Shown here piece after piece: positions 1 through 64,000 of a stretch of 64,000 bases of DNA. The notes under the pieces are model-generated. The model saw nothing but the letters and a program-made list of their open reading frames with translations, had not been told where the DNA came from and ran no database searches. Position numbers and translations under genes: made by a program. Numbering within the stretch: the stretch's first letter is position 1; every line of letters starts with the position of its first letter. The stretch is from Selaginella moellendorffii (lineage: Eukaryota; Plantae; Lycopodiophyta), in the NCBI RefSeq assembly GCF_000143415.4, contig NW_003314285.1, positions 1,561,471 through 1,625,470 on the forward strand, read 5' to 3'.

Positions 1-1937
1 ATGTTGGAAACCACTAAATACGCTGCGCAGTTCCCCGGATCGAGATCAAGCAGCATCTTTGCCGCTCGTTCCCCTCTCACGAGATCCCCCAAAACTTTGG
101 AGGCCGAGAGATAGCTCATCCAAACCACAGCCCCCGGATGGAAGGGCATGAACTCCAGCATCTCCTCCACGGATCCTATCCTCCCGGCTCGCCCGAGGCT
201 ATCGACGAGACAATCGTAGTGATCGCTCAGTGGATGGATCCCAAAATCGTTGCCCATTGACACGAACTTCTCGCGGGCTGTCTTGAGCAGGCCGGAGTGG
301 CTGCAAGCCGCGAGAACGCTGAGGAGCGTGACCGAATTGGGAAGAACACCGTCGAGGATCATGGCGTGGAAGATCTCGAGCGCTTCCTCGCCCCAGCCAT
401 GGTGAGCAAATGCCGACACCATCGCTGTCCAGGAGATCACGTCTCTCCTCGCAGCCATGGAGAAAGCTTGCTTCGCCTCTTTGAGATTTCCACAGCGGCC
501 ATAGAAGCTGACGAGCGCGGAGCCTACGACGCTGGACGATCGATCAAAGCCCATCGCCTTAGCTCGAGAATGGATCTCTCTTCCTCGCTTCCACTCCGAC
601 ACCATTGCGCATGCTTCCAGTGCCGCCGCGATCGCCATCTCGTTGATTCGATGGCCTTCTTTCTCCTCCACGGAGAGCTCGTCAAACAGATCGATGGATT
701 CTCTGGGAAAACCGTGCTGGGCATACGCTTGGATCATTGTCGACCACGACACATCCGTCCTCTTGCTCCTCTCGATCGAATCGAAAACCTCTCTCGCGCG
801 ATCCAGATCGCCACTCTCGCTATACAGCCTCACGATCGCGGTGGCCACCACAACGTGGTGCTGGAAACCTCGCTCAAAAACGAGCTCGATCACTTCCCGG
901 CCCCAATCGAGGTCTCTCTCTCTCGCACACGCGTCAAGAACACTAATGCAAGTGATCTCATCCGGCGCGATGCCCTCGAGATCCATCTCGCCAAACAGCC
1001 GGATGCTGGATCGTCCATGCCCCCAATGGGCATTTGCAGTGATCATCGCGGTCCACGACACCACAGTCCCAGGAAGAAACTTTTGGAACAACCGCAAGGC
1101 TTGATCGAATCTACCGCACTTCGCGTACATGTTTACAAGGCTGTTGGCGATCGTCTCCTCGGATTCTAACCCCGACTCGATGATCCTGAAGTGGATCTCT
1201 CGCCCCAGGTTGCTGGATTGCTCGGTCTCGATCGAGCAAGCGTCCAGCGCTGCGAGGAAAGTCACCCTGTTGGGCTTGACGCCCTCGGGATCCATCGCGC
1301 AAAACATCCCAAGCGCCTCCTTGGAATGCCCATTCTGGGCATATGCAGTGATGATCGAGTTCCACGAGATCACGCTCTTGTTTTCGATCCGATCGAATGC
1401 CTGCCGCGCGTGGATCACGCTCCGGCACCGCCCATACATGCCCACGATCGCATTCCCCACGATCGTCTGGGCCGCAAACTCGGTGGCGGCGATCCGGGCG
1501 TGGAGGGCCTTGGCGCGCGAGAGATCCCCCAGCTCGGAGCACGCGCCCGCGAGCGTCACAAACGTCACGTTGGACGCCTCGATCGAGTGGCGATCCATCT
1601 CCTGGAATAGATCCAGCGCCTGCGCGCCGCGCCGGTTGTGGACGAGCGCGCCCAGCATGATGTTCCAGGAGAAGAGGTTCTTGCGCTGGATGCCATGGAA
1701 CGCGAGGAGCGCGTCATCCACGCTGCCGCATTTGCCATACATCTCCACCAAGAGGTTCCCAAGATACCTCTCGCCGCCATAGCCACAGCTGTGAGCTTTG
1801 ATCTGTGCGTGGATCCGGCGCCCCTCGTCGAGATCCCCGGCGGCAGCGCAGCGGCGGATGAGATTCGCGAAGCCCTCGTTGTCGATTCGCGGCGATCCAA
1901 TCTTGTCCAAGGCCAAGCTAGAAGATCTTCTGTGCAT
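1..1937 (-). CDS. PLS-class PPR protein with E domain, intronless; 3' end runs off the window
   Basis: Manual minus-strand translation from ATG 1937 gives MHRRSS...DLDEGRRIHAQI...YLGNLLVEMYGKCGSVDDA. The window edge reads in the same frame as the E-domain end (...AAYLVVSN). Probably missing from the ORF track because its stop lies outside the window. Confidence 0.9.
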   Translation of the reverse strand, partial: MHRRSSSLALDKIGSPRIDNEGFANLIRRCAAAGDLDEGRRIHAQIKAHSCGYGGERYLGNLLVEMYGKCGSVDDALLAFHGIQRKNLFSWNIMLGALVHNRRGAQALDLFQEMDRHSIEASNVTFVTLAGACSELGDLSRAKALHARIAATEFAAQTIVGNAIVGMYGRCRSVIHARQAFDRIENKSVISWNSIITAYAQNGHSKEALGMFCAMDPEGVKPNRVTFLAALDACSIETEQSSNLGREIHFRIIESGLESEETIANSLVNMYAKCGRFDQALRLFQKFLPGTVVSWTAMITANAHWGHGRSSIRLFGEMDLEGIAPDEITCISVLDACARERDLDWGREVIELVFERGFQHHVVVATAIVRLYSESGDLDRAREVFDSIERSKRTDVSWSTMIQAYAQHGFPRESIDLFDELSVEEKEGHRINEMAIAAALEACAMVSEWKRGREIHSRAKAMGFDRSSSVVGSALVSFYGRCGNLKEAKQAFSMAARRDVISWTAMVSAFAHHGWGEEALEIFHAMILDGVLPNSVTLLSVLAACSHSGLLKTAREKFVSMGNDFGIHPLSDHYDCLVDSLGRAGRIGSVEEMLEFMPFHPGAVVWMSYLSASKVLGDLVRGERAAKMLLDLDPGNCAAYLVVSN

Positions 1938-2111
1938 CAAACGCGTTTTATCTTCTTTAGATATTATGGTGGGTGGTGGTCAATCCAAAAATCCATACTA
2001 TCTCCTACTAAGATAGAATTAAAGTAGCGTCTCCTTCTCCCTCCTTCTAGTGACTTGCAAAGCTATCCACAAATCTCCATAGCTTGTAGCTATGGTGTTC
2101 TTGCTGCTTAC

Positions 2112-4158
2112 TTACAAGCCCAATCTTCTCTTTCGTAGTCTCTCGGCGATGATGAAGGCCAGCTCCAGAGACTGCGAGGCGTTGAGCCGGGGGTCGCAGT
2201 GAGTGTGGTAGCGATCGGACAGGTTCTCCAGCAGCACAGATTTGCTCCCACCGATGCACTCGGTGACGTTCTGCCCGGTCATCTCCAGGTGCACGCCGCC
2301 GGGATGGCTTCCTTCCTGGTCGTGAACGTCGAAGAAAGCTTTCAGCTCGGCCTGGATGGACAAGAACAAAACGTTTTTAGTCCTCTGGAAACATTGCTTG
2401 GAGCTGCGATCCATGTCAAGAGACTTACCCGGATCGAGTCGAAAGGACGGGTTTTCAATCCGCTCGGAGTTTTGATGGTGTTCCCGTGCATGGGATCGCT
2501 CACCCAAGTCACGATCTGGCCGGCCGTGCGAACAGCGCGAATGAGGTGCGGAAGTTTCATCCTCAGCTTCTCGGCTCCCATGCGGACAACGACAGTCAGC
2601 CTGCCGGGCTTGTTTTGAGGATTCAGGATGTCGATGAGCTTGACCAGCTCGTTGGGGTCCATCTTGTCACTTACCTGCGAGTCAAAGAAGTCAGGTATTG
2701 GATATAAGGAAGAGATAGATAACGCGTACCTTGACACCAATGGGATTTGCTACTCCTCGGAGGAACTCAATGTGTGCTCCGTCGAGTTGTCGCGTGCGCT
2801 CTCCAATCCACAACATATGCGCCGAGCAGTCGTACCAGAGGCCGCTCGTCGAGTCCTGGCGAGTCAAGGCTTCCTCGTATGGTAGCAGTAAGCACTCGTG
2901 AGAGGTCCAAAACTCAGTCGACGTCATGATCGGGTGATCGATCGTAAGCCCGCAAGCTGACATGAATCCCAAAGCCTCGTCGACACGATTCGCAAGCTCC
3001 TTGTATCTGTTACATGCAGAAAGCACTCGTTCAACTTGTGCTGGAATTGACGAGAAAAAATCAAACAGGACGACTTTTAAAGTCTACGAAACGGCAAGAG
3101 ACTGCCGAGTGAGTCCAAGCTTCGCGACTGGACGTTCCAGCCACCTGCAACACGGATCTTCACTTTTTCGACCCCTCACAATAAATTTACAATCAAGCCA
3201 GACAAAAACAAAAGCCTGAGAACTGGAAATGACCACGAAAGCAAGCAAACGAGCACTCGACAAATCAACCACAGGTAAAAAGTCCAAAATGCACGCAAGG
3301 ATGTTTTCCCGTACCTTCCACCCTGTTCACTGTCGGAGGTGAAATCGAGGTTCCACTGAGTGACTCTTTGCATGGCGGCATAACCTCCCGTGGCAAAAGA
3401 TCGCAGCAAGTTGAGAGTAGCAGCAGCTTGGCAGTAGGCTCGAGTCATCCTCTCCGGATTGGGGGTCCTCGACTTCGTATCAAACGCGTCACCGTTGATG
3501 TTGTCTCCACGGTAGCATGGGAGCCGGATACCATCTTTCTCTTCAAAGTCGCTAGATCGCGGCTTTGCGAACTGGCCGGCCATTCTTCCCACCTGAAATG
3601 AAAGTCCTTTCAGAGATCTATCTTCCAGGAAGAGGAAACTCTGGAGCAACGTACCTTGATAACAGGCATTTGTCCACCAAACATAAGAACGGCTCCCATC
3701 TGGAGGATCACCCGGAAAGTATCCCTGATGTTGTTGGCATTGAATTCCTTGAAGCTCTCAGCGCAGTCACCGCCCTGGAGCAAGAACGCTCTTCCAAGAG
3801 CCGCCTCACCGAGCTTCTCCTCGAGGGACCTCGCCTCTCCAGCAAAGACCAGGGGTGGGAAATTCTCGAGCGTCTTGATCACCACCTCCAGCTCCTCCTG
3901 GCTGGGATAAGTCGGCAGCTGCAAGGCCTTCTTGGACTTCCAGCTATCCTTGCTCCACCCCTTGGGGATCGGGGCTGCCACCGTCGGCGCCTCGGTAATC
4001 GGCTCCACGGCGTGCACAGCCTGGATTTTCAATCCAGCTCGCCTAGATCTGCCGCCATAGCTGATGCCAGAGGACGATCCAACCAGGAGCTGCGTCTTCT
4101 TGTTCTCCAATTGCGGGAGAACGGCGGATGGGAGAACGGCCTTGGAGATAATCGCCAT
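2112..4158 (-). CDS. DHS: Class II DAHP synthase (phospho-2-dehydro-3-deoxyheptonate aldolase), plastid-targeted; exons 4158-3655, 3592-3315, 3006-2730, 2674-2429, 2351-2112
   Basis: Motifs [68 protein letters not shown] and CDPRLN join across GT-AG introns. The N-terminus is transit-peptide-like. A probable 5'UTR intron lies at ~4162-4279. Confidence 0.96.
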
Positions 4159-4906
4159 GCCTGCACAGAATCCCAAACTTTTCAGGACCGCCTCGAGCTA
4201 GAGAATCAATGCAGGATCCAGCGCCAAAGCTGAGATCGATCGAATCGAAATGTGTGCCAGAATGTGCGCAGTCACTCACCGGTCGATTGATCGCTTGCTC
4301 GCGCCTGTGAATCTGCCTCGCGCTTCCCTAGCTATCTCTTCTTCTAGCGATCGTTCTCCCAAGCCCTATCTACCGCTCCGCCCCAGTGATGGAGCGATGG
4401 GAAATATTTATAGGGTTCTTGGAATTCCCAGTCGTCACAGCAAGGGCATGTATAACGTGGACGCCATGGCCCATTTCGTCTGCTCTCTCTTGCGCAGTCT
4501 TTCAGGGCCAAAGGCGACGGCTCCGTTTCGTTGACGGAGACCTCCCGACGGAGTTCCGTTTGCGTGACCGACTCTGTACGGTCAGCTTTAGTTTGCTGGT
4601 TTTACCGGCGCGTCAGAGGAGAATTTTTAAATTGTGCGCACGTTTTTCATGACGTAAGTGGCAGAGACCCTCGTTTGATCCGTTTATACCGTGATTATCT
4701 TGGGTTTTGATTCACAGGTCATCGTCACCAACCTGTCCTTGTGATGTAATATAAAAGAGTTTACAAAGAGACGTCCGTCCGTACGGCACCACTGGAATGG
4801 TAGGTGAGTTGTTGCGCTAGAGGATCTTCGAATATGGCCAGAATCTTTTAGCATCCAGCCAGCTCTGTTTGCGTACGAATTTGCCTTTTTCATTGCCATT
4901 AGAAAA

Positions 4907-6892
4907 ATGGTGGCGTTTGCGTTTGATTCCAAGCATTGCAAACAAATGTGGAATTACAGCACTGAGGCCGCCGCCCAGTTGATTCGATCATGCGAAACTA
5001 TCACAATGGCCAGGAAACTGCACGCGTGGCTTCGTGACACGTGTCATGAATCCGACGGCCCCTACATCTGGAACCTGGTCGTGCAGATGTACGGCTCTTG
5101 TGGCGGCTCCGTCGATGCCAGGATCGCGTTTGATGGCATCCGGCACAAGAACATCTTTTCGTGGGTGATGATGCTCACAGCATATGCCCGGAATGGGCAT
5201 TTGCGGGAATCGAAAGGAATCTTTGATGCGATGCCAGCATGGAATTTTGTAGCATTTACAACAATGCTCTCTGCTTTTGCCAGAAACGGGAATCTAGACG
5301 ACGCCCAGCGCTTGTTTGATTCTTTAGAGGACACCAATCTTGTAGTGTGGAATGTGATTCTCACAGCACATTGCCGTGACGGGAATCTGGAGGATGCAGT
5401 GGGGATATTCCGACGAATGCCGGCGCTAGATATTCTGTCGTGGACGTCGTTGCTAGCGGCATTTGCCCAGAGAGGGCAATCGCAGGAGTGTCACCGTTTG
5501 TTTCACTCGATGCCCGAGTGGGATCTTGTCGCTTGGACGGCTGTAGTTAGTGCTTGCTCTAATGTCAATGAGTCTAAAAGAATGCTTAATAGCATGCCAG
5601 TCACAAATCTTTCCTCTTTAAATGCAATGCTCGCAGCATATGCTTTACATGGGAATATAGAGCAGGCAAAGAATCTCTTCGACAAAATGCCCGAACATAA
5701 CGCTCTCTCTTGGAATATCGTACTAGCCATGTATGCGCAGCATGGGTATCTTAGCAAATCAAAGCAAGTTTTTGATGAGCTAAAAGATGCTGACCTGATC
5801 TCGTTCAATACCATGCTCTTGGCATATACCCAAGCAGGGGATATTCACAAGGCAAAGAAGTTTTACGACTCAATGCAGTATCACAGCATGGTATCCGTGA
5901 ACACTTTGCTTTCCGCATATGCCCAACGTGGTTTCATAGAGGAGGCTCAAGTTGTGTTTGATTCGGCGCCTGAAAAAAGTTGTGTGTCATGGAACTCTAT
6001 TTTGCTAGCATATGCCCTGGCTGGGCAGCACGAAAGAGTCGCACGAATCTTCGAATCAATGCCAGAAACCAACATTGTCTTGTGTAATGTTTTCCTTGCG
6101 GCTTATGCACGCGTCGGAAAAATCGAAAAATGTCGCCACGTTTTCGATGGAATGAACTACACGAATCTATTCGCGTGGAACACACTGCTCGCAGCATATA
6201 CCCAACTCGGGCACAGCGATGAATCTAAGCAAATGTTTGATGCCATGCCGGAGCACAACCTGGTATCACTAAATGCCTTCCTTTTGGGCCGGTCTGTGTG
6301 GGAGACACAAAGAATGTTCTCCTGGATGCCACAGAGAGACATGGTGACGTGGAACACCATGCTGCAGGCATATACCCAGCACGGGCATATGCGGCCGGCC
6401 CGGAAATTATTCTCCGTGATGCCCGACCGGAATCTCGTCTCGTGGAACGCCATGCTGGCCGGATATTCCCAGAACAAGCTCTTGCGCGAGATTAAAAACG
6501 TCTTCCACGCCATGGTGATGAGCGACATTTTCCCGAACGAGATCTCCATGCTGTCCATGATTTGTGCTACGAGCCACTCGGGCGAGGTGAGCTCCGGCCT
6601 GGGATGCTTCCGCTTGATGATCGTGGATTTTGGGCTGGAACCATCCAAGCGGCACTTTTGCTGCGTTGTTGATATGCTTGGACGAGCTGGACACTTGGAA
6701 GGCGCTCACAGTCTCGTCCAATCCATGCCTTTTGCTCCCGATTCTTTCGAGTGGACGAGCCTGCTTGGAGCTCACCACAGCTCCACCACTCGAGAAAGGA
6801 TTACTGCCCAGGAAGTTCTCGATTTGGAGCAACTGGATGGAGCTGGCTATGTGTTGCTCGCAAACACTGGTCTTAACGCAGGAGCTCATTGA
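4907..6892 (+). CDS. PLS/SS-type PPR protein with E domain, no DYW
   Basis: 661-aa ORF of ~31-aa repeats (SWN.ML.AYAQ.G...A...FD.MP), followed by HFCCVVDMLGRAG...WTSLLGA...GYVLLAN. The true ATG may be 4946. Confidence 0.93.
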   Translation: MVAFAFDSKHCKQMWNYSTEAAAQLIRSCETITMARKLHAWLRDTCHESDGPYIWNLVVQMYGSCGGSVDARIAFDGIRHKNIFSWVMMLTAYARNGHLRESKGIFDAMPAWNFVAFTTMLSAFARNGNLDDAQRLFDSLEDTNLVVWNVILTAHCRDGNLEDAVGIFRRMPALDILSWTSLLAAFAQRGQSQECHRLFHSMPEWDLVAWTAVVSACSNVNESKRMLNSMPVTNLSSLNAMLAAYALHGNIEQAKNLFDKMPEHNALSWNIVLAMYAQHGYLSKSKQVFDELKDADLISFNTMLLAYTQAGDIHKAKKFYDSMQYHSMVSVNTLLSAYAQRGFIEEAQVVFDSAPEKSCVSWNSILLAYALAGQHERVARIFESMPETNIVLCNVFLAAYARVGKIEKCRHVFDGMNYTNLFAWNTLLAAYTQLGHSDESKQMFDAMPEHNLVSLNAFLLGRSVWETQRMFSWMPQRDMVTWNTMLQAYTQHGHMRPARKLFSVMPDRNLVSWNAMLAGYSQNKLLREIKNVFHAMVMSDIFPNEISMLSMICATSHSGEVSSGLGCFRLMIVDFGLEPSKRHFCCVVDMLGRAGHLEGAHSLVQSMPFAPDSFEWTSLLGAHHSSTTRERITAQEVLDLEQLDGAGYVLLANTGLNAGAH

Positions 6893-7154
6893 CAGTAGGA
6901 ATCTTTTTTTTGTCTGCTTGAACAAAAAAACGATACGAATTAATAGGAAAGAACAAATAAAACAATAGATAGAACCGTCTTTCTCTCGGCTTATTGTGAT
7001 CATCATCATCATCTCGTCATCATCATCGACTGCACCTCAACTTTCTTCTACGTTGCCTAAACCGCATGATGATACACATCCGTCTCTGCTCGCCTGAGAC
7101 ATTTTTATCTTAGAGCGAAGGAAAAAAAATTCAAAATGGAGTAGCATACCTCTC

Positions 7155-9698
7155 TCAATTTATGGACGCGGGCTCGCGAGTAGTTGTATCTACATCACTC
7201 CCTCCCGATTCAGGCGAAGGCGAACCGTTTTCGATCGTAGCTTCCACTGGTTCATCTTTAGCTGAAGGTGCTGGCTTGGTCTCGCTAGTCGGTGGCGTCA
7301 CGGGAACATAGCGTCCTTCAATAAAACCTTTGTCGTTGAGCCCACTAACAAACCGGTACGTCACCTGAAGAGCAAAAAAGTCATATCAGAAAAAAAAGAA
7401 AAAAAGAAAATAGAAGAGGAAAACAAATCCACTAGCATGCCTCGCTGACTGCCGACTCGTCTGGAAAACTCTTGCTAACTTGTCTTAAGACTCTTGGACG
7501 ACGATGACGCAACTTGTTCATCCTGTCCACTCTAAAACCGAAAAATGCAGCCGTGAACTCTCATGCAACTCTTTTACCGCTCGTTTTAAGACTTGGTTTT
7601 AAGTTACGTTGCATGTAGCTCGGAAGAAGGCTTACCTCGCGAGTGCCAACCTTGGAAGTTTCAGATAAAGCCGCAGTCATAGCCGAGAGTTTTCCTTGCA
7701 GTAGCTTGCCCTTCAAATCCTCTTGGACCATTGGAGTGAATTGCTTGTCGAGTGATCGAGCAGCACCCAGCCAGGCTAACACAATAACCAAGAGGATGGC
7801 GCCAAGGTACGGAGTTGAACTGGAAAGGGACCCGAACGACAAAATCAGAACCTGCTGAATGAGAGCACCTCCTGATTTTCCCAATGGATTGCATACAACG
7901 TCAATAGCGGCCTTTCCTTTCACCTGAAGTACAACAAACAAAAATAAACGACAGAGCAGCATACATCCATAGATTTACCTTTGTATCTTCGTCCAACGGA
8001 ATGTAAGCCATTTCCTTGCAAGGGTCGAACAAGCTGTACTTGGCACTTTTACTGAATATGTTTTGCAAAGCTCCAACGTAAACAGCTGCCATCAGTGGAG
8101 TCAACCCAATACCTCCGAGGAATGGAGTTAGTGGATCGCTGAAGAGCACCAGCGAGAAGAATGCCACTCCAGTTACAAGAAGAACACTCGGTGTAATGGC
8201 AGCTGCAACTCCCCATCCATATTTGCGGAAAATTACCCTGCTCAGCAACATCATACTGAATGTGACAACTCCAGTCCACGTCGAAAAGTCTCCCATGAAC
8301 GACGAGTAGTCGTTGGGACTTGGAAACTGCGTTATCAAACACAGGCGTTGTTGCAGCCAGCATCACCGAAAGAAGACTATCGTTACCTGAGCTTTGAGCT
8401 TCGACTTCCATGTAACTTCGACGAGGTTAATACTGATTCCATAAGCAACCACCAGGGTTGCAAGGTCCCGGATGTATCTCGAGTTCAACAAAAACTTCGC
8501 ACTCTCGCCCATGCTCATCTTAGGCTTGCTCTTCTGGAGATGCTCAAAAGAGTTAGTAAATGGTTTTAAGAAAAACTTAAAAGATGGCTGACCTTTTTCT
8601 TCTTCTCAATCTTGGGAAGGTTGGGATCGTTGACAACAAAAGCATTAACCCACCAATATATGCCACAGATGGCAAAACCAAGTATTACAACAATGCTCAT
8701 CATTCCTTTCAGAGACATTCCCCAGCCATCAACGCCAGGTCCCAGCCGTCCTCTTAATTCGGAGAAGTACTTAACAGTCCGTCCCGAGAAAACAAGCGCT
8801 ACGTTGGCTCCCAAGCCAAACAAGGGATAGAACTGCTTTGCTTCATCCACAGTGGTGATCTGAAAGAGAAGACACAAGTTTAAGCACAAACAACACAACG
8901 TAAGCAAGTAAGTACCTGGTTCGCAAATCCCCAGAAGAGAACCGATACGACGACACTCCCCCATAACTCGGCCATGACGTAGAACAGCACAAACGTCCAG
9001 TTGCGAAAGATGGCAATCGGGCCCAGGAACCGGGGGCCGAGAACCGAGAGAAGATGGTCCGCTAGAGCAGTCGGGTGGAGGATGTCACGCAAAGGATATA
9101 GCAAGAACGCAAAGCTCCCGAAAAACCCAATGAAGGGGAGAATGCAAGCGTAGAAGAGAGCCTCCCTGGACAGTACGTTGGAAAGCTTGGTGTAGATGAC
9201 CATGAAGCCGATAGCCATGGGGAGATTCACCCAAGTCTTGAGGAAAGGAATAATCTCAGCACTGCTTCCTTTGGCCGTCACCACCAAAACGTCCTTGGTG
9301 TCTCGCAGGATCGTGTAGTTGAAGAGAATACAGAAGAACATGAGACCCAGAGGTATCACCTTCTTGAGCGTCACAGTGTCGACCCCAAAGAACTTCTTCT
9401 TGGCTGGAATTCCATCGCCGAGAGGCGAAGAAACGCCCACCGATGCCGCCTCGGCACGCACGACCGGACGAATCCTCCTCCGGACTCCAGATTTCTCGAT
9501 GGGAGCGAGCCTTTCTGCTACGAACGTGCTGTGGAGCAAAGATTTGCCGCTCGACGACGACGAGATTGCTGCCCCGGCCGGATTGAAAGAACACCGGACT
9601 GTGGCGGATTTCGATGGAGCGACCTTGTTCCTGGAGCAATCCAGCACAGAGCCGCCCCATGGCGCCGATGTCGCCGCCATGCCACTGCTGGCCAGCAT
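7155..9698 (-). CDS. NTT: Plastidic ATP/ADP transporter (TLC/NTT family), multi-exon; 3' exon structure uncertain
   Basis: Motifs LGLMFFCILFNYTILRDTKD, AELWGSVVVSVLFWGFANQ/ITTVDEAKQFYPLFG, KYSLFDPCKEMAYIPLD and KGKAAIDVVCNPLGKSGG. Exons are ~9698-8916, 8859-8593, ~8534-8387, ~8328-7979, ~7924-7636, then 7364-7155 and/or ~7522-7475. The N-terminus is a Ser-rich transit peptide. Confidence 0.94.
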
Positions 9699-10594
9699 TG
9701 CGGAGTGTCGAGATTTCGGCCTGGATCGAGAAACCAAGAACAATCCGGGGTCAGATTCGAGCCATGCAATTCCAATGCATCCCAGCAACAACCATTCCAA
9801 GGGAGAAACAATCCATCCAAGAAGAAGACAAGCGCCAGTGCCATCGCGCATTACCTCGAGACAATCCTCCGGGGAATCGGAATTTCTACGTCCTCGCACA
9901 CGCCGCCAAGGCGCCGAGCGCTCCTCCGCCTCTCATGAATCAATCCACTGGACAGAGAAAACTGGCATAACCTAATGCAACCCTTTCTCCACAGGCAAAA
10001 TAAAAAAAAATCTTTTTTCCCCTTGTTTCTACCACGAGCTAGGCATTTACCTTTAAGTTACTGTGTGTAGCATGCATTCACGGGTTGTTAGAAGCTCTTC
10101 TCTCGGCCATAGCCTCGCAAGGATGGAGGGGAATATTACTCTCCTTATTTGTCACTCTCTTGCTCACTGAGTGATGGACGAAAATAATGCAATGGTGGGG
10201 AGATTGGCCACTGTAGTGAATTTTTTTTTATTGGACTGACTATATTGGGCTTGAAACCTTTGGTGAAATTTCACATTGTTATGCCACTGTACAAATTGAG
10301 AGGGTGATAGTTTTGGCAAGGGTTTGTAAACAATATCCTTATTCCATGGGTTTTGGATGCGTTCTCTTAACACATGTCTATCTCGCAGATGCGTCCACGT
10401 ATGTGAGATCGACCTTTTCCCGTGATATTTCTTTGGCCCCGCGGGGGAATATGCCCGCAAAGTGGACAGATATTTAATTGCGAGCATGGAAAGCATGGGG
10501 AGGGAGAATATGCTACCATTCGCGGGGGGAAGTCAAATCGTTTTAGTTAGCTCGTTGACCGGATCAACGCCGGACAACTTTTATCCCTTTTAAA

Positions 10595-11068
10595 TCAAGG
10601 GGACGGATACGTACAATTCCCGAAACCTGAAATACAAAGATTTCCCAATCGGTTTTAATAGAATTTCGTTTTCAATCACTTACTTGGATCTGCGGTGGTG
10701 AGGATTCCGATCCCAGAGAAATTACAGTTCCACGAGTTCTTGCCATATCCCTGGTAGTACAGGTTCATCGCAAAGGATGAGTGAGAGTGGAGATTGACTG
10801 GCGAGTAGCAGCCATTGCCCGGCTGGATTTGGAGGCAATTGACCAAGGGCTGACCACATGCGTAATCCAAGGCCTTTTGAAGAGCCTCCTCCGGAGAGTC
10901 AGGCTTGGCAATACACCAAGTTCTCTCGTCCAATGCCCCAGCTAAAAACACATAGCCACAAGGACACAAAATGTTAAGCCATGATGCTTTCGCTTGTGAC
11001 AAACAACCTAAGAAGGTAAGAATTGCGAACAAAAGTATGAGAAGAACTTGCCCCTTGTTTGCCTCCAT
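10595..11068 (-). CDS. Small secreted X8/CBM43 (beta-1,3-glucan-binding) domain protein, 3 exons
   Basis: Signal-peptide exon, then WCIAKP...LQKALDYACG...C..IQPGNGCY.P..L.SHSSFAMNLYYQ...CNFSG.G.LT..DPS. A GT-AG intron at ~10684-10628 leads to FGNCTYPSP and stop. Confidence 0.88.
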
Positions 11069-12063
11069 TTTCCTAAGAATGTGTTGCTAAATGCATTGTA
11101 GCTTTAGTTGAGAAAAGGTCTTCTCTTATCCAGCATGCTCCAAGCACGCGGAGCTACAGTTCGGAGGGTCAAACGGTCAACTCTGAAGGTTCAATTGTTT
11201 TCTTTTGTATGGGTTCTTTAGAAAGTGGTAACCACCAGCAAAGTTGACAGTCATTGCGCAAGCATGACAGAAGTGGGAATGAGTAAAATTTTGTACCAAT
11301 TAGACTTAATTGTCCTACCTCATTTCAAACAGAATCATAATTTTGAAAACATTTGCAAAACATATACTTGCTAACTATCTAATTGGTAATTATCACTTTC
11401 TAATTACTTTTTATTAATTTTAATAAATACAAAGTAATTCTTAAAAAATTTAAATACTGAATATACAGAGGGAGTGAGGAGTGAGGGTAGACATGTAAGA
11501 GAGGGAGGTGTTAGATTATGCATTTGTCCCCTCTCATGATCAATAATGAGAAAATCCTTTTCTGCAAAAATAAAATAATGATATGGACTGGTGAATTGAA
11601 ATTGTAGAATTACTTAGAATATAAATGAGATTAATATTGTGTTTATAAATTATACATACTTTTATTTTTAATAAATTTTTTTACATATTAATCATGGTTT
11701 TAATAGCATCGGAAAATTTCTCTAAGATAATAAATAATTGATAATTTGAAAGTGTATCATTTTATTTGCATGATAATATTTCAATAAAAATGTTTATTTT
11801 AATAAAAATTTGTTATGATGTTCTTTCTATAAAAAAAACGAGAACGTCACACCCTAAATGAAAGGGGGTGTTGAATTGTGCATTCTACCCGTTGAGTGTC
11901 GTGAACTCCCACAGCAGGTTTAACAAGTGCTACCTGGCTCTACGATCTGGATCAACTTGGTCGTTCAGGCAAAGGTAGCAGGCAGAGCTAAGCTAAAGAG
12001 GGGGCAAAAACATGAAATAAAATTGATCACTGAACCCTTGCAGCCGAAAAGATGACTTTTATG

Positions 12064-13458
12064 TTAAGCCCTCCTAAACCTAAATTGTAGAGAGATCACT
12101 TGCACTACGTTCTGACTGTCTATCTCCAAAACACCACAGAGCTCTTTGCAGGTTCCCAGCATGCGCCTGGCGGCGTTATGTGCAGCGGAGCCGCTAACGT
12201 TGTACGCCATCGCGTTGCAGAATGTGAGTTCGACATCTTGGATAACCTCTGGAATCTCTCCATACAAACCACTGGCTTTCTTTGCACAGTACCAAGGTCC
12301 ATAGGCTTTTGGATGTGCTCGGAGTAGTCGCGGGGTCTGAACTGGCTTGGCGAACAAATATGAGTCTTCGTCCTCCCAGAGCTTGTCTAGCATTGCGCGG
12401 CAGGAATCCCATGAGAAACTTGGGTCGAGGACAGTTATACATGGCTCCGCTCCCCACTTTTCTGGAATCGATATTGACAAACTCACAAGCCTTAACGCTG
12501 CTACTGCTGCGGCCTCAGCGTTCCAACCAATCCTGCAAATGTTCTCGTCCGCGGGTATATATGCCACCCACTTTTCAATCTCGGACGTGGCCTCCTCTAC
12601 ACTGGAGCGCTTCATTGTGGTGACGAGATATGCGATAGTGGTGAGGAGTCAAGGACTCGGCCGTTCGTTGAGGCCCCTGGAAGAAACACCCGCTGTCCAA
12701 GGCATCCAGTCATCTATATTGCTGCTCACGTACCTCCTTAACCCAGCTCTAAGGAACAGATGACTTCCTTCCAGCGCAGTCTTGTCGAAAAATACTGCCA
12801 AACGAGCCTCGGCACAGAGCCAGTCACATCCTTGTCCGTGTCAGTCAAAGATTTGTGTTTTAGATATGATGAAAGCTCGCAATCCTGGATTCATGGCCAA
12901 AGCTCAATGTCCAATACAAAACATTCCGTGAATCCGCCGAGACATAGCATATACTGTAGCATCTTATCGCTCACCAACTCTTTTACCAGCCTGCTCTTCA
13001 CTGATGCACAGAGCACAACAAGGCAGGATTGGGCTAACGTAGTTGTCAGCTCCCAAGCAGCGTCCCTTTTCTCCTTTGGACTCTTGCTTGCTTGTGAGGA
13101 TGGATCGTGGGTTTTTTTTTTTCGTTCTTTCTTGGATCCATCGCATTTCCATCGTCAATAAGGATGTAAACCGTTTTGTATGGGTGACACAAGAAATCCT
13201 ATATCCGTGAGCGTCGGATTGCGCAGAAGATCCATAATGGCTGGATCTTCATCCTTCACCAGGTCGTAGTATGAGACGACTATGGCTTCCACCAACGCCT
13301 GACAAGGATCGACGACATCCGAGTCTCCTTTGCCGCTTCGTCTCTCCTGCCTCCGTTGACTGCAGCTTTGCTTCCATTTTTGCGCACTCGCTCATGATGA
13401 GCTCCCTAACTCGTCCAGCGCATGCGACGAGATCATCCTCTAGCCTGGGCCGCTTCAT
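12064..13458 (-). pseudogene. Degraded bromodomain-containing gene
   Basis: Bromodomain pieces CRAMLDKLWEDEDSYLFAKPV / DYSEHIQKPMDLGTVQRK (other frame) / DVELTFCNAMAYN. Upstream minus-strand ORF fragments are broken by stops. The 5' extent is uncertain. Confidence 0.6.
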
Positions 13459-13479
13459 CGCGATTACCCATCGGGTATG

Positions 13480-15042
13480 TTACTTGTAAATATTTGATAA
13501 CGAAACACATGAGTTGGAATCCAGATCCAACCATTCTGCTGATGCTCTGAACAATTGTTTCTGAATCCTGCATGCATTCAATAAAGCACGGAGTGTTTCA
13601 GGCTGTGGAAAAAATGGCATTGTATCAATAAGTTCTTGTGCTTCTGTAACAAGCCCCACCCGGCCGTAAATATCAACCATGGAAGAATAGTGTTCCACGT
13701 GAGGTGTCACTTGATGTTCTCCGCTTAGCAGCACAAAAAGTTTAGTCCCATTCTTGAGCAGACCTCCATGGCTGCAAGCTGCTAATACACTTGAAAATGT
13801 GAATGAGTCTGGAAAGACTCCTATCAAAATCATCTCATAAAACAGGATGATAGCATCATTCCCATATCCAGCCTTTGCAAAACCGTTGATCATCGAGTTA
13901 TAAGTATCAACATTTGCTCTTGGAAGCAGCGCAAACATGGATCTTGCCTTCTGTATATACCCATTTTGGGCATATGCCGCCACCATTGTGTTCCATGACA
14001 GGGTCGTGCGTACAGGCATTGTGTCTAAAACGTTCATAGCTTTCGCAAAATGCATATGCTGTGCGTAAGATGCCATGAGCGCATGCAGTGTTTCCATGTT
14101 ATTCCCGGGCATAGAAAAGAATACCCTTTCCGCATCCAAAATATACCCATTCTCGGCATATCCCACAAGCATGGCATTGTACGCTACCATGTCGTGCTCG
14201 GGCATGGAATCAAACACAAGCTTTGCTTCCTCCACACAACCTCTCCTAGAATACACCATGATCATTGTTGTAAATGAGACCACATCCCACTCGGGCAACT
14301 TGTAAAACAAGATGGCTGCGCTCTTCGTCTTCCCAGCAAGCCCAAAAGCACGCAGTAATCCATTCATTGACACCATATTTCTCTGCGGCATGGCGTCGTA
14401 CGCGAGCATGGCATCTTTCGTACGTCCGACCTCGGCATAAGCGGAAATCATCGTGTTCCATGTCACGACATTTGGTTCTGGTATTCTCAAGAACAAACTC
14501 TCGGCTTTCTCCAAATGCCCCGATTGGGCATATGCTGCAGTAAGAGTAGACCACGATACAATGTCTCTCTGTGGCATGGCGTCGAAAACTTCCCTTGCAG
14601 CCTCGACATACCCAGCTTGAGCAAGCGCTTGAATGATCCCATTCCACGACCCGACATCCTTTCTCGGAGTTTGATCGAAGGTCTCTTTTGCTCGATCGAG
14701 GTTCCCGTTTTGAGCATATGCCGCGGCCATGGAATTGTAGGACACCGCGTTTGGATTTGGCATTCGATCGAAGGTGTTCTTGGCTTCCTGGAGATGCCCG
14801 TTCTGGGAGTAGACTCCAAGCATGATGTTCCACGAGAAATCATTGGGATAAGCGATGGAGTCGAAGACTTCCTGGGCATTTTTCACGCTTCCACACCTTC
14901 CATACATGAGGACGAGGAGATTTGAGAGGTATAGATGAGAGCTTAGCGATGGGATTTCCTGTATACGAGCGTGGATTTGCCTGCCCAGATGGAGATCATT
15001 GCAAGAGTGGAGAAGATGGGCAAAGTAAGTGACGTCGCCCAT
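13480..15042 (-). CDS. PLS/SS-type PPR protein with short E domain
   Basis: ORF of 31-aa PPR repeats followed by HYSSMVDIYGRVG...ALLNACR. First in-frame ATG is 15042 (the track starts at GTG 15060). Confidence 0.92.
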   Translation of the reverse strand: MGDVTYFAHLLHSCNDLHLGRQIHARIQEIPSLSSHLYLSNLLVLMYGRCGSVKNAQEVFDSIAYPNDFSWNIMLGVYSQNGHLQEAKNTFDRMPNPNAVSYNSMAAAYAQNGNLDRAKETFDQTPRKDVGSWNGIIQALAQAGYVEAAREVFDAMPQRDIVSWSTLTAAYAQSGHLEKAESLFLRIPEPNVVTWNTMISAYAEVGRTKDAMLAYDAMPQRNMVSMNGLLRAFGLAGKTKSAAILFYKLPEWDVVSFTTMIMVYSRRGCVEEAKLVFDSMPEHDMVAYNAMLVGYAENGYILDAERVFFSMPGNNMETLHALMASYAQHMHFAKAMNVLDTMPVRTTLSWNTMVAAYAQNGYIQKARSMFALLPRANVDTYNSMINGFAKAGYGNDAIILFYEMILIGVFPDSFTFSSVLAACSHGGLLKNGTKLFVLLSGEHQVTPHVEHYSSMVDIYGRVGLVTEAQELIDTMPFFPQPETLRALLNACRIQKQLFRASAEWLDLDSNSCVSLSNIYK

Positions 15043-15079
15043 TCCATGACCATGGATCACTGAGCATTCTTCCTACGTA

Positions 15080-16945
15080 ATGGAGCTCAAGCTACCATCG
15101 TCTCCCATCCAATCTCCTCGGAAGTCGCTCTACTCCGACGACGAGATTCGCGAGCAAAACCATTACGCGGCGCTGCTGCGATCGTGCACGGATGCCACCA
15201 ATCTCTCGCAGGGGCGGCGGATCCACGCGCAGATCTCGCAAACCTCTCACGCAGCCACCAACACTTTTCTTGCCAATCTCCTCGTTCTCATGTATGGACG
15301 CTGCGGCAGCCTGGTGGAAGCCCAGCAAGTCTTTGATTCCATCCACACTCCCAACAGTTTCTCGTGGAACATCATCCTTGGAATCTATGCCAGCAGCGGA
15401 ACTTTGCTGCAAACCAAGACCATCTTCGATCACATCCCCCGACCGGACGTGGTGGCGTACAACACCATGGTTGTGGCATATGCCCAGAATGGGCATCTGG
15501 AGAGCTCCAAGTTGCTGTTCGATCGAACGCCTCAGAAGAACACTGCTTCGTGGAACGGAATCATGAACGCGTACGTGCAAGCGGGGAAATTGGATCTGGC
15601 AAGAAAGGTCTTTAATATCATTCCTTGCAAGGATGTCGTCTCGTGGTCTAGTATGGTTTCGGCTTATGCCCAGGTTGGGCATATTGAAGAGGCCGATGCT
15701 TTGTTTGCAAGCATGCCGAATCCCAATGTGGTGACTTACAACACAATGATCATGGCGTATTCGCAGAATGGTCGCTTGGATCGAGCAAAGAAAACATTCG
15801 ACGAGATGCCGGAGAGGGATCTTATCACTTGGAACGCAATGGTTTCAGCTTATGCTCAAAACGGACGTCCAGACAATGCCAAGCTTGTGTTTGACAAGAT
15901 GCCACATAGGAATCTAGTGTCGATGAACGGGCTCATGAGCGCTTTCGGGCTGAATGGGGAGACGAGCAAAGCCATCGACTTCTTCGACTCCATGGAACAA
16001 AAGGATCTTATTTCGTGGAGCTCCGCTCTTGCAGCCTACTCTCAAGATGGAAACTTAGACGGCGCTCGGAAACTCTTTGACAAGATGCCCGAGTGGAATG
16101 TGGTTTCATTCACAACAATGATCACAGCATATTCCGGGAAAGGTCGTGTGGAGGAGGCGAAGCTCGTCTTTGATTCCATGCCCGAGCACGACTTGATAGC
16201 ATATAATGCTCTCTTGGTGGGATATGCCCAGAACGGGTATCTCTCAGATGCCGAAGGGATATTCTTCTCCATGCCTGCAAAGAACTTGGAGACTTTGCAC
16301 GCGATCATGGCAGCCTACGCGCAACACATGCACCTCTCCGAGGCGAAGACTGTGCTCAACACGATGCCTGTGCGGACAACTTTGTCCTGGAACACTCTGA
16401 TTGCAGCGTATGCCTTGAATGGGCATATGCAGGAGGCTAGATCCCTGTTTGAAATTCTTCCGAAAGCTGATGTTGGTACGTGGAATTCCATGATCTCTGG
16501 CTTTGCGAAGGCTGGGCACGGCAAGAGCGCGATTGATTTGTTTCTGGTGATGGCGGTGGAGGGTTTTGTTCCGGACGAGATCACATTTTCGAGCGTCTTG
16601 GCGGCCTGCAGCCACGGAGGCCTGCTCAAGAGTGGGACGAAATACTTCGTGCTTGTGAGCGTGGAGCATCAAGTGAGGCCCCTGGTGGGGCACTACTCGG
16701 CCATGGTTGACATTTACAGCCGCGTGGGACTGCTCAAACAAGCCGAGGAGCTGATCGAAACCATGCCATTTTTTCCACAGCCGGAAACTCGCCGAGCCTT
16801 GCTCGCGGCTTGCAAGATCCAGCAACAAACTCTTGCTCTTGCGGAGAAATCTGGCCACCATTCAAAGTGGCTGCCGGATCTTACAGACTCCACCTCGTAT
16901 GTTTTGCTCTCGAATATCTACAAATCCAATCTCGAGGCTGGATAA
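15080..16945 (+). CDS. PLS/SS-type PPR protein with E domain; paralog of 13480-15042
   Basis: 621-aa PPR repeat ORF ending HYSAMVDIYSRVG...SYVLLSNIYK. Confidence 0.93.
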   Translation: MELKLPSSPIQSPRKSLYSDDEIREQNHYAALLRSCTDATNLSQGRRIHAQISQTSHAATNTFLANLLVLMYGRCGSLVEAQQVFDSIHTPNSFSWNIILGIYASSGTLLQTKTIFDHIPRPDVVAYNTMVVAYAQNGHLESSKLLFDRTPQKNTASWNGIMNAYVQAGKLDLARKVFNIIPCKDVVSWSSMVSAYAQVGHIEEADALFASMPNPNVVTYNTMIMAYSQNGRLDRAKKTFDEMPERDLITWNAMVSAYAQNGRPDNAKLVFDKMPHRNLVSMNGLMSAFGLNGETSKAIDFFDSMEQKDLISWSSALAAYSQDGNLDGARKLFDKMPEWNVVSFTTMITAYSGKGRVEEAKLVFDSMPEHDLIAYNALLVGYAQNGYLSDAEGIFFSMPAKNLETLHAIMAAYAQHMHLSEAKTVLNTMPVRTTLSWNTLIAAYALNGHMQEARSLFEILPKADVGTWNSMISGFAKAGHGKSAIDLFLVMAVEGFVPDEITFSSVLAACSHGGLLKSGTKYFVLVSVEHQVRPLVGHYSAMVDIYSRVGLLKQAEELIETMPFFPQPETRRALLAACKIQQQTLALAEKSGHHSKWLPDLTDSTSYVLLSNIYKSNLEAG

Positions 16946-16965
16946 AAAAGTCGAAAAACTTAAAA
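16944..16965 (-). terminator. Pol III oligo-T terminator of tRNA-Asp
   Basis: T4, T5 and T6 runs immediately 3' of the tRNA on the minus strand. Confidence 0.65.
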
Positions 16966-16971
16966 GAAGAT

Positions 16972-17043
16972 CGCCGTTGCCGGGGATCGAACCCGGGTCG
17001 TCCGCGTGACAGGCGGAAATACTTACCACTATACTACAACGAC
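16972..17043 (-). tRNA. tRNA-Asp(GUC): tRNA-Asp (GUC)
   Basis: Reverse complement GTCGTTGTAGTATAGTGGTAAGTATTTCCGCCTGTCACGCGGACGACCCGGGTTCGATCCCCGGCAACGGCG folds as a cloverleaf with anticodon GTC and a TTCGA T-loop. Confidence 0.96.
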
Positions 17044-17281
17044 TTCTTAACGTCCACCTCCTCAAACTTGCCTTAGATAAACTTGTCAAAAATTATTCTA
17101 TTTTGCACGTTATTTGACTTTTAGTTTGGCAAGAACGAATCGTCCAAGTGATGAAGTTTAAAACTTTGCTGTTTAGTTAATAGATTTTACACGAACTGTT
17201 CTTCCGCGAATGGAACTTTGGACGTAAACTAAACGATCTATGAAGAAAGAGAAGTTGAAAATGGTGGTGGCCACGCCTGGG

Positions 17282-18007
17282 CTAGCGCATGGGAAAGAGC
17301 GGCAGGAGCTCCAATTTGCTGCTGGGCCGCGGCGATTCCAGCTGCAAAAACATCCGATTCATGGCCGCCGGGAGCTCGCGCTGATGCCGCGAGGAGCTGG
17401 AGGAAGAAGAGGCACTGCTACTGGGAGAGGGATTTAGCGCCAGAGAGAGCGGCGATTTGGGACTGAGGAGATCGGTCATGGCATTCTTGAGGAAGAGATT
17501 CTTCGTGGAAGGAAGAGCCTTGATCACCATATGCTTGGGCGGATCCTGGAGCTGGCCCTGCTGGAAGAATTTCATGGCGGCTTGCGAGCGCTTGGAGGAG
17601 AGGTTTGGGCGGCCCTGGCCCGAGGCCTTGGTGATGGGCATCTTGATCGAATCATCGCTCGCGCCAGTCAGCCGCTGGACGAGATCCCGGAAGCTGGAGG
17701 CATCGGCCTGGACGAAAGTGGTGGCGGTGCAATGGAAATCACTCGACGCCACTGCAGTGGGCGTGGAATTCTCGACTCCCCTGTTCTTGCCGGACGAGGA
17801 AGAAGGAGAATTCGCCTTCCTCGACCTCTTGCTGGTGGTGTGATCGTCAATCGCGATCGCCTGCTTGGAATTCCCCCTCTTCTTCCTCCTCACCTTACTC
17901 TCCTCGTGATCGTTGCTGGTGCTGCTGCCCATCTCCCACGACGAGCTCCCGCGGTCGTCTAGCTCCAAACTCTCGCGCGAATTGGGAGTGGGTGTTTGTC
18001 TCTCCAT
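17282..18007 (-). CDS. VQ-motif protein, intronless
   Basis: TTFVQADASSFRDLVQRLTG matches FxxxVQxLTG. The protein is Ser/Pro-rich with C-terminal LELLPLFP. The first ATG in the ORF is 18007 (MERQTP). Confidence 0.88.
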   Translation of the reverse strand: MERQTPTPNSRESLELDDRGSSSWEMGSSTSNDHEESKVRRKKRGNSKQAIAIDDHTTSKRSRKANSPSSSSGKNRGVENSTPTAVASSDFHCTATTFVQADASSFRDLVQRLTGASDDSIKMPITKASGQGRPNLSSKRSQAAMKFFQQGQLQDPPKHMVIKALPSTKNLFLKNAMTDLLSPKSPLSLALNPSPSSSASSSSSSSRHQRELPAAMNRMFLQLESPRPSSKLELLPLFPMR

Positions 18008-19647
18008 TCTCTCTCGATTAGAACTTCGGTAGAAGAATTGAGCGCTGGAAGAATATATAGGGACCAAGCAAACAAGAAAATGGAGTGGAACGAAGCAGCG
18101 AAGGAGAGCCTCTTTTTTTTTTTTTCGCAACCCCTTTTACTAAGTCGCGAGGAGAGTCAGTCATGTTTAAGCGCTTCCATCTATTCACCAATGACTTCAA
18201 CACCACACGACAAATCGACAAAAAATGCGCGTTTCTTCCTCTTTTATTTATTTATTTATATTTGAAATTATTATATCTTCGTGAATTTGTCTCTCAAGTC
18301 GCCAGTCAGTCGTCTCGTCCACCATTCGCAAAGTTTCAACGCGCGGACCACAAGTTCTTTGCTTCTTTCTCCTCGTTTAATGGCAGCTTCCTTCCCTTTT
18401 CAACGACGAAGAGGACCGTGTCGTGTTGTCCCACCGCCGCTCGCCACGAAGCAAATCCAACTGGAACTGGGAAACCACGCCGCCATTAGAAAATTCTCTC
18501 CGCGCAAGCAACACCACTGGCGTTTTGCCGGACGCGTTTTCTTCGTTGTTCATAAACCCCCTGGCCCCTGAAAACGAAACGTGGTTGACCCTTGGATCCA
18601 TTCCAAAGGCAAGCTGAAGCAGCGCTTTTATCTACAGTCGCGGGACTGTATACCTGTTGTAGTCTTTGAATTGAGCTCTCCGCTCACGAAACTTCTGGGG
18701 CGAGGTTCCTGGAGACGACTCTGGCAGCGGTTCTACGTGAAACAGTGGAGTGTCGGCAGCCTACGTTCTTCCTGGAATTCCGGAACATAAAATCAGACTT
18801 GATGGTGGGAGAATGAACGAACATACCCCACTTTTCTCGCGTCTCGCGTCCAATCCAATCTATCTCCACCAACGAAGCTGCGCCGCGAGAATAGTATACG
18901 CGTTGAATACCGAAAAGAAGTATCGATCGTGACGAAGATACCGTCGAGCGGGTGGGACTTTGTGGCTCGTTGACAATGGCGGTGCTAACGCATTTGCATG
19001 CGCAACTTAGCTGGAGCGGACTTGAGGATATGCACGAAGCGGCAGAAAGTAAAACAACAGCGGATTAAACAAATCAGAGTGTGCCTACCAGAAGCGGATG
19101 TAGCCAAGACCAGGAAAAAAGGGGAAAATAATCAAAGCACGCCGACTCTGAAAGCTGTTGCGGGAAGAAGAAGAACAACAAAATGTTAGACAAACTCAAA
19201 CTTTACATACAAAAGAACAAACGAGCCTTTAGAGATGAAGAACAGCTCTGTTCCTTCGTGCGTTGTTTCGGGGCCAAAGAAAAGTTTTTTTTTTCTCTGC
19301 GCAGCAAGTTGTCTGCATATAGAAAAGAAATCAAGAACAACAGAAAAAGTCTCGACCAATTAAAGTACGAACCTTTTAAGCACGAAGAGGATGCGGAAAA
19401 AACTCCAGTTGCAAGACTTTCAAGTCCCTGTAAATAAAAATGGAAGCTTTCAGGAGACAATGAAAAAAACAAGAAGTTTTCACCTGGAGAGCTTGGCCTT
19501 GCCGTGATGTAATGTAAATGTAATCCCGTGCAACTCAAACGCATTCCGGAGGAAAATAAAAAAACATCTCTTCGTTGGCCGTGCCGTGCAACTCCAACGC
19601 CTTTCCGGAGGAAAAACAAAAACGTCTGGCTTGACGAGTCTCAGCAA

Positions 19648-21411
19648 CTAGTTCGAAGCTACGAAGAGACTTGCCATCAAATCGTAGGCTGCTGTTGGTG
19701 CTCCTGAAGATGTTCTCTCCAGCCTCGTCAATTTCTCAAACGCCACCTTTCCCACCGCAACGTTCCCCCACTTTCGGCAGGCATCCAGTAGCATCGTCCA
19801 TGCCACAGAGTTCCCCTCCCAGGAGCGAGGCATCGCTTCCACCATAGCTTCCACTCCACCAGCACGTCCCAACAAGTCTGCCATGCAACTGTAATGTTGA
19901 ATCCCTGGCTCAATACCACCCCTTGCTACAGCCGCCTCCAAACACTGCTTCCCTTCGTCAACCAGGCCCGAGCGACTACACGCGGCTAGAACGCAGAGGA
20001 GAGCCACCGCATTTGGCCGACAAGAATCGTCCTGCATGGCCTGGAGAAACTCAAACACGAGGCGAGCGTCGCCATGGAGGCTGTAGCCAGCGAGCAGTGA
20101 TGTCCAAGTCACCGAATCTCTCGTTGGAACCGCATCAAAGACGAGCTGAGCATCGACTGTGCTGCCGCATTTGCCATAAACGTCGACCAGGCAGTTTCCC
20201 AGAAGCAAATCTCTCTCAAGCATTCCGGATCTTAAGATCCCAGCGTGGAGTCTCTTCACCGCTTCCAGGCAGCCACAGCCTGCTTTGAGCGCAGCAACGT
20301 AAGTTCGGCAGTTTGGAGTAAGTCCATGGTCGACCATCTGATAGAAAAGCTCCAGAGCTACGCCTGCTTCGCCATTCTCTACGAGTCCCATCTCAAGTGA
20401 AGTCCAAGGCACCACTAGATCGATGGCAGAGTTTCTGCCCCCGCCGCGGCCGCAAACTATTTCATTGAAAACTCGCCGAGAGTCTTCCATGCTTCCACAC
20501 TTGGCATACATGTCCACCATCGTGCCTGCCAGCAGAGCTTCCGAAGAGCAGCCGGACAAGCACGCTTGCGAGTGGAAGGCCATGCCTTTCTCTAAAGCCT
20601 TCACCTTGACAAGCTTACCGTTGTCTTGGAGCGGACCATCTTCTCTCTCGGCCAAGCCAATGCAAGCCTTGCAAACAGCCACGAAACTGAGATGGTTGAA
20701 ACTTCCAAAACCTTGGCCGTCTTCAATCCATCGGGTGATCGCCTCTAGAGCCTGCTCGAGCTCTCCATTCTCTACGTGCCCGAGAACCAAGGAGTTCCAG
20801 GACACCACGTCGCGCTCCTTCATGCTGTCGAAAACTCTGGCTGCATCCACCATGCTCCCACACTTGGCATAAAAGTTGACGAGCGAGTTTGCTACGAAAG
20901 TGTTGCTCAGCTCATCACCCAGCACTCTAGAGTGAATCGCCATTCCTTTCTCCAAAGAATCCGCCTTCACGAATTTTTCCCCGACCTGGACACCTCGTTC
21001 TTTCGCTGCCAGGCTCGAGCAGGCCTTGAGAAGAGCTACCAGAGTCCATGAATTCGGCGAGAAGCCATCGCGGATCATCTTGGAGAAGAGATCCAAGGCA
21101 AGAAACCCCTCCCCATTCTCAGCATAGCAAAGAATCATGGCTGTCCAGACCACTACATCCCTGTCCCTGTCCTGGATTCGATCGAAAACCCGTCGAGCCT
21201 CCATCGCGCTGCCGCATTTTCCATACATGTTGATCAAGCTACTCGCCACACGAGGATTGGAATCGTACCCTGTGTGGATCGCATCGGCGTGGATCCTCCT
21301 CCCTCTCTCCAAATCCCTGGCGCCGGTGCAAGATTTCAATGCCGCCACACTTGCCTTGATCGAGAATAGCTGCCGAGCGATGGCGCCATCGCCAAATCTC
21401 CTCGCCTCCAT
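19648..21411 (-). CDS. PLS-class PPR protein with E domain and elongated L-type motifs
   Basis: 587-aa ORF with repeated SLINMYGKCGS / VVWTAMILCY triplets, ending HYSCMADLLGRAG...WTMLLDACRKWG...AYDLMAS. Confidence 0.92.
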   Translation of the reverse strand: MEARRFGDGAIARQLFSIKASVAALKSCTGARDLERGRRIHADAIHTGYDSNPRVASSLINMYGKCGSAMEARRVFDRIQDRDRDVVVWTAMILCYAENGEGFLALDLFSKMIRDGFSPNSWTLVALLKACSSLAAKERGVQVGEKFVKADSLEKGMAIHSRVLGDELSNTFVANSLVNFYAKCGSMVDAARVFDSMKERDVVSWNSLVLGHVENGELEQALEAITRWIEDGQGFGSFNHLSFVAVCKACIGLAEREDGPLQDNGKLVKVKALEKGMAFHSQACLSGCSSEALLAGTMVDMYAKCGSMEDSRRVFNEIVCGRGGGRNSAIDLVVPWTSLEMGLVENGEAGVALELFYQMVDHGLTPNCRTYVAALKAGCGCLEAVKRLHAGILRSGMLERDLLLGNCLVDVYGKCGSTVDAQLVFDAVPTRDSVTWTSLLAGYSLHGDARLVFEFLQAMQDDSCRPNAVALLCVLAACSRSGLVDEGKQCLEAAVARGGIEPGIQHYSCMADLLGRAGGVEAMVEAMPRSWEGNSVAWTMLLDACRKWGNVAVGKVAFEKLTRLERTSSGAPTAAYDLMASLFVASN

Positions 21412-21428
21412 CGCTCATGTCTAGAACC

Positions 21429-22977
21429 CTAGAAATATTTTCTCTGATATATTTCAAACAGGATAGAAGCGCGCGGCACTGCCAGGAGCTCGAGAGGGAT
21501 CGCGCGAGGGATCGTGAGGCCACTCTCCTCGCTCATATCCAGCCGCGATAGCCCTGGCGGTAAGCTCCAGTGGAATCCGTGCAGCAAGTTCGCGAGGACG
21601 AGCATCACCATCGTGAATCCCAGCTGAATCCCGGGGCATCCACGCCGGCCGGATCCAAACGGGAGCACCTCAAAGTCGCGGCCGCGGACATCGATCGCGC
21701 CGCTGCCCAGGAATCTCTCGGGTTTGAAAGCCAGGGGATCGCTCCACGACGCCTCGCTCCTGGCGATCCCATAGATGTTGATGAAGACGCGAGTTTTTGG
21801 AGGAATGGTGTAGCGCTCGAGTTGGCACTCGTGCGTTGTCTCGTAGATGAGGATGGTGGATGCAAGCGCAGTGTTTCCTTCACCACCGCGGTTAGAAACT
21901 CGAGCTCCTCCAGTCGATCTTCCTCCACGAGCGAATTTCTGCCGAAAGTTTGGAGGAGCTCCTCTTGTGCTCGCTCCAGCGATCGAGGATTGTTGATGAG
22001 CTCCGCCATCGCCCACTCCACCGTCAAAGCGCTGGTGTCAGTGCCGCCTCCTATCACATCCTGGAAGTGGACGATCGATCGAAACAACAACAAAGAGATC
22101 AAGAGATTCTTACACTGATGAGTCCCTTGCGATCGCGATCCGTGCGGCAAATCTCGTCGTTTCGAAGGGTGGCAGTGATGAAATCGTCACTGCCACTGCT
22201 ATTGCCGCGGTGTTCGTCGATCTCTTTCTGGATGATATCGTCTATCTCGCCGTGAACTCTTTTCATGCGCGCCACCTTTGCGAGATCCAACCACCAGAGC
22301 CAAGGTACGTAGTCGCCGACGTGAACTTCCCCGCCAGCAACGAAGGATTCTTTCATCGCTCGCTTGTAAACCCCGGCCGAGGATCGGGAGCTCTCCGACG
22401 ATCCCATGACACACACTCGCATGATATCGAAAGTGAGATCCGCGAGCAAGCTCGTCAAGTTCACGCAAATCCCCGCCTTGGACATCTCCTTTGCTCTCGC
22501 CATCGCTGCCGCAACCTCGGCCGCTCGCACCGGCCGCGATTCCTCGATTCGTCTCGAGGTCAGGAGCTCCAGCGAGCAAAGCTTGCGCAAGTTTCTCCAC
22601 TGCTGGCCGTAGGGAGCCCATAGAATCCCCGCCGCGTTGTCTCCCAGGATCCTGGAGGCCGCCAAGCTGGGCCGCGATGAGAAGACGATGTCGTTCACCT
22701 TGAGAGCCTCTCGAGCAAACTCGGGCGACGAGATAAGCAGGCATGGATATGATCCAAGCTTGAGCATTAGACACGGGCCATAGCGCTCGGCCAGTTCGAT
22801 GAAGGAGACGTGTGGCAATTTGCCAAGTAAGTGAAGGTGGCCGATTATCGGGAGAGCAAATCCTGGCGAGGGGGGCAAATTACCTCGGTAGATCCTTGTT
22901 CTTGGCGCGAAGAACAGACTCCAGGCAATCCATGATAGAAAAATTGCTGCCGTGCCGATTTGAAACAAGCCCTCCAT
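21429..22977 (-). pseudogene. Cytochrome P450 (A-type/CYP71 clan) with a frameshift after the ExxR motif; exons 22977-22114 and 22060-21429
   Basis: Membrane anchor plus LPPSP..LPIIGHLHLL, WRNLRK, I-helix GGTDTS and KETLRLHPP. PERF and the heme motif FGSGRRGCPG lie in a different frame after ~21855. One 53-nt GT-AG intron. Confidence 0.85.
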
Positions 22978-24711
22978 AGCCAAGTAAAAAACGGAGTTCT
23001 TGGAAATGGTCGTCCAGAAGTTTATTGTCACGAGACAAGGTGGCACTGTTGAAAGATTTGGAGTTTAGTTTCGAGTCGGGCATCTCTAATTTGAAACTCT
23101 GTAGCGATTTTGTTACACCCCCGGACCCTTGCATGATCTTCTATAAGATCACTGTCACAAAGGCTGCATTAGTCAAGATCTCCAGCGATTGATTGATCGA
23201 TCAATCGCTCTCCATCCACTCCCATGTGATCGCAAATCACTAATTAAGTAGGGGGATATCGATCCAGGAAGACGTGCTCGATCGTCTCGAGCCCGACTTG
23301 ATTGATGTTTCATTTCCCTCTCGATCCCAACACTTGGCTCGAGTTGACTGTCCAAATTCACTGGTCGGATAGATGCGATCAAATCAATCACGCGAGGGAG
23401 AGCTTTACAACATGGGGCGGATTAAAAGTATTCCAGGGCAGAGAGATCCCTTCAACAAGACCACGTTAACGAACTTAAAACCCTTTCTGTCACTTCCAAG
23501 GCCAGCAAACCCTCACATGCCAGCCATCCAAAAGCTTGCATTTCTTCCAGCAAACACTTGCCAGGCAAAAGGAAAGAGAAGATGCCGCCCTAACACGTGT
23601 CATAGTGGCGTGGCGGCAGGAATGACACGTCGCGTCCACGTCCGCACGTTTTTCTCACATTCGTTTTCGAATCAATGTGAGTGAGTGGCACCACCAAATT
23701 TGCGAGCTCCCTTTCGTTGTTCCACCAACTTTTCTTGCGGGGAGATGCTAGGTCTGGGCAATTCTTCCACAGCTTTTGGGGGAATTGAATGGCGCGATAT
23801 GGAAACATTGTCGCTCATGGGCGCGATTTAATCGCGAGCACGCCAAGCCAAACCAATTTGGTTGGAGCAACCAGCACAAGAGATTGAATGCGTTATACTT
23901 TAATGGTGGCCAAGGATCTTGGACAGCATATTCCATACACACCCCTCCAATCATTGGACGAGAAGCTTATACCAAGTCTTATCATTCGTAGATTTTGTCG
24001 TCCTTGCAAGTGATCTACGATCAGCGTTAACAAGAGCTCGCGATCAATCACAATCTCCGCCCACTCTTTCGGCTTTCGTAAACAAATCCCCCGAGGAGGC
24101 TTCGATACATTGCAAAATCAACAAGGTTTAGCTTGGCGGCCAAGATTTGCATCCAAATCTTTCGGCTTTCTAGAAGAAGCTCGGCTGGCTGTTTGATTAT
24201 TCACGGCTGGCCCTGGGACGAAAAGATTGGCTGGCGTTTCCTCATCACACTCCATATACATGGTATGTAGTTGCGGGTGTAGAAATACTATATTGTTTCT
24301 ATAACTATGACATTGTGTGGGTGTGTCTATGTGTTGTTGTTGTTGTAAGTCCAGACTTTCATTTGGCATGTGATGTCCACTTCTCGCACTGCCAAGGGCT
24401 TTACTAGTGATTGATTGATTGATAGATTTCTTCGACCTCCCTCCTTTTTTTAATTTCCCTGCTTTCGCGGCGGCGGGCGGGCGCGCCGGTTATACGCCAT
24501 GTCTTGCCAGCCTTTCCAAGACCTAAAACCCAGTCTTTGAAAACATGGAAAATATGAACAAGACGATGGAAAAGCGAAAACGCCTCGCAAGAAGTCCATG
24601 AAAACAAAAGCCCTGACCTCCACCACATTGATCTCGTGGTAGCGGGAAATTTTTCTTTTGCCCTTTCACGACGCATATTCTCTGGAATCGACGGGAGATT
24701 GCATGCGAATG

Positions 24712-24976
24712 ACGTGGCTCGTGGATACCTAACACATAGCTGGATCTTTCGCACACGCAATTGTTTTGGAGGGAGGGGATATTCCCATCGCCCATAATCC
24801 CGTACCATTGATTGATCAAGCAAAGCCTAGTGCCCGTAGAGGCAGCTCACGCAGCGCTGGCAAACATGGCCAGCTGCCCTCTTGGTGGCCGTCGGATGGT
24901 GGAATCGGAGGGCGGAGCACGTGGTGGCGCTTTCACACGGCTGCGCATATCTAGCGGTTAGTGCAACGGCCACGTG
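24712..24976. promoter_or_regulatory. G-box/ABRE-like motifs upstream of the TTL gene
   Basis: ACGTGGC at 24712, CACGTG at 24918 and GCCACGTG at 24969-24976. Motif match only. Confidence 0.25.
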
Positions 24977-25653
24977 GTGCGGGTCGCGGATCCGACGGCC
25001 CATGTCTCGCCACCACGGCGCGGCATTACGGATCCGGGGCCTCGCGGCGGATCGGACGGCTGGCGTTGCCGAGGGCTCTTTGGGGCGGCTTTTAGCGATG
25101 GCCTATTTGTGCGTGTGTAGGTAGCTTAGAGTTCTTGCATTGGCGCACTGGCGCATTCTAGTAGCGGTAGATATAGCGGCATTGGAGGCTTCGATCGATC
25201 GATCGATTCACGGAGGCGCCGGTGCCGCGCTGCTCGAAATTCTTTGATCCGCGGCGTGTGGATCTGCATTGGCGCTAGGAATCGCCTAGGTCGCGCTCGC
25301 TGTGCTAGATCGACCCGGCTAATCGATATTTCGGGCGCTCAAGCTCGCTTGACGGCCACTCCAGCTCCAGCGGGGGATGACTGTGAGGCATTGCTTCACT
25401 ACCCTAGCAGCGCTGGAGGACGAGGAGGCGTCCTTCGTGAATGCAGGCGGCGGCACATCCCCTGCATTCTCTCGCTCGTTTATGGTACCAGATGTGCGTA
25501 GATCTGACACATTTCCAGTGAAGCCGGGCTTGATCGCGCTCCCCTGATTCGCAGCATTGCGATTTTCTTTCCAGCATTGGTTTGGGAAGCAACGCAGAGG
25601 ATCGTCTGAAATTTCGAGGTAAATTTCTATCAACCATCCACTGAATCGTGGAT

Positions 25654-28600
25654 ATGGCGCAGTGCTATGCGGAAAGCAAGCCCATCGGCACTTTCGACAT
25701 GCATGGCGGGAGGCTGTATTGCTCTGGCTATGGTGGCGACCATCTCAAGCCATTTAGAAGCTACTCCAAGTACGCGGCGGCATCGGCGGCTAACAGCGCG
25801 GAGATGATCGTGCCAATGTTTTTCAAGCAGCAGAAGCACAATCAAACCAGCCGAGCATCGCTTGAGACCGTTTCCACGAGCACCACTCTGGAGGCGGCGA
25901 ATCCTCCAGAGGCCGATCGCATCGCAGATGCCACTGTCAAGCTGGGATTGCCGAGCGACGAGATTCCAAAGCCACCTGTGATGAGGAAACTGTCTGGGGA
26001 GCTTACAGCGCCCACCAAGAAGGCCGATTCCAAGACCGAGATCGGGAGTTCCAGATCCGATGTAGACGGTGCGGTCGCAGCTCCCAAGCCATCCAGTAGA
26101 CACAGCTCGGGAGAAATCACTTCGGAAGTGGGAGAGGCTCCATCGACAAGCCAACCTTCGAAGCTAATTGGCGGTGTGGTGGCCAATGGCAGTGGAGGAA
26201 CTATTGGTGGTACGAGGACGAGGATTTCTAAAGCCGCAGCATCGTCTCACCAAAGCTGGCCTAGCAGCCCAGCTAACTTTCGACCGGCTCCAAGGACTCG
26301 CAATCTCAGCGAAGGAAGCTTTAGTATGATCTTCCCGGAGGAGGGACACAGCAGATTATATTTCACCAGTCCAACGAAAGCGAGATCGAAGGAACCAACC
26401 AAAGTGTCTGACGTTCAAGACAGCAAGGCCGGCTTCGCGACGAACTCTGCGTTTCCTGACAGGAAGCCGGATGGAGTTGTGAGAGTAACTCCAAAACGAG
26501 GAGAGTTGACGGAAGGTGGCGGCAAGGCAAGGAGTTATACCGGGAGTCCTCCTCGAACGCTGAACAAGGAGGTTCCATCCATTCGACATTCCAGAAACGT
26601 GAGTGATGGAAACTGGGGAGTGTTCAACAATGGCGCGAGGGGAGGCAACCTTTTCCGGTCAAACCTTTCAGCCTCTAAGCCTCAGGTTCCTGCTGCTGAG
26701 AAAGCTACGCCTCCATCGATCAAGCCAACCGGAGCAGCAGCAAAAGTTCAAAGTGAAGGGATGAATTGCGGGTTTGTTTCTGGCGGTAGCTTTGCCAGAG
26801 GCGGTGTCCCTGCCGGTGAGAAGACCTCCGTTGCGCAGGAGTCGACGATACCATCTTACGGCAGCGTAAGTAAAGGTGGTGCACTCGCTAGTAGCAACGA
26901 TCCTCAAAAACCGAACGGTAAAAAGGTCACGGCTGAGTCTTATGGAACTGGAAATGTGTTCCTCATGGGCGAAAGTATGTTGCTGAAGAAGGCTCTCACC
27001 AGCAAGGACGCAGAAGAAGTTAAGAACATCGGAAACGACCAGTATAAGAAAGGCCACTTCCTGGAGGCCTTGTCTCTGTACGATCGAGCGATATCTTTGT
27101 CACCTGGTCAAGCGCCTTACCACAGCAACAGAGCAGCCGTTTTGGCAGCACTGGGACGCTTGGTTGAGGCTGTACAGGAATGCCAACAAGCCATCGTCCT
27201 TGATCCAAGTTATTCTCGTGCACACTTGCGGCTAGGAACACTGTTTCTCAGGTACAGTCCCAGTTTTCCAACTCCTTGCTGCATCATCTTATGGTTGGTG
27301 TCTTGTTCCAGACTAGGATGGACAGACGAGGCGAAAAGGCATTTGCAAGGAAATGAAGGCGGAGACTTGCAGCGATTGGAAAGTATTGCTCTTCATCTAG
27401 CCAAGTGTCACGACGCGAGAAGGCTGAGAGATTGGCAAATGGTTATAAGAGAGAGTGATGCGGCTGTCGTTGCGGGTGCGGATTCCTCGGTCCAGGTACG
27501 TAGTTCCCGGTGTAAGTATGTTCTCAAGTTTTTTCTTCAAAATGCAGGCATACGCTCTCAAGGCAGAAGCTCTGCTAAACCTTTGTAAGGTGAACGAAGC
27601 TGATAGGGCCATTTTGTGCGCCCAGCGGAATTTGAAACAAAAGCATGTAGTGGACGAACGCGTGTACTTCATCGCTCAAGCGAAGATAGACCTGGCTCAA
27701 GGACGGTAATGTTTTAAATGCTTATGTCCAATACCTGATTCAAGTTACAGGTTTGAAGAAGCGCTTCAAGCAGCAGAGAAAGCTAGCGCAAACGAACCGT
27801 TCAATGCGGAAGTTTCTGGATTCGACAAGACAGTCCGTAGGTTAGTGAAGGCAAGAGCAACCGGCAATGACCTTTTCAAGGCTGGCAAATTCCTCGAGGC
27901 TTCAACCGCTTACGGCGAGGGATTGGAGCTCGATCCAGAAAATGCCATCCTATACTGCAACAGAGCAGCATGCAGGTCGAAGCTCCGGCTTTGGGAGAAG
28001 GCTATTGAGGACTGTAACGCTGCCCTCAACGTACAGCCCAGTTACACAAAGGCTCTTCTCCGACGTGCACAGTGTTACACCCAGGTACTTCAATCTCTAT
28101 TACTTGCTGATTGATAGGCCTGTCGTTTAATATGATGCAGCTTGAGCGATGGGACAGTGCACTCGAAGACTACATGGTTCTGAAAAGTAAGCTTCCTGGG
28201 GACGTGGAAGTTGCCAGGGCACTGTTCGAAGTGCAAATCGCTCAGAAGAAAGCAAGAGGAGAAGAAGTTTACAAAGTCAGTTTTGGAGGAGGTGGAGTCG
28301 AGGAGGTCTATAGCCCCGACCAATTCAAGGAAGCCATCACATCTCCAGGTATTACACAGCCAAGTGCTGCATGGCGGTGAGAAACCCACTCTAAGCTTGT
28401 GCTGTGCTTTCAGGTCTAGCTGTCGTTCATTTCATAACCAGATGGAGCGAGCGGTGCAAGCAGATTACGCCGTTTATCAATTTATTGTCAAAAAGATATC
28501 CTTCTGTCAACTTTGTCAAGGTAGCCGCTCCTTTTTTTTATGCTTTGCTTTTCTCAGCATCTAATTCGCTGCAGGTTGATATCGAGGACCACCCATTTCT

Positions 28601-28727
28601 GGCCAAGACTGAGGGTGTAGGTACCGTCCCAACTTTCAAGCTGTACAAGAACGGGCTTAAAGTAACCGAGATGCTGGGTCCTAGCCAACAAAAGCTCGAA
28701 GATGCGGTGCAGCACTATATTTTATAG
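25654..28727 (+). CDS. TTL: TTL (tetratricopeptide repeat thioredoxin-like) protein, ~7 exons
   Basis: Long low-complexity N-terminus, TPRs (EEVKNIGNDQYKKG.F.EALSLYDRAI; GNDLFKAGKF.EA..AYGEGL...LYCNRAAC) and a C-terminal Trx-like domain (HFITRWSERC...FVKVD...VPTFKLYKNG). GT-AG introns at ~27252-27311, 27496-27548, 27706-27751, 28085-28140, 28349-28413 and 28521-28573. Confidence 0.9.
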
Positions 28728-30428
28728 CCCGAGGTGCATGACTTAGTGGAGGGAATAAGGAGGAAGCACCAGTAGCAGGCGAGAAACAATTTTTTTGCAG
28801 GCAAATGAAATAACTTCTTGGCTCGAGAAGTTTGCCTGGTGACTTAGAGAGCTACATTACAAGCGCAGGCAGCCCAAGTGTAAAAAGAAAGGGTGTTAGA
28901 GACGGAGAGCATGGTGGGCTGGCTGCTGCGACCTGAAAGCTTTGCTTTATCTGTAGTAAGTGCTCCAACTCTTTTGTATACGGAAGCTGGTTTTTTCGTT
29001 TCTTTACCTGTCTCTTTGCTTTCCCGGTAGAAGGCATTTGAGAAAGCAAGCCTGGATGCTTGCTTGGTATTGGAAGCACAGGTTCGAGGCAGTTGCTTTT
29101 GCAGACGTTACTGATTATTTGATGAGTTGCTGATGATCCAGGAAGAACTTTTGGGGAATTGTTTTGTGGATAACTTGAGTATCTTCCAAGCGTTTTCAGG
29201 TCTGGGCTCTATACTTAATAATTTCGGAAAGGCAAGCTCCATTTACTCACTTACATTCCTTCGTTGCAGGATAAAGACTCGCTCCTCTGTGACTTGCAGC
29301 AGTCATTGGTTTTAATGAAATACAAGACATGTTAGTTTTCAATCAGGGCCGAGTTGGAGAGGTACCTCTCAACTCACAATCTCTTTCACTTTGGAGGCGA
29401 TTAAATGTTCGCAGTCGTCACTCAACAAGTCCGTGCTCTCTGGTGCTGCATCTTTTTTCTTGCTAAATCACCACTCACTCGTGTGTTCTTGTTACTTTTC
29501 GCAATTTTTATATTTCACAAGGAGCCTCGTCTTCCTGAATCCTGGCTGGCTGCCACTATACGCCAAGCCCATGCCTGTACTGAGCAGCGATGCCACTGGA
29601 GGCATCATGGCTTTGTGTTTGGAACGGCATTCTCTCTTCTTGCCTCAATCAATCAACCAACGTGCTCGCTGCAGCAGAGAGAGGTATTCTTTGCTGCTTT
29701 GGCTTTCCTTCTCTGGTTTTGTTTTAATGTGTTTTCTTTTCTCTTTTGCTTCCAGCACATCCTTGCGGCAGTCTTTCTTTATTCCTGTGGACATGATGGT
29801 GATGATGAGTTGAAGAGGGGCTCTCCTGCTCCTTGTGCAGCTGCGCACTGAAAGGCTCTGGCGATGCTCCCTGGCGTCTTATCTACTCATCTGTCGTTCT
29901 ATCTATCTACCATACAAGGCAGGCAGACTTTGGCGTGGCACTGACTGGCTTTACTTGCTTCTGCCAAGTTTTCTTTGCATTTACATCTACGGTGTTTCAC
30001 GAGTCCTTCGCATTCACGGCCACTTCTTTCTCTAAACGCTTTACTGATCCGACTGTGACTGTTGTTAGGTGGGCAGCCAAAGACAGCGAACAAGCCCAGG
30101 CGAGACGGGAATTCATTCGACTGTGAGTATGAGTTGTTCTCTTCTTCTTTTATTTCTAATCTTTATCTTGCGTCTGAACAAAGGCATGGGAACTGTTGTA
30201 TTTTGTGATTGGACTTTCTGATACGCGCATTCATGCAGCCAGCCAGCCAGCCAGCCAGAGCCTGAACCAATCTCTTTGAAACAAAGCATTCGCCGGACGT
30301 CCCCCTTTTTTCTACAGTAAACAAGTATATTGTATCAGCAGCCAAGTAAAGTCGAGTTCGTGCGGAACCTGGCCCAGGTAAGAGCTAAGCAGCCGTTGTT
30401 AAAATGAAAGTACTCACCGGAGGATCTT

Positions 30429-32435
30429 TCACGTCACAGTCAACCGGGAGGAATCATTTTCTTGCTTCGGCTGTACTCTCTGCGACGGAGGAGCAGCACA
30501 AGCGTTGGCAAGCAACACGTAAGTAATTGCAACACTGGAGTCAATCTCCATGACACGCATTGCCGCGGTGCTTCCAACGTGCTGATCGTTTGCATTGCAG
30601 GTGCTGAGCAGTGACGCCCACTCCACCACGTCTGGCACGTAAGGCATGGCCGCGACAAGCTCCTCTGCCTCCTTCACGTAGCCGGCACGTCCAAACAGCC
30701 GGACCATGCAACAGTAGTGCTGCTTCGTTGGTCGAATTCCAAAGTCCATCACCATGGAGATAAAACACGACTTGCCAGTCTCCAGCTCCCCGTCATGACA
30801 ACACGAGATGAGAAGGAGCACAAAGCAGACGTCACTGGCCGCGTCCAGAGCGCTCATGCCCATGAAGAGGTCCTGCGCGTCTTTGGCATGCCCAGCGTGG
30901 GAGTACCCAGCCAGCATGGTGCTCCAGGAAATCGAATCCTTGCTGGGCATGGCGTCAAACGTTCGTCTTGCAAGAAGGACACGACCGCTTTGGAAATAGG
31001 CAGACATGATGGTGTTCCAAGAGACTACGTCTCGCTCTGGCATTTCATTGAAGGTACGCATCGCTTCTGTGACATGACCAGCTTGGGCATAGGCTGACAG
31101 GATTGTGTTCCAGGTGATCAGATCTTTGAGCGGGGTTTCGAGAAACAGTGCCCTTGCGGCTTCCAGATGACCGCCACGCGTGTACGACGCCACCATCGCG
31201 TTCCACGACGTGGTATCCCTCTCTGGCATCGTATCAAAGATATATCGTGCGAAATCTACATGCCCGGATTGGGCATAGGCAGCCAGCAGTGCAGTCCACG
31301 ACACAAGATCTTTCTGTGGCATCTTGGCAAAAAAAATTCTGATCGGTTCAACGTCTGGATCCTGAGCAAGGTAAGCAAGAAAAACATTGCATGATATTAC
31401 GTTGACCACAGCGATCTGGGAAAACAGTTCTTTTGCAGCACCATAGTTCTTGCTGCGACAATACAATGTGAGAAGTATGTTGTACGAGACGAGATCGCGC
31501 TCTGGCATCTCACGAAATAGAAGCTCCACCTCTTTTAAGCGCTCCGCCTTGCAGCACGAAGCTAGAAAGGCATTCCAGGACATTAAATCCCGCGCAGGCA
31601 TTTCCCTGAACAGGTTTCTCGCTTGCTCGATATGCCCGTGGTGGGCATATCCAGTTAGCATAGTGTTCCAGGTGACGAGGTTGTGCTCCGGCATCTTATC
31701 GAACGTGAGCTTAGCATCTTCGAGATTCCCGGTTCTGGAATATGCGGCTAGCATCGTGTTCCAGGATACCAAGTCATGCTCGCCCATTAATGAAAAGAAC
31801 TTCTTTGCATCTACGATGAGTGAGTGGCTTGAGTATGCTCCCAGCATTGCGTTCCAAGCAACTAAGTCCCACTCTGGCATGTTCTCAAATACTTGTACTG
31901 ATCCTGCTAGATGCCCACATTGGGTATATGCTGTCACCATTGCCGTGCAAGCTATAAGGTTCCACAATGGCATCTCTTGAAACATTTCCCTAGACTGTTT
32001 AAAATATCCAGCCTGTACGTAACCTACTAACATTGTAGAATATGAGATCATGTCAGGTTCTGGCATAGTATCAAAGATCAACTTCGCGTGGTGTATTTCA
32101 CCCATTTGGGCATATCTGTCTAGCATTGCCGTAGAAGAAACTTTCGTCCTATAAGGCATTTCCTGGTCAATGAATTTTTTGGCGTTTTCAATATCCCCAT
32201 TTCTTGTGTAGGCAATGAGCATGAAATCCCATGAGAATGAGTCTTTTACACAAATGTTATCAAATACTTGTCTAGCATGCTTTAGGCTCCCACATTTTCC
32301 ATACATTTCAACCAGCTTATTTAGTATATATGTATCTGTGGGGTAGATAAGTTGTTGGATTTGAGCATGAATTCTCCTTCCTCTAGATAAATTTGCAGTG
32401 TTGCCAATTACACGAAGGCATTCATTTCTATCCAT
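30429..32435 (-). CDS. PLS/SS-type PPR protein with E domain
   Basis: 668-aa ORF with a long array of 31-aa repeats, ending HYCCMVRLFGRAG...WASLLSTC...TYVLLAN. Confidence 0.93.
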   Translation of the reverse strand: MDRNECLRVIGNTANLSRGRRIHAQIQQLIYPTDTYILNKLVEMYGKCGSLKHARQVFDNICVKDSFSWDFMLIAYTRNGDIENAKKFIDQEMPYRTKVSSTAMLDRYAQMGEIHHAKLIFDTMPEPDMISYSTMLVGYVQAGYFKQSREMFQEMPLWNLIACTAMVTAYTQCGHLAGSVQVFENMPEWDLVAWNAMLGAYSSHSLIVDAKKFFSLMGEHDLVSWNTMLAAYSRTGNLEDAKLTFDKMPEHNLVTWNTMLTGYAHHGHIEQARNLFREMPARDLMSWNAFLASCCKAERLKEVELLFREMPERDLVSYNILLTLYCRSKNYGAAKELFSQIAVVNVISCNVFLAYLAQDPDVEPIRIFFAKMPQKDLVSWTALLAAYAQSGHVDFARYIFDTMPERDTTSWNAMVASYTRGGHLEAARALFLETPLKDLITWNTILSAYAQAGHVTEAMRTFNEMPERDVVSWNTIMSAYFQSGRVLLARRTFDAMPSKDSISWSTMLAGYSHAGHAKDAQDLFMGMSALDAASDVCFVLLLISCCHDGELETGKSCFISMVMDFGIRPTKQHYCCMVRLFGRAGYVKEAEELVAAMPYVPDVVEWASLLSTCNANDQHVGSTAAMRVMEIDSSVAITYVLLANACAAPPSQRVQPKQENDSSRLTVT

Positions 32436-32544
32436 ATTTATACTTGTCCATGCAACAAAATATATGTATTAATGCTCCAAAATCTAATGTCCATTCATTC
32501 ATTTATATACTATTGAAACAAGACTATATAACCCAATTAACCTA

Positions 32545-32550
<6 letters not shown>

Positions 32551-32582
<32 letters not shown>

Positions 32583-32596
32583 ATATAATTATATAA
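32551..32596. repeat. (CT)n microsatellite followed by an AT-rich tract
   Basis: About 14 TC units are visible. A shorter version occurs in the duplicate at ~56465. Confidence 0.85.
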
Positions 32597-32807
32597 TCAA
32601 TGTTTGTATCCATACAATTTCCCAGAAGAGTGGGAGTGAACATTTTTCTCTACATCAGTCAGATGAGTATATTCTTAGGATATGTGCAATTGTATATTGG
32701 AGACAATAAAATTTTGTTTGGTGCATTAAACCAAAAGTGTAATATTACTTTTAAAATGGATATACTTTTATATATAATACAATTATATTTATATTATAGA
32801 GATAAAA

Positions 32808-33632
32808 ATGGCAATATTGATATTATTTGTTATTCTTCTAAGTTTTTATGAATGTCAAGCATATGTATCTAATAGATCTATTCAAGAATGTGTTATTAAT
32901 TCTACTCATCATAATATGCCTTCACCTCAAGACTACTCTAACTTCTTAAACATTACCTATAGCTATATAATTTTAAGAAATAATATAGAAAATAAAATAT
33001 ATAAATTTTCCTATAATAACATAAATTTTACACTTACATTAAGCTTAAAAATTGTAAGCTTTGAAGAAAAACAACATGATTTTGAGCAAGCTCTAAAATT
33101 TATTTTCAGTACCTGTTTTATAAAAAGGAAAAACAAAGTTGGCTATGTCATATTATATGATGGAAGTTTTGCAATTACGGTTCAAATTACAGATTTACAT
33201 ATATCTAAAAACGAAAGTATATCTCTATTAAAAAGAAAATATTATTATAATTCTAATTGTTATTTAGAAGTCAATTCTATAAGTAATCCTTCAACACTTT
33301 ATACAGATCAATTTTTAATTTCTCCAAATGGTAAAGTTGTTTTTATTCTTGAATCACATTGCAACCTTGTTTTGTACTTTGAAAGAAATAAAATTTGGGA
33401 ATCAAGTACAACACAATATGGTTATAATTGTATGTTGAAATTTCAAAAAAATGGTAATCTTATTTTAAATCTAATAGAGAAAACAGTATGGGAAATTAAT
33501 CAATTTTGTAAATTCCTTGGTTGCACTTTATTTTTTACTATTCAAAATGATTGTAATGTAGTTATATACTCTGAAAAACGTCCTAACAATGTTTGGTGGG
33601 CATTAGGTAGTGATAAGTTATGTTCTCATTGA
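32808..33632 (+). CDS. Secreted protein with an unassigned N-terminal domain and a C-terminal bulb-type (B-type/GNA-related) lectin domain
   Basis: Signal peptide MAILILFVILLSFYECQA. The C-terminus has three beta-prism subdomains: LESHCNLVLY..W, FQKNGNLIL..VW and IQNDCNVVIY..W (the third is an intact QxDxNxVxY). Intronless and very AT-rich. Confidence 0.8.
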   Translation: MAILILFVILLSFYECQAYVSNRSIQECVINSTHHNMPSPQDYSNFLNITYSYIILRNNIENKIYKFSYNNINFTLTLSLKIVSFEEKQHDFEQALKFIFSTCFIKRKNKVGYVILYDGSFAITVQITDLHISKNESISLLKRKYYYNSNCYLEVNSISNPSTLYTDQFLISPNGKVVFILESHCNLVLYFERNKIWESSTTQYGYNCMLKFQKNGNLILNLIEKTVWEINQFCKFLGCTLFFTIQNDCNVVIYSEKRPNNVWWALGSDKLCSH

Positions 33633-33682
33633 CATGTCTAAAATAAATTATCATATAACATCTCTTTAAAACAAAAGAGTTA

Positions 33683-35482
33683 CTAAAAATCCAGATTTTG
33701 ACCAATTAAATTTGCAAGCAAAGGATAAGCTTGAGGAGCTTCACCCCTAGGACAAAGGTCGAACACATTCTTTGCTGCATTAGTTCCAAATGGAACATGG
33801 CTGTGACTCTTGCAAGCTCCAAGAAAACACGTCCACTCTAAAATATCCGGCTCAAAGGGCATATTAGTAATTAAATCCTCTGCATCAACCAAATAGCTAG
33901 CACGTCCCAAAAGATCAACCATACAACAAAAGTGCCGCTGGTTGGGTTTGACGTTAAAGTCAGCTTGCATCGACAAAAACCAGTGGTGACCTGTGTGGGT
34001 TTTTCCAACATGGCTACAAGCGAGAAGAGCAGATAAAAAACATATGTCATTGGGTATAGACATGAGTTTCATGGCATCAAAAAGATCAATGGCCTCTTTA
34101 GAGTGACCATTATGGGCATATGCAGACAGCATTGCACTCCACACTAAATCTTGCTCTGGGGCTCTCTCAAATAGCAACTTACAGTATAAAAGGTGCCCGT
34201 TTTGGGCATGTGCTGAAAGAAAGGCGCTCCATGCAACAAAGTCCTTCTTTGGCATTTGGTAGAACACACTAGTAGCCTCCTGAATAAAGCCATTTTGTGA
34301 GAAACCAGAGAGAAGAGCAGTCCAGGAAAATAGGTCCCTTTGTGGCATTCTATCAAACATGAATTTGGCAAGCTCTAGATTCCGGTTTTGGGCATATCCA
34401 GAAAGCATAGTGTTACAAGAAATAAGATCCTCCTCCGGCATCGTCTCAAACATATCCTTTGCTTTTTCCATAAGGCCATAGTGTGTGTATGCAGCCAAAA
34501 CAATATTCCAAGTATAAAAGCTATGCTGAGGCATGTTATTATACAATGTATTTACGGAATCAAGATCGCGGCTTGCAATAGCAGTTGAAAGCATTGCATT
34601 CCAAGAGACAAAGTTACGCTCTGGCATCTTCTCAAACATTCTCTTTGTTTTCTCATAAGAGTCGTTTTGAGAAGAGGCTGTCAGCCGGGCATTGAAGGCA
34701 ACCAAATCCCATACGGGCATGGCATTAAAAGTCAGCTCAGCCTTTTCAAAATGCCGGTCAATTGAATATGCGGTCAGCACCGAAGTCCAAGAAACTAGAT
34801 TCCACAGTGGCATTTGATTGAACACAATTTGCAGGCCAGTAATGTGTCGAGCTTGTGCCAAAGCCGAAAGCAAAGCATTCCAAGTAACCAAATTTTTTTC
34901 CGGCATCTGATTAAACAGGTGGTATGCGTTTTCAAGATGCCCGTTTTCGGCATATGCCGTAAGCATGGCATTCCATGTGACAAGATTAACTTGCGGCATT
35001 TGGTCAAAGAGTATCTCAGCGCTGCTTAAGTGTCCGTGTTGAGCAAGCCCACTTATCATGGCGTTCCATGCTACTATGTCTTTAAAAGGCATACTTTCAA
35101 ACAGCCGTTTTGCTTCAACAAGATGCCCTTTTTGGGCATGTGCCACGAGTATTGCAGTCCAGGCAATGAGGCTCTGTTCCGGCATTAGATCAAAAAAGAA
35201 AACCCTTGCTTGGGTCAGGCAAGAGTTTTTCGTATACGCCAGGAGCATTGCATCCCACGAGAAGGGATCCCTCTTGTCCATCGCATAGAAGACACTCTCG
35301 GCATCTTGCACTCCACCACACCTGCCAAACATCTCAATGAGCTTGTTGGAGATAAACACAGTGCCGGCACAGTCAAGACGAGCTCGAATCTGCCGAGCAA
35401 AAGAAAGTGTCTTGCAAGAATCGATAAGCCTGAGGCAATCATCCATGCAAAAAGGAGGTCTTGGACTCGAGTGATCATGCAA
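33683..35482 (-). CDS. PLS/SS-type PPR protein with E domain
   Basis: 599-aa repeat ORF ending HFCCMVDLLGRAS...WTCFLGACK...AYPLLAN. The start ATG is likely 35478-region or 35446. Confidence 0.92.
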   Translation of the reverse strand: MHDHSSPRPPFCMDDCLRLIDSCKTLSFARQIRARLDCAGTVFISNKLIEMFGRCGGVQDAESVFYAMDKRDPFSWDAMLLAYTKNSCLTQARVFFFDLMPEQSLIAWTAILVAHAQKGHLVEAKRLFESMPFKDIVAWNAMISGLAQHGHLSSAEILFDQMPQVNLVTWNAMLTAYAENGHLENAYHLFNQMPEKNLVTWNALLSALAQARHITGLQIVFNQMPLWNLVSWTSVLTAYSIDRHFEKAELTFNAMPVWDLVAFNARLTASSQNDSYEKTKRMFEKMPERNFVSWNAMLSTAIASRDLDSVNTLYNNMPQHSFYTWNIVLAAYTHYGLMEKAKDMFETMPEEDLISCNTMLSGYAQNRNLELAKFMFDRMPQRDLFSWTALLSGFSQNGFIQEATSVFYQMPKKDFVAWSAFLSAHAQNGHLLYCKLLFERAPEQDLVWSAMLSAYAHNGHSKEAIDLFDAMKLMSIPNDICFLSALLACSHVGKTHTGHHWFLSMQADFNVKPNQRHFCCMVDLLGRASYLVDAEDLITNMPFEPDILEWTCFLGACKSHSHVPFGTNAAKNVFDLCPRGEAPQAYPLLANLIGQNLDF

Positions 35483-35746
35483 TTTCTTGAGAAGCTTTCT
35501 AAAGAAGCAAAGTTTAAGATTGCATCAAGAGTGGAGATGGTTTGTGATGGTAGCTTTCCTTGCATTTCAAGGAATGGAGGATCATTGCGCTAGAGGATAA
35601 TGCAGCATCATCGAAACCAGACAAGGGGTTTCTCTCCTTATTTTTCTCTTTTTAGAATCTTTTATTTACATTCTTGCTTGTTCTTAAGCTTGATCTTTCC
35701 ATGATCTTCTTGTGGGTTCTTTTCCAGGAAGTCTAGAAGGCGAACG

Positions 35747-36078
35747 ATGATCCCTTTCTCGCTCTGGTACTCACTTTGCTGCCACTCCTCTGCCCGCTTG
35801 GCCATGGAAAGATGTGCACCAACACTGGGGTTTCACACACCTTGCGGGCTCAGCTCCTCGTCGCATTCAATTCCGGCCTGGAGCTCACGTCCACCGCCAG
35901 CAGCTGGAACACCACCACCGCCACAGGTTCGCTAGAATTTTCCAGGAGGAGAGTCCTCCAGCAGCAGCAAAACAATTCCTTTCTTGGGGCTGTTTCACTG
36001 CACGACGTGAGGCTTTTGCCGGACTCGTGGCAGGCAACTGCGCAGCAAACCAATCTCGACTACTTGCTCATGCTCGAT
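35747..36078 (+). pseudogene. 5' fragment of a plant GH127/DUF1680-like (beta-L-arabinofuranosidase-like) gene
   Basis: Signal-like FLALVLTLLPLLC, then KMCTN..SHTLR...SFLGAVSLHDVRLLPDSWQATAQQTNLDYLLMLD, which matches the recalled N-terminus of plant GH127-family proteins. The ATG is out of frame and similarity stops abruptly at ~36078. Confidence 0.7.
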
Positions 36079-36348
36079 TATATCATTCATTTGTATTTTG
36101 CTAACTTATTACAAATGTAACAATTTAAGATATGCAGTATGCCTACTCTTGTTTTAGAGTGACAAACCACAAAATTGACGTGTCAAGTATAGAGGAAATC
36201 TATAATTATTGAGCAAAATAATTCTTTTTGGAAGTATTAGTAATTATTGTCAGATTTATAGTATTTAAAGATAGAATTGTACTTAACATTACATTAATTA
36301 TATTGAGATTACTAACCTAGTTATATATTGTTACTATATTTATTATTC

Positions 36349-36754
36349 ATGGGTTTTAATACCTGGTTCTATCTTTTATTGTTATTTGATCTATTTCAGT
36401 GTAAGTATAATAGTTTGAACTTAATCCTTAATTCATGGCTTTCTTTATACAGCAAAAATCATTGAAGGAAAAGATAAATTTAATTGGGCTCCAGATATGA
36501 AAGATGCTCTTGCAAATTGTAATGTTTATCAAGAAAATGTTATTTTATGGAGAAAAGGTAACGAATTTGTTTATTTTGATTATGATACCCTAGCAGCAGA
36601 AACGTGCTCTAAAATAATAAATAATGTACAATTTGATGGTGTATCATTTATTGGTAATGGTCATTTTAAAACTAAAGGTTGGTATGGATGGCAAAACTGG
36701 GCATTTAGTGGTCATTATTCACATGATAGTCATGATGAAGTAATATTTCAATAG
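36349..36754 (+). CDS. Small putatively secreted protein (117 aa), YvgO-like; exons 36349-36400 and 36453-36754
   Basis: ATG exon MGFNTWFYLLLLFDLFQ, then a 52-nt GTAAGT...TACAG intron that restores frame with the 36497 ORF. The C-terminus is GHFKTKGWYGWQNWAFSGHY...EVIF. Confidence 0.7.
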
Positions 36755-37499
36755 ATAAGAAGCTAATATAAGCATTATATGAAATTTATTTTATTAATTA
36801 AAATGTTGTAGGAATGTTATGAATAAAACATTTTAAAGTTTAAAAAAAAATGGTATAGATGATTTGAAACAGTTAAAACTTGTATTCAAGTTTGATAAAG
36901 TCATAGTTAAGAACATCAGGTAACTATAGAAAACATCTAATACTGAATGAGACCAAAAGATATATAAAGATATACATTAAAAACTAAATATGTTTTTGTG
37001 CATTTTTGTTTTTTTCTATTTGTAATTTTATCAGTAACAAAATTTTACATATAATAATTTTTAAAATAAATTTATATAAGACTTATATGAATAATAGTAA
37101 TATCTTGTTTAGTATAATAACCACATTCAAACTCTTAAAACTTGCCCTCAATTTTAGTTTTATGCCTATGGTTGGATCAATCAATCCTTTTCTCTTTCTT
37201 AAAGGAGCTCATCAGGCAATTGGTGTTGTTTTCAATCTAGAAAAATATAGACTTTTGGAATTTACCATAATACTGCAGCAATTGATTTGTGTTGTGTGAA
37301 ATGCCAATACTGTATTTGTATAATTTTATATATAACTCACTTTTATTTAACTTTTACTGAATAGTTTTTATGGCCATATTGTTACCTCCAATCTCAAATC
37401 TAAACCAGGGTTGGTAGAAGTCTTGGCATTAAGATGTTGATGCTCTAACACTATTATAATGTTACTTCATGCTCATGTCCTTTTATTCCTTGTACTGTA

Positions 37500-40059
37500 T
37501 GTTTGAAAGTCACTCTATGTTTCAATTCCTTTACTTTTTAGTTACATACTCATGAGTTTAGTTTTGTCCTTTTGTTCAATGGCCCAAGATCCTGAAACTT
37601 AAATTCCACTTTGCTACCTTTCACCTATGTGTTCAAGGGTTTAAATTCCATTTCATGGTTATCTTGTGTTAAATCATTATAAGGTAAAAGGTGAAAATTA
37701 TTTAGTATCAGATAATATGTCCTAACAAGTATTATCCAATAAGATTGTTATGACACCAATGAAACAAACAGGAGAGTGAACCCTAGGCCAACCTCTCAAC
37801 CCTTAAGGCGTTACGGCCTTAAATCCCACAAGCCATGAAATATTCTTGAAATATTCCCATGGTTCGTGTCATTCTCCCCTCCCTCATGACCCAGCCATAT
37901 ACAGCAGCCTCGAGAAGCTAAACGAGCCTCACATGAAGGGAGTCCAAAGCAATATGTGGGCAACTAATCTTATTTTATATGTAAAAATGAAAACAAAAAT
38001 TTGATGTTTAGTTGCTATATCTTTATATATATCTCTTAGGTATGGATTTTGGTTACTTTGTCGTACTATATTAAATGAGTTTTCACTTGGGCTTGTAAAA
38101 TGGATTTTTTATACACCATTTGTATGAGTTTGTGCTTGGGCTCATAAGTGAGATGCATTAGTAAATTAAAGTTACATTTTGAATTGGTATAATTAATGTT
38201 AACCTATTGGTGGTTATCATGAGTTGTTCCATATTACTATGGGTAAAAATAAACCTCTCTAGGTTTGTTATAAGTGGTAAATAGGCTGGCACTAGTGGAT
38301 CTTACCTAAGCATGATTATAAGTAGATCAATCAAGACTATAGAGATTAGTCTATTAGTTCAAGTAATCAATGTCCTGCTCTCTCAAAAATTTTTTTGAAT
38401 TGAACTAAACGTAGTATGAATGCAAGCTAGAAGTTTAGTCAAAGTTGAGTCTGAAGAGAGAGTCATTAAAAACAAAGGATTAAACATGTAAATCATCTTT
38501 TCTTTTTGGGAAGTTTCTGAGACAATCACAAAAATTTATTAAATATGAAATTGCACTAAATTGCATATTTAGACACAGGTTTGCAACAAGAGATCTCATT
38601 ACTTATGCTCACATCATGATATTGAGACTTCCTATTTCAATACATATTGGTTATGATAGCTTTACAAATGGTGAGTCATAGAATAAATAATGGTGAAGCA
38701 TTAAATCATTTTGTCTAAGCTTGTTATTGGAAATCTTGAATTATAATGCTTAATTCTTTCCAAGGATCCTTATTATTTCTCCTTAAGTAGTTTGATGTTG
38801 GATTAATTTTGAGTTCGGTTGGAAAGAGAATGGTATGAATTTGTGGTAGTGTTGGTGGTGTTAAGTGTCATAAATCTCTATTGGTGGGATGGTATTTATG
38901 TTGCATTTTGTCAAATAGAGTTAACACTTAATACTCATGTAAATCTTTGTAATAGTAATATATATTTTGTTTGTGGTATTGCTCGATTGATAATCAAATA
39001 ATTGTAACTATTATATCATGATCATAAGGACTGTATTTATAAAGTTACTTGGTCAAACTATAATCAACCCCAAAATAGTTGATGGTGAAATTAATCTACT
39101 TGCAAGTAGTAACATCGTAGTAGCTTTGACAAGGTCTTAAAGATGATCCATTATTCTAAGCTAGTGTTGGTATGCTAGTTAGTTGTTAAGCATAACTTTA
39201 TTGTGTTTAGTTTTTGAATTAATATAAATATGATTTTCATTAGCTTTACATTATAAAATTTAACTTATGGATGTGTTGATGAGGATATTATAGGTTGTAT
39301 TATGATTTTTTTTTGTATTAAAGTTAGTTCATGCAAGATTTATAATTATTATTATACGAGACTTGGCTATAAGCTTCTTCAAACTTTTGTTCTTTGAGTT
39401 TTTATATTCATTATTTTATTTATTAAAAGTTGTTAAAGAAAATATTTTGGCTTATTAGCTTTGATGTTCAAATTAGCTTCCACATTTAACAATTATTAGT
39501 AATATCATTTATAACAATTAATTATCTTTGTTAAAATATTGTTAATTATTATTGATATTGGATGCTTTGCCATTCTTTAGGATGGTAGAATTTTCTTTAA
39601 TAATGATTATGCACCTTTCTTAATAGGGTGATTGACGATTTTTGTGATGGTTAATTGTTATTTTGAGGGTTTTTGGCTTTTTACATTACTATGTAATTTT
39701 TGTTTGTGGTTTATTTTGGTTTGGTCTCTTGAGTTTGAATTATCGATAGGATATTATTGATGCTTTCTTGAGCAACTCTGATTCCTTTGTATTGTTAATT
39801 AAAATTTATTTAGACTAATTGATCTTTTCCTATGACTGTAACACATGTGATTATAGGATGAAATTTGGATATTTTATCATCAGGAATCTTTGGAACTTTA
39901 GGGGATAAATGGGGATAAAATAGTCACTAAAGGCTTTCTCATCAAGCATTCATTTTCTAATTTAACTTTATTCATTTAGTGATTTTTGGGTTTGGGCTAG
40001 TATAAGTAAATTTGTTTTAGCACATTATATACATGATGAAATCTCTAGTTATAGGGTAG
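37500..40059 (+). mobile_element. Old, heavily degraded copy (A) of the local LTR retrotransposon family
   Basis: LTR-end remnant and degenerate PBS (tttagtatcaga, ~37700). Internal blocks are collinear with 43.5-48 kb but carry many C>T/G>A changes and deletions. Confidence 0.7.
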
Positions 40060-42324
40060 TGTTGTGCATGTGACTTCGGGTATCGAAAGTTATCTGTCGA
40101 CTAGTCCTTACGGACACTCTTACCTTACTGCCACGATGGCAGGAGCTCGGTATTGCTAGACCCTTTATTAGTCCCTCTTGTTCAAATGTTAGTAAACTGG
40201 ACTTTGCATCTGTACTTGGCCGGATGAGTATAAGGAAGGAATTCCTAAGTGTCTATTTAGCTGAACATACTCGGCCCGGCTTGTTAGTTCTCTTTTGCTC
40301 TGTCTTGCATTGGCTTGACAAGAACCCTCGCATATTGAGATTAGTCCCTCAATATCGCTACATGATAGCTTACCGTGTCTGCCAAACACCCTCGCTATCA
40401 TGCCCTTTGTGTTAGTCTTATTTCGATCCTAAATGCTATTTATGGAAAGTGTCCAGATTTGCTCATTTGGCATACGCCATGCTTGTCCTTGTTCTGCGTC
40501 CGGCTTGGTTCTAAGCCCAAGTTCCATTCCATGCTAGCTGGTGGAGTACCCATGTCCTCACGTTATGCCATCGGTATGCCGAAATAGTGCCAGACTCCGT
40601 TTGGCTCCGTTTTGCGTGCTAGTCCTGGCATTGGGATGCTGGTTGCTCCAGGACTGTTCCAAGTCGCTTCAGGCTCCTGTCCCTTTGCTCTTTGGGCTGT
40701 ATGCTCAAGAGTTGCTCCATGGTTTGGTTTCGTCACTCCTTGGCTCCATGCTTGGGAGTTTGGCACCGTTCTTTCATTCAGTGGCCCAAGGCCTTGAACC
40801 TTGGGTTCCACACCACATTCCTTTGGACACACGGCATGTGACATGTGGCATCTGTCATGTGGCACAAAGAGGGTTTAGGTTCCACTTCGTGGTGTTATTC
40901 TATGGTAAATCACCATAGGATAAAGGGTAAAAACCACGTGTGCTACATTTAGTATCAGAGCATGAGTCTCAGCATGAGATTGGGCAACTAGTCTCGTTGC
41001 ATATGCAGAGATGAAAATGATGATCCGAGTGGGTACACGTTTTGGTGCAAAGGCTTTGCAATCGTTCCTTAGGTATGGATTTGGTTACCTTTTTTGTACC
41101 GTAATAATGTGAGCTTGCTCTTGGGCTCATAAGATGGATTGAGATGTTCCATTACATGAGTTTTCGCTTGGGCTCATGAGTGAGGCACATTAGCAACTCA
41201 AGGTTACACTTTGAGTTAGCAGGATTAATGTAAGCCTATCGATGGTTCCAGTGGTTCCGTAAGTTGTTCCTTGTACCATGGGAGAAGTAAACCTTCCCTG
41301 GGTTTGCTGTGAGTGACAAATAGGCTGGTCCGTAGCTGTTTAGCATGGCACTAGTGGATCCTTCTTAGGCATGATTACAAGTGGATCAATAAAGACTATA
41401 GGGATTAGTCTATTGGTTTAAGTAGTTATTGTTGTGCTCTCTCATAAACTTTTCTTGGATTGGACTAAAGGCAGTGCGAAAGCAAGCTTGAGGTTTAGTC
41501 AAAGATGAGACCGAAAAGAGAGTCGTCAAGGACGAAGGATCAAACACGTAAATCATTTTCTCTTTTTGGAGAGATAGTTTGCAACGAGGTGTGACTCATT
41601 GCTCATGTTCACATTATGCAATCAAGAGTCCTTACCTTGATGCATATTGGAAATGATGGTCTTACAAATGGTAAGTTGTGGGATGGATAGCGGTGAAGCA
41701 TTATACCATTTTGTCTAAGTTTGCTATTGGAAGATTTGAGTTACAATGCTCAATTCTTTTCCGGGGAACCTTGCTATTGCTCCTTGAGTAGCTTGGTGTT
41801 GGATTAGTGTTGAGTTTTTTCGGAAAGAGAGTGGCATGAGCTTGACCGTGTTGTGAACAAAAGTTAGTGGTGTTGTTGTAAATCTCTATCAGTGGAGTGT
41901 GGCATTTGTGTTGCATTTTGTTGAATCAAGTTAACACTTGATACTCACATAAACTTTTGAAATAATGATATAGGCATTGCTCATGGTGTTACTCAATTGA
42001 TGACCAAGTCATTATGGTTCTCATATCATGTCCATGTGATAGTGAGCAATGTGTTTACGAAGTTGCTTGGGTAAATGATGATCAACCCCAAAGTGGTTGA
42101 TAGTGAAGCTAGTCTACTTGCATAAAGTAGCATTGTAGTAGCTTTGACTGGATTCTCAATAGTGGTCCATTATCCTAAGCTTAAGTTGGTTCCTTGTTCC
42201 TTGAGGGTTTGCACATAAGGTGTTAGAAAAAGGGTTGTAGCATTCATTTGCTATAACTCATCAGTTGATCTATTAGCACTTGGAGTAGATTGTTGAATGG
42301 AGAAGGTGTGTAATTGAGGCATTG
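40060..42324 (+). mobile_element. LTR retrotransposon copy B: 5' LTR 40060-40946 (internally deleted), PBS and start of the internal region
   Basis: TG...CA LTR homologous to the LTR at 54469, PBS tagtatcagagc, and internal sequence homologous to 43.5-44.86 kb. It is interrupted by element C. Confidence 0.8.
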
Positions 42325-45300
42325 TGTCGCGCATGTGACTTCGGGTATCGAAAGTTACCTGTCGGCTAGTCCTTATGGACACTCTTACCTTACTGCCACG
42401 ATGGCAGGAGGTCGGTATTGCTGGACCCGTTATCAGTTTCCACCTAAGCTAGTTGAGAAACTGGTCATCACATGTGCACTTAGACCGGAAGGGCACTAAG
42501 GAAGGAAATCCTAAGTTGTCATTTAGTCAAGCAGACTTGACATGGTGATGAGAAACTCATGATGTTGGCTTGCACTTGCTAGTGTTAGGAACCCCCGCGA
42601 TATTGAGATTGGTCCCTCAATATTCGCTAGATGATAGCTTACCGTGTCTGCCAAACACCCTCGCTATCATGCCCTTTGTGTTAGTCTCATTTCGGTCCCA
42701 AATGCTATTTATGGAAAGTGTCCAGATTTGCTCATTTGGCATATCTACGGAATGTAGAGATCGGCCTGAACACAATGGTGTTCGTCCCGTGTCCAAATTC
42801 ACAATCTAAGGACATTCCATATTTAGTAAGTTTTGAGTTTGTCCCAGAGACTAACTCCTGATACTAAGGGAGGCTTGGGGTGAAAGCCCAAAGCGTGTGT
42901 TCCTCAAGGGGGGGGGGCTATGGGGGGTTCCAAATGTATAGTAGGGATAGTGGGTAGGTCGGGCATGGCCGACCAACCTGAGGCATAGTCTAGCTCCCGC
43001 TTGCGTGCCTGTCCTTGTTCTGCGTCCGGCTTGGGTCTAAGCCCAAGTTCCATTCTATGCTAGCTGGTGGAGTACCCATATCCTCACGTTAGGCCACCGG
43101 TATACCGAAATAGCGCCAGACTCCGTTTGGCTCCGTTTTGCGTGCTGGTCCTGGCATTGGGATGCTGGTTGCTCCAGGACTGTTCCAAGTCGCTCCGGGG
43201 CCCTGTCTCTTCGCTCCTTGGGCTTTATGCTCGGGAGTTGCTCCGTGGTTCAGTTCCATCACTCCTTGGCTCCACGCTTGGGAGTTTGGCACCGTTCCTT
43301 CGTTCAGTGGCCCAAGGCCCTGAACCTCGAGTTCCTATGGACACGTGGCATGGACACGTGGCATGTGACACGTGGCATCTGTCACGTGGCACAAAGAGGG
43401 TTTAGGTTCCGCTTCGTGGTGTTATCCTATGGTAACTCACCATAGGATAAATGGTCAAAACCACGTGCGCTACATTTGGTATCAGAGAATGAGTCTCAGC
43501 GAGTACTATTCAATGAGATTGGGGAACTAGTCTCGTTGCATACGCAGAGATGAAAACGATGATCTGAGTGGGTACACGTTTGGGTGCAAAGACTTCGCAA
43601 TCGTTCCTTGGGTATGGATTCGGTTACCTTCTTGTACCGTAATTATGTGAGCTTACTCTTGGGCTCATAAGATGGATTTGAGTTGTTCCAGTAGCACGAG
43701 TTTGCGCTTGGGCTCGTGAGTGAGGCACATTAGCAACTCGAGGTTACGCTTTGAGTTGGCAGGATTAATGTTAGCCTATTAGTGGTTCCGTGAGTTATTC
43801 CTTGTACCATGGGTGAAAGCAAACCTACATGGGTTTGCTATGAGTGGCAATTAGGCTGGTCCATAGCTGTTTAGCACGGCACTAGTGGATCCTTCCTAGG
43901 CATGATTATAATTGGATCAATCAAGATTGTAGGGAATAGTCTATTGGTTCAAGTAATCATTGCCGTGCTCTCTCATAAACTTTTCTTGGATTGAACTGAA
44001 GGTAGTGCGAAAGCAAGCTTGAGGTTTGGTCAAAGATGAGACCGAAAAGAGAGTCATCGAGGACGGAGGATCAAATACGTAAATCATCTTCTCTTCTTGG
44101 AGAGATGATTTGCAACGAGGTGTTAACTCATTGCTTGTGTTCACATCATGCAATCAAGAGTCCCTACCTTGATGCATGTTGGAAGTGATGGTCTTACAAG
44201 TGGTGAGTTATGGGATGGATAGTGGTGAAACACTAAACCATTTTGTCTAGTCTCGCTATTGGAAGACTTGGGTTGCAATGCTCAATTCTTTTCCGGGGAA
44301 CCTTGCTATTGCTCCTTGAGTAGCTTGGTGTTGGATTAGTGTTGAGTTTGGTCGGAAAGAGAGTGGCATGAGCTTGTCTGTGTTGTGAACAAAAGTTAGT
44401 GGTGTTGGGTGTCGTAAACCTCTATTGGTGGAGTGTGGCATTTATGTTGCATTTTGTCGAATCGAGTTGGCATTTGATACTCACATAAACGTTTGAAGTA
44501 AGGACATAGGCATTGCTCATTGTGTTACTCAATTGATGATCAAGTCATTGTGATTATATATCATATCCATGTGATAATGAGCAATGTGTTTATGAAGTTG
44601 CTTGGATAAATGATGATCAACCCCCAAAGTGGTTGATGGAGAAGCTAGTCTACTTGCACGAAGTAGCATTGTAGTAGCTTTGACTGGATTCTCGATGGTG
44701 GTTCATTATGCTAAGCTTATGTTGGTACCTTATTTCCTAGAGTTTGCCCATTAAGATGTTGGAAAAGGGTTATAGCATTCATTTGCTATGGCTTGTTGGT
44801 TGATCCGTTAACACTTGGAGTAGATTATTGGATGGAGAAGGTGTGAGGTTGATGCATTGACATCACTAGCACTTGTGTTAGTGGAAGTGGCATTATTATT
44901 TCAAGTGATGAGGAATTTTCCTTGGACCTTGATTTTTCCATGTCATTTTTCTTGTTAGTGTTTTGGCTTCACATTGGATCTTGAAGGTGATTGAAGATGA
45001 GTGTTAGTGCAATATGGATATCCGAAGATGTGGTCTTCGTGATCAAGCCTTGGATGTTCATTTTGCATTTTGCAGATGTCGAAGTTGGATATCGGAAATA
45101 TGGGCAAAGATGTTCGATGCTTAAGCATGTTGTTGGATCATGAGAATTGGTGTTGAAGTGAACCTTTGTGAAGTTGTTGGTAGGAGGAAGTTGGTTGAGT
45201 CTTGAAAAGTTTGCAATCCTGGACTGAAAATCATTCTTTCTCTAGGATGGAAATTTTCCACAAATTTTCTTAGACTTTTCCAATGGCTGATCTATTGATC

Positions 45301-48300
45301 ATTTTTACCGAAAACCATTCCATTTTCGAAAGCCAGTACAAACTAGTGAAGAGGTTGGAGTTGACTTCGGTTGGCTTAGATCTTAGTAAGTAGTTTGTAT
45401 GATGCGGCCCGAAAGGGATGCTAACTTTTGGGGCTAAAGCAATTGAGTTGGATAGAGTCTGGAGTTAGTGTAGAAAAGTGGCTGTTGCGCTTTTCTAAGA
45501 AAGGTGACCCTTGTGCCTTTCTTTTGTAGTGTTGTGCTTGGTGACAGTTTGCACCTTGCATTTCGTTAGACTCTATGAGAGTAGTGAGCTCTCACTGATC
45601 TTGACTTGGTCTTGGTGGCCCTGCACCTTGGCTGAGGATGGTGATGTCCAACTTAGTTGTTTGAGTTTGAGATGTTGGTACCCGTACTATAGCTTTGTCT
45701 ATGAGGAGGTTGTGTACCGATATGAGTCCATCTCATGGTCTTCACTTTAGTTTCGACTGAGTGTTGATCACATAGCTAGCCTCTTCAAGGCATGCTCAAA
45801 GCTATTGACTAAATGCATTAGTGAGCTTATTGCGGTTGAGTTGGATTCGAGTGGCCATTTAGTTTGTGCTTGTCTATGAACTTTTATCTCGTACCTGGGG
45901 TATTATGTTCATGTTGGACAAGTATGTAACTCGATGACATGAGTTAGTGTTTGGGTCTTGTGAAGGCAAGTTGAAGGGCGATTGTTAGTTGCTTTGCGAC
46001 TAGTGATTATTTGTAGACTTTGTCAAAAAGACCGTTGACACTTGCTTTGCTCGATGATGATTTAGCAGTGGTGGGCTTACTTGACCGGATGGTGTTGCGG
46101 AGGATCGTGTTGTTGGACTTGCATGGTTTTCCATGTTGGCATGTCGACTATACCTCTGTTGATATCATTTGGTTACATTTAGTCCGTAGTGTTGGATTTC
46201 ATTGAGTCTTGGACGTGGTGAATCACTCCTTGATGATGTGTTATCTGTAACTGAGTATTGTTAGAGGATTGGTCTCGGATACTAGGTATAGTATCTTCGA
46301 CTTTGGTTAGCTTGGTTGCTGGAAAGCTCCGAGTGGTGATTCACTCTTGCTTTCTTCTAGCTTTGTCCTGGTGTTGATGCCATTGAAGTGATGCCTTGTC
46401 ATTAATATTGTTGATATTGAGATTTCAGTGAAATGAGATGTCTCTCCGCAAGATTGATGTCGAGTTTCGTTAGTCTTGATGAAGATAGTGTTGATGATTT
46501 GGCTGTAGCTTTGTGTTGTTGGCATTCGTGCAATTGCTAGTTAGCAATTGTATTAACGTTCAAATGAACTGAGTGGCAAGTTTGGGTTAGTTGTGTTCTA
46601 GACGAGATTGCTTAGTTGAGGTTGAGCTTTAGCTTTTCCTTGAAAAGTGATTTAGTCGTGGACAATGCTACCTCTATGAGAGGAAGAGTTAGTGATTGGC
46701 ATTGAAGTGATTGAATCCTTCTTGGATTTCAATTGAGATATATCAATCATTAATGATTTTTCTTGTGCTTGTTATGAGGTGAGTTACGTCTTGCTGTAGA
46801 TGGATTCATGGAGGATCGTTTGATGATCACTTGTTGAGCATAGCTTCGTTATACTTAACTTTTGGATTGATGCAAATACGCTCTTCATTAGCTTTGGCAT
46901 TATAAAGTTTGGCTTATGGATGTGTTGAGCTGAAGATAGTTGTGAGTATGCTACGATTTCTTCTTTCACATTGAAGTTAGCTTTTATGAGACTTGTGATC
47001 ATTATTAGGCAAGACTTGGCTATAGGCTTCTTCAAGCTTTGGTTCTTTGAGTTTTATGCTCATTGTTCCATTTGTTAGAAGTTGTTGGGGAAGGCATTTT
47101 GGATCATTAGCTTCAATGTTGAAGTTGGCTTTGCATCTGGCAATCATTGGTGATGATTGACTATCATCTAGGGTAGTTGATTATCCTTATCACAAGTTTT
47201 GCTTGATTATTGTTGGTTTGGAATTATTTGCTATTCTTCGGGATGGTAGATTCTTTCTTCAACAATGATTATACATCACTACATTGATGAGCTAATTGAC
47301 GATCTTTCATGATAGTTGGTTGTTCTCTTTGGCTTTTGGCTTTTCGCAATACCACATGTTCTTTATGGTTTGCTCTGGATTGGTCTTTTGGGTTTGAGAC
47401 ATCAATAGGATGTTGCTAACACTTGCTTAGGCAACTTGAGTTCCTTAGTGTTGTTGGCTGGGATCTATTCAGATTGACTAGTGTAATGGTTAATATGAAC
47501 AAGCGTTTGTTTGCTTTGCAACATTCATTTTGTTCTGTTGATTATTGCTCGAGTTAGTTCTCATAGATTAGGATGTTATTTCCTTTGGGTGATACATTCG
47601 CGAGCATTGTGCTTGTTAGTCAATAATACTTTGTGTTCTTTGAGTTGTGTTTTGTGAGTTGTTTGGCATGCTATCTGCCATTTTCGGTAGTTAAGTTTTA
47701 TCATTGAGTTTACTTGATGATATACTTGCTATTGAATTTTGTTGGATGGTGAATCCTATGTTTTCCAAAGTTAGTGATCTTGGTGGTTCCTATCCTATAA
47801 TACTAGTTTATCGGATGATAACTTACTTGGAATACTTTTGTGTTCTAATATAAGATTTATTCACTGATAATTCCGACTCTAAGATATCATTGTCTATGAC
47901 TTTGATATTGTCCATCCATTGATCTTTGAGTTTGGGCCAGTATAGGCAGACTGGCTTCGGCACTTCGTGTGCATGTTGAAATCTCTAGTCATGGGGTAGC
48001 TACTGTCGACTGGTCACATAACCCGCCTCTCTGTCGATGTTTCTTATTTTCGTTGAAAGGGCGTGACCGTGTAAACAACTCTAACTGCCTGTTGACAGTA
48101 GTCTATCTAAACCTTACCGACGGGTTTGGTTTCTTTGCTCAGGAGGGTTGGGGCCTCTGGCTTCTCTCTCTATGTCCCTGCGGACAGGGCGTATCACACT
48201 TTTGTAGCTGGGTGACACCCAAAGCAGCAAGGGTGGCTGACTCCATTGGTCATTTCCTTGTCGGTGACGGCCGGAAGGTGTCTGAGCTGGTAGCGCATCT

Positions 48301-49531
48301 GCGTTAGACAAAGAGGTTGCCCCCTAACTCATTTAAGTTGGTGCATTTCTCACATAGTGTGAGTACCGTGAACTTTTTATGGAGTTGTTTCCTTGGCGGT
48401 ATTCTAGACTGGAGTATGCATCGACGAGGACGTCGATCTTCCCAAGGGGGGGAGAGTGTCGCGCATGTGACTTCGGGTATCGAAAGTTACCTGTCGGCTA
48501 GTCCTTACGGACACTCTTACCTTACTGCCACGATGGCAGGAGGTCGGTATTGCTGGACCCGTTATCAGTTTCCACCTAAGCTAGTTGAGAAACTGGTCAT
48601 CACATGTGCACTTAGACTGGAAGGGCACTAAGGAAGGAAATCCTAAGTTGTCATTTAGTCAAGCAGACTTGACACGGTGATGAGAAACTCATGATGTTGG
48701 CTTGCACTTGCTAGTGTTAGGAACCCCCGCGATATTGAGATTGGTCCCTCAATATTCGCTAGATGATAGCTTACCGTGTCTGCCAAACACCCTCGCTATC
48801 ATGCCCTTTGTGTTAGTCTCATTTCGGTCCCAAATGCTATTTATGGAAAGTGTCCAGATTTGCTCATTTGGCATATCTACGGAATGTAGAGATCGGCCTG
48901 AACACAATGGTGTTCGTCCCGTGTCCAAATTCACAATCTAAGGACATTCTATATTTAGTAAGTTTTGAGTTTGTCCCAGAGACTAACTCCTGATACTAAG
49001 GGAGGCTTGGGGTGAAAGCCCAAAGCGTGTGTTCCTCAAGGGGGGGGGGCTATGGGGGGTTCCAAATGTATAGTAGGGATAGTGGGTAGGTCGGGCATGG
49101 CCGACCAACCTGAGGCATAGTCTAGCTCCCCCTTGCGTGCCTGTCCTTGTTCTGCGTCCGGCTTGGGTCTAAGCCCAAGTTCCATTCCATGCTAGCTGGT
49201 GGAGTACCTATATCCTCACGTTAGGCCACCGGTATGCCGAAATAGCGCCAGACTCCGTTTGGCTCCGTTTTGCGTGCTGGTCCTGGCATTGGGATGCTGG
49301 TTGCTCCAGGACTGTTCCAAGTCGCTCCGGGGCCCTGTCTCTTCACTCCTTGGGCTTTATGCTCGGGAGTTGCTCCGTGGTTCGGTTCCATCACTCCTTG
49401 GCTCCACGCTTGGGAGTTTGGCACCGTTCCTTCGTTCAGTGGCTCAAGGCCCTGAACCTTGGGTTCCTGTGGACACGTGGCATGGACACGTGGCATGTGA
49501 CACATGGCATCTGTCACGTGGCACAAAGAGG
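42325..49531 (+). mobile_element. Near full-length non-autonomous Ty3/gypsy-type LTR retrotransposon (copy C): 5' LTR 42325-43474, internal region 43475-48456, 3' LTR from 48457 into the gap
   Basis: Two near-identical LTRs offset by 6132 bp (TGTCGCG...CTACA). The PBS TGGTATCAGAG at 43477 is complementary to tRNA-iMet, and the PPT AAGGGGGGGAGAG precedes 48457. There is no long internal ORF, only faint RT/integrase-like remnants, so the gypsy assignment is tentative. Confidence 0.9.
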
Positions 49532-50057
49532 NNNNNNNNNNNNNNNNNNNNNNNNNNNNNNNNNNNNNNNNNNNNNNNNNNNNNNNNNNNNNNNNNNNNN
49601 NNNNNNNNNNNNNNNNNNNNNNNNNNNNNNNNNNNNNNNNNNNNNNNNNNNNNNNNNNNNNNNNNNNNNNNNNNNNNNNNNNNNNNNNNNNNNNNNNNNN
49701 NNNNNNNNNNNNNNNNNNNNNNNNNNNNNNNNNNNNNNNNNNNNNNNNNNNNNNNNNNNNNNNNNNNNNNNNNNNNNNNNNNNNNNNNNNNNNNNNNNNN
49801 NNNNNNNNNNNNNNNNNNNNNNNNNNNNNNNNNNNNNNNNNNNNNNNNNNNNNNNNNNNNNNNNNNNNNNNNNNNNNNNNNNNNNNNNNNNNNNNNNNNN
49901 NNNNNNNNNNNNNNNNNNNNNNNNNNNNNNNNNNNNNNNNNNNNNNNNNNNNNNNNNNNNNNNNNNNNNNNNNNNNNNNNNNNNNNNNNNNNNNNNNNNN
50001 NNNNNNNNNNNNNNNNNNNNNNNNNNNNNNNNNNNNNNNNNNNNNNNNNNNNNNNNN
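49532..50057. other. Assembly gap (N run); other gaps at 50916-51015, 53378-53773 and 55396-55495
   Basis: Runs of n. Confidence 0.99.
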
Positions 50058-53000
50058 CATGTTCTCTTCTTGGAGAAATGATTTGCAACGAGGTGTGACT
50101 CATTGCTCATATTCACATTATGCAATCAAGAGTCCCTATCTTGATGCATGTTGGAGATGGTGGTCTTACAATGATGAGTTATGGGATGGATAGCAGTGAA
50201 ACGCTAATCCATTTTGTCTAGGCTTGCTATTAGAAGACTTGGGTTGCAATGCTCAAATTCTTTTCCGGGGAACCTTGCTATTGCTCCTTGAGTAGCTTGG
50301 TGTTGGATTAGTTTTGAGTTTGGTCAGAAAGAGGGTGGCATGAGCTTATCTGTGTTGTGAACAAAAGTTGGTGGTATTTGGTGTCGTAAACCTCTATTGG
50401 TGGAGTGTGGCATTTATGTTGCATTTTGTCGAATCGAGTTGGCATTTGATACTCACATAAACATTTGAAGTAATGACATAAGCTTTGCTCATTGCGTTAC
50501 TCAATTGATGATCAAGTCATTGTGATTTATATCATATCCATGTGATAATGAGCAATGTGTTTACGAAGTTGCTTGGTTAAATGATGATCAACCCCAAAGT
50601 GGTTGATGGAGAAGCTAGTCTACTTGCACGAAGTAGCATTGTAGTAGCCTTGACTGGATTCTCAATGGTGGTCCATTATGCTAAGCTTATGTTGGTACCT
50701 TGTTTCCTTGATGGTTTGCCCATAAGGTGTTGGAAATGGGTTGTAGCATTCATTTGCTATAGCTCATCTATTGATCCGTTAGCATTTGGAGTAGATTATT
50801 GGATGGAGAAAGTGTGAGGTTGATGCATTGACATCGCTAGCACTTGTGTTAGTGGAAGTGGCATTGTTGATTCGAGTGATGAGGAATTTTCCTTAGAGCT
50901 TGATTTTCCATGTCANNNNNNNNNNNNNNNNNNNNNNNNNNNNNNNNNNNNNNNNNNNNNNNNNNNNNNNNNNNNNNNNNNNNNNNNNNNNNNNNNNNNN
51001 NNNNNNNNNNNNNNNTTAGTGCAATGTGGATATCCGAAGATGTGGTCTTCTTGATCAAGTTTTAGATATTCATTTAGCATTTTGCAGATGTCAGTGTTTG
51101 ATATCGGAAAAATGGGCAAAGATGTTCAATGCTTAAGCATATTATGGGTTATGAGAATTTGTGTTGAGGTGAACCTAAGTGAAGTTGTTAGTAAGAGGAA
51201 GTTGGTCGAGTCTTGAAAGTTTGCAATCCTGGATTGAGAGTCATTCTTTCTCTAGAATGGAAAATTTTCCACAAATTTTCTTAGGCTTTTCCAATGGTTG
51301 ATCTGTCAGTCACTTTGCTCGAAAACCAATCCGTTTTCGAAAGCCATTACAAACTAGTGAAAGGGTTGAAGTTGACTTTGGTTAGCTTAGACCTTAGTAA
51401 ATAGTTTGTATGATGCGACCTGAAAGGGATGCTAACTTTTGAGGCTAAAACAATTGAATTGGATAGAGTCTATAGTTGGTGTAGAAAAGTGGCCATTGCA
51501 CTTTTCTAAAAAAGGTGACCCTTGTGCCTTTCTTATATGGCATTTTTCTTGGTGGTAGGTTGCACTTTGCATTTCATTAGACTTTACGAGAGTAGTGAGC
51601 TCTCACTGATCTTGACTTGGTCTTGGTGGCCCTGCACCTTGGTTAAGGATGGTGATGTCCAACTTAGTTGTTTGAGGTTGAGATGTTGGTACTCATACTA
51701 TAGCTTTGTTTATGAGGAGGTTGTGTACCGATATGAGTCCATCTCATGGTTTACACTTTAGTTTCGACTGAGTGTTGATCACATAGCTAGCCTCTTCAAG
51801 GCATGCTCAAAGCTATTGACTAAATGCATTAGTGAGCTTATTGCGGTTGAGTTGGATTCGAGTGGTCATTTAGTTTGTGCTTGTCTATGAACTTTTATCT
51901 CGTACCTGGGGTATTATGTTCATGTTGGACAAGTATGTAACTCGATGGCATGAGTTAGTGTTCGGGTCTTGTGAAGGCAAGTTGAAGGGCGATTGTTAGT
52001 TGATTTGCGACTAGTGATTACTTGTAGACTTTGTCAAAAAGACTGTTGACACTTGCTTTGCTCGATGATGATTTCGCAGTGATGGGCTGGCTTTACTGGA
52101 TGGTGTTGCGGAGGATCGTGTTGTTGGACTTGCATGGTTTTCCATGTTGGCATGTCGACTTTACCTTTGTTGATATCATTTTGTTACATTTAGTCCGTAG
52201 TGTTGGATTTCATTGAGTTTTGGACATGGTGAATCACTCCTTGATGAAGTGTTATCTTTAATTGCGTATTGTTGGAAGATTAGTTTTGGATACTGAGTAA
52301 AGTATCTTTGACCTTGGTTAGCTTAGTTGCTAGGGAGTTTTGAGTGATGATTCAATCGTGCTTTCTTCTAGCTTTGTCCTGATGTTGATGGCATTAAAGT
52401 GATGCTTTGTCATTGACATTGTTGATATTGAGATTCGAGTGAAATGAGATATCCTTCCAAGGATTGATATTGAATTTCATTAGTCTTGATGAATATAGTG
52501 TTGATGATTTGGCTATAGCTTTGTGTTGTTGGCATTCGTGCATTTGCTAGTTAGCAACTGTGTTGACGTTCAAACGAACTGAGTGGCAAGTTGAGTTAGT
52601 TGTGTTCTAGACGAGATTATTTAGTAGAGGGTTGAGCTTTAGCTTTTCCTTGAAAAGTGATTTAGTCGTGGACTATGCTAACTCTACAAGAAGAGGAGTT
52701 AGTGATCGATATTAGAATGTTTGAATCCTTATTAGATTTGGATTGGAATATAGCAATCATTAATGATTCTTTTTGAGCTTGTTATGAAGTGAGTTACGTC
52801 TTGCTATAGATGGATTCATGGAGGATCGTTTGATGATCACTTGTTGAGCATAGCTTTGTTATGCTTAGCTTTTGGATTGATGCAGATATGCTTTTCATTA
52901 GCTTTAGCATTATAAAATTTGACTTATGGATGTGTTGAGGAAGATATTGTGGGTTGCATCACGATTTCTTCTTTAGCATTGAAGTTAGCTTCTATGAGAC

Positions 53001-55076
53001 TTGTGATCCTTATTAGGCAAAACTTGGCTATAGGCTTCTTCAAGTTTTGGTTCCTTGAGTTTTGTGCTCATTGTTCCATTTGTTAGAAGTTGTTAGGGAA
53101 GGCATTTTGGCTCCTAGCTTTGATGTTGAAGTTAGTATTTGCATTTAGCAATCATTGGTGATGCTTGACTATTATCTAAGATAGTTGATTATCCTTGTCA
53201 AAAAGTTTTGCTTAATTATTATTGGTATAGAATGATTTGTTGTTCTTCGGGATGGTGGATTCCTTCTTAGCCGATGATTTTACATCTCTTTATTGATGGG
53301 ATGATTGATGATCTTTCATGATAGTTAGTTGTTCTCTTTGATGGCTTGTGGCTTTTCGCAATATCACATGTTCTTTGNNNNNNNNNNNNNNNNNNNNNNN
53401 NNNNNNNNNNNNNNNNNNNNNNNNNNNNNNNNNNNNNNNNNNNNNNNNNNNNNNNNNNNNNNNNNNNNNNNNNNNNNNNNNNNNNNNNNNNNNNNNNNNN
53501 NNNNNNNNNNNNNNNNNNNNNNNNNNNNNNNNNNNNNNNNNNNNNNNNNNNNNNNNNNNNNNNNNNNNNNNNNNNNNNNNNNNNNNNNNNNNNNNNNNNN
53601 NNNNNNNNNNNNNNNNNNNNNNNNNNNNNNNNNNNNNNNNNNNNNNNNNNNNNNNNNNNNNNNNNNNNNNNNNNNNNNNNNNNNNNNNNNNNNNNNNNNN
53701 NNNNNNNNNNNNNNNNNNNNNNNNNNNNNNNNNNNNNNNNNNNNNNNNNNNNNNNNNNNNNNNNNNNNNNNNNTTTCCAATGATAGTGATCTTGGTGGTT
53801 CTTATACTATAATACTAGTTTATCGGATGATAACTTACTTGGAATACTTTTGTGTTCTAATCTAAGATATATTCACTGATAATTAAGTCTCTAAGATATC
53901 ATTGTCTATGACTTTGATATAGTCCATATATTGATCTTTGAGTTTGGGCTAGTATAGATAGATTGGCTTCGGCACTTCGTGTGCATGGTGAAATCTCTAG
54001 TTATGAGGTAGTTACTATCAACTGGTCACATAACCCGCCTCTCTGTCGATGATCCTTATTCCGTTAAAAGGGCATGACCGTGTAAACAACTCTAACTACC
54101 TATTTACAGTAGTCTATTTAAACCTTACCGACGGGTTTGGTTTCTTTGCTTAAGAGGGTTGGGGCCTCTGGCTTCTCTCTCTATGTCCTTGCGGGCAGGG
54201 GTGTATCACACTTTTGTAGCTGGGTGACACCCAGAGCAGCAAGGGTGGCTGACTCCATTGGTCATTTCCTTGTCGGCGACGGCTGGAAGGTATCTGAGCT
54301 GGTAGCGCATCCGCGTTAGAGAAAGAGGTTACCCCCTAACTCATTTAAGTTGGTGCATTTTTCACATAGTGTGAATACCGTGAACTTTTTCTGGAGTTGT
54401 TTCCTTGGCGGTATTCTAGACTCGAGTGTGCATCGACGAGGACGTCGATCTTCCCTAGGGGGGGAGAGTGTCGTGCATGTGACTTTGGGTATCGAAAGTT
54501 ACCTATCGACCAATCCTTACAGACACTCTTACCTTACTACCACGATGGCAGGAGGTCGGTATTGCTGGACCCTTTATTAGTCCCTCTTGTTCAAGTGTTA
54601 GTAAACTGGACTTTGCATCTGTACTTGGCCGGATGAGTATAAGGAAGGAATTCCTAAGTGTCTATTTAGCTGAGCATACTCGGCCCAACTTGTTAGTTCT
54701 CTTTTGCTCTGTCTTGCATTGGCTTGACAAGAACCCTCGCATATTGAGATTGGTCCCTCAATATCACTACATGATAGCTTACCGTGTCTACCAAACACTC
54801 TTGCTATCATGCCCTTTGTGTTAGTCTCATTTCAGTCCTAAATGCTATTTATGGAAAGTGTCCAGATTTGCTCATTTGGCATATCTACGGAATGTAGAGA
54901 TTGGCCTGAACACAATGGTGTTCATCCCGTATCCAAGTTCACAATCTAAGGACATTCCATATTTAGCAAGTTTCAAGCTTGTCCCAGAGACTAACTCCTG
55001 GTACTAAGGGAGGCTTGGGGTGAAAGCCCAAAGCATATGTTCCTCAAGGGGAGGGGGGGGGGGGGGGGGGGGGGGG
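50058..55076 (+). mobile_element. Further gapped copy (D) of the internal region with PPT and 3' LTR starting at 54469 (B-type LTR variant)
   Basis: Collinear with 44085-48456. PPT GGGGGGGAGAG then TG at 54469. The LTR carries the same diagnostic segment as the LTR at 40060. Confidence 0.85.
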
Positions 55077-55639
55077 TTTTCCCAAATTTCCCAAATTTTA
55101 ATAAGGAAAATGGGGAGGGCGGGCATTGCCCACCCACCCGGGGGAAAAACCAACCCTCCCTTTGGGGCCCTTCCCTTTTTTTCGCCCGGGTTGGGGCTAA
55201 ACCCCAATTTCCTTTCCTGGTAAGGGGGGGGGGAACCCCCTCCCCCCCTTTGGCCCCCCGTATTCCCAAAAAACCCCCAAACCCCTTTTGGCCCCCTTTT
55301 GGGGGTGGGCCCCGGCTTTGGAAGGTTATTACCCCCAAAAAATTCTAAAAGCCTTTGGGGGCCCAACCCTCTCCCCCTTGGGCCAAAAACCCCGGNNNNN
55401 NNNNNNNNNNNNNNNNNNNNNNNNNNNNNNNNNNNNNNNNNNNNNNNNNNNNNNNNNNNNNNNNNNNNNNNNNNNNNNNNNNNNNNNNNNNNNNNTACAT
55501 CTCATCCCAATTCCCTTTGTAACTGCAACATGGGTCTAATAAAGAAGTGTCTAACAAATCATGTTGGTACTATGGCTTCATCATCTCCATGTCCACCACA
55601 TTCTTGGCTGTGTGCCAAAGAGCCTATTTGATTGGTAGA

Positions 55640-56290
55640 ATAATAACTTATTTATATTTTAATTGTGAGTAAGAAAAATAACATATAAATTATATAAATT
55701 TAGAGAGAATTCACTTAAATGCATATTTAATTTCTCTAAATCTAAGTTATACTTAAATTCCTCTTCATTCTCTATTTTGATTTGCAACAGTTTACTTGAT
55801 TACTCATTACTAGTGATGACATATTTAAATAAAAAACATTAAACTGTGAATCAACACATACACTAGAAAAAATATGAGAAGAAAAGACTATAGATTTAAG
55901 GATAAATATAAAAAAACAAGAAAGGAGAACAAATAGAAAAAATTAAGAAGATAGAGATAAAAGAATCAAAAGACAAAATTAAGGAGTGATATTAATTATC
56001 CTAGGAAATCTTTAACTTGTTTCTAATGTTATTGAACACATTAATTAAATTGAGCTCAGACATCATCTTCTCACAAACTTGATCCTTTGAATTTAAGAAA
56101 TAACTGATCACACTCATATTAATTTTAAATAGTAATACAATTTTAAAAGTACGAGCAATTTCATAATCACATCCCACAAAAGATGGATATAGCAATGCTC
56201 CAAGATTTTATCCATCTTAAGCATATATACAAAATAACACCAATAAATTACACCTCTTGACATATCTAATATCTAGTGATATGATAGTAA
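55640..56290. repeat. AT-rich segment duplicated at ~61360-61980, upstream of both lectin-PPR duplicates
   Basis: Direct match, for example tttagagagaatt.acttaaa.gcatatttaatttctctaaatctaa in both places. Confidence 0.8.
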
Positions 56291-56720
56291 GAGCAATGTT
56301 TTAGGTGAGGATAATAAAATAAAAGGCAGTCTCAAGCAACATGGAATTTGATCAATGGCATGGTACAGCATATTGGCATAAAAGGATAAGAACTAAGGAT
56401 AATGTATAGAAAAAATAAAAAACTTAAAAGTTGCTAAATAATATGCAACACTTTAAATTAACCCCTCTCTCTCTCTTATATATATATATAGACTATTTAA
56501 TCACTGTTTATATCCATACAATTTCCCTGAAGAGTGGGAGTGAACATTTTTCTCTACATTAGTCAGATGATTATATTCTTAGGATATGTGCTATTATACA
56601 TATCATTATATTGGAGACAATAAAATTTTGTTTGGTGCATTATTGTTAGTGCAATATTACTTTTAAAATGGATATACTTTTTATATATGATACAATTATA
56701 TTTATATTATAGAGATAAAA

Positions 56721-57177
56721 ATGGCAATATTGATATTATTTATTATTCTTCTAAGTTTTTATGAATGTCAAGCATATGTATCTAATAGGTCTATGGCAAC
56801 ATGGCTGTGACTCTTGCAAGCTCCATGAAAACATGTCCATTCTAAAATATCCAGCTCAAAGTGCATATTAGCAATTAAATCCTCTGCATCAACCAAATAG
56901 CTAGCACGTCCCAAAAGATCAACCATACAACAAAAGTGCCACTGGTTGGGTTTGATGTTAAAGTCAGCTTGCATTGACAAAAACCAATGGTGACCTGTGT
57001 GGGTTTTTCCAACATGGCTACAAGTGAGAAGAGCAGACAAAAAAGACATAGACATGAGTTTCATGGCATCAAAAAGATCAATAGCCTTTTTAGAGTGACC
57101 ATTATGGGCATATGCAGACAGCATTGCACTCCACACTAAATCTTTGGGTATGTGCCACGAGTATTGCAATTCAGGCA
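56721..57177. pseudogene. Collapsed duplicate: 5' end of the B-lectin gene (+) fused to two fragments of the 33.7-35.5 kb PPR gene (-)
   Basis: 56721-56794 matches 32808-32882, 56795-57142 matches ~33791-34152, and 57143-57177 matches ~35131-35166. Confidence 0.85.
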
Positions 57178-60100
57178 AACTAGTGAAGGGGTTAGAGTTG
57201 ACTTCAGTTGGTTTAAACCTTAGTAAGTAGTTTGTATGACTTGGCCTGAAAGGGATGTTGACTTTTGGGTTTAAAGCAATTGAGTTGAATAAAGTCTAGA
57301 GTTAGTGTAAAAAAATGGCTATTGTGCTTTTCTAGAAAGGTGACCCTTGTGCCTTTTTTCTATAGCATTATGCTCGATGGTAGGTTGCACTTTTCATTTC
57401 ATTACACTCTATGAGAGTAGTGAGCTCTTACTGATCTTGACATAGTCTTAGTAGTTTTGCACCTTATCTAAGTATGGTGATGTCCAACATAGTTGTTTGA
57501 GATGAGATGTTAATACTTGTACTATAGCTTTGTCTATAATGAGGTTGTGTACCAATATGAGTCCATCTCATGGTCTTCATTTTAGTTTTGACTAAATCTT
57601 TATTATGCATAGCTAGCATCTTCAAAGCATATTCAGAGTTGTTGGCTAAATGCATTAGTAAGCTTATTGTGGTTGAATTAAATTTGAGTAGTCATTTAGT
57701 TCGTGCTTGTCCATGAATCTATATCTCGTACTTGAAATACTATATTAATTTTGAACAAGTATATGACTCGATGGTATGAATTTAGTGTTTAGGTATTGTG
57801 AAAGCAAGTTGAAGAGTGGTTGTTAATTGCTTTGTAACTAGTGATTACTTTTTGACTTTATCGAGTACTGTTGACATTTGCTTCGCTTGATGATGATTTA
57901 GTAGTGATGGGCTCGCTTTACTAGATGGTATTGCAGAGGATCGTGTCCTTTAACTTACATAGGTTTTCCATGTTAGCATATTGACTCTACCTCTGTCAAT
58001 ATCATTTAGTTGCATTTAGTCTGTGGTGTTAGATTTCATTGAGTTTTGAATGTGGTGAATCACTCCTTGATGATATGTTATCTATAATTGAGTATTGTTG
58101 AAGAATTAACCTCAAATACTAAGTATAGTATCTTTGATTTTGGTTAGCCTAGTTGCTAGGAAGCTTTGAGTGGTGATTCACATTTGCTTTCTATTAGCTT
58201 TGTTATGGTGTTGATGGCATTGAAGTGATGCCTTATCATTGATATTATTGATGTTAATATTTAAGTGAGATGAGATGTCTCTCTGTACGATTAATATTAA
58301 ATTTTATTAGTCTTGATGTAGATAGTGTTGATGATTTTTGCTATAGCTTTGTGTTATTGGCATTTGTGCATTTGTTAGTTAGCAACTGTATTGATGTTCA
58401 AACAAACTAAATGGCAAGTTTGAGTTAATTGTGTTCTAAACAAGATTGTTTAGTAAGGGTTGAGCTTTGAGCTTTTCCTTGAAAGGTGATTTAATCGTGG
58501 ACAACACTAACTTTACAAGCTAAAAAGTTACTAATTGATATTACAATGTTTAAATCTTTATTAGATTTGAGTTGGATCATTAATGATTCTTTTTATACTT
58601 GTTATGAAGTGAGTGACATCTTATTATAAATAGATTCATGGAGGATTGGTTTGGTAGTCACTTGTTAAGTATAGCTTTGTTATGTTTAACTTTTGGATTG
58701 ATGCAGAAATGCTCTTCATTAACATTGCATTATAAAGTTTAGCTTATGAATGTTTTAAGGAGGATATTATGGGTTGTACCTTGATTTCTTCTTTAACATT
58801 AAATGCAAGACTTGTGATCATTGTTAGGCAAAACTTAGTTATAGGCTTCTTTGAGCTTTTAGTTTCTTGAGTTTTCATACTTGTGATCCATTTGTTAGAA
58901 GTTATTGGGAAAGGCATTTTAGCTCATTAGTTTTGATATTGAAGTTAATATTTACATCTAGCAATCATTGGTGATGATTGACTATCATCTAAGATAATTA
59001 ATTATCCTTGTTAAAGATTTTGCCAGATTATTATTGGTGTTGAATGATTTGCCATTCTTCATGATGGTAGAGTGTTTCTTCAACAATGATTATACATCTT
59101 TCTATTGATGGGATGAATAATGGTCTTTTATGATGGTTAGTTATTCTTTTTGATAGTTTATAGTTTTTCGCAATACCACATATTCTTTGTGGTTTGTTTT
59201 AGATTGGTCTTTTGGGTTTGAGATATTAGTAGGATGTTATTGACACTTGATTAAGCAATTTGAGTTTTTTCGTATTGTTGACTAGGATTTATTTAGATTA
59301 GCTAGTGCAATTGTTAGCCTAAATGAGTGTTTGTTGGTCTTGCTGCATTCATTCTATTCTATTAATTGTTGCTTGAGTTAGCTCTAATAGATTAGGATGT
59401 TATTTCCTTCAGGTGATACATTTATGAGCATTTTGCTTGTCAGTTGATGATACTTTGTGATCTTTTAGTTGTATTTTGTAAGTTGTTTAGCATGTTATCT
59501 AAAATCTTTAATAGTTAACTTTTATCATTGAATTTTTTTTATGATACACTTGCTATTAAATTTTATTGGATGGTTAATCCTACAATCTTAACCTTAAAGA
59601 TCTTGGTGGTTTTTATACCCTCATATTGGTACTTGAAATACTTTTGTGTTCTAATCTAAGATTTATTCATTAATATTTATGTCTCTAAGATATCATTGTC
59701 TATGACTTTGATATTGTCCATGTATTGATCTTTGAGTTTGGGCCAGTATAGACAGACTGGCTTCGACACTTTGTATCCATGGTGAAATCTTTAGTCATTA
59801 GGTAGCTACTATAAACTGGTCACATCACCCACCTTTCTGTCGATGTTTTTTATTCCGTAAAAGAGCGTGACTTTATAAACAACTTTAACTACTTATTTAT
59901 AATAGTCTATCTAAACCCTACCGACAGGTTTGGTTTCTTTGCTCATGAGGATTGGGGCCTTTAGCTTCTTTCTCTATGTCCCTACAGGTAAGGGCGTATT
60001 ACACTTTTGTAAGCTAGGTGACACCTAAAGTAGCAAAGGTGGTTAACTCCATCGGTCATTCCTTATTAGCGACAATTGCAAGGTATTTGAGTTGGTAGCA

Positions 60101-61352
60101 TATCCATGTTAAACAAAGAGGTTCCCTTAGCTCATTTAAGTTGGTGCATTTCTCACATAATATGATCACCATGAACTTTTATTAGAGTTGTTTCCTTGCC
60201 AATCGTCTAAACTTGAGTATGCATTGACGAGGACGTCAATTTTCCCTAAGGGGGGAGAGTGTCGTGAATGTGACTTCAAGTATCAAAAATTATTTGTCTG
60301 CTAATCTTTTTAAATATTCTTTTCTTACTACCACAATGGCAGGAAGTCGGTATTGTTGAACCTATTATCAGTCTCCACCTAAGTTAGTTGAGAAATTGGT
60401 CTTCGCATATGCAGTTGACTAGATAAGCATAAAGACGGAATTCCTAAGTGCTATTAGTCAAACATATTTGACTTGGTTAGAGAAACTCATTCATTAACTT
60501 GTATTTGCTAGTGTTAGGAACCCCCGCGATATTAAACTTTGTTCCTCAATAATAGATTATATGTCTGCCAAACACCTTCGTTATCATGCCCTTTGTGTTA
60601 GTCTCATTCCAGTCCCAAATACTAATTATGGAAAGTGTCTAGATTTGTTCATTTGCCATACATACAAAATGTAGAGATTGTTTTAAACACAATGGTGTTC
60701 GTCCTATATCCAAATTCACAATCAAGGAATATTCTATATTTAGTAAGTTTTGAGCTTATTCTAGAGACTAACTCCTAATACTAAAGGAATCTTGGGGTGA
60801 AAGCCCAAAGTGTGTATTCTCCTTATGGGGGGTTCCAAATATATAGTATGGATAGTGGGTAGGTCGGATATGGTTGACCAACTTGAGGCATAATTTAGCT
60901 CCTATTTATATGCTTATCTTTTTTTTTTGTCTAGCTTGGGTTTAAGCCTAAGTTCTATTCCATGCTAACTAGTGGAGTACTTATATCCTTCTGTTAGGCC
61001 ATGGGTATACTGAAATAGCTCTAGACTTCGTTTGGCTCAGTTTTGCATGTTAGTCTTAGCATTAGGATGCTAGATACTTTAGGACTATTCTAAGTTGCTC
61101 TATGCTCCTGTCCTTTCGCTTTTTGGGCTGTATGTTTAAGAGTCACTTTGTGCTCCGATTCCTTCACTTTTTAGCTCTATGCTTAAAAGTTTTGCATTGT
61201 TTCTTTGTTCAATGGCCCAAGGCTTTAAAACTTGGATTCCGCACCATTGTCCTTTGGATACGTGGCATGTGACACATGGTATATAGTTTTGCTTTGTGGT
61301 TATCCTATAGCAAATCACCATAGGATTAAGGGTGAAAACCACATGCACTACA
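57178..61352 (+). mobile_element. 5'-truncated, heavily mutated LTR element copy (E) with PPT and complete 3' LTR 60260-61352
   Basis: Collinear with ~45340-48456. PPT, then TGTCGTG...CACTACA. Pervasive C>T/G>A substitutions. Confidence 0.88.
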
Positions 61353-62130
61353 AATGTGTATATAACTTATTTATGTTTTAATTGTGGGTAAGAAAAATTA
61401 CACATATATTACATAAATTTAGAGAGAATTTACTTAAAAGCATATTTAATTTCTCTAAATCTAAATTATACTTAAATTCCTCTTCATTCTCTATTTTGAT
61501 TTGCAAATAGTTTACTTGATTACTTATTACTAGTGATTAGATATTTAAATAATAAACTTCAAACTGTGAATCAACACATACACTAGAAAAACTATGAGAA
61601 GAGAAGGCTCTAGATTTAAGGATAAATATAAAACATCAGGAAAGGAGAACAAGCTGAAAAAAATAAGAAGATAGAGAAAAAATAATCAAAAGAAAAAATT
61701 AAGGAGTTATTAATCATTCTAGGAAATTTTTAACTTGTTTCTAATATTATTGAACTCATTAATTACATTGAGCTTAGACATCATCTTCTCACAAACTTGA
61801 TCCTTTCAATTTAAGAATAACTATATTAATTTCAAATAGTAATACAATTTTACAAATAAGAGCAATTTCATAGTCACATCCCACAAAAGATGGATCCAAG
61901 CTTGGATCCATCTTAAGCATATACACAAAATAACACTAATAAATTACACCTCATAACATATCTAATATCTAGTGATATAATAGTCAGATGACTATATTCT
62001 TAGGATATGCAATTGCACATATATTTATATTGGAGACAATAAAATTTTTTTGGTGCATTAAACCATACTATTTTTAAAATGGATATACTTTTATATATAA
62101 TACAATTATATTTATATTATAGAGATAAAA

Positions 62131-62843
62131 ATGGCTTATATGATTTTAAGAAATAATAGAGAAAATAAAAATATAAGTTTTTCTAAAATAACATAAATTT
62201 TACACTTACATTAAGCTTAAAAATTGTAAGGTTTGAAGAAATTTTGAGCAAGCTCCAAAATTTATTTTCAGTACCTGTTTTATAAAAAGGAAAAACAAAG
62301 TTTGTTATTGCATATTATGTGATGGAATTCTTGACATTACGGTTCAAATTAAAGATTTACATATATCTAAAAACGAAAGTATATCTTTATTAGAAAGAAA
62401 ATTTATTATAATTATAATTGATTTAGAAATCAATTCTATAAGTAATCCTTCAACACTTTATACAGATCAATTTTTAATTTCTTCAAATGGTAAAGTTGTT
62501 TTTATTCTTGAATCACATTGCAACCTTGTTTTGTAGTTTGAAAGAAATAAAATTTGGGAATCATGTACTACACAATATGGTTATAATTGTATGTTGCAAT
62601 TTCAAAAAAATGGTAATCTTATTTTAAATCTAATAAAGAAAACAGTATGGGAAATTCATCAATTTTGTAAATTCCTTAGTTGCACTATATTTTTTACTAT
62701 TCAAGACTAAGTTCGAGACCGAGTCTAAAATGGAGTTCAGGACCGAGTCCAAGATCAATGATTGTAATGTAGTTATATACTCTGAAAAACATTCTAACAA
62801 CGTTTGCTGGGCATGAGGTAGTGATAAGTTATGTTCTCATTGA
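62131..62843 (+). pseudogene. Pseudogene duplicate of the B-lectin gene
   Basis: Matches 32808-33632, but with a ~150-bp deletion that removes the signal peptide, small indels, premature stops (TAG ~62534) and a ~52-bp insertion at ~62706. Confidence 0.88.
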
Positions 62844-62893
62844 CATGTCTAAAATAAATTATCATACAACATCTCTTTAAAGCAAAAGAGTTT

Positions 62894-64000
62894 CTAAAAC
62901 TCCACGTTTTGACCAATTAAATTTGCAAGCAAAGGATAAGCTTGAGGAGCTTCACCCCCAGGACAAAGGTCGAACACATTCTTTGCTGCATTAGTTCCAA
63001 ATGTAACATGGCTGTGACTCTTGCAAGCTCCAAGAAAACACGTCCACTCTAAATATCCGGCTCATATTAGCAATTAAATCCTCTGCATTAACCAAATAGC
63101 TAGCACGTCCCAAAAGATCAACAATACAACAAAAGTGCTGCTGGTTGGGTCTGACATTAAAGTCAGCTTGCATCGACAAAAACCAGTAGTGACCTGTGTG
63201 GGTTTTTCCAACATGGCTACAAGCGAGAAGAGCAGATAAAAAACATATGTCATTGGGTATAGACATGAGTTTCATGGCATCAAAAAGATCAATAGCCTCT
63301 TTAGAGTGACCATTATGGGCATATGCAGACAACATTGCACTCCACACTAAATCTTGCTCTGGGGCTCTCTCAAATAGCAACTTACAGTATAAAAGGTGCC
63401 CGTTTTGGGCATGTGCTGAAAGAAAGGCGCTCCATGCAACAAAGTCCTTCTTTGGCATTTGGTAGAACACACTAGTAGCCTCCTGAATAAAGCCATTTTG
63501 TGAAAAACCAGAGAGAAGAGCAGTCCAGGAAAATAGGTCCCTTTGTGGCATTCTATCAAACATGAATTTGGCAAGCTCTAGATTCCGGTTTTGGGCATAT
63601 CCAGAAAGCATAGTGTTACAAGAAATAAGATCCTCCTCCGGCATCGTCTCAAACATATCCTTCGGTTTTTCCATAAGGCCATAGTGTGTGTATGCAGCCA
63701 AAACAATATTCCAAGTATAAAAGCTATGCTGAGGCATGTTATTATACAATGAATTTACGGAATCAAGATCACGGCTTGCAATAGCCGTTGAAAGCATTGC
63801 ATTCCAAGAGACAAAGTTACGCTCTGGCATCTTCTCAAACATTCTCTTTGTTTTCTCATAAGAGTCGTTTTGAGAAGAGGCTGTCAGCCGGGCATTGAAG
63901 GCAACCAAATCCCATACGGGCATGGCCTTAAAAGTCAGCTCAGCCTTTTCAAAATGCCGGTCAATTGAATATGCGGTCAGCACCGAAGTCCAAGAAACTA
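62894..64000 (-). pseudogene. Near-identical duplicate of PPR 33683-35482 with a frameshifted E domain; 5' part lies beyond the window
   Basis: The repeats are almost identical in protein sequence. 7-bp and 1-bp deletions at ~63050-63064 shift the frame after DLIANM and stop at 62991. Confidence 0.85.

Follow-up and report, generated by a model that had tools for sequence, protein, structure and literature searches.

Does a short segment of very AT-rich DNA in the genome of the lycophyte Selaginella moellendorffii encode a complete protein, and if so, to what family does it belong and how did it come to be there? Within the window, by which we mean the whole 64,000-nucleotide stretch of DNA analyzed, the ORF list for this locus shows an 85-aa stub alone, starting at M36497. 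An initial annotation had proposed instead a hidden two-exon gene for a small secreted protein resembling Bacillus YvgO, acquired by horizontal transfer.

The first in-frame ATG of the forward-strand ORF at 36328-36465 lies at 36349-36351, and from this point the following gene structure is read from the sequence.

36349..36400, + strand: exon 1, 17 codons plus 1 nt, ending in phase 1
36401..36452, + strand: intron, 52 nt, phase 1, GT-AG, 27% GC
36453..36754, + strand: exon 2, the mature YvgO-like domain, with 99 full codons from 36455 and the stop codon TAG at 36752-36754

The intron begins with the donor GTAAGT and ends with a pyrimidine-rich CAG acceptor (GTAAGT...TTTCTTTATACAG). When the two exons were joined by script we obtained 117 codons with no internal stop, and the proposed two-exon structure was thereby reproduced exactly, both in its coordinates and in its open frame. 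The splice was joined in scripts alone, and all the searches described below used the exon-2 product (36455-36751, + strand) as the query. If left unspliced, the frame of exon 1 runs into a TGA at 36463-65, and the frame of exon 2 has a TAA upstream at 36422-24, with its earliest in-frame ATG at 36497. The stub that begins at this ATG cannot be the whole gene, because the tryptophan encoded at 36485-87, which is kept in every full-length plant relative, precedes it. At the other end of the protein, the C-terminus of the exon-2 product lines up with the ends of all the relatives. The minus strand under the gene carries short ORFs only.

Exon 1 encodes a 17-residue hydrophobic leader, MGFNTWFYLLLLFDLFQ, with the core WFYLLLLF, and Kyte-Doolittle means over nine residues peak at 2.2 at residues 7-8. 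The leader of the 117-aa product looks like a signal peptide, though an atypical one, as its n-region is without a basic residue and an aspartate lies near the end of the hydrophobic core. A hydrophobic N-terminal leader is present in all the full-length plant relatives too, and the annotated S. moellendorffii paralog described below has a matching leader exon and phase-1 intron, which speaks further for the two-exon model. The collections searched, which include the S. moellendorffii proteins of NCBI, hold no protein on record for the locus, and an Rfam search of the window from 30 to 42 kb gave no match. Read from its sequence, the locus is an intact but unannotated two-exon gene for a small protein of predicted secretion type.

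Could the open frame and its motif be a coincidence of AT-rich DNA? The initial annotation had argued that the frame stays open where stops are frequent, and that argument turns out to be weak on its own. When the 4-kb AT-rich island was shuffled 1000 times, 61 of the shuffles contained an open run of 109 codons or more, corresponding to p ~0.06. Searches of Pfam, NCBIfam and the PDB sequences with the exon-2 product gave no match, and nor did a word-index search in which it was used as a single sequence. The Pfam blank means little, because the same copy of Pfam also missed genuine Bacillus and Streptomyces YvgO ORFs. It is homology, and not the length of the ORF, that marks the locus as coding. 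An exhaustive phmmer search of the exon-2 product against 1.84 billion representative proteins returned exactly two matches. These were the 111-aa S. moellendorffii protein XP_024534696.1 (42% identity, E 2.6e-15) and a protein of the fern Ceratopteris richardii (E 1.1e-4). Two Adiantum proteins and one fern-like environmental contig were picked up in addition by a profile search. With an HMM built from the plant relatives without the window sequence, the exon-2 ORF scored 74.8 bits, and the other 356 ORFs of the window scored 3.1 bits or less. A confident fold model with a specific match to YvgO, described below, adds to this. A chance ORF is thus ruled out by the phmmer homology, the plant-only HMM score and the YvgO fold match, and we give coincidence practically no credence. 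No seed-plant relative was found in the phmmer or profile searches, in keeping with the suggestion that the family is not one known from seed plants.

The seven plant sequences align collinearly, with 19 invariant columns that include F-x-T-x-G-W-Y-G-x-x-N-W. Both the motif of the group, F-x-T-x-G-W-Y-G-(W/Y)-x-N-W-x-x-x-G, and the collinear domain of ~95 residues are present in the window protein, where the motif lies close to the C-terminus.

36665..36712, + strand: family signature F-K-T-K-G-W-Y-G-W-Q-N-W-A-F-S-G, identified in the alignments, the counterpart of bacterial F-T-N-x-G-D-G-G-W-I-N-W-A-F-x-G

Among the plant sequences G75, W76, Y77, G78, N81, W82 and G86 are invariant, and five of these (G75, G78, N81, W82 and G86) stay invariant when the bacteria are included. 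By alignment, the window protein is a member of an unnamed lycophyte and fern clade characterized by GWYG.

The closest relatives are encoded by LOC112347667 and LOC112351200 (XP_024534696.1 and XP_024544383.1), both 111 aa and named only as 'uncharacterized protein' in S. moellendorffii. XP_024534696.1 is a paralog and not an ortholog, because it and the window protein share one genome. In these genes, too, a phase-1 mini-intron follows the leader and divides the gene into two exons, and their products have the GWYG motif and the same two cysteines. In one haplotype (L077, scaffold GL377588.1) exon 1 occupies 3001-3061, followed by a GT-AG phase-1 intron of 43 nt at 3062-3104 and exon 2 extending to 3379; in the other (L080, scaffold GL377623.1, 1001-1380) the intron is 44 nt. 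They differ from the window gene in being only 40-42% identical, in the length of the intron (43-44 against 52 nt) and in a leader-to-domain region that is shorter by 5 residues. Relative to the paralog, the splice junction of the window gene is shifted by five residues, within a stretch whose length varies. The annotated paralog sits among ordinary genes, encoding an LRR kinase, bVLRF1 and DNA polymerase alpha.

The fern proteins (C. richardii KAH7404831-34, Adiantum nelumboides L7F22_006840 and A. capillus-veneris GOP47_0001366) have the same domain with F-F-Q-T-M-G-W-Y-G-W-E-N-W-A-F, and are 32-35% identical to the window protein. They too have N-terminal leaders, but a pro-region of 40-60 residues separates leader and domain, longer than in the window protein, and the paired cysteines are absent. 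The gene range in A. nelumboides equals the length of the CDS and the gene is therefore intronless, so that not every member of the clade has the layout of leader exon and phase-1 intron. The gene range in Ceratopteris is 1.9 kb. The environmental contig, of 1939 bp from JGI metagenome 3300047535, carries a fern-like family member (L078, 300-821). Upstream its frame continues without a stop through the conserved W-N-W, with no methionine there, which suggests that an upstream leader exon may be present there as well.

The resemblance to YvgO had been proposed in the initial annotation. To assemble a bacterial set, bacterial genomes were scanned for the back-translated motif GGWINWAF and the ORFs then extracted. 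The scan gave 76 loci, in Bacillus, Streptomyces, other actinomycetes, cyanobacteria and Paenibacillus. Each group can be detected from the other. An HMM built from the bacterial sequences alone finds all seven plant proteins at 21-36 bits, and the plant-only HMM matches all 31 bacterial representatives. Among 357 ORFs of the window, the bacterial-only HMM scores the exon-2 ORF at 21.4 bits (E 4e-6), with the next best at E 6.6. When the plant and bacterial alignments were compared using hhalign, a probability of 96.5% and E of 7.7e-10 were obtained over the C-terminal 41 columns. In a MAFFT alignment the two groups are collinear over the whole domain, with 17-27% identity between the bacterial sequences and the window protein. 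A search with the combined profile gave 350 matches, of which the best 120 are all bacterial, and the relatives that it finds bear the name 'stress response protein YvgO [Bacillus subtilis]' together with PF25411.3. In the precomputed annotations this family is present on the bacterial matches and on none of four plant relatives (P0001, P0002, P0007 and P0008).

The Bacillus YvgO proteins (PF25411 / DUF7888, for example the 161-aa B. subtilis protein P0012) are likewise small, with a collinear mature domain of ~95 residues, and have an N-terminal secretion leader where the window protein has its putative one. They share with the window protein the blocks N-V-M-V, G-V-x-F and the C-terminal G-x-F-x-x-x-G-x-x-G-W-x-N-W-A-F-x-G-x-F...V-x-F. 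The differences are that YvgO has a long linker between leader and domain that the window protein does not, and that the window protein has in addition two cysteines specific to lycophytes and is the product of a eukaryotic gene with a spliceosomal intron. Where the strict bacterial signature is G-D-G-G-W-I-N-W-A-F-x-G, the window protein reads G-W-Y-G-W-Q-N-W-A-F-S-G. Eight of the eleven defined positions are kept, with D, G and I replaced by W, Y and Q. The substitution of GWYG for GDGG had been noticed at the outset, and it proves to be a property of the group, since GWYG is invariant in all seven plant sequences. Because the GDGG-W-I signature is absent, we classify the protein as belonging to a divergent branch of the YvgO family rather than as a typical member.

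An AlphaFold2 model of the exon-2 product (pLDDT 77.7, pTM 0.69) comprises one helix followed by eight strands. Its best match in the ESM Atlas is the cluster 'Stress response protein YvgO', with a TM score of 0.68 over 86 of 99 residues and an rmsd of 2.4, in a comparison where both sides are predicted structures. The next row of the ranking falls to 0.43, and PF25411 is present in 83% of the members of the YvgO cluster. Foldseek against the PDB and a wide VIA-align search with the model gave no convincing solved relative; the best Z score to a solved structure was 4.5, to monooxygenase effector proteins, and is within noise. The ESM Atlas model of the paralog (pLDDT 0.42) is too poor for use. 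The hhalign result, the reciprocal HMMs and the best fold match in the Atlas all agree with the proposed resemblance. Taking alignments and models together, we see in this small plant family a eukaryotic branch of bacterial YvgO / DUF7888 that has diverged deeply, and that is remotely homologous to YvgO across the mature domain in sequence profile and in predicted fold.

There may also be fungal relatives. The three nearest language-model clusters in the ESM Atlas, all of them fungal, are the same for the window protein (0.88) as for B. subtilis YvgO (0.89). These clusters near DUF7888 are a 'G9234 protein' cluster from Ascomycota and two from Basidiomycota, one of them bearing DUF7888. The likeness of these clusters to the window protein serves as a lead only, as the scores lie below 0.9 and the clusters are neighbors by language model.

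We turn now to the origin of the gene. A tree was calculated under LG+C20 from seven plant and 31 bacterial sequences over 105 columns; it is unrooted and holds no fungal sequences, and the bacteria in it were chosen by motif or profile. The plants form one clade with support of 100/99, within which the window gene and its Selaginella paralog group together (95/79), as do the ferns (85/79). The branch between the plants and all the sampled bacteria totals ~6 changes per site, and the terminal branch of the window gene is 1.27 changes per site. For the horizontal origin proposed at the outset the tree offers little, as it presents one old plant clade on a very long branch from the bacteria, with no donor. 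It fits a single old origin before the split of lycophytes and ferns, which may have been followed by loss or undetectable divergence in seed plants.

The base composition of the gene might be thought a foreign signature, and it has to be seen in its surroundings.

36061..40040, no strand: AT-rich island holding the gene, ~25-30% GC, between the PPR gene region and GC-normal DNA

The CDS has a GC content of 29%, with GC1/GC2/GC3 of 41/30/16%, and the intron and flanks of the gene are 25-27% GC. The annotated paralog has a GC3 of 59%. A repeat of ~300 nt is present at 38105-38394 and again at 41090-41453, 76% identical at a spacing of 3.0 kb, and what sets the island copy apart from the GC-richer one is mainly G>A (20) and C>T (17), with 42 changes from GC to AT against 15 from AT to GC. 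The AT-rich islands thus look like products of local cytosine deamination. Because the flanks are equally AT-rich, the paralog has a far higher GC3 and the repeat exhibits G>A and C>T changes, we ascribe the composition of the gene to local mutational drift. We reject AT-richness as a sign of foreign DNA, since the gene matches its island, its own intron, its flanks and the C-to-T decay. No convincing terminal repeats were found around the gene when a transposable element carrying it was sought.

These observations bear on how the family reached the plants. A recent insertion of microbial DNA, or contamination of the assembly by foreign DNA, might account for a gene of 29% GC in a window whose PPR genes are 44-52% GC, and for remote relatives that are bacterial and fungal. 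Against this, the flanks and intron are equally AT-rich, the spliceosomal intron is common to the gene and its paralog, and the gene groups with Selaginella and fern genes very far from all the sampled bacteria. Moreover an allelic contig of ~98.7% identity exists, and plant PPR genes flank the locus on a 2-Mb scaffold of S. moellendorffii. A recent insertion or contaminant is nearly refuted, and we regard it as very improbable indeed. If the gene were instead an old vertical one, present in early eukaryotes or streptophytes and lost many times without any transfer, we should expect a monophyletic plant clade that mirrors the split between the species and nests in no sampled bacterial group, as is seen, and fungal clusters bearing DUF7888 do exist. 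However, among plants the family is found in lycophytes and ferns only, so that many independent losses would be needed, and the bacterial family spans Bacillota, Actinomycetota and Cyanobacteriota. We think purely vertical descent improbable. A foreign origin remains plausible, in the form of an ancient event. Most likely the vascular-plant lineage would have acquired the family from a microbe a single time, far in the past, and the family would then have been duplicated in Selaginella, with copies now in blocks that are decaying toward AT.

Is the gene alive? An intact but unexpressed duplicate might be decaying slowly in a methylated, AT-drifting, TE-rich block, with the GC-normal annotated paralog alone doing the work of the family. 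None of three RNA-seq runs labeled with the same species yielded a read on the locus, although with ~12% of each run sampled this is no valid test of expression, and standard RNA samples often miss the expression of defense genes. The only public contig over the locus (from run X1, whose contigs total ~3 Mb) is 639 nt, covers 36213-36848 and ends 21 nt past an AATAAA at 36822-27. It is colinear with the genome and retains the intron, and may be DNA or an unspliced transcript. There are 8 differences between this contig and the window, of which 4 lie in the CDS, 2 synonymous and 2 nonsynonymous. The two haplotype alleles of the paralog have 7 differences in the CDS, 6 nonsynonymous and 1 synonymous, and these small counts point to fast or relaxed evolution of that protein. 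Pooling the recent differences gives 3 synonymous and 8 nonsynonymous, as neutrality predicts. The pooled counts argue against strong purifying selection in recent time (binomial p ~0.03), and do not distinguish relaxed from diversifying selection.

A silent relic would also agree with the lack of a recorded protein, the low GC3 compared to that of the annotated paralog, the C-to-T decay of the island, the even ratio of allelic differences and the decayed fragment of a further copy at 11.70 kb. But the ORF, both splice sites and all the family-invariant residues are intact despite the long terminal branch. Eleven codons offer 17 single-transition routes to a stop codon, and in an island prone to transitions none has been taken. 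Furthermore GC1 > GC2 > GC3 is, as judged from composition, the pattern of a sequence kept as coding. We therefore consider silence of the gene doubtful, but a reading to be taken seriously. As a whole, the explanation that we favor, and hold with moderate confidence, is that this is an intact unannotated paralog in a lycophyte and fern family that forms a branch of YvgO / DUF7888, encoding a putative secreted antimicrobial or stress protein.

What might the protein do? In B. subtilis yvgO is a gene of the SigB regulon (PMC7824861). Bacillus YvgO is secreted and has been purified as an antifungal protein; the antifungal activity is reported for the B. thuringiensis protein only, and its mode of action is listed as not available (PMC8703302, PMC9755354). 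In Selaginella the leader would route a protein of ~100 residues, built of one helix and a beta-sheet, to the secretory pathway and from there to the apoplast, where by analogy with Bacillus YvgO it is predicted to act against microbes or as a stress protein. On this analogy, we think it most likely that the plant protein is a secreted apoplastic antimicrobial or stress protein, whose invariant aromatic loop GWYGW-x-NW would probably bind a ligand or surface.

A literature search found no paper on DUF7888, and none that links YvgO to plants. If the gene is expressed and active, it would extend into plants, as a branch that bears an intron, a bacterial family of antifungal proteins that has no solved structure. 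A further candidate would also be gained for an ancient transfer from microbe to plant that has survived only in seed-free vascular plants. The locus also indicates that the annotation of S. moellendorffii misses small genes of very low GC3 in AT-rich islands. It is conceivable, though we think it rather unlikely, that a YvgO-type gene passed from a bacterium or a fungus into early vascular plants, where its binding loop was rebuilt from GDGG to GWYG, and that it was kept in lycophytes and ferns only. The expanded set in Selaginella would then be fast-evolving apoplastic antifungals missed by annotation, and housed in AT-rich islands with genes of secreted defense type, such as the ORF for a GNA-type lectin described next.

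A second AT-rich island of the window contains an intact 274-aa ORF on the + strand (32808-33632), with 24% GC and a GC3 of 14.5%. It encodes a hydrophobic leader and a C-terminal mannose-binding lectin domain of the bulb type (GNA). Among PDB entries it comes closest to gastrodianin-4 (E 5e-14) and to the antifungal protein GAFP-1 (E 1e-12). The protein collection searched does not contain this exact sequence, and the ORF is probably unannotated. This is a second gene of secreted defense type, 2.7 kb upstream of the YvgO-like gene. Two further features of the neighborhood are as follows.

11704..11762, + strand: probable decayed fragment of a further YvgO-like copy, in another AT-rich island
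19651-21411, - strand: PPR ORF, 587 aa, identical in every residue to a protein of the public collection in whose 90% cluster all named members are S. moellendorffii XP_ proteins

The fragment is 59 nt and 81% identical to 36591-36649 (blastn within the window, E 3.8e-10), with 52% identity over 31 residues by tblastn; the wider alignment fades beyond ~80 nt. Finally, positions 1-35500 and 62991-63983 of the window hold a dense cluster of intronless PPR genes with at least 7 long ORFs, all but one of 526-668 aa, and an ORF for a TPR protein lies within the region of this cluster at 25648-27588.
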